DNA from: Escherichia coli
GTDB taxonomy: Bacteria; Pseudomonadota; Gammaproteobacteria; Enterobacterales; Enterobacteriaceae
Direction: 5' to 3' (one strand)
Length of the DNA: 64,000 bases
NCBI RefSeq assembly: GCF_013315695.1
Contig: NZ_CP054353.1
This document shows positions 1-64,000 of the stretch, one piece after another. How positions within the stretch are numbered: the first letter of the stretch is position 1; each line of letters opens with the position of its first letter. A program made the translations under genes and the position numbers. The notes beneath the pieces were generated by a model that was given only the letters and a program-made list of their open reading frames with translations, did no database searches and was not told the origin of the DNA.

Positions 1-122
1 TGTTCAGGAAATGTTTGAAGAGACTGATATGTAGCTGTTTTCAGATTAAACGCCTTGAACCGTCACACTGATTAAGTACAATCCGGCGTGGTTGCGGCTT
101 CCAGATTATAAGAATGATTCCC

Positions 123-548
123 TTACTCACTTTTCAGCGCATTCACTTCTTCTCGTAATTCACTGAGTTCGTTCATTAGTACCAGAATCGCTTCATGATG
201 CAACGCTGCCGCAACGCCGTAAGTATCTGGAGAGAGTACTCCTTCCACCATAGTTCCATCAGGAAGTTGACGATCACCTCCCTCAGTTACTGCCTGGGGG
301 AAGATTTTCTTAACATCCTGCGCGATAAACCCAATCCCCCATTGTCCGGTATCTTTTCGCGTCCAGGAACAACCTTTTAGCATTTCCATCTTACTGAGCG
401 GGTCTCCAATTCTGGACACTCCATCTTTCAGGCGGCCATCTGAATTCGGAACCCATGCTCCAGGCGCTACAGCGTTACCAGTTGATTTCATAAAGCTCCA
501 TGTGGTTCCTGAGCTTGCGTTTGCTACCTGAATATTCCCTGATAAAGA
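123..548 (-). pseudogene. 3' fragment of a phage tail-fibre/tailspike gene (C-terminal intramolecular chaperone domain); 5' part replaced by IS
   Basis: ORF 123..599(-) translation carries NSDGRLKDGV...GIGFIAQDVKKIFPQAV...LMNELSELREEVNALK, matching the conserved C-terminal auto-processing chaperone domain of tail fibres. The first ~17 codons of the listed ORF lie inside the IS inverted repeat, so the true 5' end is missing. Confidence 0.55.
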
Positions 549-1475
<927 letters not shown>

Positions 1476-1602
1476 ATCGGTAGAAAAAAGAAACTTTACC
1501 AGCCTGACTGATCCTTGCGTTCAGCCCATGAGAATCTGAAATGGTTTCGATATCATCTCGTTTCTTGCCCAGGGACTTCCTGAGCTTTGTGTCGGTAATC
1601 AT
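1476..1602 (-). pseudogene. 5' fragment (~42 codons) of a P4-like tyrosine integrase gene, truncated by the IS
   Basis: Minus-strand translation from the ATG at 1602: [43 protein letters not shown], matching the N-terminal arm-binding motif of P4/CP4-57-type integrases (LTDxxIR...DGxGL...G.K.W.FRY). The reading frame then enters the IS right end. Confidence 0.45.
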
Positions 1603-2105
1603 TGAATGTGTACACATCTGGCTTGCGAGTACGCAAAAGTGTACACAAAACTCGTTGCTCAAAGATACCCGCAATGTAACACTTGTACTCGAAGTGTGAT
1701 GGCTTAGGGGCTGAAAGGCAGATGGCGTAAGGGTTCAACGTAACAGAACGTTTTTATGCGAAATTCTTCGAAATGGTCTGAATGACATTTTAAGAAAGTG
1801 TTCTGAATAGAAATTCAATATTTAAGGGCACGGTTTTTGCAACCGTGTTCTTGTTTGGCCTTTCCTTATAGGTCGGTCAGTGCATTCACCACCACAAGCA
1901 GATAATAACTTTATCTGTATTTCTTTATATGATGTGAACATATTCAGGAAAATGCCCTTTCCTGACGCAGAGTTGCTCACTCAAAACCTTTGATTACTGC
2001 GGATAAAGTCATCTACTATTGTTTAACACATTCACGCGCTGCATGTATGTTCAGAAAATGTGCACGTTGAGATAATTAAACAAAATTGTGGTTACAGAGG
2101 TATCA

Positions 2106-3359
2106 GTGAGTCACTGGACTACATTCAAACAAACAGCAACAAAGTTATGGGTGACCCTACGGCACGACATTCTCGCGCTGGCCGTCTTTTTAAATGGATT
2201 GCTTATTTTTAAAACAATCTATGGTATGTCGGTCAATTTGCTTGATATTTTCCATATCAAAGCATTTTCAGAGCTGGATCTCTCCTTGCTGGCAAACGCC
2301 CCACTATTTATGCTCGGCGTATTTCTTGTCCTGAACTCCATTGGCTTACTGTTCCGGGCAAAGCTCGCATGGGCAATCAGTATCATTTTGTTGTTGATAG
2401 CGCTAATTTACACTCTGCATTTTTATCCCTGGCTGAAATTTAGTATTGGATTTTGCATTTTTACGCTGGTGTTTTTGCTGATACTGCGCAAAGACTTCTC
2501 CCACAGTAGCGCAGCAGCCGGGACAATTTTCGCATTTATTAGTTTCACGACGTTACTGTTTTACTCCACTTACGGTGCGCTTTATTTAAGCGAAGGTTTT
2601 AATCCGCGAATAGAAAGTTTGATGACCGCGTTCTATTTTTCGATAGAAACCATGTCAACCGTCGGCTATGGCGATATTGTCCCTGTTTCTGAATCAGCAC
2701 GATTGTTCACTATTTCGGTCATTATTTCCGGCATTACCGTTTTTGCCACCTCTATGACCTCAATTTTTGGTCCGCTTATCCGCGGGGGATTCAACAAACT
2801 TGTAAAAGGAAACAATCATACAATGCATCGTAAAGATCATTTTATTGTTTGCGGACATTCGACTCTCGCCATCAATACGATCCTGCAACTGAATCAACGC
2901 GGACAAAACGTTACGGTTATCAGCAACTTGCCTGAAGATGATATCAAGCAACTTGAGCAACGCTTAGGCGATAACGCCGATGTTATCCCCGGTGACAGTA
3001 ATGACAGTTCAGTGTTAAAGAAAGCGGGAATCGATCGTTGCCGGGCCATTCTGGCGCTGAGTGATAACGATGCAGATAACGCGTTTGTTGTACTCTCGGC
3101 AAAAGATATGAGCAGTGATGTCAAAACAGTTCTCGCCGTCAGTGATAGCAAAAACCTGAATAAGATTAAGATGGTACATCCGGATATCATTCTCTCACCA
3201 CAACTGTTTGGCAGCGAAATTCTGGCGCGAGTTTTAAATGGTGAAGAGATTAATAATGATATGCTCGTTTCAATGTTGTTGAACTCCGGTCATGGCATTT
3301 TCAGCGATAACGATGAACAAGAAACGAAAGCTGAAAGTAAAGAATCGGCGCAAAAATAG
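2106..3359 (+). CDS. kch: voltage-gated potassium channel Kch
   Basis: ORF 2088..3359; GTG at 2106 gives 417 aa; TVGYGD K+ selectivity filter, TM segments and a C-terminal RCK/TrkA-like domain. Confidence 0.9.
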   Translation: MSHWTTFKQTATKLWVTLRHDILALAVFLNGLLIFKTIYGMSVNLLDIFHIKAFSELDLSLLANAPLFMLGVFLVLNSIGLLFRAKLAWAISIILLLIALIYTLHFYPWLKFSIGFCIFTLVFLLILRKDFSHSSAAAGTIFAFISFTTLLFYSTYGALYLSEGFNPRIESLMTAFYFSIETMSTVGYGDIVPVSESARLFTISVIISGITVFATSMTSIFGPLIRGGFNKLVKGNNHTMHRKDHFIVCGHSTLAINTILQLNQRGQNVTVISNLPEDDIKQLEQRLGDNADVIPGDSNDSSVLKKAGIDRCRAILALSDNDADNAFVVLSAKDMSSDVKTVLAVSDSKNLNKIKMVHPDIILSPQLFGSEILARVLNGEEINNDMLVSMLLNSGHGIFSDNDEQETKAESKESAQK

Positions 3360-3387
3360 AGTTTAAAGACGGAAAAGTAAACTTATT

Positions 3388-3406
3388 GGGCACCGAAATG
3401 GTGCCC
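3388..3406 (+). terminator. stem-loop downstream of kch (GGGCACC-gaaat-GGTGCCC)
   Basis: Perfect 7-bp GC-rich inverted repeat 29 bp after the kch stop; no clean T-run, so weak as an intrinsic terminator. Confidence 0.3.
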
Positions 3407-3729
3407 AGAACATTTAGATATTGTAGATCGCAAACAATAACGAGTTACGCTGTTTGTTTAGAATGCACTTCCTGATGCTGTGGATACGCATATTTCGGCG
3501 CGACTGCCCCTCAAGCCAACGCGATTTACGTCGGCTAGCCTGACGCTGCATGCGCCAGCGCCCCACTTCCGTTCTACTCCGCTTCATGTTAACTACTCTA
3601 TGCAATAACAGAATGGTCATTATACCCCCGCCCCCGACGCTGACCAGTGCTTTTCCCGCGTTTTTATTTGCCAGATGAATCCATATGCGTAAACTCATAA
3701 CAATGCGCTTTCAAAAGGATTTCTAATCT

Positions 3730-5554
<1,825 letters not shown>

Positions 5555-5577
5555 ATAATCGCTTTTGGAGTGAAAAA

Positions 5578-5597
5578 GGGCTGACAACTGTCAGCCC
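5578..5597. terminator. bidirectional intrinsic terminator between yciU and oppF
   Basis: Hairpin GGGCTGACA-ac-TGTCAGCCC flanked by an A-run upstream and T-rich sequence downstream, between convergent genes. Confidence 0.5.
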
Positions 5598-5606
5598 TTA
5601 TTGTGT

Positions 5607-6611
5607 TTAAAGCGGATCGACTTTCAGGCAAGAAACGGCGTGTCTGAAACTCCCCTCCAGCACAGGACGTGTTTTGGCACACTCCGGACCGGCAATCGGA
5701 CAACGGGTACGGAAAACACAACCGGAAGGCGGGTTGATCGGCGACGGTAATTCCCCTTCCAGTAACTGGATGGTTTTGTTCTTCTCCAGATCCGGATCAG
5801 GTATGGGGACTGCCGACATCAATGCCCTGGTGTAAGGATGTAGTGGATTGTGGTAGACCTCATCATAGGTCCCCAGTTCTACCGCATGGCCGAGATACAT
5901 CACTAACACACGATCGGAAATGTGTTTTACCACGGCCAGGTCGTGAGCGATAAAAATTAATGACAATCCCATCTCACGTTGTAACTGCTGGAGCAGGTTG
6001 ACCACCTGCGCCTGAATTGACACATCCAGCGCCGACACCGGCTCATCACAGATAATCAGCTTCGGTTCAAGAATAAGTGCACGTGCAATCCCGATACGCT
6101 GGCACTGCCCACCAGAGAACTCATGCGGATAGCGGTTAATCAGGTTAGGCAATAACCCGACTTTCAGCATCATCGCCTTCACGCGCTCGCGAACTTCCTG
6201 GCGTGACATTTTCGGATGATAAGTACGCAGTGGTTCAGCGATGATCTCGCCGATGGTCATACGCGGGTTCAGCGATGCCAACGGATCCTGGAAAATCATC
6301 TGAATATCACTGCGAACGGCACGCCATTCATCGGGCTTCATGCCCAGCAACTCTTTACCTAACCAGGCAACATGACCGTCGGTCGCCTTGACCAAACCGA
6401 TGATGGCGCGAGCAAAGGTGGACTTACCGCATCCCGATTCCCCTACCACACCTAATGTTTCCCCTTCATACAGGCGAAGAGTTACACCATCGACGGCTTT
6501 GAGCGTTTTCGGCGGTTGCCAGAACCACTGTTTGCCATCTTTGATTTCAAAGTGCACTTTCAGATCGGCGATTTCGAGGAGGACTTTTCTTCCTTCGGTT
6601 ACAGCATTCAT
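5607..6611 (-). CDS. oppF: oligopeptide ABC transporter ATP-binding protein OppF
   Basis: 334 aa; Walker A GESGCGKST, ABC signature LSGGQ; overlaps oppD by 4 nt. Confidence 0.93.
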   Translation of the reverse strand: MNAVTEGRKVLLEIADLKVHFEIKDGKQWFWQPPKTLKAVDGVTLRLYEGETLGVVGESGCGKSTFARAIIGLVKATDGHVAWLGKELLGMKPDEWRAVRSDIQMIFQDPLASLNPRMTIGEIIAEPLRTYHPKMSRQEVRERVKAMMLKVGLLPNLINRYPHEFSGGQCQRIGIARALILEPKLIICDEPVSALDVSIQAQVVNLLQQLQREMGLSLIFIAHDLAVVKHISDRVLVMYLGHAVELGTYDEVYHNPLHPYTRALMSAVPIPDPDLEKNKTIQLLEGELPSPINPPSGCVFRTRCPIAGPECAKTRPVLEGSFRHAVSCLKVDPL

Positions 6612-7621
6612 AACAGTTCCTCCACCGGTTTAAAGCAAGCACGCAGACGGCCAGGCGTAAACTCTTCCAGCGGCGGTGCGCTACTACAAATTTCCATCGC
6701 ATGCGGACAACGTGGCTGGAACGGGCAACCTTTCGGTAATCGCAGCAGGTTTGGCGGATTACCCGGAATAGTCAACATTGTTTCACCTTCCGCATCGAGA
6801 CGCGGCACCGCGTTGAGCAAACCGATAGAATAAGGATGAACGGGTTGATAAAAGACATCGCGCGCGTTGCCATATTCCATCGTGCGCCCGGCGTACATTA
6901 CCAGCACTTTGTCGCAGATCCCCGCCACCACGCCAAGATCGTGGGTGATCATAATGATGGCGGTATTAAATTCCCGCTTCAGTTCATTCAATAGCGTCAT
7001 GATCTGCGCCTGTACGGTGACGTCCAGCGCAGTAGTGGGTTCATCCGCAATCAGCAGCTTAGGTCGACATAGCAACGCCATCGCAATCATGACTCGCTGA
7101 CGCATGCCGCCAGAAAATTCGTGCGGGTACATTTTCATGCGTTTACGCGCTTCCGGCATTTTTACCGCATCGAGCATCCGCACCGACTCTTCAAACGCCT
7201 CAGCTTTGCTCATGTTCTTATGCAGCATCAGCACTTCCATCAACTGCTCACCGACGCGCATATAGGGATTCAACGAAGTCATTGGGTCCTGAAAAATCAT
7301 TGAGATTTGTTCAGCTCGCAGTTTATTGAGTTCACGCTCTGGCAAATTGAGGATTTCACGCCCATTGAAGGTTGCCGATCCGCCAATACGTCCGTTGGCA
7401 GCCAACAGGCCCATCAACGCAAATGCGGTTTGCGATTTGCCCGAACCAGACTCACCTACGATGCCCAGCGTTTCTCCGGCACGTAGGGAAAAATTCAGAT
7501 CATTGACCGCCGTGACGTCGCCGTCCGGGGTATTAAAGGTGACACGCAAATCTTTCACGTTCAGCAGTGCGTCAGCCTGTTGTTGTGCGAGCGGCACAGT
7601 TGCAGTTTCAATTACGCTCAT
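6608..7621 (-). CDS. oppD: oligopeptide ABC transporter ATP-binding protein OppD
   Basis: 337 aa; Walker A GESGSGKSQ, FSGGMRQR signature. Confidence 0.93.
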   Translation of the reverse strand: MSVIETATVPLAQQQADALLNVKDLRVTFNTPDGDVTAVNDLNFSLRAGETLGIVGESGSGKSQTAFALMGLLAANGRIGGSATFNGREILNLPERELNKLRAEQISMIFQDPMTSLNPYMRVGEQLMEVLMLHKNMSKAEAFEESVRMLDAVKMPEARKRMKMYPHEFSGGMRQRVMIAMALLCRPKLLIADEPTTALDVTVQAQIMTLLNELKREFNTAIIMITHDLGVVAGICDKVLVMYAGRTMEYGNARDVFYQPVHPYSIGLLNAVPRLDAEGETMLTIPGNPPNLLRLPKGCPFQPRCPHAMEICSSAPPLEEFTPGRLRACFKPVEELL

Positions 7622-7632
7622 GGCTGCACTCC

Positions 7633-8541
7633 TTAACGATCTTTCGGGTCGAGGGCATCACGCAAGCCATCGCCGATAAAGTTGAAACAAAATAGCGTCA
7701 CCACGAGGAATCCCGCTGGGAACAACAGTAACCATGGAGAGACTTCCATCGAGTTCGCGCCATCACTCAGCAATGCGCCCCAGCTGCTTAACGGCTCTTG
7801 CGTCCCCAACCCCAGGAAGCTAAGGAAAGATTCAAAGAGGATCATGCTGGGCACCAATAGCGATGCGTAGACCACCACCACACCGAGTACGTTCGGCACA
7901 ATGTGGCGAATAACAATGCCCGGCGTCGATACACCGCCAACTTGTGCCGCCTCAATAAACTCTTTGCGCTTCAGACTCAGGGTTTGCCCACGCACAATAC
8001 GAGCCATATCCAGCCAGGAAACCATGCCAATCGCCACGAAAATCAGCAGGATGTTTTGACCGAAAAAGGTCACCAGCAAAATGACGAAGAACATGAATGG
8101 GAAGGAGTTGAGGATTTCCAGCAGACGCATCATTACCGAATCCACTTTACCGCCCAGATAACCGGAAAGCGAACCATAAAGTGTCCCCACGACCACTGCC
8201 ACCAGTGCCGCAGCAACACCGACCATGAGTGAGATACGCCCGCCAATCGCAACGCGCACAAGCAGGTCGCGACCAGATGAGTCAGTACCAAAGTAGTGAC
8301 CGGACTCCATATCCGGGGCGCTGGACATCATCGCCCAGTCAGTATCGTCATAGGCAAACTGCGAAAGCATCGGTGCCAGGATGACAAATAACGCGATCAG
8401 CACCAGCACTATCAGACTGGCAACCGCCGCACGGTTATGCATAAAACGTCGACGTGCGTCCTGCCACAAGCTGCGCCCTTCGACCTCCAGCTTTTCACTG
8501 AAATTTTCCAGCGTCTCGCTGTTTTTCTTACTTAACATCAT
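7633..8541 (-). CDS. oppC: oligopeptide ABC transporter permease OppC
   Basis: 302 aa polytopic membrane protein; operon position. Confidence 0.92.
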   Translation of the reverse strand: MMLSKKNSETLENFSEKLEVEGRSLWQDARRRFMHNRAAVASLIVLVLIALFVILAPMLSQFAYDDTDWAMMSSAPDMESGHYFGTDSSGRDLLVRVAIGGRISLMVGVAAALVAVVVGTLYGSLSGYLGGKVDSVMMRLLEILNSFPFMFFVILLVTFFGQNILLIFVAIGMVSWLDMARIVRGQTLSLKRKEFIEAAQVGGVSTPGIVIRHIVPNVLGVVVVYASLLVPSMILFESFLSFLGLGTQEPLSSWGALLSDGANSMEVSPWLLLFPAGFLVVTLFCFNFIGDGLRDALDPKDR

Positions 8542-8555
8542 CGCGAGCTCCAGTA

Positions 8556-9476
8556 TCAGTAACGGATTTTCGGGTCGATAACCGCATATAGCACATCGAC
8601 AATGGCATTAAACAAAATGGTTAAAGCACCAACCAGGATGGTCAGGCTTAACACTAAGGAATAGTCACGGTTCAATGCACCATTAACGAACAATTGCCCA
8701 ATCCCCGGCAAACCATAAATGGTTTCGATGACCATAGAACCGGTAATAATGCCGACAAATGCAGGGCCCATATAGGAGAGCACGGGTAACAGAGCAGGTT
8801 TTAATGCGTGGCGTAAAATGATCCGCCGCATAGGTAACCCTTTCGCCCGGGCAGTACGAATAAAGTTGGAGTGTAATACTTCAATCATAGAGCCACGGGT
8901 AATACGCGCAATACTGGCGATATAGGCGAGTGACAACGCCACCATTGGCAGTATCATGAATTTAAGCGCACCACCATTCCAGCCACCGCCCGGCAGCCAA
9001 TGCAAAATGATCGCAAATATCATGACTAATAATGGCGCAACCACAAAACTGGGGATAACAACCCCGGTCATTGCCAGCCCCATCACGGTATAGTCCCATT
9101 TGGTGTTTTGTTTTAATGCGGCAATAACGCCAGCACTAACACCCAGTATTACCGCAAGGAAAAATGCTGCGGCTCCCAGTTTGGCAGAAACGGGAAAACT
9201 GGATGCAACCAGGTCATTGACCGAATAATCTTTATATTTAAACGATGGACCGAAATCGCCATGCGCCAGTTGTTTCAGGTAGCTGAAATACTGTGTCATG
9301 ATCGGATCATTAAGATGATATTTCGCTTCGATATTGGCCATCACTTCCGGTGGTAAAGTACGTTCGCCGGTAAAAGGACTGCCCGGCGCGAGGCGCATCA
9401 TAAAGAACGAAATAGTAATAAGAATAAATAGCGTCGGAATCGCTTCCAGACAGCGACGTAGAATAAATTTTAACAT
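8556..9476 (-). CDS. oppB: oligopeptide ABC transporter permease OppB
   Basis: 306 aa polytopic membrane protein; operon position. Confidence 0.92.
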   Translation of the reverse strand: MLKFILRRCLEAIPTLFILITISFFMMRLAPGSPFTGERTLPPEVMANIEAKYHLNDPIMTQYFSYLKQLAHGDFGPSFKYKDYSVNDLVASSFPVSAKLGAAAFFLAVILGVSAGVIAALKQNTKWDYTVMGLAMTGVVIPSFVVAPLLVMIFAIILHWLPGGGWNGGALKFMILPMVALSLAYIASIARITRGSMIEVLHSNFIRTARAKGLPMRRIILRHALKPALLPVLSYMGPAFVGIITGSMVIETIYGLPGIGQLFVNGALNRDYSLVLSLTILVGALTILFNAIVDVLYAVIDPKIRY

Positions 9477-9561
9477 TGCCCTACCTTCTGGCCTGTGCCT
9501 TCTGTAATGCGATAAAAATCAGACACCGTGGAGCAGGACACTCCTGCCCCACGTATTGCCA

Positions 9562-11193
9562 TTAGTGCTTCACAATGTACATATTCCGGGTGTAGGTATT
9601 ATCCAGCGGATCTTTGCCGGTATAGCCACCAACCCACGGTTTCACCAGACGCGCATTCACGTAGTAATAAACAGGAACAATGGCCGAATCCTTATCCAGC
9701 TGTTGTTCTGCTTTAGTGTACAGAGCTGTGCGCTGCGCCTCGTCAGTCGCTTTCAGCGTTTCCGCCATAATGCTGTCAAAGGCCGGGCTCTTATAATGCG
9801 CGGTATTCATCGAGCTGTTCGACAGCATGGTGTTCAGGAAGGAAGTTGGTTCGTTGTAGTCTGCACACCAGCCTGCACGGGCCACATCAAAAGTGCCCTG
9901 GTGACGGGTGTCGAGGAACGTTTTCCACTCCTGGTTAACCAGTTTGACGTTTACACCAATGTTTTTCTTCCACAATGAAGAGGCAGCAATCGCCAGCTTT
10001 TTATGCAGATCGGAGGTGTTATACAACAGGTTGATGGTTAACGGTTTGTCTGCGGTATAACCCGCTTCAGCCAGCAGTTTTTTCGCTTCTTCGTTACGTT
10101 TTTCCTGGCTCCAGCCAAACCATTCCGGCTGAGTCAATTTTGCGCCATCAGTATATGGTGGAGTGTAACCATAGGCGGGCATGTCGCCCTGCGCTTTCAC
10201 TTTATTAACAATGATATCGCGGTCCATACCCAATTTCAGTGCGGTACGCACACGCACGTCATTAAATGGCGGTTTCTGGTTGTTAATTTCGTAATAGTAA
10301 GTGCACAGGTATGGATCAACGTGAACTTCGTCCGGGATCTCTTTTTTCAGCTTCTGGAACAATTCGATCGGCATGTTGTTATAAGTCATGTCGATTTCAC
10401 CACTACGGTAGCGGTTGACATCGGTAACTTCAGAAGCAATAGGCAAATAGGTTACCTGGTTAATAACGGTTTTCGCGTTGTTCCAGTAGGTCGGGCTGCG
10501 TTCAAGAACGATTCGTTCGTTTACGACCCAATCTTTTAAGGTATAGGCACCGTTGGTGACGATATTACCAGGCTGGGTCCATTTTTCGCCGAATTTCTCG
10601 ATAGCGGCTTTTGGCACCGGTGAAGTTGATGGGTGAACAAGTAATTTATAGAAGTACGGAACAGGTTCACTTAAGGTGACTTCTAATGTGTGATCATCAA
10701 TAGCTTTCACGCCGAGATCGGTAATCGGTTTTTTCCCTTCAAGAATTTCATCAATACCGGCGATATGCCCATATTGCAGATAACTGGCATACGGAGAAGC
10801 AGTGTTTGGATCAACAGAACGTTGCCAGCTATACACAAAGTCTTGTGCTGTGACTGGCGTGCCATCAGACCATTTCGCATCTTTACGCAAATGGAAGGTC
10901 CAGACTTTCGCGTCTTTATTATCCCAGGATTCAGCGACGCCAGGTGCCGGATGGCCGTCAAGATCGCTAACCAGTAAGCCTTCAAACAGGTCTCGGCTGA
11001 TATTAGACTCCGGAACACCTTCAATTTTGTGCGGATCTAATGACTGAACTTCTGAACCATTGTTACGTACCAGCGTTTGTTTTTCCGCCAGTGTGACACC
11101 TGCGGGTACATCAGCTGCCAGCGCGACATTCCCTGCCATAAGCGCAGCCAAAACGCCAGCTGCTACTAAACTTCTCTTGGTGATGTTGGTCAT
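9562..11193 (-). CDS. oppA: periplasmic oligopeptide-binding protein OppA
   Basis: ORF 9562..11265; start at MTNITKRSLVAAGVLAALMAGNVALA (signal peptide) gives 543 aa. Confidence 0.92.
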   Translation of the reverse strand: MTNITKRSLVAAGVLAALMAGNVALAADVPAGVTLAEKQTLVRNNGSEVQSLDPHKIEGVPESNISRDLFEGLLVSDLDGHPAPGVAESWDNKDAKVWTFHLRKDAKWSDGTPVTAQDFVYSWQRSVDPNTASPYASYLQYGHIAGIDEILEGKKPITDLGVKAIDDHTLEVTLSEPVPYFYKLLVHPSTSPVPKAAIEKFGEKWTQPGNIVTNGAYTLKDWVVNERIVLERSPTYWNNAKTVINQVTYLPIASEVTDVNRYRSGEIDMTYNNMPIELFQKLKKEIPDEVHVDPYLCTYYYEINNQKPPFNDVRVRTALKLGMDRDIIVNKVKAQGDMPAYGYTPPYTDGAKLTQPEWFGWSQEKRNEEAKKLLAEAGYTADKPLTINLLYNTSDLHKKLAIAASSLWKKNIGVNVKLVNQEWKTFLDTRHQGTFDVARAGWCADYNEPTSFLNTMLSNSSMNTAHYKSPAFDSIMAETLKATDEAQRTALYTKAEQQLDKDSAIVPVYYYVNARLVKPWVGGYTGKDPLDNTYTRNMYIVKH

Positions 11194-11930
11194 TGTTTTT
11201 TGGACTCCCTCATTATAATTACTGGTATTAACCAGCATGTGTAATCCCGGATTGGGACCCTGCACAGGCTCGGAGACTTTCTGCTGTCAGGTTACTTTAT
11301 CGTTACGTATTACTATCACCGACTTTATTAATTCTGGTGATTCAGACGATCACCTTATGTCGATTCGTACTGTGTCTCCCCTGTCGAGACACATTATTCT
11401 TTCGCGACGATCTTTAATTGTTAATTATTCTCATTACCAATAAAGAATCGCCTTGCGGTTGCCCGGAAAGTACCAAATGCGGTTCTTACTCGCCAATACA
11501 TTTTGCAAAATTGTTAAGCAATTCTCTTTTATTGACCGTATCAGAATCTATAGCTTGCATCCATGCCTTAACAAACATCTTTCAATTCAATCAAATAGAG
11601 GTTGGTTAAGCATGTCTCTCTTTTCTGATTACAGTTCCAGTAGTGAAATGCACAATAATTTAACAATTGATTATTATTTAGCACTTTCCTCTGCCAAAGG
11701 CAGTGGAATTACTAATATCATTTCAATTATTCTTCAGCAAGCCCAGGATTATGATGTGGCGAAAATAACATGATGGTGAGGAGAAGCAGTTGAGGAAATC
11801 CTTATAACTAACTGTAATTTGAGAAGAATATTTTTACCTACTCCTTTTGCTTTTGATAACTGCGCAGGAACAAAGTAAAAATAATGACGAAGTAAACGGA
11901 GCATGGCAGCTCCGTTTCAATTGAAAGGAA

Positions 11931-12578
11931 TTAATTAAGCAGGCCGGGGAAAATCCCCTTAATACCAGTAACGATAAATTCAATCCCCAATGCCATCAGC
12001 AATAGCCCCATAATACGCGTAATCACGTTGATGCCGGTCTGGCGTAAAACCCGTACCAGCCACGGTGCCATGCGAAACAATCCCCAGCAACATAAAGCGA
12101 ACAATGCAATAGCCACAAAGAAACCAAACAGATAGCTAATGCTGTGATAACGCGTACCCCAGACGATGGTAGAACTGATCGCCCCTGGCCCCGCCATCAA
12201 CGGCAACGCCAATGGCACCACACCAATGCTTTCACGTACCGCGGTTTCTGATTTTTCTTGCTTGTTCTGTTTATCCTCACCAAGCTTGCCGCTGATCATC
12301 GACATCGCTATTGTCACCACCAGGATGCCCCCGGCGATACGGAATGAATCAATTGATATACCAAAAAGTTGTAGAATCGTGTCGCCGAGAAAAAGCGAGA
12401 TCCACAAGATAATGGCCACAGACAGGTTGGCTGTAAGGTTCGTTTTGTTTCGCGCTGCCGCTGTCTGATAACTGGTCATGCTGATAAAGACGGGAATAAT
12501 CCCTACCGGGTTGACCAGCGCAAATAACCCGATGAAAAATTTGAAGTAAACGGGAAAATCAAAAAGGGTCTGAATCAC
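11931..12578 (-). CDS. ychE: MarC-family inner membrane protein YchE
   Basis: 215 aa hydrophobic ORF; conserved position between oppA and adhE. Confidence 0.85.
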   Translation of the reverse strand: MIQTLFDFPVYFKFFIGLFALVNPVGIIPVFISMTSYQTAAARNKTNLTANLSVAIILWISLFLGDTILQLFGISIDSFRIAGGILVVTIAMSMISGKLGEDKQNKQEKSETAVRESIGVVPLALPLMAGPGAISSTIVWGTRYHSISYLFGFFVAIALFALCCWGLFRMAPWLVRVLRQTGINVITRIMGLLLMALGIEFIVTGIKGIFPGLLN

Positions 12579-13054
12579 GGTTAGCTCCGAAGCAAAAGCC
12601 GGATAATGTTAGCCATAAATAAGGTTGAAAAGACGCGCTGACAATACGCCTTTTGACAGCATTTTTCACCTCCTAACTACTTAAAATTGCTATCATTCGT
12701 TATTGTTATCTAGTTGTGCAAAACATGCTAATGTAGCCAACAAATCATACTACAATTTATTAACTGTTAGCTATAATGGCGAAAAGCCATGCTGAAAGGT
12801 GTCAGCTTTGCAAAATTTTGATTTGGATCACGTAATCAGTACCCAGAAGTGAGTAATCTTGCTTACGCCACCTGGAAGTGACGCATTAGAGATAATAACT
12901 CTAATGTTTAAACTCTTTTAGTAAATCACAGTGAGTGTGAGCGCGAGTAAGCTTTTGATTTCCATCGGTTAAGCAAATCATCACCGCACTGACTATACTC
13001 TCGTATTCGAGCAGATGATTTACTAAAAAAGTTTAACATTATCAGGAGAGCATT

Positions 13055-15730
13055 ATGGCTGTTACTAATGTCGCTGAACTTAACGCACTCGTAGAGCGTG
13101 TAAAAAAAGCCCAGCGTGAATATGCCAGTTTCACTCAAGAGCAAGTAGACAAAATCTTCCGCGCCGCCGCTCTGGCTGCTGCAGATGCTCGAATCCCACT
13201 CGCGAAAATGGCCGTTGCCGAATCCGGCATGGGTATCGTCGAAGATAAAGTGATCAAAAACCACTTTGCTTCTGAATATATCTACAACGCTTATAAAGAT
13301 GAAAAAACCTGTGGTGTTCTGTCTGAAGACGACACTTTTGGTACCATCACTATCGCTGAACCCATCGGTATTATTTGCGGTATCGTTCCGACCACTAACC
13401 CGACTTCAACTGCTATCTTCAAATCGCTGATCAGCCTGAAGACCCGTAACGCCATTATCTTCTCCCCGCACCCGCGTGCAAAAGATGCAACCAACAAAGC
13501 GGCTGATATCGTTCTGCAGGCTGCTATCGCTGCCGGTGCTCCGAAAGATCTGATCGGCTGGATCGATCAACCTTCGGTTGAACTGTCTAACGCACTGATG
13601 CACCACCCAGACATCAACCTGATCCTCGCGACTGGTGGTCCGGGCATGGTTAAAGCCGCATACAGCTCCGGTAAACCAGCTATCGGCGTAGGCGCGGGCA
13701 ACACTCCGGTTGTTATCGATGAAACTGCTGATATCAAACGTGCAGTTGCATCTGTACTGATGTCCAAAACCTTCGACAACGGCGTAATCTGTGCTTCTGA
13801 ACAGTCTGTTGTTGTTGTTGACTCTGTTTATGACGCAGTACGTGAACGTTTCGCAACCCACGGCGGCTATCTGTTGCAGGGTAAAGAGCTGAAAGCTGTT
13901 CAGGACGTTATCCTGAAAAACGGTGCGCTGAACGCAGCTATCGTTGGTCAGCCAGCCTATAAAATTGCTGAACTGGCAGGCTTCTCTGTACCAGAAAACA
14001 CCAAGATTCTGATCGGTGAAGTGACCGTTGTTGATGAAAGCGAACCGTTCGCACATGAAAAACTGTCCCCAACTCTGGCAATGTACCGCGCTAAAGATTT
14101 CGAAGACGCGGTAGAAAAAGCAGAGAAACTGGTTGCTATGGGCGGTATCGGTCATACCTCTTGCCTGTACACTGACCAGGATAACCAACCGGCTCGCGTT
14201 TCTTACTTCGGTCAGAAAATGAAAACGGCTCGTATCCTGATTAACACCCCGGCTTCTCAGGGTGGTATCGGTGACCTGTATAACTTCAAACTCGCACCTT
14301 CCCTGACTCTGGGTTGTGGTTCCTGGGGTGGTAACTCCATCTCTGAAAACGTTGGTCCGAAACACCTGATCAACAAGAAAACCGTTGCTAAGCGAGCTGA
14401 AAACATGTTGTGGCACAAACTTCCGAAATCTATCTACTTCCGCCGTGGCTCCCTGCCAATCGCGCTGGATGAAGTGATTACTGATGGCCACAAACGTGCG
14501 CTCATCGTGACTGACCGCTTCCTGTTTAACAATGGTTATGCTGATCAGATCACTTCCGTACTGAAAGCAGCAGGCGTTGAAACTGAAGTCTTCTTCGAAG
14601 TAGAAGCTGACCCGACCCTGAGCATCGTTCGTAAAGGTGCAGAACTGGCAAACTCCTTCAAACCAGACGTGATTATCGCGCTGGGTGGTGGTTCCCCGAT
14701 GGACGCCGCGAAGATCATGTGGGTTATGTACGAACATCCGGAAACTCACTTCGAAGAGCTGGCGCTGCGCTTTATGGATATCCGTAAACGTATCTACAAG
14801 TTCCCGAAAATGGGCGTGAAAGCGAAAATGATCGCTGTCACCACCACTTCTGGTACAGGTTCTGAAGTCACTCCGTTTGCGGTTGTAACTGACGACGCTA
14901 CTGGTCAGAAATATCCGCTGGCAGACTATGCGCTGACCCCGGATATGGCGATTGTCGATGCCAATCTGGTTATGGACATGCCGAAGTCCCTGTGTGCTTT
15001 CGGTGGTCTGGACGCAGTAACTCACGCCATGGAAGCTTATGTTTCTGTACTGGCATCTGAGTTCTCTGATGGTCAGGCTCTGCAGGCGCTGAAACTGCTG
15101 AAAGAATATCTGCCAGCGTCCTACCACGAAGGATCTAAAAATCCGGTAGCGCGTGAACGTGTTCACAGTGCAGCAACTATCGCGGGTATCGCGTTTGCGA
15201 ACGCCTTCCTGGGTGTATGTCACTCAATGGCGCACAAACTGGGTTCCCAGTTCCATATTCCGCACGGTCTGGCAAACGCCCTGCTGATTTGTAACGTTAT
15301 TCGCTACAACGCGAACGACAACCCGACCAAGCAGACTGCATTCAGCCAGTATGACCGTCCGCAGGCTCGCCGTCGTTATGCTGAAATTGCTGACCACCTG
15401 GGTCTGAGCGCACCGGGCGACCGTACTGCTGCTAAGATCGAGAAACTGCTGGCATGGCTGGAAACGCTGAAAGCTGAACTGGGTATTCCGAAATCTATCC
15501 GTGAAGCTGGCGTTCAGGAAGCAGACTTCCTGGCGAATGTGGATAAACTGTCTGAAGATGCATTCGATGACCAGTGCACCGGCGCTAACCCGCGTTACCC
15601 ACTGATCTCCGAGCTGAAACAGATTCTGCTGGATACCTACTACGGTCGTGATTATGTAGAAGGTGAAACTGCAGCGAAAAAAGAAGCCGCTCCGGCTAAA
15701 GCTGAGAAAAAAGCGAAGAAATCCGCTTAA
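13055..15730 (+). CDS. adhE: bifunctional aldehyde/alcohol dehydrogenase AdhE
   Basis: 891 aa; N-terminal aldehyde dehydrogenase and C-terminal iron-type alcohol dehydrogenase domains; C-terminal [19 protein letters not shown] tail. Confidence 0.95.
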
Positions 15731-15759
15731 TCAGTAGCGCTGTCTGGCAACATAAACGG

Positions 15760-15771
15760 TCCCTTCTGGGG
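15760..15771. repeat. IS4 target-site duplication, left copy (TCCCTTCTGGGG)
   Basis: 12-bp direct repeat immediately outside the IS4 left end; identical copy at 17198..17209. Confidence 0.8.
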
Positions 15772-17197
15772 TAATGCCAGTCAGTTAAGCAACTGACTGG
15801 CTCTTTTTCGGGGCTGTGGGGTATTTCCAGGGCCTCTCCTTTACCACTCTCGGGAAGGCCCTTTCCCTTCTTGTCGGTAATTTCACAAGTTGTCCCATAC
15901 TTGCAAGATCGCGCATCAGCTCCGGTATACGTCCCGGTGAAGCGCCCTGCAATGTCATCAGCATTCTCATCACCATTCCGCATGATTCTGAGAAACTCAG
16001 TTGATTCGGCCAGTAACCTTTCAGATGTTCCGCCATTTTAATCATCTGATATCTCACCAGATTATAAGCCAGTAAGACACCCCACAGCTCTTGCTCCACA
16101 AGCTCCGGTTTTTTACTTCTCAGCGTCAGCCTGCTCAGTTGCATCGTCTGTTTTATCTCCCTGTATCCCAGTTCGATTTCCCAGCGATGACTGTACAGAT
16201 CCGCCATTTCTCCTCCGGGGAAGCGCATGGCGTCCGTCATCGACGTCAGCAGATGGCAGACTTTTCCTTTGCGCGTCACGGTCAGCAGGCGGGCTGTCAC
16301 TTCATTTCCCAGTCCCGGCCACTTTTTTCGTGCCTGCGGGCTGGTTTTCAGCTTCACCAGATGATCGCCTTTACCCAGTTTTCTGATCTCTTCATATTGC
16401 GCTCCCTTTCTGAGAGGTATCATCCAGTGGCGGTGTTCTCCCGCCAGGCTCCAGGCATTTAACAGTCCCAGTGAGTAATAACCTTTATCCATTAACGTCA
16501 GAGTGTTATCGCCGGTTTGTTCTATAAGTTGCTCAGCAAGCTCATTTTCGCTGTTCTTCATCGTGCCGAAGGCTGCAGCCGTCAGCAGATGGCTGGTCAG
16601 TTCCATCTGGCAGACCATTTTGACCTGCGGGTAGAGCGCCGGGTTCCCGGCATGTGTCTGGCGGGGGAAGGCTGCATCGTTCTCTGGTGTATCCGGTGTG
16701 CGCCAGAACACACCATCGATGGCCAGCAGGGTCAGGCCGCACCAGTGCGGATGCGGCGTGGCGTTATGCCAGAGCTGCGCTGTTTTCGTGAACACGCGGC
16801 GGACAGCCTCACTTCCCAGGCGCTGGCGGGCCTGAATAACGGCACTGGGGGCAACGAAGGGGCGATTGCCCGGCAGCATGATGTCCAGGCGATTCACAAT
16901 CTGGTGAAGAGGTTCTTTACGCTCAAGCGCCATGCCAACAATACACCAGACCATCATTTCGAGGGGAAGACGGCGCTTGCGTAGCGTTACAGTACCTGAT
17001 TCGGCAAGGCAACGAGAGATGAGTTCGGGGTCGAGGTAATCCCCCAGAGAAGTCAGTGGGTTACGCAGAGAATCGTAACGGGATACCAGATCAAGAGCCT
17101 GTCCAATGTGCATAAAAAAATCCGGAAACAAGTGAGCGTTTCCGGATTCTTACACAGCCACTGGATCGGTCAACTGATCCTTAACTGATCGGCATTA
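15772..17197 (-). mobile_element. IS4 insertion sequence, complete (1426 bp)
   Basis: Imperfect terminal inverted repeats TAATGCC(A/G)(G/A)TCAGTTAAG at both ends, intact transposase, perfect 12-bp target duplication; length matches IS4. Confidence 0.85.
15785..17113 (-). CDS. insG: IS4 transposase
   Basis: ORF 15785..17131; start at [10 protein letters not shown] gives 442 aa; recalled as the IS4 InsG sequence. Confidence 0.85.
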
Positions 17198-17209
17198 TCC
17201 CTTCTGGGG
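17198..17209. repeat. IS4 target-site duplication, right copy (TCCCTTCTGGGG)
   Basis: Identical 12-mer abutting the IS4 right end, followed by CCGTTTTTTT. Confidence 0.8.
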
Positions 17210-17470
17210 CCGTTTTTTTGTTTTACCCAAAGCAACTTTCCCATAAACCGACAGCATTTGCCTTCATCATATTTACGGCGATGTATAACGCCTACACACA
17301 GCGATATTGTACTTTACAGGTTACAAGTCAACGTCACTGTAAAAGCGCTCTGTGAGGGGTATAGTGGCGTTAAAGAACTGTCGAGAAGGGTATATACACC
17401 GGATGAAGTGAGTAAAACGAACTGACAGGATAAAAGCGCCCTGCTCACCCTGTCAGTAAAGAAATTCTTA

Positions 17471-18088
17471 TTAATCGTGGCGATGCCTTTCCTGAATAGC
17501 CGTTAATGAGCCGACTTCTAACGCTTCTTTATAGTGTTTACGGCATACAGAAACGTAGCGTTCATTACCACCAATAACCACCTGCTCACCTTCGTTATAA
17601 GGTCTGCCTGCTTGATCAAGACGCAGCACCATGCTTGCTTTGCGGCCACAAAAACAGATGGTTTTTAATTCAACCAGTTTGTCGGACCATGCCAGTAAGT
17701 ATTGGCTGCCAATAAATAACTCACCTCGAAAATCGGTACGTAAACCATAACAAAGTACGGGTATATCGAGTTGATCGACAACCTCCGATAATTCATATAC
17801 TTGTTGTCTGGTTAAAAACTGGCATTCATCAACCAGTACGCAATGAATTGCCTGCTGTTCATGTTCCGCACGAATCTCATCAAATAATGATGAATTTTGG
17901 TTAAATAATTTTGCAGGCGATGACAAACCTATACGCGAGCTGACTTTCCCGGCACCAAAGCGATCATCAATTTCTGCCGTATATACGACAGTGCGCATGC
18001 CGCGTTCCTGGTAATTGTATGAAGATTGCAACAATGCTGTAGACTTACCCGCATTCATTGCGGAATAGTAGAAATATAGCTGTGCCAT
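17471..18088 (-). CDS. tdk: thymidine kinase
   Basis: 205 aa; P-loop GAMNAGKST; C-terminal zinc-binding cysteines. Confidence 0.92.
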
Positions 18089-18691
18089 CAGCCACAGGCC
18101 CTCAATGATATGAATTAAAGTTGGCTGGAGTTTATCATAATTCGTCAGTTTTACAGCTCAACAGTATGCACAGAAGTGGTATATGCGTTCTCCCTTACGA
18201 AGCCTTGCATAATCCTTCTGAGCTATCATTACAACTGCCTCGCTTGTTATAAGCGGGTAAATGACTGCTGGTAACTATTCACAATCTTTAACCTGTTGCG
18301 CAAGTAATAGCCCTCTGTTGACCTCCTGGAGATAGTGCAATACTAAGTCCCTGCTCTTATTGCGACTGTTCTACTTTTCATCATTCGCTTAATAGGGAAT
18401 TCTCGTAAACACGACTAATACAGAAGACTGAAAGGTCGTCAGCCTACGATAATCTCCCCATAAAATGTGACATGAATCAGGAAGTTTTAACCTCACGTGC
18501 TGCGAAATCATCGGTGCAAATAGGGCTATATGCCGCGTCTTTTCTGGCTAATTTTATGAAAAGATATTTATTGGCGGCACAAAATAAAGAACAATTTTGA
18601 ATTCCTTACATTCCTGGCTATTGCACAACTGAATTTAAGGCTCTATTATTACCTCAACAAACCACCCCAATATAAGTTTGAGATTACTACA

Positions 18692-19105
18692 ATGAGCGAA
18701 GCACTTAAAATTCTGAACAACATCCGTACTCTTCGTGCGCAGGCAAGAGAATGTACACTTGAAACGCTGGAAGAAATGCTGGAAAAATTAGAAGTTGTTG
18801 TTAACGAACGTCGCGAAGAAGAAAGCGCGGCTGCTGCTGAAGTTGAAGAGCGCACTCGTAAACTGCAGCAATATCGCGAAATGCTGATCGCTGACGGTAT
18901 TGACCCGAACGAACTGCTGAATAGCCTTGCTGCCGTTAAATCTGGCACCAAAGCTAAACGTGCTCAGCGTCCGGCAAAATATAGCTACGTTGACGAAAAC
19001 GGCGAAACTAAAACCTGGACTGGCCAGGGCCGTACTCCAGCTGTAATCAAAAAAGCAATGGATGAGCAAGGTAAATCCCTCGACGATTTCCTGATCAAGC
19101 AATAA
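18692..19105 (+). CDS. hns: nucleoid-associated protein H-NS
   Basis: 137 aa, [20 protein letters not shown]...TWTGQGRTP...; recalled H-NS sequence. Confidence 0.96.
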
Positions 19106-19133
19106 TCTTTTGTAGATTGCACTTGCTTAAAAA

Positions 19134-19157
19134 TCCCGCCATCGGCGGGATTTTTTA
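19134..19157 (+). terminator. hns intrinsic terminator
   Basis: Hairpin TCCCGCC-atcg-GCGGGA followed by TTTTTT, 29 bp after the hns stop. Confidence 0.7.
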
Positions 19158-19194
19158 TTGTCCGGTTTAAGACAATTTAATAAGAATAAGCTAT

Positions 19195-19224
19195 AAAAAA
19201 ACGGCGTCGATTGCTCAACGCCGT
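19195..19224 (-). terminator. galU intrinsic terminator
   Basis: On the minus strand, ACGGCGTTGAGCAATCGACGCCGT hairpin followed by a T-run, just downstream of the galU stop. Confidence 0.6.
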
Positions 19225-19249
19225 TTCGTGGATAACACCGATACGGATG

Positions 19250-20158
19250 TTACTTCTTAATGCCCATCTCTTCTTCAAGCCAGGCTTTAAATTCCGAGCC
19301 AAGGGTGTTATGACGAATACCGTATTCAACGAAGGCCTGCATGTAACCTAATTTATTACCGCAGTCATGGCTCTTCCCTTTCATATGATAGGCTTCCACC
19401 GTTTCTTTTTCGATCAGCATATCAATTGCGTCGGTGAGCTGAATTTCATCACCAGCACCCGGAGGGGTTTTTGCCAGCAACGGCCAAATATCCGCGCTAA
19501 GAACGTAACGACCCACAATAGCGAGATTAGACGGCGCAACATCCGCTTTTGGTTTTTCAACCACGCCAACCATCGGTACGCTTTCACCCGGCGCTAATTC
19601 AACGCCTTTGCAATCCACAACGCCATATGCGGTCACATCAGCAACCGGTTCAACCATGATCTGGCTATGACCCGTTTCATCAAAGCGGCGGATCATCTCT
19701 GCCAGGTTATCCTGTGACAAATCGGATTCATATTCATCCAGAATAACGTCAGGCAAAATAACAGCCACAGGTTCATCACCCACTACCGGGTGAGCACACA
19801 ATACCGCGTGTCCCAGGCCTTTCGCCAGCCCCTGACGAACTTGCATAATAGTCACGTGCGGCGGACAAATAGACTGCACTTCATCAAGCAGTTGACGTTT
19901 TACACGTTTTTCCAGCATTGCTTCCAGTTCAAAACTGGTATCAAAGTGGTTTTCAATAGAGTTTTTAGATGAGTGAGTAACCAGCACAATTTCAGTAATG
20001 CCAGCCGCAATACATTCATTCACGACGTATTGAATTAATGGCTTATCGACAAGTGGCAGCATCTCTTTCGGGATGGCTTTCGTCGCCGGCAACATCCTGG
20101 TTCCTAATCCCGCAACGGGGATAACGGCTTTTTTGACTTTCGTATTAATGGCAGCCAT
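19250..20158 (-). CDS. galU: UTP--glucose-1-phosphate uridylyltransferase
   Basis: 302 aa; N-terminal nucleotidyltransferase motif [22 protein letters not shown]. Confidence 0.93.
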
Positions 20159-20359
20159 TTAAATTCTCCTGGACTGTTCGTGTTTTGAACGTGTTCATAT
20201 TTCTGTATCGCATCCCAGTATATCAGTACCCCGAAGGGGCTAAGTTCTGAAAAGGAGGCGAGTTAGCATAATTAAGACAATTACTTATACGAATGGCGAC
20301 GATAGTACCACCAGCCGACATTAGCAGGTAATGCAAATTTAGCCCGCGTTATCGTTTGC

Positions 20360-21373
20360 TCATTCTGCAGACAACATCAAGCGCAGCCGACCACCGGTTC
20401 CCCATATTTGGCATTGCCAGGCATCGCATCGCTGGCTCAATTGATTCAAATAAGCGTTACCTAAAGTGCCTAACGGAACACCATTACTGATTTGTACCTG
20501 GTGTTCGCCGGTATTTAACGTCGCATTCAGACCCGCAGAAACCAGAATGAGATTTTTCAGTTCGCGATGATAATAGCCAACTAATAGCGGAAACTGCCCC
20601 GGCAGATTGGCCTGACGGAGTAAATGGTTTACCTGCTTCAATAACGCGCCCAACTCTGGCAACCGTTGATTTTGGTGTGCAAGCTGTTCCTGTAATAATC
20701 CGTTAAACAATGCGCGTAATAACAAGGCAGCAAGTACGCCATTATGTCCAGCTCGGGTGACATCAAGGCAATAAAATGCCAGATCGTTTTCCGAAAGTGC
20801 GGCAATATCAAGCACCAGGCCGGGTTTGTCCGCGGCAACCAATTGACGATAATTAACCCGGCAATGGGAAATCACCTGCTGAACCGGCGGTTGCAATTCC
20901 TGTAATAATTTCGCCGCTGCGGCAGGGTTATCAACCATTGCATCCCAGTCGCGAAAAAGCCTTTCCTCTTCCTCAACGCGGGAATTAAACATGCTGGGAT
21001 AGAGACAGGCAAAAACCATCTCGCGCAAGCGATTCAGATCTTTAACTGGTTTCAGCAAAACATCTTCAACGCCCAGACGTAACGCTTTGGCAATATCTGC
21101 CATATTTTCAGTGGCAGATATCACCAGAACCGGTGTCTGGTCACCTCTGTTGCGCATATGTTCCAGCAGTTTAAGCCCGTTCATTCTGGGCATCGCGATA
21201 TCACATATCATCAGGTCTGGAGTGAAACCTCCCAGCAACTCAAGGGCATCCACCCCATCAGCCGCCAGTACCGTTGTCGCTCCCAATGAGGAAAACCACG
21301 AATCCAGAAGCGAGCGAAATACCTGCTCATCTTCAACAATGAGAATCTGTTTTCCGACCAATGGCTGCGTCAT
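20360..21373 (-). CDS. rssB: RpoS-proteolysis adaptor response regulator RssB
   Basis: 337 aa; N-terminal receiver domain and C-terminal PP2C-like domain. Confidence 0.92.
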   Translation of the reverse strand: MTQPLVGKQILIVEDEQVFRSLLDSWFSSLGATTVLAADGVDALELLGGFTPDLMICDIAMPRMNGLKLLEHMRNRGDQTPVLVISATENMADIAKALRLGVEDVLLKPVKDLNRLREMVFACLYPSMFNSRVEEEERLFRDWDAMVDNPAAAAKLLQELQPPVQQVISHCRVNYRQLVAADKPGLVLDIAALSENDLAFYCLDVTRAGHNGVLAALLLRALFNGLLQEQLAHQNQRLPELGALLKQVNHLLRQANLPGQFPLLVGYYHRELKNLILVSAGLNATLNTGEHQVQISNGVPLGTLGNAYLNQLSQRCDAWQCQIWGTGGRLRLMLSAE

Positions 21374-21464
21374 GTTCTCTCCCCTGACTGGCTTTACTCA
21401 ATAGTGGCATGCTATTGCCACCTGCGCCTGTCAGAATTAACTTAAGTGTAGATAAAAATTCTGG

Positions 21465-22370
21465 TCAAATGTTGGTGCGTACCAACGGCAAAAGTTCGTC
21501 CATTTTCTTTTCCACTGCCAGCTGCCCAGCCGCAATGGCAGCGTGCGCGCGATGGAAATCAAGCGTAGATATTTGCGGGCAAACAGGTTGAATCAGAATA
21601 TCGGGCGGATCACCTGCCATGCGGTTCCTTTTAAGGCGGTTCTCCAGCACCTGGATAGAAGTGGTCATAATCTCTGTTGCCGTTGGCGCTGTCACCGCCC
21701 GACGTGTCGTTATGCTGCCCAACCTTTCTTTCAGACGCGCATGCCACGGCAGAGAATCACCATTCTCGCTATTTTCTTCACTGACATTAAAGGAGAGCAG
21801 ATCTTGTTGCATCAAATGAGCATCGTGCTGCAGGTCGACCGCTATCACAATATCAGCACCCAATGCACGCGTGAGCGAAATAGGAATTGGGTTAACTACA
21901 GCGCCATCAACCAGCCAGTAGCCGTTATGCGCAACGGGTGCCATTAGTCCTGGAATACTGCATGATGCACGAATAGCAAGATGGAGATCGCCTTCAGTAA
22001 ACCATAATTCGCGCCCAGTACTTAAATTGGTGGCAACAGCCGCGAAGCGACGGGAACAATTTTCGATCTCTGTTTCCGGCATTATTTCGCGATATTGATT
22101 GAAGACACGCTCGCCGCGCAGTAACCCACCGCGCTGCCAGGAGAGATCCATCAGGCGTAAAACATCCCAATAACTGAAAGAGGTTACCCAATCTTCCAGC
22201 GCAGATAATCGATCGCATGCATAGGCCGCGCCCACCAGCGAACCAATTGAGCATCCTGCAACGATATCAATTTCAATACCCACTTTTTTTAGCGCATTAA
22301 TAACGCCAATATGCGACCAACCTCTCGCCGCGCCAGATCCCAGCGCCAGCCCTATTTTTATCTTTCTCAT
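21465..22370 (-). CDS. rssA: patatin-like phospholipase RssA
   Basis: ORF 21465..22409; start at MRKIKIGLALGSGAARG gives 301 aa; patatin GxGxxG and GCSIG serine motif. Confidence 0.88.
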   Translation of the reverse strand: MRKIKIGLALGSGAARGWSHIGVINALKKVGIEIDIVAGCSIGSLVGAAYACDRLSALEDWVTSFSYWDVLRLMDLSWQRGGLLRGERVFNQYREIMPETEIENCSRRFAAVATNLSTGRELWFTEGDLHLAIRASCSIPGLMAPVAHNGYWLVDGAVVNPIPISLTRALGADIVIAVDLQHDAHLMQQDLLSFNVSEENSENGDSLPWHARLKERLGSITTRRAVTAPTATEIMTTSIQVLENRLKRNRMAGDPPDILIQPVCPQISTLDFHRAHAAIAAGQLAVEKKMDELLPLVRTNI

Positions 22371-22482
22371 TATTCCCGCAAGATTCCCCTGGAATGCAAT
22401 CGTAGCCACATCGCTACTGCTCGGTTAACATAGTGCTACTCAGGCGGTTAATACGCCGTTATTGTTTCCAGGGAGATTATTT

Positions 22483-22941
22483 GTGTCTCAGCTTTGTCCC
22501 TGTGGTAGTGCTGTCGAGTATAGCCTATGTTGCCACCCTTATGTGTCTGGTGAAAAGGTTGCACCTGATCCAGAACATCTCATGCGTTCGCGTTACTGCG
22601 CTTTTGTGATGCAAGACGCAGATTATTTAATAAAGACCTGGCATCCATCTTGTGGAGCAGCGGCGTTACGTGCCGAATTGATGGCCGGATTTGCGCATAC
22701 TGAATGGTTGGGATTGACCGTATTTGAACATTGTTGGCAGGACGCCGACAATATCGGATTTGTCAGTTTTGTTGCTCGATTTACCGAAGGTGGCAAAACA
22801 GGTGCAATCATTGAACGTTCGCGATTTTTGAAAGAAAACGGTCAATGGTACTATATTGACGGTACACGTCCGCAGTTTGGCCGCAACGATCCCTGCCCTT
22901 GTGGTTCAGGTAAAAAATTTAAAAAGTGCTGCGGCCAATAA
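22483..22941 (+). CDS. ychJ: UPF0225 protein YchJ (SEC-C motif protein)
   Basis: ORF 22462..22941; GTG at 22483 gives 152 aa; N- and C-terminal CPCGSG SEC-C metal-binding motifs. Confidence 0.85.
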
Positions 22942-22990
22942 TGGTTGACGGTACGGTTTAGCAAACACTCTCAACAAGGTTTTTCCAGCA

Positions 22991-23833
22991 ATGCATTCAC
23001 TCCAACGTAAAGTTCTGCGTACTATTTGTCCGGACCAAAAAGGTCTGATCGCACGTATCACCAATATTTGCTACAAGCACGAGTTAAATATCGTACAGAA
23101 CAATGAATTTGTTGATCACCGTACCGGGCGCTTTTTTATGCGCACGGAACTGGAAGGGATTTTTAATGATTCCACCCTGCTGGCGGATCTCGATAGCGCA
23201 TTGCCAGAAGGCTCCGTACGTGAGCTGAATCCTGCCGGTCGTCGCCGGATAGTGATTCTGGTCACTAAAGAGGCGCATTGCCTTGGCGATTTGTTGATGA
23301 AAGCCAATTACGGCGGCCTGGATGTCGAAATCGCGGCAGTTATTGGTAACCACGATACTTTACGTTCTCTGGTTGAGCGTTTTGATATTCCGTTTGAGCT
23401 GGTAAGCCATGAAGGGTTAAGCCGCAACGAGCACGATCAAAAGATGGCGGATGCCATTGATGCTTATCAGCCTGACTACGTGGTGCTGGCGAAGTATATG
23501 CGGGTATTAACGCCAGAATTTGTGGCACGCTTCCCGAATAAGATCATCAATATTCACCATTCATTCCTGCCAGCGTTTATCGGCGCACGTCCTTATCACC
23601 AGGCCTATGAACGTGGCGTGAAGATTATTGGCGCAACCGCTCACTATGTGAATGACAATCTGGACGAAGGTCCAATCATCATGCAGGACGTTATTCATGT
23701 CGATCATACCTACACAGCTGAAGATATGATGCGCGCAGGTCGTGACGTCGAGAAAAACGTCTTAAGTCGCGCACTCTACAAAGTACTGGCGCAGCGCGTC
23801 TTTGTTTACGGTAATCGGACGATTATTCTTTAA
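22991..23833 (+). CDS. purU: formyltetrahydrofolate deformylase
   Basis: 280 aa; N-terminal ACT domain and C-terminal formyltransferase domain. Confidence 0.92.
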   Translation: MHSLQRKVLRTICPDQKGLIARITNICYKHELNIVQNNEFVDHRTGRFFMRTELEGIFNDSTLLADLDSALPEGSVRELNPAGRRRIVILVTKEAHCLGDLLMKANYGGLDVEIAAVIGNHDTLRSLVERFDIPFELVSHEGLSRNEHDQKMADAIDAYQPDYVVLAKYMRVLTPEFVARFPNKIINIHHSFLPAFIGARPYHQAYERGVKIIGATAHYVNDNLDEGPIIMQDVIHVDHTYTAEDMMRAGRDVEKNVLSRALYKVLAQRVFVYGNRTIIL

Positions 23834-23914
23834 TCGCCAGCAAAAATAACTGGTTACCTTTAATCCGTTACGGATGAAAATTACGCAACCAGTTCATTTT
23901 TCTCAACGTAACAC

Positions 23915-23942
23915 TTTACAGCGGCGCGTCATTTGATATGAT
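23915..23942 (+). promoter_or_regulatory. tyrT: tyrT sigma70 promoter
   Basis: -35 TTTACA (23915..23920), 16-bp spacer, -10 TATGAT (23937..23942), GC-rich discriminator GCGCCCCGC; predicted start ~43 nt upstream of the mature tRNA 5' end. Confidence 0.75.
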
Positions 23943-23992
23943 GCGCCCCGCTTCCCGATAAGGGAGCAGGCCAGTAAAAAGCATTACCCCGT

Positions 23993-24076
<84 letters not shown>

Positions 24077-24110
24077 TCTCAAGCATTACCTCAAAATTTG
24101 AATTACCCTT

Positions 24111-24195
<85 letters not shown>

Positions 24196-24378
24196 TTACT
24201 TCCTGAAATACTCAAAACCTGTTACTCCGAGCTAATTCTGCCCGATGGCACCGCGTTTACCGGACCTAAAATATCCTCCCCTGAAGTTCGGATAAGCGAA
24301 GCGCATCCGACAACTCACCCCGCACCGTGCCCATAAAAAAACCCCGCCGAAGCAGGGTCTGTGTGAACTAAAATTCGC

Positions 24379-25056
24379 TTAGTGACGAGCGCGCACCAGC
24401 TGGTACTTACGTGTCAGATACTCCACCGGGACGCTCCAGATGTGTACCAGACGTGAGAACGGGAACAGCAGGAATAACGTCATCCCCAACACCAGGTGCA
24501 GACGGAAGATAAATGCCACACCATCAAGATGTTGAGAAGCACCACCGTGGAAGGTCACTACCGACTGCGCCCAGCCAACCAGTTTCATCATCTCGCTACC
24601 GTCCATATGCTGGGCTGAGAACGGAATGGTCAGCAAGCCCAGCGCGCACTGGATAACGAGCAGCGACAGGATCAGGATATCCGCTCCGGTAGTGGTTGCA
24701 CGCACGCGTGGGCTGAACAGACGACGCTTCAGCAACAGCACGCCGCCAATCAGACACAGCACACCGCTGGCACCACCAGCAAACATCGCCATTTTCTGTT
24801 TCACTTCAATCGGCAGCCAGGCTTCATACATCCAGTGCGGCGTCAGCATACCGAAGAAGTGACCGACAAAAATCCCCAGAATACCGATATGGAACAGGTT
24901 CGACGCCAGGTTCATCCCTTTGCGATCCAGCATCTGGCTGGACGCCGCGCGCCAGGTGTACTGCCCGTAGTCATAACGCAGCCAGCTACCAATCAGGAAG
25001 ACCGCCCCGGCTATGTACGGGTAGATATCAAAGAAGAACATATTCAGGAATTGCAT
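24379..25056 (-). CDS. narI: respiratory nitrate reductase A gamma subunit
   Basis: 225 aa dihaem b membrane subunit; last gene of narGHJI. Confidence 0.93.
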
Positions 25057-25766
25057 TAGTGCTGTCCTCCGGTGGTGATATTCAGATATTGCGGCGCGAC
25101 GGCACCGGCAAAGCGACGCTGATGAGCAGTGATTGCTGAATCACCGCAGCCTTTGTCAGCAAAGAATTTAACCTGCTCTTCTTCCCAGACGGCATCCAGC
25201 GCCTGCGGCGTATCGTCGCGCGCTTCGTCGGCAATTTTTTCCGCCACTTTGTCGCTGTCGATAGCGGTATTCGCCAGTTTCAGCAGCAGATCAAACAGCA
25301 CGGCATAACGGCTTTCACGCTGTTGCAGACGCGCACTCAGCAATGCCAGAATCGGCGCAATATCTTTCAAACCCTCCACGGCTTCGCTTTGCGGCAGCTG
25401 CGCCAGGTACTCCAGATACAGCGGCAGATGGTCGGGCAATTCGCGGCTGTTTAACTGCAAACCGTGCTGCTCATACTGCGCCAGCAGGTCTACCATCGCC
25501 TGACCGCGGTCGCGGGATTCACCGTGCACATGTTCAAACAGCAACAGTGACGTGGCACGGCCACGGTCGAACAGTTCGCTGTACTGGGCCTGAGCATCGA
25601 GCGGATCCATCGCCGTTAAATCGCGCAGGAAAATGCCCAGCGCATGGGCATCTTCTTTCGACAGATTTTTCGACGCGGCAATCGCCTCAAACATCTCTTG
25701 TTGATGCTGCCATAAGGCAGCATCCGGATATTCAAGGAGACGCGATACAATCACGAGTTCGATCAT
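25056..25766 (-). CDS. narJ: nitrate reductase assembly chaperone
   Basis: 236 aa; operon position. Confidence 0.92.
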
Positions 25767-27301
25767 GGGTGCGGCTCCGTTTTGCTGGTTACGTCGATGG
25801 CATCGATACGGCGGCTGTTGAACAGATTGAATTTGGTATCTGAACCGTGGCAGCCATCACCAAAGGTAAAGCCGCAGCCATTTTTCTCCGGGAAGGCTTC
25901 CCGCGCCAGTTCACGATGACTACTCGGCACCACAAAGCGATCTTCGTAGTTAGCAATCGCCAGATAACGGTACATCTCCTGTGCCTGGGCTTCGGTCAGA
26001 CCGACCTCTTCCAGCGCACGGGTATCCACTTTCCCGTCAACGGTTTCAGCACGTTTATAATGACGCATCGCCAGCATACGTTTCAGCGCGCGCAGTACCG
26101 GTTTGGTATCACCGGCGGTCAGCAGATTCGCCAGATACTGTACCGGAATACGCAGGCTTTCGACGTCTGGCAGAATGCCGTTGCTGCCCAGCTCACCCGC
26201 ATCTGCTGCAGACTGAATCGGAGACAGAGGCGGCACGTACCAGACCATCGGCAGTGTGCGATATTCCGGATGCAGCGGCAGCGCCAGTTTCCATTCCATC
26301 GCCATTTTATAAACCGGCGACTGCTGTGCGGCTTCAATAACGCTCAGCGGAATACCGTCTTTAATCGCCTGCTCGATGACTTTCGGATCGTTCGGATCGA
26401 GGAACACGTCCAGCTGACGCTGGTAAAGATCTTTCTCGTTCTCAGTGCTGGCTGCACGTTCAATAGCGTCGGCATCGTACAACAGCACGCCGAGATAACG
26501 GATACGACCGACACAGGTTTCTGAGCACACGGTCGGCTGACCCGCTTCAATACGCGGATAGCAGAAGATGCACTTCTCAGACTTACCGCTCTTCCAGTTG
26601 AAATAGATTTTTTTGTACGGGCATCCGGTGATGCACATACGCCAGCCACGGCATTTATCCTGGTCGATCAGAACGATGCCATCTTCTTCACGCTTGTAAA
26701 TCGCACCGCTCGGGCAGGTCGCCACACATGCCGGGTTCAGGCAGTGTTCGCACAGGCGCGGCAAATACATCATGAAGGTGTTTTCGAACTGGCTATACAT
26801 CGCCTTCTGGATGTTGTCGAAGTTCTTGTCTTTCGCCAGCTTGTCGAACTCACCGCCCAGGTCATCTTCCCAGTTCGGCCCTTTTTCGATTTTCGCCATC
26901 CGTTCGCCGGTAATCAGCGAACGCGGACGGGCAATCGGCTGCGACTTGCTGCCTTCCGGCGCGGTATGCAGGTTCTGATAGTCAAAATCGAACGGCTCGT
27001 AATAATCGTCGATCCCCGGCAGATGCGGGTTAGCGAAGATTTTACCCAGCAGCATGGCGCGGTTACCCATGCGCGGCTGCAGTTTGCCGTTGATTTTACG
27101 GATCCAGCCGCCTTTGTATTTTTCCTGGTTTTCCCAGTCAGTCGGGAAGCCCTGGCCCGGCTTGGTTTCCACGTTGTTGAACCACGCGTATTCCACGCCT
27201 TCGCGGCTGGTCCAGACGTTTTTACAGGTAACTGAACAGGTGTGGCAGCCGATGCACTTATCGAGATTCAGCACCATGCCGACTTGTGAACGAATTTTCA
27301 T
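25763..27301 (-). CDS. narH: respiratory nitrate reductase A beta subunit
   Basis: 512 aa; multiple Cys clusters (CxxCxxCxxxCP) for Fe-S centres. Confidence 0.95.
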   Translation of the reverse strand: MKIRSQVGMVLNLDKCIGCHTCSVTCKNVWTSREGVEYAWFNNVETKPGQGFPTDWENQEKYKGGWIRKINGKLQPRMGNRAMLLGKIFANPHLPGIDDYYEPFDFDYQNLHTAPEGSKSQPIARPRSLITGERMAKIEKGPNWEDDLGGEFDKLAKDKNFDNIQKAMYSQFENTFMMYLPRLCEHCLNPACVATCPSGAIYKREEDGIVLIDQDKCRGWRMCITGCPYKKIYFNWKSGKSEKCIFCYPRIEAGQPTVCSETCVGRIRYLGVLLYDADAIERAASTENEKDLYQRQLDVFLDPNDPKVIEQAIKDGIPLSVIEAAQQSPVYKMAMEWKLALPLHPEYRTLPMVWYVPPLSPIQSAADAGELGSNGILPDVESLRIPVQYLANLLTAGDTKPVLRALKRMLAMRHYKRAETVDGKVDTRALEEVGLTEAQAQEMYRYLAIANYEDRFVVPSSHRELAREAFPEKNGCGFTFGDGCHGSDTKFNLFNSRRIDAIDVTSKTEPHP

Positions 27302-30300
27302 TTTACGCTCTCCTGTACCTGGTCATTGCCTTCGCCATCTAACCAGTCAATGTTCTTCATCTTACGCACTACAACAAACTCATCGCGGTTAGAACCTACG
27401 GTGCCGTAGTAGTTAAAGCCGTATGCCAGATGGGCATAGCCGCCGATCATATGCGTCGGTTTCGGCGTGATACGGGTGACCGAGTTATGGATACCACCAC
27501 GCTGTTGGGTAATTTCCGAACCAGGCAGGTTAACGATACGTTCCTGCGCGTGGTACATCATGGTCATCCCTGCCGGAACACGCTGGCTGACAACCGCACG
27601 GGCAGTCAGAGCACCGTTGCTGTTGAAGACTTCAATCCAGTCGTTATCGGCAATGCCCAGATCTTTGGCATCGGCTTCACTCAGCCAGACCACCGGACCA
27701 CCGCGACCTAAAGTCAGCATCAGCAGGTTGTCGCTGTAGGTGGAGTGGATACCCCACTTCTGGTGCGGCGTCAGGAAGTTGAGCGCTTTTTCCGGGTTGC
27801 CGTTGGATTTCTGCCCCATCACTTCTTTCACCGAACGGGTGTCGATCGGCGGACGATAAACCAGCAGGCTTTCACCGAAATCACGCATCCACTGGTGATC
27901 CTGATACAGTTGCTGACGACCAGAGAGCGTACGCCATGGGATCAGCTCGTGAACGTTGGTGTAACCGGCGTTGTAAGAAACGTGTTCATCTTCCAGACCA
28001 GACCAGGTCGGGCTGGAGATAATTTTGCGCGGCTGTGCCTGAATATCGCGGAAGCGGATCTTCTCGTCTTCTTTATTCAGCGCCAGATGCGTATGGTCAC
28101 GACCGGTAAATTCGCTCAGGGCAGCCCAGGCTTTTACAGCTACCTGACCATTGGTTTCCGGTGCCAGCGTCAGGATCATCTCTGCTGCATCAATTGCGGT
28201 ATTGAGCATCGGCTGACCTTTTGCCGGACCTTCCGCTTTGGTGTAGTTGAGCTTACGCAGCAGATCCATCTCGCTCTGGGTGTTCCAGGCAATCCCTTTA
28301 CCGCCATTACCGATTTTCTCCATCAGCGGGCCGATAGAGGTAAAGCGTTCGTAAGTCGCCGGATAATCGCGCTCTACGACCATAATGTGCGGTGCAGTTT
28401 TACCTGGGATCAGGTCGCATTCGCCTTTTTTCCAGTCTTTCACATCCAGCGGCTGTGCCAGTTCAGCGGCAGAGTCGTGCTGGATAGGCAGCGTGACGAT
28501 GTCGGTTTCTTTACCCAGATGACCAACGCACACTTCGGAGAATTTCCTGGCGATGGCTTTGTAGATTTCCCAGTCGCTTTTCGCTTCCCAGGCCGGATCG
28601 ACCGCCGCAGACAGCGGGTGAATAAACGGATGCATATCCGAAGTATTCATGTCGTCTTTTTCGTACCAGGTCGCCGTCGGCAAAATGATGTCGGAATAGA
28701 GACAGGTGCTCGACAGACGGAAGTCCAGCGTCACCACCAGATCCAGCTTGCCTTCCAGACCATTGTCCTGCCAGTCCACTTCTTCCGGCTTCACGCCGCC
28801 CTGCTGCCCCAGATCTTTACCCTGGATACCGTGCTCCGTCCCCAGCAGGTACTTGAGCATAAACTCATGACCTTTACCGGAAGAACCGAGCAGGTTAGAA
28901 CGCCAGATGAACAGGTTACGCGGGTGGTTTTTACCGTTTTCCGGCTGTTCCGCAGCGAAACGGATAGAACCCTCTTTCAGGGATTTCACCGTATAGTCCA
29001 CCGGATTCATCCCGGCTTTTTCTGCTTCGCGAGCGATAGTCAGCGGGTTAGTGCCTAACTGCGGTGCAGACGGCAGCCAGCCCATGCGTTCCGCACGGAC
29101 GTTAAAGTCGATCAGGTGTCCGGTATAACGGGATTTATCCGCCATCGGTGACAGCAACTCTTCCGCCGTGACGGTTTCATAACGCCACTGGCTGGAGTGG
29201 TTATAGAAATAAGAAGTGCTGTTCATGTGACGCGCCGGACGCTGCCAGTCAAGGGCAAACGCCAGCGGCTGCCAGCCGGTTTGCGGACGCAGTTTTTCCT
29301 GACCTACATAGTGCGCCCAGCCACCCCCGCTCTGACCGACACAGCCGCAGAAAATCAGCATGTTGATCAGACCACGATAGTTCATGTCCAGGTGATACCA
29401 GTGGTTCAGTCCCGCACCGACGATAATCATCGAACGACCGTGCGTTTTATCAGCGTTATCGGCAAATTCACGGGCGATGCGAATAATCTGGCTGCGAGAA
29501 ACGCCAGTGATTTGCTCGGCCCACGCCGGAGTGTAAGCTTTCACATCGTCATAGCTGGCTGCACAGTTAACGTCGTTCAGGCCACGTTCCAGACCATAGT
29601 TTGCCAGCGTCAGATCATAAACGGTGGTCACCAGGGCGGTGCTGCCATCAGCCAGTTGCAAGCGTTTCACCGGCAGCTTGTGCAGCAGCACGTTTTCCAG
29701 TTCCACTTTGTTGAAGTGTTCCGTGCCGTCGCCACCAAAGTACGGGAAGCCCACCTCAGCGATCTCATCCTGGCTACCCAGCAGGCTCAGTTGCAGCTCG
29801 GTTTCTTCGCCAGTTTTGCCGTCGCGCTGCTCAAGATTCCATTTGCCCTTCTCGCCCCAGCGGAAGCCAATAGAACCGTTCGGCGCAACCATTTCGCCAT
29901 TGGTATTAAAGGCGACAGTTTTCCATTCCGGATTGTTTTCCTGGCCCAGCGCATCCACCAGATCGGCAGCGCGCAGCATACGACCTGCGGCGTAGTAACC
30001 GTCGCGTTCTTCCAGCATCACCAGCATCGGCATGTCGGTGTAGCGACGCACATAGTCGGTGAAATACTGGCTTGGGTTGTCGAGGTGGAATTCACGCAGC
30101 ATTACGTGACCCATTGCCAGCGCCATTGCCGCATCGGTGCCCTGTTTCGGTGCCAGCCACAGATCGCACAGTTTGGCGATTTCAGCGTAGTCTGGTGTGA
30201 CGGCAACAGTTTTGGTGCCTTTGTAACGCACTTCAGTAAAGAAGTGAGCATCCGGGGTACGCGTCTGCGGCACGTTTGAACCCCAAGCGATGATGTAGCT

Positions 30301-31041
30301 GGAGTTGTACCAGTCAGCAGATTCCGGTACGTCAGTTTGCTCGCCCCAGGTTTGCGGAGACGCAGGAGGCAGGTCGCAGTACCAGTCGTAGAAGCTTAAG
30401 CAAGTACCGCCAATCAGCGAAAGATAGCGTGCACCCGATGCGTAAGAAACCATCGACATTGCCGGAATTGGCGAGAAGCCAGCGACGCGGTCCGGGCCGT
30501 AGTTTTTGATGGTGTAAACGTTAGAGGCGGCGATCAGTTCATTCACTTCCTGCCAGGAAGAACGAACAAAACCACCGCGTCCACGCGCCTGCTTAAAGCT
30601 TTTCGCTTTATCGGCGTCTTCAATGATAGAAGCCCATGCCTCAACCGGATCGCTATGCAGCGCCTTCGCTTCACGCCACATTTTCATCAGGCGTTTGCGC
30701 ATCATTGGGTATTTCAGGCGGTTGGCGCTGTAAAGATACCAGGAGTAGCTGGCACCGCGCGGGCAGCCGCGAGGTTCATGGTTTGGCAGGTCCGGGCGAG
30801 TACGCGGATAGTCAGTCTGCTGGGTTTCCCAGGTCACCAGACCGTTTTTGACGTAGATTTTCCAGCTGCAGGAGCCGGTGCAGTTTACCCCGTGGGTAGA
30901 GCGGACGATTTTGTCATGCTGCCAACGCTGGCGATATCCATCCTCCCAGTCACGGTTGGTATTGAGAAGCTGGCCATGCCCATCGGCAAAGGTTTCACCC
31001 TTCTGTTTGAAGTAGCGAAACCGGTCCAGGAATTTACTCAT
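27298..31041 (-). CDS. narG: respiratory nitrate reductase A alpha subunit
   Basis: 1247 aa molybdopterin oxidoreductase; N-terminal HGVNCTGSCSWKIY FS0-cluster motif. Confidence 0.96.
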   Translation of the reverse strand: MSKFLDRFRYFKQKGETFADGHGQLLNTNRDWEDGYRQRWQHDKIVRSTHGVNCTGSCSWKIYVKNGLVTWETQQTDYPRTRPDLPNHEPRGCPRGASYSWYLYSANRLKYPMMRKRLMKMWREAKALHSDPVEAWASIIEDADKAKSFKQARGRGGFVRSSWQEVNELIAASNVYTIKNYGPDRVAGFSPIPAMSMVSYASGARYLSLIGGTCLSFYDWYCDLPPASPQTWGEQTDVPESADWYNSSYIIAWGSNVPQTRTPDAHFFTEVRYKGTKTVAVTPDYAEIAKLCDLWLAPKQGTDAAMALAMGHVMLREFHLDNPSQYFTDYVRRYTDMPMLVMLEERDGYYAAGRMLRAADLVDALGQENNPEWKTVAFNTNGEMVAPNGSIGFRWGEKGKWNLEQRDGKTGEETELQLSLLGSQDEIAEVGFPYFGGDGTEHFNKVELENVLLHKLPVKRLQLADGSTALVTTVYDLTLANYGLERGLNDVNCAASYDDVKAYTPAWAEQITGVSRSQIIRIAREFADNADKTHGRSMIIVGAGLNHWYHLDMNYRGLINMLIFCGCVGQSGGGWAHYVGQEKLRPQTGWQPLAFALDWQRPARHMNSTSYFYNHSSQWRYETVTAEELLSPMADKSRYTGHLIDFNVRAERMGWLPSAPQLGTNPLTIAREAEKAGMNPVDYTVKSLKEGSIRFAAEQPENGKNHPRNLFIWRSNLLGSSGKGHEFMLKYLLGTEHGIQGKDLGQQGGVKPEEVDWQDNGLEGKLDLVVTLDFRLSSTCLYSDIILPTATWYEKDDMNTSDMHPFIHPLSAAVDPAWEAKSDWEIYKAIARKFSEVCVGHLGKETDIVTLPIQHDSAAELAQPLDVKDWKKGECDLIPGKTAPHIMVVERDYPATYERFTSIGPLMEKIGNGGKGIAWNTQSEMDLLRKLNYTKAEGPAKGQPMLNTAIDAAEMILTLAPETNGQVAVKAWAALSEFTGRDHTHLALNKEDEKIRFRDIQAQPRKIISSPTWSGLEDEHVSYNAGYTNVHELIPWRTLSGRQQLYQDHQWMRDFGESLLVYRPPIDTRSVKEVMGQKSNGNPEKALNFLTPHQKWGIHSTYSDNLLMLTLGRGGPVVWLSEADAKDLGIADNDWIEVFNSNGALTARAVVSQRVPAGMTMMYHAQERIVNLPGSEITQQRGGIHNSVTRITPKPTHMIGGYAHLAYGFNYYGTVGSNRDEFVVVRKMKNIDWLDGEGNDQVQESVK

Positions 31042-31132
31042 CGGTTTTCTCCTGTGGGAGCCTGTCGGCCCTCTGATAAATCGACATTGCTAATGTTTAA
31101 GGGCAAAGTAACGCTCTGAAACAGCGTGAGAA

Positions 31133-31146
31133 TTGATAACGATCAA
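31133..31146. promoter_or_regulatory. FNR box (TTGAT-AACG-ATCAA) in the narG promoter
   Basis: Perfect TTGAT-N4-ATCAA palindrome ~90 bp upstream of the narG start codon. Confidence 0.65.
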
Positions 31147-31183
31147 GAGTGATGGGGATGAAAAATAAAGTAAATTCCTAAGA

Positions 31184-31190
31184 TACCCCT
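31184..31190. promoter_or_regulatory. NarL heptamer (TACCCCT) in the narG upstream region
   Basis: Exact TACCCCT heptamer ~145 bp upstream of narG in an AT-rich control region; single-site call. Confidence 0.4.
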
Positions 31191-31434
31191 TTAGGATAAT
31201 TAGCAGTTACAGCATAACACGCTGTAAATTAAGACGTTTTATACCTGTAGTTATTTAAACTATTAAGATTTTTATGCAGATGGGTATTAAGGAGTATTCC
31301 CCATGGGTAACATATTAATGGCTCTTAATGAAATCCGGCGAAATAAGCCAATATAATATGAGTATGTTGTAACTAAATGACGCATAAAAAAAGCGCGACA
31401 TCATGCCGCGCAAAGGATAATCAAATATTAAGAT

Positions 31435-32826
31435 TTATTTTTTAGAATGCCGACCATATACCGCCCAGGTAATCACCACGCAGGCGATATAGAAAATCAA
31501 AAATACTTTCATTGCGCCGACTGGCGAACCCGTTAATGCCAGCGAGCTACCAAACGCTTTCGGGATAAAGAAGCCACCAATCGCGCCAATCGCAGAGATG
31601 AAACCCAGCGCCGCCGCCGTGTCGGTTGCCGCTTCACGCATCGCACGTTCGTCAGAACCCCCTTCTGCTTTCACGCGATCCATTGTCAGTTTACGGAAGA
31701 TCACGGAAATCATCTGGAAAGTGGAACCACTACCCAGCCCAGCTGTCAGGAACAGCGCCAGGAAGACTGCGAAGAACGCCATGAAGCTTCCGCCCTGTCC
31801 GTCAGTCGGTAAGGTCAGGAACAGCAGGCCGCTGAAAATCGCCATCAGGATAAAGTTCACCAGCGTGACACGAGTTCCGCCCAGACGGTCAGATAATGCA
31901 CCACCTGCAGAACGCGCCAGCGCACCAATAAACGGCCCGAAGAAAGCGTATTGCAGAATCTGAACATCCGGGAACTGCGTTTTTGACAGCATCGCAAAGC
32001 CCGCGGAGAAGCCGATGAAGGAGCCGAAGGTTGCCAGATACAGCAGGCTCATAATCCACAGATGACCCCGTTTGAGTACCGGCAACTGCTCCTTGATGGA
32101 GGCTTTCGAGGTAGCAAGATCGTTCATGCCAAACCACGCTGCAATGGTGAAGATGGCAAGGAACGGCACCCATACCCAGGACGCATTCGCCAGATACAGC
32201 TCAGTCCCATCCGGCTGTTTGACACCCTGGCTACCAAATACTGCGAAAATCGACAGTGATACCACCAGCGGAGCAACCAACTGCATGACGCTGACGCCCA
32301 TGTTGCCCAGACCACCATTCAGACCCAACGCGCCACCCTGCTTCTGTTTCGGAAAGAAGAAGCTGATGTTTGCCATACTGGATGCGAAGTTCGCGCCAGC
32401 AAAGCCGCACAGCAGAGAGATGATGATGAAGACGCTATAAGGCGTGGAGGTATCCTGCACGGCAAAACCCAGCCAGACGCAAGGAATAATCAGAATACCG
32501 GTGCTGAACGCCGTCCAGCGACGACCACCGAAGATAGGAACCATAAAGGAGTATGGAACACGTAATAACGCGCCAGAAACCGAAGGCAGCGCAGTCAACA
32601 TAAATAGCTGATCGGTCGTAAAATTAAAACCGACTTTCGGTAAGTTCACCGCAACAGCGCTGAACAACATCCATACGCAAAACGCCAGCAGCAGACAGGG
32701 AACGGAAATCCACAGGTTGCGGCTGGCAATACGTTGACCGCGTTGTTGCCAGAACGCAGGATCTTCCGGTCGCCAATCTGTAATGACAGCTCCAGTAGCC
32801 CTTTCGGGGGCGGATGAGTGACTCAT
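31435..32826 (-). CDS. narK: nitrate/nitrite transporter NarK (MFS)
   Basis: ORF 31435..32832; start at MSHSSAPERATG gives 463 aa; 12-TM MFS protein. Confidence 0.92.
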   Translation of the reverse strand: MSHSSAPERATGAVITDWRPEDPAFWQQRGQRIASRNLWISVPCLLLAFCVWMLFSAVAVNLPKVGFNFTTDQLFMLTALPSVSGALLRVPYSFMVPIFGGRRWTAFSTGILIIPCVWLGFAVQDTSTPYSVFIIISLLCGFAGANFASSMANISFFFPKQKQGGALGLNGGLGNMGVSVMQLVAPLVVSLSIFAVFGSQGVKQPDGTELYLANASWVWVPFLAIFTIAAWFGMNDLATSKASIKEQLPVLKRGHLWIMSLLYLATFGSFIGFSAGFAMLSKTQFPDVQILQYAFFGPFIGALARSAGGALSDRLGGTRVTLVNFILMAIFSGLLFLTLPTDGQGGSFMAFFAVFLALFLTAGLGSGSTFQMISVIFRKLTMDRVKAEGGSDERAMREAATDTAAALGFISAIGAIGGFFIPKAFGSSLALTGSPVGAMKVFLIFYIACVVITWAVYGRHSKK

Positions 32827-32885
32827 AGACACCTCTGATACTCGTTTCGATGTCTGCCACCTTAGTGTCTGTAGCTAAAGGCAAT

Positions 32886-32899
32886 TTGATGTAAATCAA
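32886..32899. promoter_or_regulatory. FNR box (TTGAT-GTAA-ATCAA) in the narK promoter
   Basis: Perfect TTGAT-N4-ATCAA palindrome ~60 bp upstream of the narK start codon. Confidence 0.6.
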
Positions 32900-33164
32900 A
32901 CGATAAGATAACTTTATCTATCATTGATATTTATCATTACCCATAGTGAGTACAGTGATTTCATAAAAATTATGAGATTTTTCACGGTGCTGTAAAATCC
33001 CTCCCCTTACCGATGTAAAGCGACTAACCACGCGGCAAATAAGGAGTAACTCTTTCCGGGTATGGGTATACTTCAGCCAATAGCCGAGAATACTGCCATT
33101 CCAGAATGTATCGTCACATTCATTAAGGTTATTGCTCATTTAAAGCCTGAAGGAAGAGGTTTAC

Positions 33165-34961
33165 ATGCTTACACGTTGTCTCTCTCCGCTCACCCTGGTT
33201 AATCAGGTTGCGCTTATTGTGTTGCTTTCTACTGCTATTGGACTGGCAGGGATGGCAGTTTCTGGCTGGCTAGTGCAAGGAGTTCAGGGCAGCGCCCATG
33301 CGATCAACAAAGCGGGATCGCTGCGCATGCAAAGTTACCGTCTGTTGGCGGCAGTGCCATTAAGCGAGAAAGACAAGCCCTTAATTAAAGAAATGGAACA
33401 AACGGCATTTAGCGCCGAGTTGACTCGAGCAGCGGAACGAGACGGACAACTGGCGCAATTACAGGGTTTACAAGATTACTGGCGTAATGAACTGATCCCT
33501 GCGCTGATGCGTGCACAAAACCGCGAAACGGTGTCAGCGGATGTCAGCCAGTTTGTTGCCGGGCTTGATCAGCTGGTATCTGGTTTTGACCGCACCACGG
33601 AAATGCGCATTGAGACAGTGGTACTGGTCCATCGGGTAATGGCGGTATTTATGGCACTTTTACTGGTGTTCACTATTATCTGGTTGCGGGCGCGACTGCT
33701 ACAACCGTGGCGGCAACTGCTGGCAATGGCGAGTGCCGTCAGCCATCGCGATTTTACCCAACGCGCAAACATCAGCGGGCGCAACGAAATGGCGATGCTT
33801 GGAACTGCATTGAACAATATGTCTGCAGAACTGGCCGAAAGTTATGCCGTACTTGAGCAGCGGGTTCAGGAGAAAACTGCCGGGCTGGAGCATAAAAATC
33901 AGATCCTCTCTTTTTTATGGCAGGCTAACCGCCGTTTGCATTCCCGCGCCCCGCTGTGTGAACGCCTGTCACCGGTACTCAACGGCTTACAGAATTTAAC
34001 CCTGCTACGTGATATCGAACTGCGGGTGTATGACACTGATGATGAAGAGAATCATCAGGAGTTTACCTGCCAGCCAGATATGACTTGTGATGATAAAGGC
34101 TGCCAGCTCTGCCCGCGCGGCATATTACCCGTTGGCGATCGCGGCACAACCCTGAAGTGGCGGCTGGCTGACTCTCATACGCAGTACGGTATTTTGCTGG
34201 CGACCCTGCCGCAGGGGCGTCATCTTAGCCATGATCAACAACAACTGGTGGATACCCTGGTTGAACAACTCACCGCCACGCTGGCGCTGGATCGGCATCA
34301 GGAACGTCAGCAACAGTTGATCGTGATGGAAGAGCGTGCCACCATTGCGCGCGAACTGCATGATTCTATTGCCCAATCTCTCTCTTGCATGAAGATGCAG
34401 GTGAGTTGTTTACAGATGCAGGGCGATGCGCTGCCAGAAAGCAGCCGCGAACTGTTAAGTCAGATCCGTAACGAACTGAATGCATCCTGGGCGCAGTTGC
34501 GTGAATTGCTCACTACATTCCGCTTGCAGCTCACCGAGCCTGGATTACGTCCGGCGCTGGAGGCGAGTTGCGAAGAGTACAGCGCCAAATTTGGCTTCCC
34601 GGTGAAGCTGGATTATCAATTGCCGCCTCGTCTGGTGCCTTCGCATCAGGCAATCCACTTGTTGCAAATTGCCCGTGAGGCATTAAGTAACGCCCTCAAA
34701 CATTCGCAAGCGAGTGAGGTCGTGGTGACGGTGGCGCAAAACGATAATCAGGTCAAACTGACCGTCCAGGATAACGGCTGCGGCGTGCCTGAAAATGCCA
34801 TCCGCAGCAATCACTACGGCATGATAATAATGCGCGACCGTGCGCAAAGTTTACGAGGCGATTGCCGCGTCCGCCGTCGTGAATCAGGTGGCACCGAAGT
34901 GGTTGTCACCTTTATTCCCGAAAAAACTTTCACAGACGTCCAAGGAGATACCCATGAGTAA
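33165..34961 (+). CDS. narX: nitrate/nitrite sensor histidine kinase NarX
   Basis: 598 aa; two TM segments, HAMP, H-box ELHDSIAQ, HATPase domain. Confidence 0.94.
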
Positions 34962-35604
34962 TCAGGAACCGGCTACTATCCTGCTGATCGACGATCACCC
35001 GATGCTGCGAACTGGCGTAAAACAGCTTATCAGTATGGCACCAGATATCACCGTGGTTGGCGAAGCGAGTAATGGCGAACAGGGTATTGAACTGGCGGAA
35101 TCTCTTGATCCCGATCTGATCCTGTTAGATCTCAATATGCCCGGCATGAATGGTCTGGAAACGCTGGATAAACTCCGCGAAAAGTCCCTCTCAGGGCGCA
35201 TTGTGGTATTCAGCGTCTCTAACCATGAAGAAGATGTGGTCACCGCACTGAAACGCGGCGCGGATGGCTATCTGTTAAAAGATATGGAACCGGAAGATCT
35301 GCTGAAAGCGTTACATCAGGCAGCTGCTGGCGAAATGGTATTAAGCGAAGCATTAACGCCTGTTCTGGCCGCCAGCTTGCGCGCAAACCGTGCCACTACT
35401 GAGCGCGACGTTAACCAGTTAACCCCACGCGAGCGCGATATTCTCAAGCTGATTGCCCAGGGTTTGCCGAACAAGATGATTGCCCGCCGCCTGGATATCA
35501 CCGAAAGCACAGTAAAAGTGCACGTCAAGCACATGCTGAAGAAAATGAAGCTCAAGTCTCGCGTGGAAGCTGCGGTATGGGTGCATCAGGAGCGCATTTT
35601 CTGA
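34954..35604 (+). CDS. narL: nitrate/nitrite response regulator NarL
   Basis: ORF 34840..35604; start at [19 protein letters not shown] gives 216 aa; receiver plus LuxR-type HTH; start overlaps the narX stop by 8 nt. Confidence 0.94.
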
Positions 35605-36999
35605 TTACGGTTCCCAGCGCAGTTCGTCGTTTGACAATGCGTCGAACGGTTCGACAAGCGTTAGCGTGATCTCATTGGAGGAGACACGCTGCCCCTGGTT
35701 ATCTTCCACCACCACCGACAATCGCCAGTGATTGCTCGCCCCTTCCCTGTTCTGCCAGTCAGGCATGATCAGCGTCCAGCCCTCCACGCTGTTGGCTTGT
35801 GCGCCCGGCGTCAAACTTAATATCTGCGTATCGCCCTGCCAAATCAGTTGCCGAATACCGTAACGACTGCGGATTTGTAATTTCAGCGGCACTGTTTCGC
35901 CTGGTTTTAGATCCCACGGCGGTGTCGCCAGAAACACCGTTAAGGTTTTTCGCTGTCGGTACTCAAGAGTCGGAAGATTATTTCGCTGCGGATTGTCATA
36001 GCGACTACCACGTAACGACTGACTTTCGGCAACTTCGCCCGCAGAAAGTTGTTTTTTGAGCGGTACACCAAAGCGGTAGTTAAGATTCAGCCCGAGGTTA
36101 TTTTGATTCTCGCCACTTTCACCCTGTTTATGCTGAGCCGTCACAGTGACTAATGGCACTGGGGTATAATTTAATCCCAGACTCAACGCGACGGGATTGT
36201 GATAACCCGTACCAGAGTTAAATAAATCAACACGATCACCAAAATACTGTTCTACGCTGACACTGGTATTGAGGTGTTGATAGAACGGCATGCGCATTCG
36301 GGCTGTCAGGTCGTACCCGCGCGCCATCCGTTGTTCCTGCGTGGCTGTCTGTTCATGCCATGCAGCAAACGGCTGATAAAAGTTTGCCGATAGTCGCAAA
36401 TATTCGCCCCACGCTTCGGCACCGAAGCCCGCTCGCTGAAGATTTTCGTCCAGCAAGTTGTCATAAAAAGTGTTATAACCCACCAGCCAGCTGCCGCGCG
36501 CCCAGCGTTGCCCAACGCCCACATTGCTCACCAGCCCATCATCCTGCTGAGTAAGACCAAGCTGGCTCCAGGTGAGATAACGATCATTATCTTGTAACGG
36601 CACAAACCAGCTTCCACGACTGCCGGTGAAATGTCCTTCGTTACCCACTTTGACGTCAACACTGGCATTTCCCCACGGTGATAGCCAGGACTCTACGTGC
36701 TGATTAACCTGTTGACTAAGCGCGTCGCGGACTTTTCCCAATGCGAAAGCTTTTGCCTGCTCGCCAGTATCCAGCCCGTTATCATTCATACTGGTTTCGC
36801 CGAAATCTTTCACAATTTCAGCAAAGTGTTTTTCCCCATCATGATTTTCGGGTGCCATGCCTAAATCCGGCAGACCATCATTGTTATTATCAAAGGGATT
36901 CGCCGCTTTTTGCTCGAAGGTAGATTGTGCGTTAGCTGTACCGCCTGCCGCCAGCAAGAGTAAATAAAGCGGAATAATGCGAGGAACGAAACGGCTCAA
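35605..36999 (-). CDS. ychO: invasin/intimin-like outer membrane protein YchO
   Basis: 464-aa ORF with N-terminal signal peptide (LLLLAAGGTANAQ); conserved position after narL. Start codon not refined. Confidence 0.8.
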   Translation of the reverse strand: MSRFVPRIIPLYLLLLAAGGTANAQSTFEQKAANPFDNNNDGLPDLGMAPENHDGEKHFAEIVKDFGETSMNDNGLDTGEQAKAFALGKVRDALSQQVNQHVESWLSPWGNASVDVKVGNEGHFTGSRGSWFVPLQDNDRYLTWSQLGLTQQDDGLVSNVGVGQRWARGSWLVGYNTFYDNLLDENLQRAGFGAEAWGEYLRLSANFYQPFAAWHEQTATQEQRMARGYDLTARMRMPFYQHLNTSVSVEQYFGDRVDLFNSGTGYHNPVALSLGLNYTPVPLVTVTAQHKQGESGENQNNLGLNLNYRFGVPLKKQLSAGEVAESQSLRGSRYDNPQRNNLPTLEYRQRKTLTVFLATPPWDLKPGETVPLKLQIRSRYGIRQLIWQGDTQILSLTPGAQANSVEGWTLIMPDWQNREGASNHWRLSVVVEDNQGQRVSSNEITLTLVEPFDALSNDELRWEP

Positions 37000-37008
37000 A
37001 ACGTCGGT

Positions 37009-37061
<53 letters not shown>

Positions 37062-37062
37062 A

Positions 37063-37166
<104 letters not shown>

Positions 37167-37183
37167 GAATACAGGAGTAAATA

Positions 37184-37537
37184 ATGCAAAAAATCGTGAT
37201 CGTTGCCAATGGCGCACCTTACGGGAGCGAATCCTTGTTTAACAGCTTGCGGCTGGCCATTGCGTTACGAGAGCAGGAGAGCAATCTGGATCTGCGTCTG
37301 TTCCTGATGTCTGATGCGGTCACAGCCGGGTTGCGCGGGCAAAAACCAGGGGAAGGCTACAACATTCAGCAAATGCTGGAGATCCTTACCGCTCAGAATG
37401 TACCGGTGAAATTGTGCAAAACCTGTACTGACGGACGCGGGATTAGCACACTTCCTCTGATTGATGGGGTGGAAATCGGTACTCTTGTGGAACTGGCGCA
37501 ATGGACACTGTCAGCCGATAAAGTGCTCACATTTTAA
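37184..37537 (+). CDS. ychN: DsrE/DsrF-like protein YchN
   Basis: 117 aa, MQKIVIVANGAPYGSE...; conserved position. Confidence 0.88.
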   Translation: MQKIVIVANGAPYGSESLFNSLRLAIALREQESNLDLRLFLMSDAVTAGLRGQKPGEGYNIQQMLEILTAQNVPVKLCKTCTDGRGISTLPLIDGVEIGTLVELAQWTLSADKVLTF

Positions 37538-37580
37538 TGTTTGAGGGGGCGTCTGACGCCCCACTATGCGAAAAGTTTAC

Positions 37581-38276
37581 TCAGGCGAATCCCGGCCGTA
37601 ACACAGCATCCGGATAATTCTCCGCCAGCAGTTTTTTTACCGATACCAGCAAATCATTCAGCCCATCGTCCTGCATTCCCAGTTTGATAAGCTCCTGTTC
37701 CAGTGAAAACAGGTATTGTGCATTGGTTCCCAGCGGACCGCTCGCCGCCGCAATCAACGGCGCGATGACCTGAGCACGAGTGTCAGATTCATATTCTGGA
37801 TGTCGCGGGTCCATAATAAACACAATGGCGTTTACTGTGCGTCCATCATCAAGATCAAGCTGACACCAGGTTGGCAGATAACAGCCGGTAATCATCTCAC
37901 GCTTCCACAGCAGGGTTAGTTCCTGCTCCAGCGTCTCTTCTGGCAGTCGATAGGCGACGCCTGTGGTGCGTCCGCCCTCTTTCAGTGCAAGCATTCGTCC
38001 CGGCTGGTGCGCAGTCCCGCGCCCGGCGGTCAGACGCAGGCAAAACGCGCGATGCCATCCAACCAGTGTACCGGTGCACGACTCGGTAAACTCCAGTGCC
38101 GGATTCCACATCAACGATCCATAACCGAAGATCCACACCGGTCCCTCATCAGGTCGACAAGCCAGCGTCGCCGCCAGCGAAGCCGCCCGTTGTTCTGCTG
38201 ACCATAAGAGTGATTCTTCAATGGCACCAAATGCCGTTTTACAATCGGCATTCATCAAGAAATCACGCGTTATCAC
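37581..38276 (-). CDS. chaC: glutathione-specific gamma-glutamylcyclotransferase ChaC
   Basis: ORF 37581..38312; start at (V)ITRDFLMNAD gives 231 aa; YGSLMWNP motif. Confidence 0.85.
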   Translation of the reverse strand: MITRDFLMNADCKTAFGAIEESLLWSAEQRAASLAATLACRPDEGPVWIFGYGSLMWNPALEFTESCTGTLVGWHRAFCLRLTAGRGTAHQPGRMLALKEGGRTTGVAYRLPEETLEQELTLLWKREMITGCYLPTWCQLDLDDGRTVNAIVFIMDPRHPEYESDTRAQVIAPLIAAASGPLGTNAQYLFSLEQELIKLGMQDDGLNDLLVSVKKLLAENYPDAVLRPGFA

Positions 38277-38433
38277 CTTACACCTCCGCCACTGCATACT
38301 TCCCTGCGACAACTTTTTGGTGTCTTCCGGACATTTTTACTGCTCATTTTGAAACCACTAACGGGACAATATGCAATCCACGGACCACTTGCAAGGCAAC
38401 ACCGCACGAATAGCTTTAACTAAGCTACCGGTT

Positions 38434-38664
38434 TTACGATTTTTTATGCCATTTATCATCATCCCCTTTGGCATATTCATGCTTCACAGCAGCCCAGGCC
38501 ACTTTATGCGCGGTTTCTTCGCGACTGGCGTCATCACGCCGATCTTCTTTATCTTTATATTGATCCCATGCGCTGTTGAACGCTTCTTTATAGATATCCT
38601 GGGCATGAGACGGAAGCACGTGCTTTACGCTTTCCGGCAGATCGCTTTTCGTTTTATACGGCAT
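38434..38664 (-). CDS. chaB: cation transport regulator ChaB
   Basis: 76 aa, MPYKTKSDLPESVKHVLPSHAQDIYKEAFN... Confidence 0.9.
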   Translation of the reverse strand: MPYKTKSDLPESVKHVLPSHAQDIYKEAFNSAWDQYKDKEDRRDDASREETAHKVAWAAVKHEYAKGDDDKWHKKS

Positions 38665-38933
38665 CGTTGACTCCTTTTACAAAGTTGAACATTAAGTGTG
38701 GTCAACAACATCTACTCTTGCCAAAACATAAGAATTTTCATGTCAGACTCTTCTTAAGAAGTGCTAAAACAAACATTGTCTAAACGCATTGCTTATTTTT
38801 ATGGCCCGATGAGTAAAAAATCGACAGCGGGGTAAAAATTCGTAAAATGTTACCGATATCCAGACACTTTCTGTTATTTTTCCTACCTATTTTTTACATT
38901 TTCGATAAATTCATCTGCAAAGGGATAACCATA

Positions 38934-40034
38934 ATGTCAAATGCTCAAGAGGCGGTAAAAACCCGCCACAAGGAGACTTCGCTTATTTTCCCGGTTCTGG
39001 CGCTGGTAGTGCTGTTCCTGTGGGGAAGCAGCCAGACACTACCAGTGGTCATTGCCATCAATCTTCTTGCTCTAATTGGTATTTTAAGTAGCGCCTTTAG
39101 TGTTGTCCGTCATGCGGACGTATTAGCCCATCGCCTGGGAGAACCTTACGGTTCGCTTATTCTTAGCCTTTCAGTGGTTATTCTTGAAGTCAGTTTGATT
39201 TCAGCTTTAATGGCAACCGGCGACGCCGCGCCAACGCTAATGCGTGATACGCTCTATTCAATCATTATGATTGTTACCGGTGGGCTGGTTGGCTTTTCAT
39301 TATTGTTGGGCGGACGCAAGTTTGCCACCCAATATATGAATCTGTTTGGTATCAAGCAGTATTTAATTGCGCTGTTCCCCCTGGCGATAATCGTACTGGT
39401 ATTTCCAATGGCTCTGCCTGCGGCGAATTTTTCAACCGGTCAGGCGTTACTGGTAGCATTAATTTCTGCGGCAATGTATGGCGTATTTTTGCTGATCCAG
39501 ACCAAAACGCATCAAAGTTTGTTTGTCTACGAGCACGAAGATGACAGTGATGATGACGACCCGCACCACGGTAAACCGTCTGCCCATAGCAGCCTGTGGC
39601 ATGCTATCTGGTTGATTATCCATCTGATTGCCGTTATTGCAGTCACCAAAATGAACGCCAGCCCGCTGGAGACATTGCTCGACAGCATGAATGCCCCTGT
39701 CGCCTTTACTGGCTTCCTGGTGGCTCTGTTGATTCTGTCGCCGGAAGGTTTAGGTGCGTTAAAAGCAGTGTTGAACAACCAGGTCCAGCGCGCGATGAAT
39801 CTGTTCTTTGGTTCAGTGTTAGCAACCATTTCGCTTACCGTACCTGTCGTCACGCTAATTGCCTTTATGACGGGTAACGAATTGCAGTTTGCACTTGGTG
39901 CGCCAGAAATGGTGGTGATGGTGGCCTCTTTAGTGCTGTGCCATATCTCCTTCTCCACCGGACGTACTAACGTGCTCAATGGCGCAGCGCATCTGGCACT
40001 GTTTGCCGCCTATTTGATGACGATATTTGCCTGA
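38934..40034 (+). CDS. chaA: Ca2+/Na+:H+ antiporter ChaA
   Basis: ORF 38847..40034; start at MSNAQEAVKTRHK after GGGATAACC gives 366 aa; polytopic CaCA-family membrane protein. Confidence 0.9.
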   Translation: MSNAQEAVKTRHKETSLIFPVLALVVLFLWGSSQTLPVVIAINLLALIGILSSAFSVVRHADVLAHRLGEPYGSLILSLSVVILEVSLISALMATGDAAPTLMRDTLYSIIMIVTGGLVGFSLLLGGRKFATQYMNLFGIKQYLIALFPLAIIVLVFPMALPAANFSTGQALLVALISAAMYGVFLLIQTKTHQSLFVYEHEDDSDDDDPHHGKPSAHSSLWHAIWLIIHLIAVIAVTKMNASPLETLLDSMNAPVAFTGFLVALLILSPEGLGALKAVLNNQVQRAMNLFFGSVLATISLTVPVVTLIAFMTGNELQFALGAPEMVVMVASLVLCHISFSTGRTNVLNGAAHLALFAAYLMTIFA

Positions 40035-40163
40035 CAGTTATATCTCCTCCGATGACGAAAATCGGGGGAGATAATATAAATTCCTGCTTATTGTATTTCT
40101 TCATACTACCTGAACAGGTCGTTAATCAGAATTGCGAGCCTGTACCAGAACCTGCACGAAACC

Positions 40164-40698
40164 ACTGCAACAGCTGTTGAAAAGCCGGAATGTACTCTTT
40201 ATTGCAAACATTTCAGGGATGAAGTGAAGATGAATTGAGACGTAGTATCCACACCAAGCCGGCGTTATCCGGTGAGGCGCAATGTTGCGGGGGCTTTATC
40301 CCTGGTGGCATTGGTTGCTGGAAAGAGAAAACCCCCGCACGTTGAGAGGTACAACCTGACAACAGAACGGGGGCTAATCTTGAACCACAACAATTCAAGA
40401 ATAGCCGCAAAATGTTGTCCTTACAACAAGGCGGCTATATGACGCTCGCGCAGTTTGCCATGATTTTCTGGCACGATCTGGCAGCACCGATCCTGGCGGG
40501 AATTATTACCGCAGTGATTGTCAGCTGGTGGCGTAACCGGAAGTAAGGTGAAAACGGGCGTCAGGCTGCCGTGATGGCAATATGCGCCCGAAACCGGCCG
40601 CAGGGGTAACAGCCTGCGGCCCTTTTTGTCTTTATCTCTTCTGCAAGTAAATATTGGCAACCCGAGCTGGAAGCATCATCCAGAGCACTCATGAAACG
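40164..40698 (+). repeat. LDR (long direct repeat) unit 1, ldr/rdl type I toxin-antitoxin locus
   Basis: 535-bp unit nearly identical to 40699..~41166 (a few SNPs); contains the ldr ORF and its terminator. Unit boundaries approximate. Confidence 0.8.
40439..40546 (+). CDS. ldr: Ldr small toxic peptide (35 aa), type I toxin
   Basis: Encodes MTLAQFAMIFWHDLAAPILAGIITAVIVSWWRNRK; below the length cut-off of the ORF track; followed by hairpin plus T-run terminator (40596..40627). Confidence 0.85.
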   Translation: MTLAQFAMIFWHDLAAPILAGIITAVIVSWWRNRK

Positions 40699-41166
40699 AC
40701 TGTAACAGCTGTTGAAAAACCGGAATGCACTCTTCATTGCAAACATTTCAGGGATGAAGTGAAGATGAATTGAGACGTAGTATCCACACCAAGCCGGCGT
40801 TATCCGGTGAGGCGCAATGTTGCGGGGGCTTTATCCCTGGTGGCATTGGTTGCTGGAAAGAGAAAACCCCCGCACGTTGAGAGGTACAACCTGACAACAG
40901 AACGGGGGCTAATCTTGAACCACAACAATTCAAGAATAGCCGCAAAATGTTGTCCTTACAACAAGGCGGCTATATGACGCTCGCGCAGTTTGCCATGATT
41001 TTCTGGCACGATCTGGCAGCACCGATCCTGGCGGGAATTATTACCGCAGTGATTGTCAGCTGGTGGCGTAACCGGAAGTAAGGTGAAAACGGGCGTCAGG
41101 CTGCCGTGATGGCAATATGCGCCCGAAACCGGCCGCAGGGGTAATAGCCTGCGGCCTTTTTTGTAT
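40699..41166 (+). repeat. LDR unit 2, ldr/rdl type I toxin-antitoxin locus
   Basis: Second tandem copy; ends just past the terminator hairpin (41131..41162), where sequence diverges towards kdsA. Confidence 0.8.
40974..41081 (+). CDS. ldr: Ldr small toxic peptide (35 aa), second copy
   Basis: Identical 35-aa peptide to the first copy, 535 bp downstream. Confidence 0.85.
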   Translation: MTLAQFAMIFWHDLAAPILAGIITAVIVSWWRNRK

Positions 41167-41228
41167 CCGGCCCCATGAAAAAAGTCTTAACGCAGAACGC
41201 TAAGACTTTATTTTTCAAGCAAAAAAGA

Positions 41229-42092
<864 letters not shown>

Positions 42093-42118
42093 TTAATCTT
42101 GAGTAAAATGTCGATTAA

Positions 42119-42928
42119 TTAATGCAGCACAATATGTTTATGCGCGATGTTATTTATTTGCGCACGGATCATTTCGCTGATCGGGTCTTCCGGACACTGT
42201 TCAACGAAATAACTTAAATCGTTCAACGCAACGTGTTCGCAATCCAGTTGCGCATAAATCAACCCGCGATCGCGAATTTCATAGGGATCTTCCGGGTTGA
42301 ATTGTAATAAAGCTTCGCTGGTGCGTAACGCCAGCTCCATCTGATTTTCTTCCATCAACGAAGCTTTGAGTGTATCCAGCAATTTGCGGATTACCTCAAT
42401 GTTATCAGCTTCATCAAGGTCTTCATAAAACAGTTCCGCCGACGGGCTGATATTTCCCTTTAACCACACATCCAGCATATGTTCGCTTAACGATTCACCG
42501 TTAAAAGGATTAATCAGCCAAATTTCGCCATCCGGACATTCAATGCGCAATATCAGCTGCGTAGGGAAAATCACCGGCAGCAGCGGCAAATCGAGACGAT
42601 TCGCGACCCATAATAAAACCGCACCTAATGATACCGCACTGCCCTGTCGATTCTTTAACACCTGGTCCAGCCATAATGCATCGGAAAGACGATAAACGCC
42701 GCGTGAGGCTTTAAATCCCCAGTCGCCGTAAAACAGCGCGATCAGTTTTTCCAGCTGCTCTTCTAAAGGCAGAAGCTGGCTGATTTCTTCCTTAGCCAGA
42801 CTAACGAGACGCTCCAGTTCGTCGTAAACATCTTGCGAGGGAAAATCGCGGCGGATTGCTTCGCAAGCCAGGATCATGCCTTCGCACAATGGCGCTTTAT
42901 TAAATTCGAAATCAGCTAACGATCTCAT
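42119..42928 (-). CDS. sirB1: SirB1 family protein (YchA)
   Basis: 269 aa; transglutaminase-like/TPR-type fold by sequence; conserved position upstream of kdsA. Confidence 0.85.
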   Translation of the reverse strand: MRSLADFEFNKAPLCEGMILACEAIRRDFPSQDVYDELERLVSLAKEEISQLLPLEEQLEKLIALFYGDWGFKASRGVYRLSDALWLDQVLKNRQGSAVSLGAVLLWVANRLDLPLLPVIFPTQLILRIECPDGEIWLINPFNGESLSEHMLDVWLKGNISPSAELFYEDLDEADNIEVIRKLLDTLKASLMEENQMELALRTSEALLQFNPEDPYEIRDRGLIYAQLDCEHVALNDLSYFVEQCPEDPISEMIRAQINNIAHKHIVLH

Positions 42929-42931
42929 GAC

Positions 42932-43324
42932 TTACCCCAGTAACGGTACTTTTGTGGTGGCGAGTTTAATGATGATGTACAGCACCACCAACGCCAGCGG
43001 GAAGGCAATAATGCGCGCCTGCTGACTGTGCATACGACGATAATCGAGTGCAATAAAACCCAAAACGATATAAATGATAACTCCAAACAGCTTTTCAGTC
43101 AGCCACTGTGCCTGCCCGGAAAATGGCAGGATGTGCGCTTTAGCCATCAACGCAATGCCGCTTAACAATAACACCGTATCGACAACCGGCGGCACAATGC
43201 GCGTCCAACGAGCAAATGCCTGTGGATGCTTCTGATAACGTAGCCAGAAACGTAAGGTTAATAGCCCTACAGAAAGCGCAATGCTAATGAGATGAACGCT
43301 AAGCAGTGTAGAAAAACTTGTCAT
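42932..43324 (-). CDS. sirB2: SirB2 family inner membrane protein (YchQ)
   Basis: 130 aa, four predicted TM helices; conserved position. Confidence 0.85.
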   Translation of the reverse strand: MTSFSTLLSVHLISIALSVGLLTLRFWLRYQKHPQAFARWTRIVPPVVDTVLLLSGIALMAKAHILPFSGQAQWLTEKLFGVIIYIVLGFIALDYRRMHSQQARIIAFPLALVVLYIIIKLATTKVPLLG

Positions 43325-44154
43325 TGATAATAGCGGCCGAGCGTGACGCGCTCGTTATCACCATAGTCCCGACAGGTTTCGACGTCATGATATCCCGCGT
43401 GGATAAATGCCTGTCGCACCGCTTCGCCCTGCTGCCAGCCATGTTCCAGAAGCAGAAAGCCGCCGGATACCAGCGCGTTACGCGACTGTTCGATGATATG
43501 CACGATGTCGGCCATTCCACTGTCAGCCGCAACCAGTGCAGTGAGCGGCTCAAAGCGGACATCGCCTTGTTGAAGATGTGGGTCCTGCTCGTCAATATAC
43601 GGCGGATTGCTGACAATCATCGCAAACTGCTGCCCGGCTAGCGCGCTAAACCAGTCACTTTGCAGAATGTGGATATTTTTGATCGCCAGATTCTGGGCAT
43701 TACGTTGCGCCAGAGAGACAGCATCGGGCATACAATCTACAGCGGTAATTTCGCAGTCCGGACGCTCGCTGGCAAGCGCCAGCGCAATCGCCCCGGTACC
43801 CGTCCCGAGATCGAGAATACGGCAAGGCTGTTCAGGCAACCGCGCCAGTGCCTGCTCCACCAGACACTCCGTATCCGGGCGCGGAATTAAGGTCGCTGGC
43901 GAAACAAATAACGGCAACGACCAGAATTCTCGCACCCCGGTTAAATGAGCAATGGGTTCACCATCGCGACGACGCGTCAGTAGCGCATCAAGTTGCTGAC
44001 ATTGTTCGTCAGTCAGCTGCGTTTCACCAAAGGCGAGAATAAAAGTACGCCCTCTGCCGGTAACATGCTCCAGCAGGATTTCAGCATCACGCCGCGGGCT
44101 TTCGCTCGCCTGAAGTTGGCTTATTGCTTCACGTAACCAGTGTTGATATTCCAT
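43321..44154 (-). CDS. prmC: release factor glutamine N5-methyltransferase PrmC (HemK)
   Basis: 277 aa; SAM-binding LDLGTGTG and catalytic NPPY motifs; overlaps the prfA stop. Confidence 0.93.
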   Translation of the reverse strand: MEYQHWLREAISQLQASESPRRDAEILLEHVTGRGRTFILAFGETQLTDEQCQQLDALLTRRRDGEPIAHLTGVREFWSLPLFVSPATLIPRPDTECLVEQALARLPEQPCRILDLGTGTGAIALALASERPDCEITAVDCMPDAVSLAQRNAQNLAIKNIHILQSDWFSALAGQQFAMIVSNPPYIDEQDPHLQQGDVRFEPLTALVAADSGMADIVHIIEQSRNALVSGGFLLLEHGWQQGEAVRQAFIHAGYHDVETCRDYGDNERVTLGRYYQ

Positions 44155-45236
44155 TATTCCTGCTCGGACAACGCCGCCAGTTGGTCGGCCTGATGTTCCT
44201 GGATAATCGGTTCAATCAGCATATCCAGCTTACCTTCCATCACTTCATCCAGGCGGTAGAGCGTCAGGTTGATGCGGTGATCGGTAACGCGCCCCTGCGG
44301 GAAGTTGTAAGTACGGTTACGGTCGCTGCGATCGCCACTCCCCAGCAGGTTACGACGGGTAGACGCTTCGGCCTGTTGCCGTTTTGCCATTTCAGCAGCG
44401 TGGATGCGAGCACCGAGTACAGAAAGTGCTTTAGCTTTGTTTTTATGTTGTGAACGTTCGTCCTGACATTCAACAACAATTCCGGTCGGCAAGTGAGTAA
44501 TACGAATTGCCGAATCGGTGGTGTTAACGTGCTGCCCTCCCGCCCCTGACGAGCGGAAAGTATCAATGCGCAAATCTGCTGGGTTGATGTCCGGCAGTTC
44601 TGCATCAGGCAGTTCTGGCATTACCGCAACGGTACAAGCGGAAGTATGAATTCGACCCTGCGATTCCGTAGCAGGCACACGCTGCACGCGATGACCGCCA
44701 GATTCGAATTTCAAACGACCATATACACCATCACCGCTAATTTTGGCGATGATCTCTTTATAACCACCATGTTCACCCTCGCTGGCGCTCATGATTTCTA
44801 CACGCCAGCGGCGGGCTTCGGCGTAACGGCTGTACATACGGAACAGATCGCCTGCGAACAGCGCCGCTTCGTCGCCGCCGGTTCCGGCACGGACTTCGAG
44901 GAAGGCGTTACGTTCGTCATCAGGATCTTTTGGTAGTAACAGAACCTGTAATTGCTGTTCCAGTTGCTCGCTTTTTTCTTTAGCTTCGCGCAGTTCATCC
45001 TGCGCCATCTCACGCATTTCAGGCTCATCGAGCATCATCTGTGCGGTTTCGATATCTTCCTGAACCTGTTGCCAGTCGGTAAAACAGCGCGAAACATCAC
45101 TTAACTGCGCATATTCACGAGATAATGCGCGAAAACGTTCCTGGTCAGCGATGGTTTGCGCATCACCCAACAACGCCTGAACTTCTTCATGGCGTTCATG
45201 CAGGGCTTCCAGTTTGGCAACGATAGAAGGCTTCAT
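44154..45236 (-). CDS. prfA: peptide chain release factor 1
   Basis: 360 aa; GGQ motif ([14 protein letters not shown]) and PAT tripeptide region. Confidence 0.95.
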
Positions 45237-45277
45237 AGGCGTAAATGCACCCTGTAAAAAAAGAAAATGATGTACTG

Positions 45278-46534
45278 CTACTCCAGCCCGAGGCTGTCGC
45301 GCAGAATATTCAGGCGTTCGTTATCCCCGTCACGGGCAGCCTGTTGAAGTGATTTTGTTGGTGCATGGATCAGGCGGTTAGTCAGTTTCCATGCCAGATC
45401 CTGCATAATGGCTTGGGCGTCGCCGCCCTGCTCAAGGGCCGCTAACGCTTTGGCGGTTAACTCATCGCGAACGTGCTCTGCCTGGCTGCGATACTCGCGA
45501 ATGGTCTCGCTGGCGCTTTGTGCACGCAACCACGCCATAAATTCGCTGGTTTCCTGAGCGACTATAGTTTCCGCCTCAACTGCTGCGGCTTTACGCTGCG
45601 CCAGATTGTGCGAAATAATGCTTTGCAGATCGTCAACGCTATAAAGATAAGCATTCGCCAGTTTACCAACTTCCGGCTCAACATCGCGCGGAACGGCAAT
45701 ATCCACCAGCAGCATTGGTTGATTGCGACGGCTTTTTAATGCGCGCTCCACCATGCCTTTACCGATAATAGGCAACGGGCTGGCGGTGGAACTGATGATG
45801 ATATCGGCTTCGCGCAGACGCTCGTCGATATCGCTCAGGGCAATCACTTCCGCGCCGACTTCATCTGCCAGAATTTGGGCACGTTCGCGAGTGCGGTTGG
45901 CGATAATCATCTTCTGTACTTTGTGTTCACGCAGATGACGCGCCACCAGCTCGATGGTTTCGCCCGCACCCACCAGCAGTACCGTCACCGTAGAGAGCGA
46001 TTCAAAGATCTGCCGCGCCAGCGTACAAGCCGCAAAAGCGACAGACACAGCACTGGCACCGATATCTGTTTCAGTGCGAACGCGTTTCGCTACAGAGAAA
46101 GATTTCTGAAACATGCGTTCCAGTTCGCTGGCCTTCATATGACCTTTTTGCGAATCGGCAAACGCTTTTTTCACCTGACCGAGGATCTGCGGCTCGCCAA
46201 GGACGAGAGAATCAAGCCCACTGGCAACGCGCATTAAATGACTGACCGCATCGTTATCCTGATGCCAGTAGAGGCTATTACGCAGATCGTCTTCGTTGAG
46301 ATTATGGTAATCACACAACCAGCGAATGAGCGCCTCTTGCAGGTCATCCCGTTCTTCAACGCTGAGATAAAGTTCTGTGCGGTTACACGTCGACAGCACC
46401 ACACCGCCCTGCACCATCGGCTGCGCAAGCAGGCTGTCAAGCGCCTGATCGAGCTTATCCGGCGAAAACGATACACGTTCTCGCAGCGATACAGGTGCCG
46501 TTTTATGGTTGATACCGAGTGCTAAAAGGGTCAT
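45278..46534 (-). CDS. hemA: glutamyl-tRNA reductase
   Basis: ORF 45278..46732; start at [15 protein letters not shown] gives 418 aa. Confidence 0.92.
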
Positions 46535-46678
46535 GTCTGCGGGAAATAATACCAACGTTGATAGGGTTAGTCTGCTTGCATCATACAGGATGCGTAAGAT
46601 CAATAAAAGAGAGCGCCCCCTTTTGGAGTAATTGCCGAAAGCCGTTAGATTCTGGCAATTAAGACAACGTGAACATAG

Positions 46679-47370
<692 letters not shown>

Positions 47371-47371
<1 letters not shown>

Positions 47372-48222
47372 TGCGGACACAGTGGCCCTCTCCGGCAAAA
47401 CTTAATCTGTTTTTATACATTACCGGTCAGCGTGCGGATGGTTACCACACGCTGCAAACGCTGTTTCAGTTTCTTGATTACGGCGACACCATCAACATTG
47501 AGCTTCGTGACGATGGGGATATTCGTCTGTTAACGCCCGTTGAAGGCGTGGAACATGAAGATAACCTGATCGTTCGCGCAGCGCGGTTATTGATGAAAAC
47601 TGCGGCAGACAGCGGGCGTCTTCCGACGGGAAGCGGTGCGAATATCAGCATTGACAAGCGTTTGCCGATGGGCGGCGGTCTCGGCGGTGGTTCATCCAAT
47701 GCCGCGACGGTCCTGGTGGCATTAAATCATCTCTGGCAATGCGGGCTAAGCATGGATGAGCTGGCGGAAATGGGACTGACGCTGGGCGCAGATGTTCCTG
47801 TCTTTGTTCGGGGGCATGCCGCGTTTGCCGAAGGCGTTGGTGAAATACTAACGCCGGTGGATCCGCCAGAGAAGTGGTATCTGGTGGCGCACCCTGGTGT
47901 AAGTATTCCGACACCGGTGATTTTTAAAGATCCTGAACTCCCGCGCAATACGCCAAAAAGGTCAATAGAAACGTTGCTAAAATGTGAATTCAGCAATGAT
48001 TGCGAGGTTATCGCAAGAAAACGTTTTCGCGAGGTTGATGCGGTGCTTTCCTGGCTGTTAGAATACGCCCCGTCGCGCCTGACTGGGACAGGGGCCTGTG
48101 TCTTTGCTGAATTTGATACAGAGTCTGAAGCCCGCCAGGTGCTAGAGCAAGCCCCGGAATGGCTCAATGGCTTTGTGGCGAAAGGCGTTAATCTTTCCCC
48201 ATTGCACAGAGCCATGCTTTAA
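47371..48222 (+). CDS. ispE: 4-diphosphocytidyl-2-C-methyl-D-erythritol kinase
   Basis: 283 aa; GHMP kinase motif [14 protein letters not shown]. Confidence 0.93.
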
Positions 48223-48246
48223 GCCGGGCAAGCTGAGTTTCGGTGA

Positions 48247-49320
<1,074 letters not shown>

Positions 49321-49337
49321 TCGAACCCGGCTCAAAG

Positions 49338-49359
49338 ACCCGCTGCGGCGGGTTTTTTT
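49338..49359 (+). terminator. prs intrinsic terminator
   Basis: GC-rich hairpin (CCCGCTGCGGCGGG) followed by TTTTTTT directly after the prs stop. Confidence 0.65.
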
Positions 49360-49444
49360 GTCTGTAATATCCATTTGTATGACCTATGCCTCCTTCACCT
49401 GCCATTTAGTTGACAGATGATGCGCTCACGGATGAAACATTATT

Positions 49445-51124
49445 GTGAACAAAATATTTTCCTCACATGTGATGCCTTTCCGCGCTCTGATCGACGCTTG
49501 CTGGAAAGAAAAATATACTGCCGCACGGTTTACCCGTGACCTGATTGCCGGGATAACCGTCGGGATTATTGCTATCCCGCTGGCAATGGCGTTGGCTATT
49601 GGTAGTGGTGTGGCACCCCAGTACGGTTTATATACCGCAGCCGTTGCGGGGATTGTCATTGCTCTGACGGGTGGGTCACGCTTTAGCGTTTCCGGTCCGA
49701 CTGCGGCATTTGTGGTAATTCTCTATCCCGTTTCGCAACAGTTTGGACTGGCAGGACTGCTGGTTGCGACCTTGCTGTCGGGGATCTTTTTGATTCTGAT
49801 GGGGCTGGCACGCTTTGGGCGCCTGATTGAGTATATTCCGGTTTCCGTCACCTTAGGTTTCACCTCGGGTATCGGGATCACCATCGGTACCATGCAGATT
49901 AAAGATTTTCTCGGTCTGCAAATGGCCCATGTCCCGGAACATTATCTACAAAAAGTCGGCGCATTATTTATGGCGCTGCCGACCATTAATGTGGGTGATG
50001 CAGCCATTGGCATTGTGACGCTTGGCATTCTGGTTTTCTGGCCGCGTCTGGGCATTCGTTTGCCTGGTCACCTTCCGGCCTTGCTGGCTGGTTGCGCGGT
50101 GATGGGGATTGTTAACCTGCTCGGCGGACATGTTGCTACCATCGGTTCGCAATTCCACTACGTTCTGGCCGATGGTTCTCAGGGTAACGGTATTCCGCAA
50201 TTGCTGCCACAACTGGTGCTGCCGTGGGATCTACCTGATTCAGAATTCACGCTAACCTGGGATTCTATTCGCACACTGCTGCCTGCGGCATTCTCAATGG
50301 CAATGCTCGGCGCAATCGAATCTCTGCTCTGCGCCGTGGTGCTGGATGGTATGACCGGGACGAAACACAAGGCGAACAGCGAACTGGTTGGACAGGGATT
50401 GGGGAATATCATCGCCCCGTTCTTTGGTGGTATTACCGCTACAGCTGCCATCGCGCGCTCTGCCGCTAACGTCCGTGCCGGGGCAACTTCCCCTATCTCG
50501 GCGGTGATCCACTCTATTCTGGTTATTCTTGCCCTGCTGGTACTGGCACCGCTGCTCTCCTGGCTGCCGCTTTCCGCCATGGCTGCCCTGCTGTTGATGG
50601 TGGCGTGGAACATGAGTGAAGCGCACAAAGTGGTCGACTTGCTGCGTCATGCACCGAAAGATGACATCATTGTCATGCTGTTGTGCATGTCGCTGACCGT
50701 GCTGTTTGATATGGTTATTGCCATCAGCGTGGGGATCGTGCTGGCATCGCTGCTGTTTATGCGTCGTATCGCACGTATGACTCGCCTGGCACCGGTAGTC
50801 GTAGATGTTCCAGACGATGTCCTGGTACTGCGCGTTATTGGCCCGCTGTTTTTTGCTGCTGCTGAAGGCTTATTCACAGACCTGGAGTCACGTCTTGAAG
50901 GCAAACGGATTGTGATTCTGAAGTGGGATGCCGTTCCGGTACTTGATGCTGGTGGTCTTGATGCGTTCCAGCGTTTTGTGAAGCGTCTACCCGAAGGATG
51001 TGAACTGCGCGTGTGCAACGTGGAATTCCAGCCACTGCGCACGATGGCTCGCGCAGGCATTCAACCGATCCCGGGCCGCCTTGCTTTCTTCCCGAATCGT
51101 CGCGCGGCGATGGCGGATTTATAA
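49445..51124 (+). CDS. dauA: C4-dicarboxylic acid transporter DauA (SulP family, STAS domain)
   Basis: 559 aa; SulP membrane domain plus C-terminal STAS domain. Confidence 0.9.
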
Positions 51125-51178
51125 GTACGAGATTGACCAGTCAGAGCAAACTGACTGGTCAGTAAACTGCAGTATTTG

Positions 51179-51457
51179 TTAGCTATGACGGCGATTATCG
51201 CTACGGCGGCAACGTTTGTCATAGTGGCGAACCCACCAGTAACGGTCGCACACCTGTTCATGCCCGCCAACACGGGCACCCGCCAGCCAGAGAATGGCAC
51301 CGACGAAAATACTTAGCACTGCACCATGTGAGAAATACTGGGGCATATTAAACTGTGGTAACTGGTTGAGGATTGAATACCCCACACCGACCACCATTAC
51401 CACCAGACCCAACCCCATGAGCACGTTACCGAGTAACGAAGCGTTTTTGCGTTTCAT
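51179..51457 (-). CDS. ychH: small inner membrane protein YchH
   Basis: 92 aa with two hydrophobic segments; conserved position between dauA and pth. Confidence 0.8.
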   Translation of the reverse strand: MKRKNASLLGNVLMGLGLVVMVVGVGYSILNQLPQFNMPQYFSHGAVLSIFVGAILWLAGARVGGHEQVCDRYWWVRHYDKRCRRSDNRRHS

Positions 51458-51734
51458 ATGTCACCTCCGGAACTTTCTGGGTTGTAACAGGGAATACCCC
51501 TCTTCCTTATGTGTAAAGTATAGACAACACCCTGTGGGTTATGTGCGGGCGTGATCACAATTACAACCCTTATTTCAACAAAACTTTACAAATAAACGCC
51601 TGAACACCTTGGCTTTCTAATAGTCCACTCAGGCAATTATTGCGTTATCTGCATTTGATACGCAGTTTTTTGTCAAGCGGGGCCGCAACCAGTAAACTAC
51701 GCGCCAGTTATGTACACACTCAGGACAAAAAAAC

Positions 51735-52319
51735 GTGACGATTAAATTGATTGTCGGCCTGGCGAACCCCGGCGCTGAATACGCCGCAACGCGACATAAT
51801 GCTGGTGCCTGGTTCGTTGACTTACTGGCAGAGCGATTGCGCGCTCCGCTGCGCGAAGAGGCTAAATTCTTTGGTTATACTTCGCGAGTCACCCTTGGAG
51901 GCGAAGATGTCCGCCTGTTAGTCCCGACTACATTTATGAATCTCAGCGGCAAAGCCGTTGCGGCGATGGCCAGTTTTTTCCGTATTAATCCGGACGAAAT
52001 TCTGGTGGCCCACGACGAACTGGATCTGCCTCCTGGCGTCGCCAAATTTAAGTTGGGCGGTGGCCATGGTGGTCACAATGGACTGAAAGACATCATCAGT
52101 AAATTGGGTAATAACCCTAACTTTCACCGTTTACGCATCGGAATTGGTCATCCAGGCGATAAAAATAAAGTTGTCGGTTTTGTGTTAGGCAAACCGCCTG
52201 TTAGTGAACAGAAGTTAATTGATGAAGCCATCGACGAAGCGGCACGTTGTACTGAAATGTGGTTTACAGATGGCTTGACCAAAGCAACGAACCGATTGCA
52301 CGCCTTTAAAGCGCAATAA
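51735..52319 (+). CDS. pth: peptidyl-tRNA hydrolase
   Basis: 194 aa, [32 protein letters not shown]... Confidence 0.94.
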
Positions 52320-52435
52320 GTCGTTGTCTGCGGCATTTTTGCCGAGTGCCGTGTATAATAGGCAAAGTTATTTCCATTTCTGCAATCTGTTAGCAATAAC
52401 AGGTTGATTATTAAGATATTAAGGTGATTTAAATC

Positions 52436-53527
52436 ATGGGATTCAAATGCGGTATCGTCGGTTTGCCCAACGTCGGGAAATCTACCCTGTTCAACGCGCT
52501 GACCAAAGCCGGTATTGAAGCGGCCAACTTTCCATTCTGTACCATTGAGCCGAACACAGGCGTCGTACCAATGCCTGACCCTCGCCTGGATCAACTGGCT
52601 GAAATCGTAAAACCGCAGCGTACGCTTCCCACGACCATGGAATTTGTCGATATCGCCGGTCTGGTAAAAGGCGCATCGAAAGGCGAAGGTCTGGGTAACC
52701 AGTTCCTGACCAACATCCGTGAAACCGAAGCGATCGGTCACGTTGTTCGCTGCTTTGAAAATGACAACATCATTCACGTTTCCGGCAAAGTTAACCCGGC
52801 GGATGATATTGAAGTTATCAACACCGAACTGGCGCTGGCGGATCTCGACACCTGTGAACGTGCGATTCATCGCGTACAGAAGAAAGCCAAAGGTGGCGAT
52901 AAAGACGCGAAAGCTGAGCTGGCGGTCCTGGAAAAATGCCTGCCCCAGCTGGAAAACGCAGGTATGCTGCGCGCGCTGGATTTAAGCGCTGAAGAGAAAG
53001 CGGCTATTCGTTACCTGAGCTTCCTGACGCTGAAACCAACAATGTACATCGCCAACGTCAACGAAGACGGTTTTGAAAACAACCCGTATCTTGACCAGGT
53101 GCGTGAAATCGCGGCGAAAGAAGGTTCTGTTGTGGTTCCGGTTTGTGCTGCTGTTGAAGCAGACATTGCCGAACTGGACGACGAAGAACGTGACGAGTTT
53201 ATGCAGGAGCTTGGGCTGGAAGAGCCGGGCCTGAACCGTGTGATCCGTGCCGGTTATAAGCTGCTGAACCTGCAAACTTACTTCACCGCTGGGGTGAAAG
53301 AAGTACGTGCATGGACCATTCCGGTTGGTGCAACCGCGCCGCAGGCCGCTGGCAAAATCCATACTGATTTTGAAAAAGGCTTTATCCGTGCACAAACCAT
53401 CTCGTTTGAAGATTTCATCACTTACAAAGGTGAACAAGGCGCGAAAGAAGCAGGCAAAATGCGTGCAGAAGGCAAAGATTACATCGTTAAAGATGGCGAT
53501 GTAATGAACTTCCTGTTCAACGTCTAA
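52436..53527 (+). CDS. ychF: ribosome-binding ATPase YchF (Obg-family GTPase)
   Basis: 363 aa; G1 motif [16 protein letters not shown]-terminal TGS domain. Confidence 0.94.
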
Positions 53528-53718
53528 TTCCGCTAATACTACTCTGGCGGTTAATAACGAGCCATTATGTGAGTTGCACGTAATGGCTTTTTTACGCCTG
53601 CTACGCGTCTTCTTTCAATTCTGAGTTACCAAAACTCATAATCAGACTCCTGACAATATTAACAATGCAGCTTTTATGTGATAACAATCACAGTGCATTA
53701 ACCGTTCAAGAGTTTGTC

Positions 53719-53895
53719 ATGAAAAAAACATTTACCTTCAGCCTGTTAGCAATTGTCTTTGCAAGCCTGTTGAGTGCTTGTGTTCCCCACCATCATCACC
53801 GCCACAGCGATGGCCCTCGTGGTCCTGCGCCCTCCGGTAAGCCAATGCCACCTTCAAATGGTGGACCAAATCACGGCAGTCATGGTCGCTATTAA
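53719..53895 (+). CDS. hypothetical small lipoprotein, His/Pro/Gly-rich (58 aa)
   Basis: ORF 53665..53895; ATG at 53719 preceded by AAGAG at -8; MKKTFTFSLLAIVFASLLSAC signal peptide with lipobox LSAC; mature part CVPHHHHRHSDGPRGPAPSGKPMPPSNGGPNHGSHGRY. Product not recognised. Confidence 0.5.
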   Translation: MKKTFTFSLLAIVFASLLSACVPHHHHRHSDGPRGPAPSGKPMPPSNGGPNHGSHGRY

Positions 53896-53931
53896 TTAGC
53901 AATTCATAGCGGGAAAGTACATACTCTCCCG

Positions 53932-55851
53932 CTATCCACGGCGCTTAAACTGCCCTGCATCAATGCCATGTTGCTTCATTTTCCGCCACAGCGTAGTGCG
54001 GCCGATTCCAAGTAAAGCCGACATTTCCTGAATGCGACCGCCTGTGACCTGGGCTGCGTTAATAATTGCCTCTTTTTCAACTTCCGCAAATGACAGACTG
54101 GTGGAAAGACGGGTGGCGCTGACATCATCTGTCGCCTGCTCGGTAAACAGATGTTCAGGTAAATCACTGACGCGAATGCGCCCGTTATCACTACTCAGAG
54201 CAAGATTCTCGATGACGCTGTAAAGTTCAAAATCGTTGCCTGGCCATGCACAAGAAACCAGGCGAGCGAGGGCATCGTCATCAATTTTCAGCCGCGTAGA
54301 GAAGCGTTTTTCAAGGCTGCGTAATTTGTTATTCACCAGCGCCGGAATGCTGCCACGCCGCATACGCAGTGGCGGGATGGTAATTTCAAATGCATGCAGC
54401 GCGTAATACAGCTGGCGACTAAAACGATTTTGTTCCACCAGCATTGCCAGGTCCGCGGTCGTTGTGGCAATCACTTTGACATCAATGGGTATTAAACGCC
54501 GCGCATCCAGTCGCGTGATAACCCCCTGCTTGATAACCTGAAGCAAAGCAGACTGTAACTCCACCGCCAGATATTCAATCTTTTCAAGAAACAGCGTGCC
54601 GCCGTGCGCCAGTTCCAGCCGACTCAGACGACCATTTTCATTGTCCGTGCGATCGCCGCCAATAAATTCTTCCGCCAGCGCCGCATCACCATATAACTCA
54701 CAATTGACGGCGATATAAGGCCCCGCTGCACGCTCACTTTCATTATGAATTGCCTGACTTAGCAGTGCCTTGCCCACGCCCTCTTCTCCACAAAGCAGGA
54801 CAGGAAGGCTACTGCGCGCCGCCTGGCGACCAAAATGAATCAAGCGGCGGGTTTGCGGATCGTCCTGTGGCATATGAGCGAAAGTATGGCTGACTTTTCC
54901 TAATTGACTGGTCATTAACTGCCGCATCTGTTCCACAGGATGGAGCAACAAAATAAAGCTGGTTCCCTGCGTTTCTATTATCGGTTTAAGGGTTATCACC
55001 GCATCAATAAACTGGTGCTGACTTTCAAAGGTTGCTTCTACGTGTTTGAGCGGATGTGCCTGTTTTATTGCTTGTTGCAATACGGCGGGTAACGTTAAGA
55101 GTTCAGTGATCGCCCTTCCCTGACTTGCCGTCGCGTCAAGGCGCAAGACCCGCGCCGCCTGGGCATTGATAAATTGCAAATTACCCTGCTCGTCCCAGCT
55201 AATCACACCATCATCCATACTTTCTAACAGGGCATTAAGTTGATTTAAATGACGGTTAGTTTCAGCGAGCAAACTGTCCGTCAGCAGTAAATTTCCGACC
55301 TCGCGTGCGATTGCCAACGTCAACGGCAAATCAGCTGCGGTAGTTTGCTCAACCGGACACGCCAGCGCTATTGTTCCCGTCAATCGGCCCTTGCTGTCAA
55401 ACAACGGCGTTGCACAAAAGGCCCAGTTCCAGAGTGCCTGTTTGAAATGTTGATCGGCCATCGTTTTCACGGCCTGACCAGAGATAGCCGCTAATGATAG
55501 CGCACAAGTACCAATAATTCCCTCGGCGCAATACGTGCCGTCATTGAATCCCAGTGCACTTAGCTGCTGCAAGGTTTGCGGATCGCCATTACGGCTGAGA
55601 ATGCAGGCGGTTTCATCGAGGATAAGCAACGCACACTCTCGCGGTGCCATATATTCCCAGGCATCTTCCAGCGCAGCCTGCCCGAGCGTCAGCATCGCTT
55701 TCTTACGCCGATAAATAGAAGCAAATGTCACGCCCTGGGCCTGGTGTGGTACGTTCCATGTCTCCCGTTTCATCAGCTTAATGCATCGCTCCCAGGAGGT
55801 TGCAATTAAGGGAGATATGTCCCGACCATCGTTGTTAAAAGCGCCACTCAT
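53932..55851 (-). CDS. dhaR: dihydroxyacetone kinase operon activator DhaR (sigma54-type EBP-like AAA+ regulator)
   Basis: ORF 53932..55860; start at MSGAFNNDGR gives 639 aa; GAF/PAS N-terminal region, AAA+ core, C-terminal Fis-type HTH. Confidence 0.92.
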   Translation of the reverse strand: MSGAFNNDGRDISPLIATSWERCIKLMKRETWNVPHQAQGVTFASIYRRKKAMLTLGQAALEDAWEYMAPRECALLILDETACILSRNGDPQTLQQLSALGFNDGTYCAEGIIGTCALSLAAISGQAVKTMADQHFKQALWNWAFCATPLFDSKGRLTGTIALACPVEQTTAADLPLTLAIAREVGNLLLTDSLLAETNRHLNQLNALLESMDDGVISWDEQGNLQFINAQAARVLRLDATASQGRAITELLTLPAVLQQAIKQAHPLKHVEATFESQHQFIDAVITLKPIIETQGTSFILLLHPVEQMRQLMTSQLGKVSHTFAHMPQDDPQTRRLIHFGRQAARSSLPVLLCGEEGVGKALLSQAIHNESERAAGPYIAVNCELYGDAALAEEFIGGDRTDNENGRLSRLELAHGGTLFLEKIEYLAVELQSALLQVIKQGVITRLDARRLIPIDVKVIATTTADLAMLVEQNRFSRQLYYALHAFEITIPPLRMRRGSIPALVNNKLRSLEKRFSTRLKIDDDALARLVSCAWPGNDFELYSVIENLALSSDNGRIRVSDLPEHLFTEQATDDVSATRLSTSLSFAEVEKEAIINAAQVTGGRIQEMSALLGIGRTTLWRKMKQHGIDAGQFKRRG

Positions 55852-56078
55852 ATCCCGCATCCCTTATGACAAAAGGTGTTCCGGCTCGCAATTTTAAGTA
55901 TTAATACACGTAAAAGTTTCAATATGGAACATTCATTAAAGAATATGTTTCACTATGAAACATAATTTGGGCTAATTTTCTTTTCCCTTGCCTGATGCAC
56001 AATGGATTCATCGGCAGTCAGTGGTCGCCGTGTCGTTGAACATCATCCATGCCCTACCGTAATTGCTGGAGCAAAATA

Positions 56079-57149
56079 ATGAAAAAATTGATCAATGATG
56101 TGCAAGACGTACTGGACGAACAACTGGCAGGACTAGCGAAAGCGCATCCATCGCTGACACTGCACCAGGATCCGGTGTATGTCACCCGAGCTGATGCCCC
56201 CGTTGCAGGTAAAGTCGCCCTGCTGTCGGGTGGCGGCAGCGGACACGAGCCGATGCACTGTGGCTATATCGGTCAGGGGATGCTTTCGGGAGCCTGTCCG
56301 GGCGAAATTTTCACCTCACCGACGCCCGATAAAATCTTTGAATGCGCCATGCAAATTGATGGCGGCGAAGGTGTACTGTTGATTATCAAAAATTACACCG
56401 GCGATATTCTTAACTTCGAAACAGCAACCGAGTTACTGCACGATAGCGGCGTAAAAGTGACCACTGTGGTCATTGATGACGACGTTGCAGTAAAAGACAG
56501 TCTTTATACCGCCGGGCGGCGCGGCGTTGCCAACACCGTATTAATTGAAAAACTCGTAGGTGCAGCGGCGGAGCGTGGCGACTCACTGGACGCCTGTGCG
56601 GAACTGGGGCGTAAGTTGAATAATCAAGGCCATTCAATAGGTATCGCTCTCGGTGCCTGTGCTGTTCCTGCCGCGGGCAAACCTTCTTTTACCCTGGCGG
56701 ATAATGAGATGGAATTTGGCGTCGGCATTCATGGTGAGCCAGGTATTGACCGCCGCCCCTTCTCTTCCCTTGATCAAACCGTCGATGAAATGTTCGACAC
56801 CCTGCTGGAAAATGGCTCATACCATCGCACTTTGCGTTTCTGGGATTATCAACAAGGCAGCTGGCAGGAAGAACCACAAACCAAACAACCGCTCCAGTCT
56901 GGCGATCGGGTGATTGCGCTGGTTAACAATCTTGGCGCAACTCCGCTTTCTGAGCTGTACGGCGTCTATAACCGCCTGACCACACGTTGCCAGCAAGCGG
57001 GATTGACTATCGAACGTAATTTAATTGGCGCGTACTGCACCTCACTGGATATGACCGGTTTCTCAATCACCTTACTGAAAGTTGATGACGAAACGCTGGC
57101 ACTCTGGGACGCCCCGGTCCACACCCCGGCCCTTAACTGGGGTAAATAA
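56079..57149 (+). CDS. dhaK: PTS-dependent dihydroxyacetone kinase, DHA-binding subunit DhaK
   Basis: ORF 56049..57149; start at MKKLINDVQDVLDEQ gives 356 aa. Confidence 0.93.
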   Translation: MKKLINDVQDVLDEQLAGLAKAHPSLTLHQDPVYVTRADAPVAGKVALLSGGGSGHEPMHCGYIGQGMLSGACPGEIFTSPTPDKIFECAMQIDGGEGVLLIIKNYTGDILNFETATELLHDSGVKVTTVVIDDDVAVKDSLYTAGRRGVANTVLIEKLVGAAAERGDSLDACAELGRKLNNQGHSIGIALGACAVPAAGKPSFTLADNEMEFGVGIHGEPGIDRRPFSSLDQTVDEMFDTLLENGSYHRTLRFWDYQQGSWQEEPQTKQPLQSGDRVIALVNNLGATPLSELYGVYNRLTTRCQQAGLTIERNLIGAYCTSLDMTGFSITLLKVDDETLALWDAPVHTPALNWGK

Positions 57150-57159
57150 GGAGATAGCT

Positions 57160-57792
57160 ATGTCACTGAGCAGAACTCAAATTGTTAACTGGCTCACTCG
57201 TTGTGGCGATATTTTCAGCACCGAGAGCGAGTATCTTACCGGACTGGATCGCGAAATTGGCGACGCTGACCACGGGCTAAATATGAACCGAGGCTTTAGC
57301 AAAGTGGTGGAAAAACTCCCTGCTATCGCAGATAAAGATATCGGTTTCATTCTTAAGAATACCGGTATGACGCTACTTTCCAGCGTCGGAGGTGCCAGTG
57401 GTCCGCTGTTCGGTACCTTCTTTATCCGCGCCGCACAGGCGACCCAGGCACGGCAAAGCCTGACGCTGGAAGAGCTTTATCAGATGTTCCGCGATGGCGC
57501 GGACGGCGTAATCAGTCGCGGTAAAGCCGAACCTGGCGATAAAACCATGTGTGATGTCTGGGTGTCGGTGGTGGAATCGTTACGTCAGTCCTGCGAGCAA
57601 AATCTTTCTGTTCCGGCGGCCCTCGACACTGCCAGTAGCATCGCCGAATCCGCTGCACAAAGTACGATTACGATGCAAGCCCGCAAAGGCCGCGCCAGTT
57701 ATCTCGGTGAACGCAGTATTGGTCACCAGGATCCCGGCGCGACCTCGGTGATGTTTATGATGCAAATGTTGGCGTTAGCCGCAAAAGAGTAA
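57160..57792 (+). CDS. dhaL: PTS-dependent dihydroxyacetone kinase, ADP-binding subunit DhaL
   Basis: ORF 57082..57792; start at MSLSRTQIVNWL after AGGAGATAG gives 210 aa. Confidence 0.93.
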   Translation: MSLSRTQIVNWLTRCGDIFSTESEYLTGLDREIGDADHGLNMNRGFSKVVEKLPAIADKDIGFILKNTGMTLLSSVGGASGPLFGTFFIRAAQATQARQSLTLEELYQMFRDGADGVISRGKAEPGDKTMCDVWVSVVESLRQSCEQNLSVPAALDTASSIAESAAQSTITMQARKGRASYLGERSIGHQDPGATSVMFMMQMLALAAKE

Positions 57793-57802
57793 GGAATTGG
57801 TG

Positions 57803-59221
57803 ATGGTAAACCTGGTCATAGTTTCACATAGCAGCCGACTGGGAGAAGGTGTCGGTGAACTAGCCCGTCAGATGTTAATGGGTGATATTTGTAAAATCGC
57901 CATTGCCGCGGGAATTGACGATCCACAAAATCCCATTGGTACCGATGCCGTCAAAGTGATGGAGGCCATCGAATCTGTTGCTGATGCCGACCATGTGCTG
58001 GTCATGATGGATATGGGTAGCGCATTATTGAGTGCTGAAACTGCGCTGGAATTGCTGGCTCCCGAGATCGCCGCAAAAGTACGTTTGTGTGCTGCGCCGT
58101 TGGTCGAAGGTACACTGGCAGCAACGGTCAGCGCGGCCTCGGGGGCGGATATCGACAAAGTCATCTTTGACGCCATGCATGCCCTGGAAGCCAAACGTGA
58201 ACAACTGGGTTTACCGTCCTCCGACACTGAAATCTCTGACACATGTCCTCCGTACGATGAAGAAGCCCGTTCTCTGTCGGTGGTCATAAAAAACCGTAAC
58301 GGCCTGCATGTACGTCCGGCCTCCCGGCTGGTTTATACCTTATCGACATTTAATGCCGATATGTTGCTGGAGAAAAACGGCAAATGCGTTACACCGGAGA
58401 GTATTAACCAGATTGCGTTACTACAAGTTCGCTATAACGATACGCTGCGCCTGATTGCGAAAGGACCAGAAGCTGAAGAGGCACTGATCGCTTTCCGTCA
58501 GCTGGCTGAAGATAACTTTGGTGAAACGGAGGAAGTTGCTCCACCTACTCTGCGTCCCGTTCCGCCTGTTTCGGGTAAAGCCTTTTATTATCAACCTGTT
58601 TTATGTACGGTACAGGCAAAATCAACCCTGACCGTGGAAGAAGAACAAGAACGATTACGCCAGGCCATTGACTTCACGTTATTAGATCTGATGACGTTAA
58701 CAGCGAAAGCAGAAACCAGCGGGCTTGACGATATTGCCGCAATCTTTTCTGGTCACCATACACTGTTAGATGATCCGGAACTGCAGGCGGCGGCAAGCGA
58801 ACTCCTTCAGCATGAACATTGCACGGCAGAATATGCCTGGCAGCACGTTCTTAAAGAACTTAGCCAGCAATACCAACAACTGGATGATGAATATCTACAG
58901 GCTCGCTATATCGATGTGGACGATCTTCTGCATCGCACCCTGGTCCACCTGACCCAAACGAAAGAAGAACTCCCGCAGTTTAACTCGCCAACTATTCTAC
59001 TGGCGGAGAACATTTATCCCTCCACAGTACTGCAACTGGATCCAGCAGTTGTAAAAGGTATCTGCCTTAGCGCCGGAAGTCCGCTATCCCACAGTGCCCT
59101 GATCGCCCGTGAACTAGGGATTGGCTGGATTTGCCAGCAGGGTGAGAAACTGTATGCGATACAACCAGAAGAAACGCTAACGCTGGACGTTAAAACGCAA
59201 CGTTTCAACCGTCAGGGTTAA
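57803..59221 (+). CDS. dhaM: PTS-dependent dihydroxyacetone kinase, phosphotransferase subunit DhaM (EIIA-HPr-EI fusion)
   Basis: ORF 57797..59221; start at MVNLVIVSHSSRLGEG gives 472 aa. Confidence 0.93.
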   Translation: MVNLVIVSHSSRLGEGVGELARQMLMGDICKIAIAAGIDDPQNPIGTDAVKVMEAIESVADADHVLVMMDMGSALLSAETALELLAPEIAAKVRLCAAPLVEGTLAATVSAASGADIDKVIFDAMHALEAKREQLGLPSSDTEISDTCPPYDEEARSLSVVIKNRNGLHVRPASRLVYTLSTFNADMLLEKNGKCVTPESINQIALLQVRYNDTLRLIAKGPEAEEALIAFRQLAEDNFGETEEVAPPTLRPVPPVSGKAFYYQPVLCTVQAKSTLTVEEEQERLRQAIDFTLLDLMTLTAKAETSGLDDIAAIFSGHHTLLDDPELQAAASELLQHEHCTAEYAWQHVLKELSQQYQQLDDEYLQARYIDVDDLLHRTLVHLTQTKEELPQFNSPTILLAENIYPSTVLQLDPAVVKGICLSAGSPLSHSALIARELGIGWICQQGEKLYAIQPEETLTLDVKTQRFNRQG

Positions 59222-59536
59222 ACCACCGTTCGGATGGCATCATTCTGATGTCATCCGGCAATTTACTCTGCACTGATGTTTTTAACTACCTGTTATATTT
59301 TTCACCAAATTATGATGATTTTTCTTCGCTAATCGCGAACCCAACGTCGCTGGCTGGCTAATAAACAGACGTTATTTAATCACTCTATTTCGCCGTTATT
59401 TATCCCTTTAATTCCCTTTTCTAAAATGCCTGTCAGTTCGCAGAATGTGATTTCGATCATGCAGCTAGTGCGATCCTGAACTAAGGTTTTCTGATACTTG
59501 AATACCGTTTTATTCGGTTTCGCCAAAGGAGAATGA

Positions 59537-61236
59537 TTGATGAAATCCCCCGCACCTTCTCGCCCGCAAAAAATGGCGTTAATTCCAGCCTGCATCTTTT
59601 TGTGTTTCGCTGCGCTATCGGTGCAGGCAGAAGAAACATCGGTAACACCACAACCGCCTGATATTTTATTAGGGCCGCTGTTTAATGATGTGCAAAACGC
59701 CAAACTTTTTCCGGACCAAAAAACCTTTGCCGATGCCGTGCCGAACAGCGATCCGCTGATGATCCTTGCTGATTATCGGATGCAGCAAAACCAGAGCGGA
59801 TTTGATCTACGCCATTTCGTTAACGTCAATTTCACCCTGCCGAAAGAGGGCGAGAAATATGTTCCGCCAGAGGGGCAATCACTGCGCGAACATATTGACG
59901 GACTTTGGCCGGTATTAACGCGTTCTACCGAAAATACCGAAAAATGGGATTCTCTGTTACCGCTGCCGGAACCTTATGTCGTGCCGGGCGGACGTTTTCG
60001 CGAGGTATATTACTGGGACAGTTACTTCACCATGTTAGGGCTTGCCGAAAGCGGTCACTGGGATAAAGTCGCGGATATGGTGGCCAATTTTGCTCATGAA
60101 ATAGACACTTACGGTCATATTCCCAACGGCAACCGCAGTTACTATTTAAGCCGCTCGCAGCCGCCCTTCTTTGCCCTGATGGTAGAGTTACTGGCGCAGC
60201 ATGAAGGCGATGCCGCGTTGAAACAATACCTGCCGCAAATGCAAAAAGAATATGCTTACTGGATGGACGGTGTTGAAAACCTGCAAGCCGGACAACAGGA
60301 AAAACGCGTTGTCAAACTTCAGGATGGTACCCTTCTCAACCGCTACTGGGACGATCGCGATACGCCACGACCAGAGTCATGGGTGGAAGATATTGCCACC
60401 GCCAAAAGCAATCCGAATCGACCTGCCACTGAAATTTACCGCGACCTGCGCTCTGCCGCTGCGTCTGGCTGGGATTTCAGCTCGCGCTGGATGGACAATC
60501 CGCAGCAGTTAAATACCTTACGCACCACCAGCATCGTACCGGTCGATCTGAACAGCCTGATGTTTAAAATGGAAAAAATCCTCGCCCGCGCCAGCAAAGC
60601 TGCCGGAGATAACGCGATGGCAAACCAGTACGAAACGCTGGCGAATGCCCGTCAAAAAGGGATCGAAAAATACCTGTGGAACGATCAACAAGGCTGGTAT
60701 GCCGATTACGACCTGAAAAGTCATAAAGTGCGCAATCAGTTAACCGCGGCCGCCCTGTTCCCGCTGTACGTCAATGCGGCAGCGAAAGATCGCGCCAGCA
60801 AAATGGCGACGGCGACGAAAACACATCTGCTGCAACCCGGCGGCCTGAACACCACGTCGGTGAAAAGTGGACAACAATGGGATGCGCCAAACGGCTGGGC
60901 ACCGTTGCAGTGGGTCGCGACAGAAGGATTACAAAACTACGGGCAAAAAGAGGTGGCGATGGACATTAGCTGGCACTTCCTGACCAATGTTCAGCACACC
61001 TATGACCGGGAGAAAAAGCTGGTGGAAAAATATGATGTCAGCGCCACCGGAACGGGGGGCGGGGTGGCGAATATCCATTACAGGATGGCTTTGGCTGGAC
61101 CAATGGCGTGACGCTGAAAATGCTGGATTTGATCTGCCCGAAAGAGCAACCGTGTGACAATGTTCCGGCGACGCGTCCACTCAGTGAATCAACAACACAA
61201 CCGCTAAAACAAAAAGAGGCGGAACCTACGCCTTAA
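59537..61236 (+). pseudogene. treA: periplasmic trehalase treA, disrupted by a 1-nt frameshift near the 3' end
   Basis: ORF 59537..61111 (524 aa) ends ...[20 protein letters not shown]. The +1 frame from ~61069 continues for 55 codons as [37 protein letters not shown]... to a TAA at 61234..61236, which is the expected trehalase C-terminus. The shift lies in the G-rich tract 61055..61069. Confidence 0.6.
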
Positions 61237-61551
61237 CTTTACTGTATATCGAGCAATGCCATTACATGCATAAAATTGGCATTGCTCTTTCTTCACCACG
61301 AAATACCACTCTTTCTACGGTCTATGCCTTTATTTTCTTTTATTAGAGAAGATTTTAATTTTATTTTATCAACTTGTTAATCATTACACCTCTATTTATA
61401 TTTTCCCCCACTCCCCATTCTCCCTGACAATTTTCTTGTGGAACAAAGTGTTATTTAAGCAACAAGCAAATCATTCTGTCTCTTTAGACAAATTTTGGTG
61501 ATGCTGCCAACTTACTGATTTAGTGTATGATGGTGTTTTTGAGGTGCTCCA

Positions 61552-61827
61552 GTGGCTTCTGTTTCTATCAGCTGTCCCTCCTGTTCAGCTACTGACGGGG
61601 TGGTGCGTAACGGCAAAAGCACCGCCGGACATCAGCGCTATCTCTGCTCTCACTGCCGTAAAACATGGCAACTGCAGTTCACTTACACCGCTTCTCAACC
61701 CGGTACGCACCAGAAAATCATTGATATGGCCATGAATGGCGTTGGATGCCGGGCAACAGCCCGCATTATGGGCGTTGGCCTCAACACGATTTTACGTCAC
61801 TTAAAAAACTCAGGCCGCAGTCGGTAA
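61552..61827 (+). CDS. insA: IS1 InsA
   Basis: 91 aa, [43 protein letters not shown]... Confidence 0.9.
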
Positions 61828-62249
61828 CCTCGCGCATACAGCCGGGCAGTGACGTCATCGTCTGCGCGGAAATGGACGAACAGTGGGGCTATGTCGGGGC
61901 TAAATCGCGCCAGCGCTGGCTGTTTTACGCGTATGACAGGCTCCGGAAGACGGTTGTTGCGCACGTATTCGGTGAACGCACTATGGCGACGCTGGGGCGT
62001 CTTATGAGCCTGCTGTCACCCTTTGACGTGGTGATATGGATGACGGATGGCTGGCCGCTGTATGAATCCCGCCTGAAGGGAAAGCTGCACGTAATCAGCA
62101 AGCGATATACGCAGCGAATTGAGCGGCATAACCTGAATCTGAGGCAGCACCTGGCACGGCTGGGACGGAAGTCGCTGTCGTTCTCAAAATCGGTGGAGCT
62201 GCATGACAAAGTCATCGGGCATTATCTGAACATAAAACACTATCAATAA
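61746..62249 (+). CDS. insB: IS1 InsB (transposase reading frame, expressed as InsAB' by -1 frameshifting)
   Basis: 167-aa ORF overlapping the insA 3' end in the -1 frame; recalled InsB sequence. Confidence 0.88.
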
Positions 62250-62341
62250 GTTGGAGTCATTACCCAAATTTTGACATCAAACATGATCTTTTTCGCTATA
62301 TGTGTAAGTATATAGCGGTTTTAATTATCAGGATATTACTT

Positions 62342-63364
62342 ATGTCACTAACCAGACGGAGGTTTACACAGATTCTTGCGTCGACATTGTTCCTGCATCA
62401 TCTGCCGTCCTTTGCACAATCAGTCAAATTCTGGGCCTCACTGACGCTTCCCGAAGCCCAAAACATTACACGCATCGTCAGCGCAGGCGCGCCCGCCGAT
62501 TTACTATTGCTGGCTGTCGCGCCAGAAAAAATGGTCGGTTTTTCCTCTTTTGATTTTGCCCGTCAGGCATTAATTCCATTGCCAGAGCACATTCGCCAGT
62601 TCCCCAGGCTGGGACGACTCGCCGGGCGCGCCAGCACACTCTCGCTGGAAGGGCTTATGGCGTTACATCCCGATTTGGTCGTTGATTGCGGCAATACGGA
62701 TGAAACCTGGATCTCCCAGGCACGGCAGGTTAGCGAACAGACACAAATACCCTGGTTATTGCTTAACGGGAAACTGGAACAATCAGCAGAACAGTTAACA
62801 ACGCTTGGCAAAACGTTAGGCGAAGAGCACCGCGCCACAGAACAAGCCAATCTCGCCAGCCGCTTCGTTGGTGAAGCTCAGGCATTCGCCACCTCACCCG
62901 CCGCTAACCTCAGCTTTTATGCTGCGCGCGGTCCTCGAGGGCTGGAAACGGGCTTACAGGGTTCGTTGCATACCGAGGCGGCAGAATTATTAGGTTTGCA
63001 TAACGTCGCGCAAATAGCCGATCGCCACGGTCTGACACAGGTTTCCATGGAAAATCTCCTGCGCTGGCAGCCGGATATTATTCTGGTTCAGGAGGCCGTT
63101 ACTGCAGATTTTATTCGTCGTGATCCTCTCTGGCAGGGCGTGAAAGCGGTTGCGGAACAACGCATCTTATTTTTAAGTGGCCTGCCCTTTGGCTGGCTGG
63201 ATGCCCCGCCGGGAATCAACCGTCTTCTGGGATTACGCAGACTTCACGCCTGGCTGGATCCCGCCATCAATCGTCAGTTTAAAAGTGACATGCAGCATTA
63301 TGCCCAACTGTTCTGGCATTGTTCACTCAGTGACGCCGACTATCAAAAATTGGTGGCGAGCTAA
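62342..63364 (+). CDS. ABC transporter periplasmic substrate-binding protein, iron-siderophore/cobalamin (TroA-like) family, Tat-type signal
   Basis: ORF 62300..63364; start at MSLTRRRFTQILASTLFLHHLPSFAQ (twin-arginine-like motif); general resemblance to FecB/FhuD/BtuF-class binding proteins; directly followed by a FecCD-type permease. Family assignment is from sequence character only. Confidence 0.6.
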   Translation: MSLTRRRFTQILASTLFLHHLPSFAQSVKFWASLTLPEAQNITRIVSAGAPADLLLLAVAPEKMVGFSSFDFARQALIPLPEHIRQFPRLGRLAGRASTLSLEGLMALHPDLVVDCGNTDETWISQARQVSEQTQIPWLLLNGKLEQSAEQLTTLGKTLGEEHRATEQANLASRFVGEAQAFATSPAANLSFYAARGPRGLETGLQGSLHTEAAELLGLHNVAQIADRHGLTQVSMENLLRWQPDIILVQEAVTADFIRRDPLWQGVKAVAEQRILFLSGLPFGWLDAPPGINRLLGLRRLHAWLDPAINRQFKSDMQHYAQLFWHCSLSDADYQKLVAS

Positions 63365-64000
63365 TGAGAACCGTAAACGGATGTATTTTGCTGCTGGCAG
63401 CTATCAGTATCACTTTTGCCGCCGTAAGTGGGGCTTATCATCTCGATATGCAGCAATTGCTGGCGCTCATTCTTCGTCAAGAAAATGTTCCTGTGCAGGA
63501 ACAAATTGTCTTCTGGCAAATCCGCGTGCCGCGTATTCTTGCTGCGCTGTTTCTGGGCGCGGCGCTGGCAGGGGCCGGAACCACCTATCAGGGAATGTTC
63601 CGTAATCCCTTAGTGTCACCGGATATTTTAGGCGTCTCCGCCGGTGCCGGACTTGGTGCCTGCGCGGCAATCCTGTGGGGATTATCCATTGTTTACATCC
63701 AGCTGTACGCATTTTGCGGCGGGCTGATGGTGGTCGCGGGCGTCTGGTTGATTACGCGTCGGGTGACCCGCCACGATCCGATCTTAACCCTGGTGCTGGT
63801 AGGTATTGCGTTAGGCACGTTGTGCGGAGCGGGGATATCGCTAATAAAAACGCTGGCCGATCCTTACACCCAGTTACCGTCAATTACCTTCTGGTTGCTG
63901 GGGGGGCTGTCCACCGTGACCTTACGCGATCTCTGCTATGCTGCACCGATCATTCTCATAGGCTCCTTGCCCCTGTTTTTTCTCCGCTGGCGCATGAATT
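63364..64000 (+). CDS. ABC transporter permease, FecCD family (partial; runs off the window end)
   Basis: ATG at 63364 overlaps the upstream stop (TAATG); translation MRTVNGCILLLAAISITFAAVSG...RVPRILAALFLGAALAGAGTTYQGMFRNPLVSPDILGVSAGAGLGA... is typical of FecCD/BtuC permeases. Not in the ORF track because it is truncated by the window. Confidence 0.6.
   Translation, partial: MRTVNGCILLLAAISITFAAVSGAYHLDMQQLLALILRQENVPVQEQIVFWQIRVPRILAALFLGAALAGAGTTYQGMFRNPLVSPDILGVSAGAGLGACAAILWGLSIVYIQLYAFCGGLMVVAGVWLITRRVTRHDPILTLVLVGIALGTLCGAGISLIKTLADPYTQLPSITFWLLGGLSTVTLRDLCYAAPIILIGSLPLFFLRWRMN

Follow-up and report, generated by a model that had tools for sequence, protein, structure and literature searches.

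A conserved small gene between ychF and dhaR of Escherichia, predicted to encode a histidine-rich and possibly metal-binding lipoprotein

Comparison across the genus Escherichia indicates that positions 53719-53895 of the window, the 64,000-nucleotide stretch of Escherichia coli DNA analysed here, are a genuine and selectively maintained gene. This small gene, whose product RefSeq already has on record as a hypothetical protein, would encode an uncharacterised member of the small bacterial lipoproteins. For its lipoprotein product we tentatively propose, at slightly less than an even chance, the binding of divalent transition metals in the outer-membrane-facing periplasm.

The small gene and its annotation

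E. coli IAI39, CE10 and numerous further strains match the window with 100% identity across the ychF-dhaR region. An earlier, sequence-only reading had described a gap of about 400 bp between these two genes; with the ychF stop at 53527 and the stop of dhaR, on the minus strand, at 53932-53934, the gap measures 404 bp. That reading had also reported a 58-aa ORF with a lipoprotein signal peptide. Such an ORF is indeed present, with LSAC/Cys21 as its lipobox and WP_001311636.1 as its RefSeq accession, but the coordinates assigned to it, 53665-53931, have to be replaced by those of the actual coding sequence (Table 1).

The ORF is the single notable one in the gap, and its longest version covers 53665-53895 (76 aa). 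The upstream ATG at 53665 is absent in E. marmotae, which has ATATGG there, so the 58-aa form is the conserved one. We rejected the 76-aa reading, in which the extension moreover puts acidic residues ahead of the signal peptide. It is the reading from ATG 53719 that RefSeq annotates in IAI39, as the hypothetical protein WP_001311636.1, and the 58-aa product has the sequence MKKTFTFSLLAIVFASLLSACVPHHHHRHSDGPRGPAPSGKPMPPSNGGPNHGSHGRY. Annotation of identical DNA in RefSeq is inconsistent, with "hypothetical protein" in most genomes and nothing in others, and two further frames across the small ORF are also open. The ribosome-binding site that had seemed plausible is an AAGAG 6 nt before the ATG; positions 53696-53721, from the AAGAG through the ATG, are invariant in all seven sequences compared. 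Literature searches on the accession, on ycgV, ychF and dhaR, on Escherichia histidine-rich lipoproteins, on Ribo-seq of Nissle and on genomic islands at ychF returned nothing on the small ORF.

Table 1 Features of the ychF-dhaR region, in window coordinates.
Feature	Position	Strand	Remarks
Att-like core, TTCAACGTCTAA	53516-53527	+	Last 12 nt of ychF; present at both island junctions in ST131 (L013)
Alternative segment	53530-53938		409 bp, versus the 3740-bp K-12 ycgV segment; homology to K-12 breaks
ychF intrinsic terminator	53559-53593	+	13-bp stem, then T6; -18.3 kcal/mol, z = -5.3
Candidate sigma-70 promoter P1, TTCAAT-17-CATAAT	53614-53642	+	Found by eye; -35 weak
Candidate promoter P2, TTAACA-18-AACAAT	53659-53688	+	Found by consensus scan; hexamers invariant
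CRP-core palindrome TGTGA-N6-TCACA, TGTGATAACAATCACA	53677-53692		Perfect 10/10; putative site
Shine-Dalgarno-like AAGAG	53708-53712	+	6 nt before ATG 53719; invariant
Small-gene coding sequence	53719-53895, including stop	+	58-aa prolipoprotein; RefSeq WP_001311636.1; purifying selection; orthologues
His-cluster codons H24-H25-H26-H27-R28-H29	53788-53805	+	Residues +4 to +9 of the mature lipopeptide
Inverted-repeat hairpin	53906-53935		-18.8 kcal/mol (+), -23.7 kcal/mol (-); z about -5 on both strands

Purifying selection on the coding frame

We compared seven orthologous sequences, including the allele of E. coli SCU-116, Escherichia sp. E1V33, E. whittamii and three E. marmotae contigs. The SCU-116 sequence is a divergent E. 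coli allele, 93% identical to the window. Among E. coli alleles and Escherichia species, pairwise dN/dS was 0.025-0.14, with dS of 0.17-0.42, for all pairs but one; the exception, SCU-116 against E1V33, gave a dN/dS of 0.44 from just 5 differences. For comparison, dN/dS was 0.05-0.06 for the neighbouring dhaR and 0.01-0.02 for ychF. The selection statistics are based on only about 20 variable sites, distributed 2/4/14 over codon positions 1, 2 and 3 (third-position excess, binomial p = 9e-4). Fisher tests of synonymous versus non-synonymous changes against the window gave p = 7e-8 for E. whittamii, 1e-6 for E. marmotae and 4e-4 for SCU-116.

Divergence was 2-3% at codon positions 1 and 2 and 14-19% at position 3, with 5-18% in the flanking non-coding DNA. 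All of the length variants are in frame: an additional Pro-Gly in E. marmotae and E. whittamii, the absence of His-Arg, and an 8-residue duplication in the signal peptide. Neither the antisense ORF nor the other sense frame matches the periodicity of the variation. Frameshifted copies are rare singletons (P0006-P0012), and the main cluster is found on more than 1000 contigs. From this pattern of variation we conclude that purifying selection acts on the ORF, which is very probably translated. The sequence-only reading had looked to synonymous sites and synteny to establish whether the ORF is conserved, and both speak for it, with purifying selection in the frame of the ORF and synteny kept in other Escherichia.

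Distribution in and beyond Escherichia

The small-gene segment was present in 1296 of 5426 complete E. coli genomes, and at least 80% of the ycgV segment in 3931 of the 5426. Carriers of the small gene include B2 and F strains, among them ST131, Nissle 1917, IAI39 and CE10. Because about 72% of complete E. coli genomes, K-12 included, are without it, the small gene is dispensable. The order ychF-small gene-dhaR is kept in E. marmotae, E. whittamii and Escherichia sp. E1V33. When one genome per species was scanned for the peptide pattern (100,044 species), matches were found only in Escherichia sp. E1V33 and E. whittamii, in a scan that requires exact peptide words and may thus miss relatives; the 90% cluster of the small protein also includes E. 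marmotae sequences. A phmmer search against 1.84 billion cluster representatives recovered only the family's own clusters and a spurious tandem-repeat translation (P0027), and searches of Pfam, NCBIfam and PHROGs gave matches that were all below threshold and involved either just the signal peptide or families without a known function.

The ychF-dhaR gap of E. albertii is 160 bp long and holds no ORF, and it has a ychF terminator and a dhaR-proximal end of the window type. It aligns weakly to the leader, start codon and first codons of the small gene (score of 16 versus 9.7 +/- 1.6 in shuffles). Loss of the small gene from E. albertii by deletion, rather than an ancestor that had none, is suggested by these comparisons. 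In Citrobacter and in a Salmonella-labelled genome, dhaR lies at another locus and does not adjoin ychF. The range searches, together with this location of dhaR elsewhere, indicate that the small gene is a taxonomically restricted orphan of the genus Escherichia.

Replacement by ycgV and island integration at the 3' end of ychF

K-12 has ycgV between dhaR and ychF, as the sequence-only reading had stated. The presence or absence of ycgV had been viewed there as a simple indel; instead, the whole segment is replaced, ychF terminator and final two dhaR codons included. The window is homologous to K-12 up to 53529, two bases past the ychF stop, and again from 53939, in the last dhaR codons. Between these points, the window segment has the small gene flanked by the ychF terminator and the 3' hairpin, and it takes in the stop and final two codons of dhaR; its K-12 counterpart consists of a 768-bp leader and ycgV. 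DhaR ends in ...KRRG in the window and ...KRRV in K-12, and the ychF terminator differs too.

Comparison of the two segments by blastn (word size 7) and Smith-Waterman alignment found only chance matches of 11-26 nt. In a blastp comparison of the small protein with YcgV, the best match covered 17 residues (E = 0.014 against that single sequence), and Pfam found no Pertactin or Autotransporter domain in the small protein. The segments share nothing detectable, so the difference is a replacement rather than a deletion, and the ORF does not derive from ycgV. Thus the earlier concern that the ORF might be left over from ycgV met with no similarity in either DNA or protein.

Strain comparison indicates that islands integrate at the 3' end of ychF. 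In ST131, an island of about 26 kb lies between ychF and an intact small gene and is flanked by a direct repeat of the att-like core. It carries a tyrosine integrase, ISEc24, a retron Ec67-type reverse transcriptase and an ABC-three-component system. Despite the 26 kb that separate them from ychF, the ST131 small gene and its 190-nt upstream region are 99.8% identical. Other E. coli have different integrase or primase islands at the ychF 3' end, and the ST131 island begins with ~90 nt that have homology to the sequence just downstream of ychF in K-12. Taken together, the shared att site, this ~90-nt homology and the other islands found there make the ycgV segment look like a degenerate island at the same att site, one that removed the resident small gene.

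Strain HH45 supports this view: between K-12-type ends, the mosaic that fills its gap combines three short ycgV fragments with a decayed 3' half of the small ORF (84% identical and frameshifted), which implies that ycgV and the small gene once stood side by side. At first HH45 looked like a link that would identify the ORF as a ycgV remnant, an identity that was rejected when the mosaic resolved into separate ycgV and ORF pieces. Since E. albertii shares both the ychF terminator and the dhaR-proximal end with the window, we take the window-type gap to be ancestral and the K-12 type to be foreign.

Transcription and regulatory elements

By its position behind the ychF terminator, which is kept in E. 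albertii and in all Escherichia haplotypes with the small gene, the small gene would be a separate transcription unit. Its leader (53636-53718) is almost invariant across species. Of the two candidate promoters, P1 is absent from the output of the consensus scan; its -10 element, CATAAT, is invariant across species and its -35 element varies between TTCAAT and TCCAAT. P2 is the only promoter-like match in 53400-54100, where the number found equals the chance expectation, and its -10 element sits within the CRP-type palindrome.

This palindrome is the sole such site in the window (0.07 expected) and is invariant in all seven orthologous sequences. It lies 27 nt upstream of the ATG, with its centre 34.5 nt upstream, and would sit at about +35 relative to P1, inside the leader, or over the -10 element of P2. 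On neither strand does its distance from any convincing -10 element match a class I or class II arrangement. Because neither P1 nor P2 gives an activating geometry, CRP, if bound, would more likely repress.

Consensus scans of 53590-53730 for metal-regulator, envelope-stress, sigma-E and sigma-54 sites were almost all at chance level, the exceptions being matches to ZntR (13/22, shuffle p = 0.03) and to the CRP 22-mer (14/22, p = 0.05). None of the upstream candidates for Fur, Zur, NikR, CusR, CueR, ZntR, RcnR or MntR operators was judged to be above shuffled background, and with no metal-regulator operator above chance there is no regulatory link to metals. A search of 53450-54000 against Rfam found nothing near a gathering score; with scores that far below it, this interval contains no known sRNA or riboswitch. 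At the other end of the gene, the inverted-repeat hairpin overlaps the dhaR stop and lies between the convergent small gene and dhaR, with no T-run after it on the plus strand. It is retained, with sequence changes, in other species, and is probably the shared 3' end or terminator of both convergent transcripts.

Lipoprotein signal and mature peptide

The signal peptide comprises residues 1-20. As read from the sequence, an N-region of M-K-K is followed by 15 uncharged residues (T4-L18) as the h-region, and the lipobox is L18-S19-A20-C21, with the Cys21 codon at 53779-53781. LSAC/Cys21 agrees with the lipobox pattern [LVI][ASTVI][GAS]C with a Cys within residues 15-35, and the lipobox is invariant in all 11 natural variants aligned. 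The two lysines of the n-region, the uncharged h-region and LSAC also fit the PROSITE lipoprotein rule PS51257, and the automatic rule-based name of the E. marmotae orthologue in UniProt is "Lipoprotein".

The dominance of His, Pro and Gly noted earlier in the mature part amounts to 58% of its 38 residues (8 Pro, 7 His and 7 Gly). The mature peptide begins with CVPHHHHRH, so that the HHHHRH cluster is three residues from the lipid anchor; its tail is net-basic and ends in Tyr, and Cys21 is the sole Cys in the product. Positions +2 and +3 are Val and Pro, invariant among the aligned variants, with no Asp at +2. In E. coli, Asp at +2 is the signal for avoiding Lol, and lipoproteins are otherwise sorted to the outer membrane.

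Within the cluster, no variation is seen at H25, H26 and H29, and conservation at H24 and H27 is 90% or more; H52 and H55, near the C-terminus, are invariant or nearly so. The natural cluster variants QHHHRH, HHHHHH and HHH--H all keep at least four His, and every allele and species compared has 4-6 clustered His beside the anchor. The Pro-rich segment GPRGPA.SGKPMPPSNGGPNHGS is conserved equally to the His cluster. AlphaFold gives a single helix over residues 3-20, the signal peptide, with the remainder as coil at a pLDDT of 56-67, and the mature 38-residue peptide is predicted to be disordered. A sequence search of the PDB matched only the N-terminal His-tags of recombinant constructs. A His-rich composition by itself is no proof of a metal function.

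Proposed function and alternative explanations

We infer lipidation, sorting, metal binding and CRP control solely from sequence, read in the light of established E. coli lipoprotein biology. The 58-residue prolipoprotein would be exported by Sec; Lgt would then transfer a diacylglyceryl group to Cys21, signal peptidase II would cut after Ala20 and Lnt would N-acylate the new terminus. With Val rather than Asp at +2, the lipoprotein would be expected to be carried by the Lol system to the outer membrane and placed in its inner leaflet. Once mature, the product would form a disordered, Pro/Gly-rich periplasmic tail of 38 residues, with HHHHRH near the anchor and two conserved C-terminal His. 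There, at the outer-membrane face of the periplasm, the His cluster may reversibly bind Ni, Zn, Cu and Co, and so buffer, sequester or hand over metal. Metal chelation at the membrane surface appears to be the best-supported mechanism, since the His are invariant or nearly so and the variants keep at least four of them. Expression is perhaps tied to carbon status through the CRP-type site in the promoter or leader. The suggestion made in the sequence-only reading, "a metal-binding or low-complexity envelope peptide", is thus plausible.

A more specific form of the metal-binding proposal, which we consider rather unlikely, holds that the product is an orphan "His-tagged" lipopeptide serving as an outer-membrane-tethered Ni/Zn/Cu buffer or scavenger under cAMP-CRP, and that it was lost elsewhere via ycgV island replacement. 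The gene would then have been kept in extraintestinal and other non-K-12 lineages and in cryptic Escherichia clades, and most other E. coli would have lost it.

The absence of a metal operator and the equal conservation of the Pro-rich segment make a non-metal accessory role a serious rival, and we allow it a substantial minority chance. The gene would in that case encode a real, conserved outer-membrane lipoprotein, disordered and accessory or stress-related, whose His cluster is incidental; it could be the partner of an envelope machine, as LptM (YifL) is of the LPS translocon, or be stress-induced like OsmB and the entericidins. All of the evidence for a real lipoprotein gene is shared by this explanation. 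The size, Pro/Gly-rich disordered tail and C-terminal Tyr of the product resemble those of LptM, to which there is also a weak NCBIfam match confined to the signal peptide (E = 0.045), and the lack of an upstream metal-regulator box and the conservation of GPRGPA.SGKPMPPSNGGPNHGS alongside the His cluster fit it as well. However, the LptM match reaches only 13.9 bits versus a cutoff of 27.7 and ends at the cleavage site, no partner gene is linked, and 4-6 clustered His kept in every allele and species are hard to call incidental.

Two further explanations would remove the gene altogether. That the ORF is an untranslated chance frame, its conservation due to promoter, CRP-site or terminator elements or to recent common ancestry, is in our view very improbable. 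The three-base periodicity of 2/4/14 falls exactly in the frame of the small gene, whereas the third positions of the antisense ORF fall on small-gene second positions; the indels preserve the frame, and codon positions 1 and 2 are less diverged than the flanking non-coding DNA. Nor are the sequences merely young, because dS is 0.2-0.4 with a dN of 0.01-0.02. What speaks for a chance ORF is that it is short, of low complexity and without known homologues, that RefSeq annotates identical DNA inconsistently, and that two other frames are open. Scarcely credible is the idea of a leftover from a larger gene or mobile element, either an off-frame ycgV fragment or a stranded Rz1-like phage spanin. 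It is prompted by the status of the locus as an island hotspot, by HH45, where ycgV fragments are joined to the 3' half of the ORF, by weak PHROG matches to two families of unknown function (phrog_542, E = 0.0024; phrog_1717, E = 0.0077), and by a size and Pro content that resemble lambda Rz1. But the 409-bp segment is without resemblance to the ycgV segment by blastn, Smith-Waterman or blastp, and the ORF and ycgV parts of HH45 are distinct pieces. Moreover, in four Escherichia species the gene occupies one and the same chromosomal position, where neither phage nor island genes adjoin it, there is no adjacent or embedding i-spanin gene, and the product has no periplasmic Cys for a spanin disulfide. 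Among these readings, metal binding by a real lipoprotein is the one that we prefer.

Implications and comparison with known systems

Small proteins missing from K-12 are largely unstudied. Roughly one in four complete E. coli genomes encodes this one, those of major clinical and probiotic lineages (ST131, Nissle 1917) among them, and the constraint on its gene matches that on the regulatory neighbour dhaR. If the His cluster binds metal, the product would be a minimal lipid-anchored periplasmic metal-binding peptide, with a possible bearing on nutritional immunity and on nickel, zinc and copper handling in extraintestinal strains. Should the cAMP-CRP-controlled buffer or scavenger prove real, it would be a lineage-specific envelope metal-homeostasis factor that could not be discovered through work on K-12. 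The locus also illustrates clearly how islands integrate at the 3' end of a housekeeping gene, here ychF, and a degenerate ycgV island that erased a resident core gene would explain a polymorphism otherwise misreadable as a simple ycgV deletion.

Among known lipoproteins, LptM (YifL, NCBIfam NF047847) is similar in being an enterobacterial prolipoprotein of ~60 residues whose mature part is disordered, rich in Pro and Gly, and has Tyr as its last residue. It is the best NCBIfam match of the small protein (E = 0.045, 13.9 bits versus a cutoff of 27.7), over residues 1-21 only, and since this match reaches no further than the cleavage site, the small lipoprotein lacks the mature LptM motif. The mature product of the small gene begins instead with CVPHHHHRH, and LptM is core in K-12, where the small gene is absent.

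Hrl (MG_149) of Mycoplasma genitalium is a Fur-regulated histidine-rich lipoprotein that metal starvation induces and that is implicated in the acquisition of nickel (PMC6968530). It offers a functional precedent for the proposed metal binding. Both proteins are lipid-anchored, His-rich and proposed to bind metal, an analogy of composition only: no sequence relationship was detected between the two (Hrl is absent from the matches among 1.84 billion representatives), the host of Hrl is a wall-less, single-membrane Mollicute, and the small gene is without a Fur-type operator upstream.

OsmB, the entericidins EcnA and EcnB, and Rz1 are likewise very small lipoproteins with low-complexity mature parts, Rz1 being Pro-rich and in the outer membrane. 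No sequence similarity to them was found, however, and the small gene is without a toxin-antitoxin partner, i-spanin gene or lysis cassette and has a conserved chromosomal position in several species.

Natural His-rich metal-binding segments are found in the N-terminus of ZinT and a loop of ZnuA, as appendages of folded domains. These segments, and engineered His-tags, resemble the small lipoprotein in their clustered His, which there chelate Zn, Ni or Co. In the small lipoprotein, by contrast, the cluster would account for practically all that is functional in a 38-residue lipopeptide.

Integration at the 3′ end of ychF

The 3′ terminus of ychF serves as a site of integration. In the ST131 strain 751 locus, the gene's final 12 nt (TTCAACGTCTAA) form a direct repeat on either side of an island of ~26 kb. 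This island contains a tyrosine integrase, ISEc24, DUF2339/DUF3999 genes, a retron Ec67-type reverse transcriptase and an ABC-three-component system. Other E. coli (loci L015 and L018) carry different islands at this position, with an integrase or a DUF5906 gene.

Immediately after ychF in K-12, where the ycgV segment starts, ~90 nt are homologous to the left end of the island in ST131. The two sequences are 90% identical over 80 nt, a match that includes a terminator-like hairpin (AATCCACGCAATTGCGTGGATTTTT). This homology suggests that the ycgV segment, the K-12 alternative to the segment bearing the small lipoprotein gene, is a degenerate island that has lost its integrase.

A mosaic haplotype was found in E. 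coli HH45 and in no other of the 5426 genomes searched. Its ends are of the K-12 type and it contains three ycgV fragments, all of them short, together with the 3′ half of the small ORF, which is frameshifted. A G-rich stretch of ~60 nt (GGTGGGGAGGGGGTTAGTGTGGGAGGGGGAGGAGGGAG) is also present in this haplotype.

Coordinates of features at the ychF-dhaR locus
Feature	Sequence	Position	Strand	Detail
Last 12 nt of ychF	window	53516-53527		
12-nt repeat, first copy	L013 (ST131 strain 751)	about 117-128		
12-nt repeat, second copy	L013 (ST131 strain 751)	about 26175-26186		
ST131 island left end	L013	129-220		
ycgV segment	L002 (K-12)	3480-7219		
HH45 haplotype	L004	2733-3271		
CRP core palindrome	window	53677-53692		
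dhaR, mechanical ORF	window	53932-55860	-	642 aa, start MRDMSGAF
E. albertii DhaR sequence	L024	4001-5584		527 aa

The small gene and dhaR

RefSeq annotates the small gene unevenly, with no feature in 7 of 25 genomes whose DNA is 100% identical; plasmid-labelled records account for 4 of the 1297 matches in the E. coli genome search. Its leader or promoter contains a perfect CRP core palindrome (TGTGATAACAATCACA), the sole copy in the 64-kb window, which is unchanged across Escherichia species. The position of this palindrome matches no standard activating geometry.

For DhaR, the RefSeq call is 639 aa and begins with MSGAF, three residues shorter than the mechanical ORF. The final residue is G, V or R, tracking the haplotype of the adjoining segment, and the N-terminus differs unusually much between Escherichia species (MSGAFNNDGRD, MNDGFNNQQQS and MNGGFNNDSRG). 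The E. albertii DhaR sequence, named only “sigma 54-interacting transcriptional regulator”, is 527 aa, shorter than the 639-aa protein, and DhaR may be truncated or internally rearranged in this species. In E. albertii, 160 bp separate ychF from dhaR, and this gap has its own hairpin (TTACCCT...AGGGTAA).

Follow-up and report, generated by a model that had tools for sequence, protein, structure and literature searches.

The DNA analysed here, referred to as the window, is a stretch of 64,000 nucleotides from Escherichia coli, and the locus of interest within it consists of a shortened reading frame of treA (periplasmic alpha,alpha-trehalase, glycoside hydrolase family 37) with its ribosome-binding site, an out-of-frame remnant of the 3' end of the same gene and, further downstream, a copy of the insertion sequence IS1 (Table 1). 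The ATG from which the treA frame is read is the start annotated by PGAP in the matching RefSeq genomes AF3 and MSB1_4I, and an in-frame TTG is present at 59537. A first-pass annotation of the stretch had placed the end of the trehalase ORF at 61111, which was borne out (the TGA occupies 61109-61111). The native length of 565 amino acids given there is that of reference TreA, but the figure of 524 amino acids for the shortened product includes the upstream TTG, and the product is 523 amino acids when counted from the ATG. Alignment to reference treA, which had been proposed as a check, identified the 565-amino-acid form as native, with the 523-amino-acid form not representing the conserved C-terminus.

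Table 1. Features of the treA locus, numbered by position in the window
Feature	Position	Strand	Description
Shine-Dalgarno AGGAG	59528..59532	+	7 nt 5' of the treA ATG
Truncated treA reading frame	59540..61111	+	523 codons and stop; signal peptide, native TreA residues 1-508, then 15 aberrant residues
1-bp deletion site	61062..61063	+	C (third base of codon 508, coding nucleotide 1524) missing between these bases; from alignment to MS 21-1, LR-28 and K-12
Out-of-frame remnant	61069..61236	+	native TreA residues 511-565 (ends AEPTP) and native stop; identical to intact sister allele
IS1	61489..62264		InsA/InsB, joined by the usual programmed frameshift; ~250 bp 3' of treA, before iron ABC transporter operon; target duplication CAAATTTT(G)

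The remnant was found to run for 55 codons to a stop at 61234-61236. This continuation of the native C-terminus, and the undamaged state of its frame, had both been described correctly; its label as the +1 frame was not upheld, as a step of -1 leads from the frame of the truncated ORF to that of the remnant (codon starts pass from position mod 3 = 2 to position mod 3 = 1). When the two parts were compared with the 569-position NCBIfam TreA model (NF009774), the truncated product was found to cover positions 1-514 with a score of 1143.9 bits (curated cut-off 560; 1260.4 bits for the intact sister allele) and the 55-amino-acid out-of-frame peptide to cover positions 515-569 (E=3.8e-26). The two pieces adjoin cleanly on the model, which identifies the break as a frameshift and not a chance coincidence of ORFs. 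The 523-amino-acid product is also approximately 99% identical over residues 31-509 to the crystallised E. coli periplasmic trehalase (PDB 2JF4), the mature chain of which begins at residue 31; the signal peptide is retained in the truncated product.

The lesion was located by comparison with the alleles of MS 21-1, LR-28 and K-12, in each of which an intact treA encoding 565 amino acids lies beside dhaM. At 61054..61068 the intact alleles read GGGGGGCGGCGGTGGC and the window reads GGGGGGCGGGGTGGC. The first-pass annotation had quoted the latter string as the site of a single-nucleotide frameshift, and the lesion does lie within it, although the string had been assigned to 61055..61069. Read across the deletion, the window is also GGGGGGCGG-GGTGGC, and the site sequence with the deletion is GGCGGGGT, where GGCGGCGGT would be expected of an unbroken gene. 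In codons, ACG GGG GGC GGC GGT GGC GAA TAT (T G G G G G E Y) has become ACG GGG GGC GGG GTG GCG AAT AT, with GGC GGC GGT GGC changed to GGC GGG GTG GCG at the deletion site. When the missing C is put back, the treA of the window matches the allele of MS 21-1 (WP_000841737.1) at 100% identity across 1,698 nt, and MS 21-1 and LR-28 match the window at every position of the stretch except the deleted C. The change at the protein level is p.Gly509ValfsTer16: residues 1-508 are native, 15 aberrant residues are gained and 57 native residues (509-565) are lost, and not approximately 40 lost and 16 gained as had been estimated.

Loss of one G from a G-run had been put forward as the cause of the frameshift. 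Alignment to the three intact alleles instead identified the missing base as a C between two GG pairs; no homopolymer was shortened, and the loss of the C joined GG and GG into a new run of four G residues. A synthetic allele with five G residues (GGGGG) and the window-type flank was matched exactly by none of 5,317 complete E. coli genomes, and contraction of a G-run was ruled out on these two grounds. The treA gene of the window is thus cut short by a real one-base deletion, of a C and not of a G.

The distribution of the deletion was examined in public sequence data. The full 1,700-nt stretch was found, at 100% identity and the same length, in the RefSeq genomes AF3 (UK, blood culture) and MSB1_4I (Australia, rectal swab), and at 99.9% identity and the same length in AF14 and AF10 (both UK, blood). 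An exact 90-mer centred on the deletion was present in these four (AF3, AF10, AF14 and MSB1_4I) out of the 5,317 complete E. coli genomes which carry the stretch; among the matches listed, the remaining hits span 91 bases, and 5,313 of the 5,317 genomes are without the deletion. In all four carriers treA is annotated by PGAP as a "frameshifted" pseudogene (AF3 AC9VVF_RS07290, MSB1_4I JMX41_RS10775, AF14 AC9VS1_RS19865 and AF10 AC9VSY_RS20070). The exact 523-amino-acid protein is encoded on at least 419 public contigs (NCBI, JGI, ENA and Logan), compared with 197 for the intact sister allele, and the truncated proteins in GenBank include ELF21097.1 and EOU93262.1, with one listed source name from strain KTE143. 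Eight further encoding contigs were read and treA DNA was identical in all of them; four are scaffolds in which the downstream IS1 is interrupted by runs of N, and have the look of short-read assemblies, one is a metagenome scaffold and one is a contig of 5.16 Mb. In total, c.1524delC was seen in the window and in 12 other assemblies that were read. The window is not itself one of the RefSeq genomes, as over 64 kb 12 mismatches and 3 gaps separate it from MSB1_4I, and approximately 17 mismatches and a tRNA-Tyr copy separate it from AF3; it is a separate, non-identical member of the clone and represents an additional independent observation. As a separate observation on copy number, 12 of approximately 5,330 treA matches in complete E. 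coli genomes were on plasmid-labelled records, and some genomes had up to 3 copies.

These data bear directly on the proposal that the gene is intact in the cell and that a base was dropped by a basecaller or polisher, which the first-pass annotation had offered, as a homopolymer sequencing error, among its two readings. The stretch is indeed G-rich (GGGGGGCGGGG) and the frame downstream has no further damage, both of which would fit such an error. The missing base is a C outside any homopolymer, however, and the identical deletion occurs in the window, in four independent complete genomes from two countries, in eight other assemblies, which include short-read scaffolds and a metagenome, and on at least 419 contigs, while 5,313 genomes with essentially the same local context are intact, including MS 21-1, LR-28 and OZ546943. 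The last of these, which has the intact form (1,701 nt), is presumably part of the same ENA accession series (OZ5469xx), judging by the accession alone. The allele also follows linked SNPs and the IS1 marker in its distribution. A deletion outside a homopolymer that recurs across projects and tracks linked markers is not explained by basecalling or polishing error, and this reading, to which practically no probability is attached, can be regarded as effectively refuted already.

To place the deletion among its carriers, an alignment of 8.5 kb was made of the window, AF3, MSB1_4I, AF14, AF10, MS 21-1 and LR-28. The window, AF3 and MSB1_4I were found to have in common two derived SNPs (56661 and 59116) and the 776-bp IS1 insertion, and AF14 and AF10 three private SNPs (57738, 58064 and 60805) with an empty IS1 site. 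AF10 and AF14 are the only carriers with a further change within treA (60805 G>A, Met422Ile). Over 50 kb the two groups of carriers differ from each other at 30-35 sites and each differs from intact MS 21-1 at 19-26 sites. The SNP patterns form a star of three branches (the IS1 subclade, AF10/AF14 and MS 21-1), and none conflicts with a single deletion event. IS1 is carried by the window, AF3, MSB1_4I and several draft genomes but not by AF10, AF14, L012, L017, MS 21-1 or LR-28, a pattern which marks it as younger and as splitting the treA-null clone. The closest reference alleles of treA were those of IAI39, CE10 and SMS-3-5 (99.1-99.4%), which are strains of phylogroup F; no MLST gene lies within the 64-kb window.

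No SNP marking the stem of the deletion clade was found in the 50 kb compared, so a single origin rests on parsimony for the deletion itself. This leaves some room for the view that the site is a recurrent hotspot, with the same C lost independently in different strains and the shared allele not the mark of a clone, and it would fit such a view that the site belongs to a short repeat (GGC GGC GG), in which one base might be lost more readily through transient misalignment. A synthetic 90-mer combining the deletion with the K-12 flank had no exact match in 5,319 genomes, which indicates that the site is not a recurrent hotspot, and the 13 carriers examined differ by 0-1 SNP in treA and have one flanking haplotype in common. 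Independent losses are accordingly considered highly improbable, and descent from one deletion is preferred.

Under descent from a single event, one C would have been deleted from the Gly-codon cluster GGC-GGC-GGT-GGC in the ancestor of the clone, and all descendants of that ancestor, the genome of the window included, would carry the deletion. The first-pass annotation had considered a very recent inactivating mutation, a description that does not hold: the deletion is common to two subclades, is older than the IS1 insertion and is approximately as old as the diversification of the clone, and so did not arise in this isolate. As a rough inference only, 7e-4 differences per site would correspond to an age of decades to centuries, a conversion that would need a clock and a recombination filter. 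No second disabling lesion was seen in any carrier examined; given the small total length of the tree, this allows no conclusion on selection or constraint.

From the end of dhaM (59221) up to the start codon of treA the window did not differ from the intact relatives, and no variable site was found between 59117 and 60804 in the 8.5-kb alignment of carriers and intact relatives. With an upstream region and a ribosome-binding site that match those of the intact relatives exactly, treA is probably still expressed, and the 523-residue protein is probably still made and exported. TreA is needed for the use of external trehalose at high osmolarity and for the recycling of trehalose which has leaked into the periplasm; its loss would affect neither the low-osmolarity TreB/TreC route nor TreF, the cytoplasmic trehalase.

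The sequence of the truncated product was compared with the regions conserved among trehalases. The signature motifs PGGRFxExYxWDxY (149-162) and QWDxPxGWAP (446-455) are both kept, as are Asp312 and Glu496, which act as catalytic acid and base (Gibson et al. 2007, cited in PMC6007452). The Pfam domain PF01204 spans residues 55-532 of the intact protein (model positions 1-511 of 512) and is incomplete in the truncated product, the last 24 residues of the domain being out of frame. The lost part starts inside the glycine-rich GGGGEY region, named among the conserved regions of trehalases (PMC6007452), and also takes GFGWTNGV; GGGGEY and GFGW(T/S)NG are absent from the truncated product and are found only in the out-of-frame remnant (EY at 511, GFGWTNG at 517). 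The block GGGGEY..Q.GFGW(T/S)NGV is conserved in E. coli TreA, in the trehalase of Enterobacter cloacae (5Z66) and in that of Arabidopsis (7E9U).

Given the loss of these conserved motifs and of the last 24 residues of the domain, it is likely that the truncated TreA is inactive or unstable, in which case the clone should fail to hydrolyse periplasmic trehalose. That the catalytic acid and base and approximately 90% of the protein remain would count against predicting a loss of activity from conservation. If the C-terminal 57 residues were dispensable, the truncated enzyme would still be active and the change phenotypically silent; the retention of Asp312, Glu496, both GH37 signature motifs and the signal peptide would agree with this, and the final 33 residues (533-565), beyond the end of the Pfam domain, are variable among E. 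coli lineages. Residues 509-532, by contrast, are within the conserved domain, and fifteen unrelated residues have taken the place of the block 12 residues past the catalytic base, which bacterial and plant trehalases have in common. An active truncated enzyme is for these reasons thought very unlikely, and an inactive or unstable product continues to be favoured.

Functional trehalase could also in theory be obtained by recoding, either by -1 slippage at G_GGG_GGC (61054-61060) or by re-initiation at the GTGA overlap (61108-61111). The zero-frame acG GGG GGC is formally of the type X_XXY_YYZ, and slippage by -1 at this point would yield full-length protein with a single Gly-to-Arg substitution; similarly, the TGA stop overlaps a GTG which opens an ORF of 42 codons in the native frame. 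Against slippage, the 80 nt of RNA downstream fold no better than shuffled sequences (z = 0.03), and the sequence is simply the native gene minus one base, an arrangement which exists only in the mutant allele, so that nothing has been selected to stimulate slippage. All-G heptamers are generally poor shifters in E. coli. A programmed -1 frameshift site was therefore rejected: the heptamer is present, but there is no downstream stimulatory fold and no conservation, other E. coli genomes reading straight through. A split gene joined by the GTGA stop-start overlap was likewise ruled out, as the re-initiated peptide of 42 amino acids has no signal peptide, and would be cytoplasmic, and residues 509-524 are missing from both pieces. 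Rescue by recoding in either form is considered extremely improbable. Reversion is a different matter: a +1 G slip in the new GGGG run (giving GGC GGG GGT GGC) would restore the wild-type protein exactly, and in principle the loss could therefore revert.

It is consequently very probable that the allele is a genuine, vertically inherited loss-of-function allele of treA which goes back to the ancestor of one clone of E. coli isolated from humans (blood and gut), with c.1524delC in all descendants including the genome of the window and with a truncated enzyme that should be inactive or unstable. In kind it is a textbook lineage-specific frameshift pseudogene of a well-characterised gene, which has already been flagged in RefSeq and its truncated protein deposited many times; no published report on the treA frameshift allele was found in a literature search. 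As a pseudogene of a non-essential gene for sugar hydrolysis it has little importance beyond bookkeeping. The c.1524delC allele, with or without the downstream IS1, does offer a clean single-locus marker for the clone and its subclades.

The remainder of the window was also surveyed. The 55 other chromosomal and IS coding sequences annotated in MSB1_4I were full-length and free of internal stops in the window, with the exception of the IS1 transposase (normal programmed frameshift), and narK is intact as well. Besides treA, the annotation of AF3 and MSB1_4I shows one pseudogene in this region, a fragment of a phage integrase at the left end. The statement that treA is the only core gene in the window to fail its expected length was thereby upheld, treA being the sole chromosomal gene there whose frame is broken. 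Beside kch, positions 1..1600 contain the end of a DinI-like gene, a gene with a tail-fibre domain, an IS3-family transposase and the truncated phage integrase fragment (Arm DNA-binding; PGAP pseudogene).

A number of further differences were observed among the members of the clone and their relatives. An IS4 at 15785..17131, between adhE and tdk, is common to the whole clone and to MS 21-1, with two internal SNPs that vary among clone members; as MS 21-1 has intact treA, this IS4 is older than the treA deletion. In the tyrTV region (~23990..24230) two tandem tRNA-Tyr copies are present in the window, MSB1_4I, AF14 and MS 21-1 and one in AF3 (a difference of ~119 bp). In the tandem ldr repeats (40145..40629 and 40680..41164) the window has 6 SNPs and 1 indel of its own within 150 bp (40352..40501), where copy 1 is the same as copy 2; the two copies remain distinct in AF3, MSB1_4I, AF14 and MS 21-1, and the cluster resembles the outcome of gene conversion between these repeats, which encode Ldr toxins, or else an artefact of repeat collapse. 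Three substitutions are private to the window relative to the four relatives compared (33172, 36223 and 45024), affecting NarX (Lys3Thr), YchO (Cys to Tyr at codon 259) and a third codon position of prfA, and none causes a truncation.

Two observations concern the DNA downstream of treA. In L019 (GCA_964044285.1 CAXJQR010000054.1, ~1900..4572), a carrier of the treA deletion, the sequence breaks at the spot occupied by IS1 in the window (CAAATTT|AAGGATG...) and runs on into phage genes for tail-tip, Lom and tail-fibre proteins; a rearrangement mediated by IS1, a prophage junction and an assembly join are all candidate explanations. In MS 21-1 (L005 6031..7053, equivalent to window 62342..63364) the substrate-binding gene of the iron ABC transporter, intact in the window, has an internal stop (window-equivalent 62754 G>A), so that, with the treA deletion of the clone, each of the two sister lineages has lost a different gene at this locus.

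Comparison with known systems was made firstly with the TreA of K-12 (b1197, NP_415715.1; PDB 2JF4/2JG0/2JJB/2WYN), a periplasmic trehalase of family GH37 encoded at the same locus beside dhaKLM. The same signal peptide, signature motifs, Asp312 and Glu496 are found in K-12 TreA and in the window. After repair, the treA of the window is 97.5% identical to that of K-12 at the nucleotide level (43 differences in 1,698 nt); the window has one C fewer at coding nucleotide 1524, and the repaired C-terminal tail (548-562) also differs in sequence. The intact sister WP_000841737.1, present in MS 21-1 and LR-28, is a protein of 565 amino acids, and in neither strain is there an IS1 downstream of treA. 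Among the RefSeq carriers, the treA DNA of AF3 and MSB1_4I is 100% identical to that of the window, with the same downstream IS1, in contrast to AF10 and AF14, which are without IS1.

The nearest experimental counterpart was found in the treA mutants of the extraintestinal pathogenic E. coli strain BEN2908 (MT78), which are reported to have been better able to resist 0.6 M urea, to have produced less type 1 fimbriae and to have colonised the mouse bladder at lower levels (Klemberg et al. 2024, PMC11228248). It might be proposed on this basis that the loss of TreA was selected and not neutral, with trehalose kept in the periplasm conferring better tolerance of urea or osmotic stress on an extraintestinal clone. 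Selection of this kind, if true, would help to account for the larger number of public contigs with the truncated allele (419) than with the intact sister (197), but it is judged rather unlikely. The clone, which has been recovered from blood more than once, does provide a natural treA-null among bloodstream and gut isolates, which could be compared with intact sister strains of the MS 21-1 type for tolerance of urea and osmotic stress and for links to fimbriae and the bladder. The BEN2908 mutants differ from it in being constructed deletions in a different strain, and may serve as a model for this natural treA-null.

Follow-up and report, generated by a model that had tools for sequence, protein, structure and literature searches.

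A treA-linked TonB-dependent transport operon of Escherichia coli with a conserved candidate ModE operator is probably a molybdenum or tungsten uptake system

A six-gene operon located downstream of treA in Escherichia coli is probably a ModE-controlled molybdenum (or tungsten) acquisition system and not an iron system. The operon begins near the end of the window, a stretch of 64,000 nucleotides of contig NZ_CP054353.1 that was analysed as a whole, and the genes beyond the window end were read from E. coli AF3, an identical genome. The gene content, the sequence and conservation of the operator and the homologies of the encoded proteins were observed directly. The features that point to molybdenum at the sequence level are a near-perfect and conserved candidate ModE operator, a Fur box match not above chance, MolBC as the closest characterised relative and the presence of ModD in the operon. 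The region is organised as follows:

59540-61236, plus strand: treA (periplasmic trehalase), a pseudogene with a 1-nt deletion near 61062
61251-61295, plus strand: probable treA intrinsic terminator, read as GAGCAATGCCA, 16 nt, TGGCATTGCTC, then a T-rich run
61489-61496, unstranded: left copy of the 8-bp target-site duplication CAAATTTT
61497-62264, plus strand: IS1 (IS1A-like), complete, 768 bp, with insA, insB' and the A6C frameshift site
62265-62272, unstranded: right copy of the 8-bp target-site duplication CAAATTTT
62271-62284, plus strand: conserved TTGACA / TTGAy-N4-nnCAa element
62294-62317, unstranded: candidate operator for ModE (molybdate-responsive repressor), CGCTATATG-TGTAAG-TATATAGCG
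62330-62333, plus strand: Shine-Dalgarno sequence AGGA, 8 nt before the ATG
62342-63364, plus strand: periplasmic substrate-binding protein, 340 amino acids, Peripla_BP_2
63364-64000, plus strand: FecCD-family permease of a type II ABC importer, truncated at the window end after codon 212 of 326

The operon consists of genes for the binding protein, the FecCD permease, an ATPase, a class I SAM methyltransferase, ModD and a TonB-dependent receptor, the last four of which lie beyond the window end, and all six were intact in AF3. A sequence-only reading of the window had placed an ATPase, along with any receptor or regulator, past its end; the ATPase and the receptor were both found in AF3, while no regulator gene was annotated in the operon there. 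The profile searches which that reading had proposed gave matches above cutoff for both families, at 61.3 bits for the binding protein (Peripla_BP_2, PF01497, cutoff 27.5) and 299 bits for the permease (FecCD, PF01032, cutoff 26.5; full-length protein from the identical genome). The translational coupling it had described was confirmed by a 1-nt overlap between the permease ATG (63364) and the binding-protein TAA, reading TAATG, and the twin-arginine-like signal it had noticed in the binding protein was likewise borne out. RefSeq annotates the same start at 62342, the N-termini of all homologues agree with it, and the N-terminus here reads MSLTRRRFTQIL. Residues 1-25 form a twin-arginine-type signal (TRRRF ... 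SFA/QS). Tat signals were defined by S/T-R-R-x-F-L-K before a hydrophobic stretch and an AxA-type cleavage site, to which T-R-R-R-F-T-Q ... SFA/QS corresponds, and the arginine pair was invariant in 16 of 16 diverse homologues, with SRRxFIK in those of Pasteurellaceae. The binding protein is predicted to be Tat-exported.

The regulatory feature of interest is the palindrome upstream of the binding-protein gene. The candidate operator (CGCTATATGTGTAAGTATATAGCG) has one mismatch to CGNTATATA-N6-TATATANCG, the E. coli ModE consensus as quoted previously (PMC545781). The pattern taken to define the ModE regulon, CGnTATATA-N6-TATATAnCG in a promoter region, was thereby found here at the sequence level and occurred nowhere else in the 64-kb window, where 0.10 matches were expected at up to three mismatches. 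None of 100 shuffled sequences contained a match with one mismatch or fewer, and the same pattern in K-12 recovered the operators of moaA (one mismatch) and modA (two mismatches, box start at -43 relative to the ATG), so that the candidate fits as well as these two. The candidate is located 25 nt upstream of the binding-protein start codon with the box start at -48. A ModE box with 0-2 mismatches was present 40-58 nt upstream of the binding-protein gene in approximately 32 of the 36 loci of Gammaproteobacteria, which ranged from Escherichia to Shewanella, and was kept although the surrounding intergenic sequence had diverged. A related palindrome was located at -54 to -66 in Rhizobiales. Receptor genes that are transcribed separately had a ModE box of their own, with no mismatch in two Shewanella species, one in a Caulobacterales genome and two in Lautropia. 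The palindrome had also been flagged as terminator-like; this was rejected, as the stem is AT-rich and conservation tracks the ModE half-sites and not base pairing.

The TTGACA element kept the same position relative to the ModE box (-23) in 16 of 16 Enterobacteriaceae loci and had 7-9 of 10 matches to TTGAT-N4-ATCAA. It may be either a -35 hexamer or an FNR-type site. A spacing of 17 nt from TTGACA leads to a poor -10 hexamer, and a promoter scan of the region returned three matches where 2.3 were expected by chance, with no convincing -10 hexamer. The leader without IS1 gave Rfam matches at chance level only for riboswitches and known RNAs, and no B12 riboswitch.

Among solved structures, the permease and the ATPase were closest to the molybdate/tungstate importer of Haemophilus influenzae. 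The closest solved structure of the permease was MolB (HI1471, 2nq2_A) at 222 bits, compared to 175 for FhuB, 168 for HmuU and 146 for BtuC, and the best single-domain solved match of the ATPase was MolC (HI1470, 2nq2_C). Molybdate and tungstate are the substrates of MolBC-A (PMC4031551), whose locus includes modA (HI1469), molABC and modD (HI1473) (PMC3928620). In Geobacter (PMC2700814, PMC545781) and Zymomonas (PMC8594446), the ModD family has also been tied to modABC or modE. In five loci of Alphaproteobacteria, homologues of the binding protein adjoined modA or modABC; at one other locus the neighbour was a modE-like gene. An AlphaFold2 model of the binding protein (pLDDT 89) had the two-lobe fold with a long connecting helix that was looked for; its closest structure by Foldseek was the uncharacterised 4pag (TM 0.79), with MolA (3psa) at rank 6 (TM 0.66-0.69), and in sequence the similarity to MolA was remote (34 bits, partial, 74 residues). 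As this structural subgroup mixes uncharacterised proteins, MolA and YiuA, the model was not decisive for the ligand.

Two cytoplasmic enzymes are encoded within the operon. ModD matched TIGR01334 at 500 bits (cutoff 179) and has QRPTase_N and QRPTase_C domains. It keeps the TRK, HR and acidic residues of the QPRTase alignment, and has a phenylalanine at the position aligned to a lysine of Mycobacterium tuberculosis QPRTase that we take to be K172. A fold search with the methyltransferase model returned generic small-molecule class I methyltransferases alone (TM at most 0.56) and gave no clue to the substrate. ModD is absent from some homologous operons and the methyltransferase gene is a pseudogene in O157 strain 8368, which suggests that these two enzymes are dispensable for part of the function.

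From these features we infer ModE binding, repression and the substrate of the operon. When cytoplasmic molybdate is sufficient, ModE-molybdate would bind the palindrome, which would lie between or over the promoter elements in the geometry of the modA operator, and transcription would be blocked. ModE also activates some promoters, so repression is suggested by the position of the box alone. When molybdate is scarce the operon would be derepressed, the outer-membrane receptor would capture a molybdenum species using TonB energy, and the Tat-exported binding protein would hand it to the MolBC-like type II ABC importer. In the cytoplasm, the methyltransferase and the quinolinate-phosphoribosyltransferase-like ModD may act on the cargo or on a carrier. 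A TonB-dependent route is unusual for a small oxyanion, and therefore the true cargo may be a complex. The broader proposal, which we put at an even chance, is that the "iron" island of about 40% of E. coli, O157:H7 and extraintestinal pathogens included, is a TonB-dependent and ModE-repressed system for scavenging molybdenum or tungsten, possibly importing a molybdenum complex or cofactor-like compound that is processed by the methyltransferase and ModD.

IS1 is located immediately upstream of this regulatory region. IS1 elements were defined by a length of approximately 768 bp, imperfect terminal inverted repeats of about 23 bp and insA and insB' joined by a -1 frameshift at A6C. The copy in the window has this size, terminal inverted repeats GGTGATGCTGCCAACTTACTGAT / GGTAATGACTCCAACTTATTGAT at its ends, an insA open reading frame at 61552-61827, an insB' frame within the open reading frame 61746-62249 and the frameshift site AAAAAAC at 61803-61809, and the identical sequence in AF3 is annotated in RefSeq as an IS1A-family transposase with programmed frameshift. 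In these features and in having a target duplication it is like IS1A, although the duplication is 8 bp and not the more usual 9 bp; 8 bp is a known variant for IS1. Deletion in silico of IS1 and one CAAATTTT copy restored the exact junction of IS-free genomes, and O157 has the empty site with uninterrupted sequence. The complete IS1 with an 8-bp flanking repeat described in the sequence-only reading was recovered, as was its distance of about 260 bp from treA (260 bp from the stop codon at 61234-61236), and the comparison with genomes lacking IS1 that it had called for gave an intact empty site. An IS1 at exactly this site was found in 2 of 5426 complete E. coli genomes, and the genome of the window contains at least 40 IS1 copies. 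The insertion is recent and lineage-specific.

IS1 ends 6 nt before the TTGACA element and 77 nt before the start codon. The insertion therefore leaves intact the putative -35 or FNR-like element, operator and ribosome-binding site as well as every gene of the operon, all of which lie downstream of it, and its effect on expression is probably little or quantitative only. It is unlikely that IS1 silenced the operon by polarity or by separation from its native promoter, with the cluster becoming a pseudogene like treA. A consensus-like promoter (TTGTTA-17-TATATT, 61374-61402) does lie upstream of IS1 and is now 768 bp farther from the operon, the adjacent treA is frameshifted and the genome is rich in IS1 copies. 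The distal promoter-like match was, however, at the chance level of the scan above, the conserved TTGAy element, ModE box and ribosome-binding site all lie on the operon side of the insertion, and the six genes remain intact in AF3.

The iron label of the cluster was weighed against the molybdenum reading. The cluster was reportedly first named by Guyer et al. in 1998 from a CFT073 pathogenicity island. The locus itself is already known, having been described as prrA-modD-yc73-fepC or OI#55, and every paper found treats it as a putative cluster for iron uptake because of homology only (PMC1890555, PMC2323221, PMC12928451). We regard it as quite improbable that the operon is a Fur-type uptake system for iron chelates (siderophore, citrate or haem) serving iron scavenging by pathogenic E. 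coli, with the palindrome incidental or a secondary input. Iron uptake was proposed for prrA-modD-yc73-fepC (PMC1890555, PMC12928451), ECs1693-1699 were listed as loci for iron uptake (PMC2323221), and the product of the first gene carries the RefSeq name iron ABC transporter substrate-binding protein. The Peripla_BP_2, FecCD and TonB-dependent receptor families are typical of iron-chelate systems, and the best HMM matches of the receptor were siderophore and haem receptor subfamilies, below threshold. Every such assignment is nevertheless family-level homology, and all subunits were far below the cutoffs of the iron, haem and B12 equivalog models, Fec, Fep and Fhu included, with none reaching a siderophore cutoff. 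The best Fur box match was 13/19, a score reached by 22% of shuffled sequences, whereas the near-perfect ModE operator is in the expected regulatory position and conserved across classes. The closest characterised permease and ATPase are those of MolBC and not Fec, Fhu, Fep or Hmu, and the operon is linked to modD, modABC and modE. The "metal-chelate uptake" of the sequence-only reading was thus right at the level of family, but the iron and Fur control it implied was unsupported; the Fur box it had suggested looking for upstream of 62342 was no better than chance, and a ModE operator was found instead.

A system regulated by ModE with a cargo other than molybdenum would be a Mo-sparing import route for another metal, an oxyanion such as vanadate, or an organic cofactor, and we give this reading only a low probability. 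The regulatory evidence ties the operon to molybdenum status and not to the identity of the cargo, and the parallel would be the alternative nitrogenase genes that ModE represses in other organisms (PMC12327845, PMC9542535). Large cofactors are the usual cargo of type II importers that work with TonB-dependent receptors, and the methyltransferase and phosphoribosyltransferase-like enzyme suggest an organic moiety. Against this, molybdate and tungstate are what the nearest characterised transporter carries (PMC4031551), the adjacency of modABC in several lineages fits a shared substrate better, and there are no known Mo-independent substitutes needing import in E. coli. The molybdenum (or tungsten) reading was preferred, and the literature searched did not mention a ModE operator, kinship to MolBC-A or a molybdenum link for the cluster.

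Of 5426 complete E. coli genomes, 2148 (about 40%) had the operon and 3179 the ycgY allele of K-12. Homology to K-12 ends at the treA stop codon, so that treA forms the left border of the variable region. The treA lesion near 61062 reads GGCGG-GG in the window compared to GGCGGCGG in K-12, and the gene is annotated as frameshifted in AF3; the same 11-nt inverted repeat of the probable terminator is present in O157. K-12 has ycgY and ymgE after treA, as the sequence-only reading had stated. E. albertii and eight Citrobacter species share the arrangement treA-operon-ymgE/emtA, as do Raoultella, "Enterobacter" species and a metagenome-assembled genome of Klebsiella; divergence of the operon from E. 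coli equalled that of flanking core genes, and its GC content was 52.5% compared to 51-52% in the flanks. From this shared synteny and the flank-like divergence and GC content, the operon is an old resident of the treA locus that was lost in K-12-type lineages, K-12 having a deletion allele, and recent horizontal acquisition is ruled out by the same evidence. The earlier description of the region as strain-specific accessory content stood insofar as the region is variable, and fell insofar as the operon is the ancestral neighbourhood of treA across genera and IS1 alone is strain-specific. The feature first flagged, a known variable locus with a recent IS1 beside it, is in itself ordinary.

If correct, the molybdenum reading would provide an outer-membrane, energy-dependent molybdenum uptake route in Enterobacteriaceae. 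We know of no function established for ModD since the early 1990s, and the operon would give this long-unexplained protein a testable role, in an organism that is amenable to genetics. Molybdoenzymes (nitrate, DMSO and TMAO reductases and formate dehydrogenases) drive the anaerobic respiration that enables Enterobacteriaceae blooms in the inflamed gut, so a high-affinity TonB-dependent route present in some lineages only could affect fitness.

Compared to known systems, the published prrA-modD-yc73-fepC cluster (O157:H7 O-island 55/OI#55, S-loop 83, ECs1693-1699; GR9 of APEC BEN2908) is the same locus, the O157 copy having 97% identity over 1.7 kb with the same six genes, order and position between treA and ymgE, while the copy in the window differs by its IS1. 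FecABCDE, FhuACDB, FepA-FepBDGC and BtuB-BtuFCD share the architecture and protein families of the operon, and FhuD is likewise a Tat-type binding protein. Unlike those systems, the operon has no Fur box above chance, B12 riboswitch or equivalog match above cutoff, and it encodes two cytoplasmic enzymes. The E. coli modABC operator has the same ModE consensus and almost the same spacing to the first start codon, with the box starting at -43 for modA and at -48 for the operon, but ModABC belongs to the type I importers, its binding protein ModA is unrelated and it has no outer-membrane receptor. The type II importer MolBC-A (HI1470-HI1472) resembles the operon in several respects: its permease and ATPase are the closest with a solved structure, its binding protein falls in the same fold subgroup, modD is adjacent (PMC3928620) and molB is repressed in a molybdate-dependent manner (PMC4031551). 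The two differ in the additional genes of the E. coli operon for a TonB-dependent receptor and a methyltransferase, and their binding proteins are only remotely similar. MolA binds oxyanions with low affinity, whereas dependence on TonB implies that the cargo is captured with high affinity or is larger.

A complete IS1 with an 8-bp flanking repeat about 260 bp past treA had been described in the sequence-only reading, and such an element was confirmed at a gap of 260 bp from the end of treA at 61236, with the target duplication CAAATTTT on both sides.

Features from treA to the FecCD permease gene (window coordinates)
59540-61236: treA, pseudogene with a 1-nt deletion near 61062
61489-61496 and 62265-62272: target duplication CAAATTTT, both sides of IS1
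61497-62264: IS1, 768 bp, canonical terminal repeats
61552-61827: insA, within IS1
61803-61809: A6C frameshift site, within IS1
to 62249: insB' frame, within IS1
62271-62284: TTGAy-N4-nnCAa motif (with TTGACA), just 3' of IS1, at the same offset in homologous loci L005-L022 and L048
62294-62317: candidate ModE operator, 24-nt palindrome CGCTATATG-TGTAAG-TATATAGCG, 25 nt before the start codon
62330-62333: AGGA (Shine-Dalgarno)
62342-63364: binding-protein gene, 340 aa, Peripla_BP_2
63362-63366: TAATG overlap, binding-protein stop and FecCD permease start

Removal of the IS1 and one CAAATTTT copy regained the sequence of IS-free genomes such as O157:H7, and the identical sequence of AF3, a complete E. 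coli genome from a blood isolate, was annotated by RefSeq as an IS1A-family element. The insertion is routine, recent and genuinely strain-specific, occurring at exactly this site in 2 of 5426 complete genomes of E. coli. The source genome has 40 or more copies of IS1. The element ends 6 nt upstream of the TTGACA within the TTGAy-N4-nnCAa motif. That it silences the operon is unlikely, as it leaves undamaged, on its downstream side, this motif, the candidate operator, the Shine-Dalgarno sequence and every one of the six genes; any effect on expression would be expected to be quantitative at most.

The treA deletion (K-12 GGCGGCGG versus GGCGG-GG in the window) results in a frameshifted product of 524 aa with an altered C-terminus, compared to 565 aa, and treA was likewise marked as frameshifted by RefSeq in AF3 and O157 strain 8368. 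Elsewhere in the window, annotation of the identical genome showed, at about 1-1800, a prophage remnant that includes an IS3-family transposase and, at about 15900-17250, an IS4 lying between the adhE and tdk genes. The genes narGHJI, narK and narXL, encoding a molybdoenzyme nitrate reductase and its regulators, were located at about 24400-35600, some 27 kb from the operon, a nearness that is probably coincidence and reflects ordinary K-12 map order.

Six co-directional genes fill the treA-ymgE interval in AF3, whose sequence is identical to the window, and encode the binding protein, permease, an ABC ATPase, a class I SAM methyltransferase, ModD and a TonB-dependent receptor. The permease gene leaves the window after its TAATG coupling to the binding-protein gene, as first read, and the ATPase and receptor expected beyond the window end were both found there. 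The binding-protein N-terminus (MSLTRRRF...SFA|QS) fits the twin-arginine signal proposed earlier, with the RR pair invariant in 16/16 diverse homologues. An ATG at 62300, within the ModE box, would give the binding protein its longest ORF; the N-termini of homologues, the AGGA and RefSeq all support 62342 as the true start. ModD scored 500 bits to TIGR01334 and keeps most phosphoribosyltransferase catalytic residues, with Phe where the M. tuberculosis enzyme aligns K172, while the predicted methyltransferase model matched generic small-molecule enzymes only. The methyltransferase gene of O157:H7 strain 8368 (L002 11845-12657) has an internal stop codon, which accounts for the seven ORFs (ECs1693-1699) of the older literature.

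The palindrome at 62294-62317 departs at a single position from the core of the ModE consensus of E. coli, ATCGNTATATA-N6-TATATANCGAT (quoted in PMC545781), and was the sole match in the 64-kb window, where 0.10 matches were expected by chance at three or fewer mismatches and 0/100 shuffles gave a match at one or fewer. The same pattern recovered the two classical K-12 operators, that of modA, which begins 43 nt ahead of the ATG and has 2 mismatches, and that of moaA, with 1 mismatch. The core is perfect in the O157 copy. A species-level genome collection provided 80 loci for a survey. Of the 36 gammaproteobacterial ones, about 32, Shewanella among them, had a box at 0-2 mismatches placed 40-58 nt ahead of the binding-protein gene, in intergenic sequence that was otherwise not conserved; in Rhizobiales a related palindrome occurred between -54 and -66. 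Separately transcribed receptor genes had their own box in Shewanella fodinae and S. indica (0 mismatches each), a Caulobacterales genome (1), Lautropia (2) and Hyphomonadaceae (2-3), and ModE boxes were almost absent elsewhere in about 1.4 Mb of locus sequence. The TTGAy-N4-nnCAa motif lies a constant 23 nt before the box in 16/16 Enterobacteriaceae loci and matches the FNR consensus TTGAT-N4-ATCAA at 7-9 of 10 positions, reaching at least 8 in 12 of these loci and in 5% of shuffles. It may be a -35 element or an FNR-type site, and in the latter case operon expression would be tied to anaerobiosis. The leader matched zero Rfam families.

The best-supported reading, held with moderate confidence, is that the operon, built around a MolBC-like importer, serves TonB-dependent acquisition of Mo or W under repression by ModE. 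The sequence facts and their conservation were observed directly; that ModE binds, in which direction it regulates and what is carried are inferred. The cargo could be a free oxyanion or a Mo complex, and the two cytoplasmic enzymes, the methyltransferase and ModD, give a hint of an organic moiety. The feature is real and the locus already known: it has been published as prrA-modD-yc73-fepC, O-island 55 or S-loop 83 of O157:H7 (ECs1693-1699), and as GR9 of avian pathogenic E. coli strain BEN2908, and each paper found takes it, by homology alone, as a putative iron-uptake locus (PMC1890555, PMC2323221, PMC12928451). A true iron system is rather improbable. The Fur box sought upstream of 62342 after the first reading reached at best 13/19 in the IS-free intergenic region, equalled by 22% of shuffles, and no operon subunit passed the equivalog models for iron, haem or B12. 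The 'iron' label is probably wrong and the operon part of the molybdenum regulon. No statement of such membership was found in the literature searched, which covered key papers incompletely, and evidence for this reassignment is what the present analysis adds.

The operon was present in 2148 of the 5426 genomes and the K-12-type ycgY segment in 3179. Jointly they account for 98%, and thus behave as two alternative alleles, with homology ending at the treA stop codon and restarting 24 bp before the receptor stop codon. The same treA-to-ymgE/emtA slot holds the operon in E. albertii, eight Citrobacter species, Raoultella, a Klebsiella metagenome-assembled genome and several 'Enterobacter' isolates. 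Identity between E. coli and Citrobacter was 71-84% for the six operon proteins, matching the 65-91% of flanking core genes, and GC was 52.5% against 51-52% in the flanks. E. albertii carries ycgY and the six-gene operon together between treA and ymgE (L007 8513-8958) where E. coli genomes carry one of the two, which suggests two alternative deletions from one ancestral arrangement. Given the shared slot, the matching divergence and GC, and E. albertii, the operon is a long-standing resident here and K-12 carries a deletion. 'Strain-specific accessory content', as first proposed, is only partly right; strain-specific it is for the IS1, and the conserved ancestral treA neighbourhood named as counter-evidence is seen in Citrobacter, Raoultella and others.

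Operons of Shewanella and some Erwinia and Klebsiella (L026, L028, L030, L033, L034, L037, L038) lack modD and keep the methyltransferase and receptor, and most Rhizobiales loci have the three transporter genes only, so ModD is an optional add-on. A 2.5-kb contig labelled Collinsella sp. MAG (L005, JAIJJM010000486.1) matches the E. coli operon at 99% identity and almost certainly entered an actinobacterial metagenome bin as a contaminant from E. coli. Scaffold 1 of Affinibrenneria salicis contains the locus twice (L024, L025) with identical matches and an unusually distant ModE box (-276), which reflects a duplication of large extent or else an artefact of assembly.

A ModE-regulated importer with a cargo other than Mo is quite unlikely; this and the likelihoods given to an iron system and to IS1 silencing were each set separately and do not form a partition. 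The predicted binding-protein model (pLDDT 89) was closest to 4pag, an uncharacterised Sulfurospirillum protein (TM 0.79), with MolA at rank 6, and these matches are not decisive for cargo. In five alphaproteobacterial loci a homologue of the binding protein has modA or modABC as its neighbour, and in one further locus a modE-like gene. Geobacter and Zymomonas likewise show linkage of ModD to modABC or modE (PMC2700814, PMC545781, PMC8594446). The closest solved structure to the permease was H. influenzae MolB (222 bits; FhuB 175, HmuU 168, BtuC 146), and the closest single-domain ATPase was MolC. MolBC-A transports molybdate and tungstate inward, with molB repressed by molybdate (PMC4031551), from a locus ordered modA, molABC, modD (PMC3928620).
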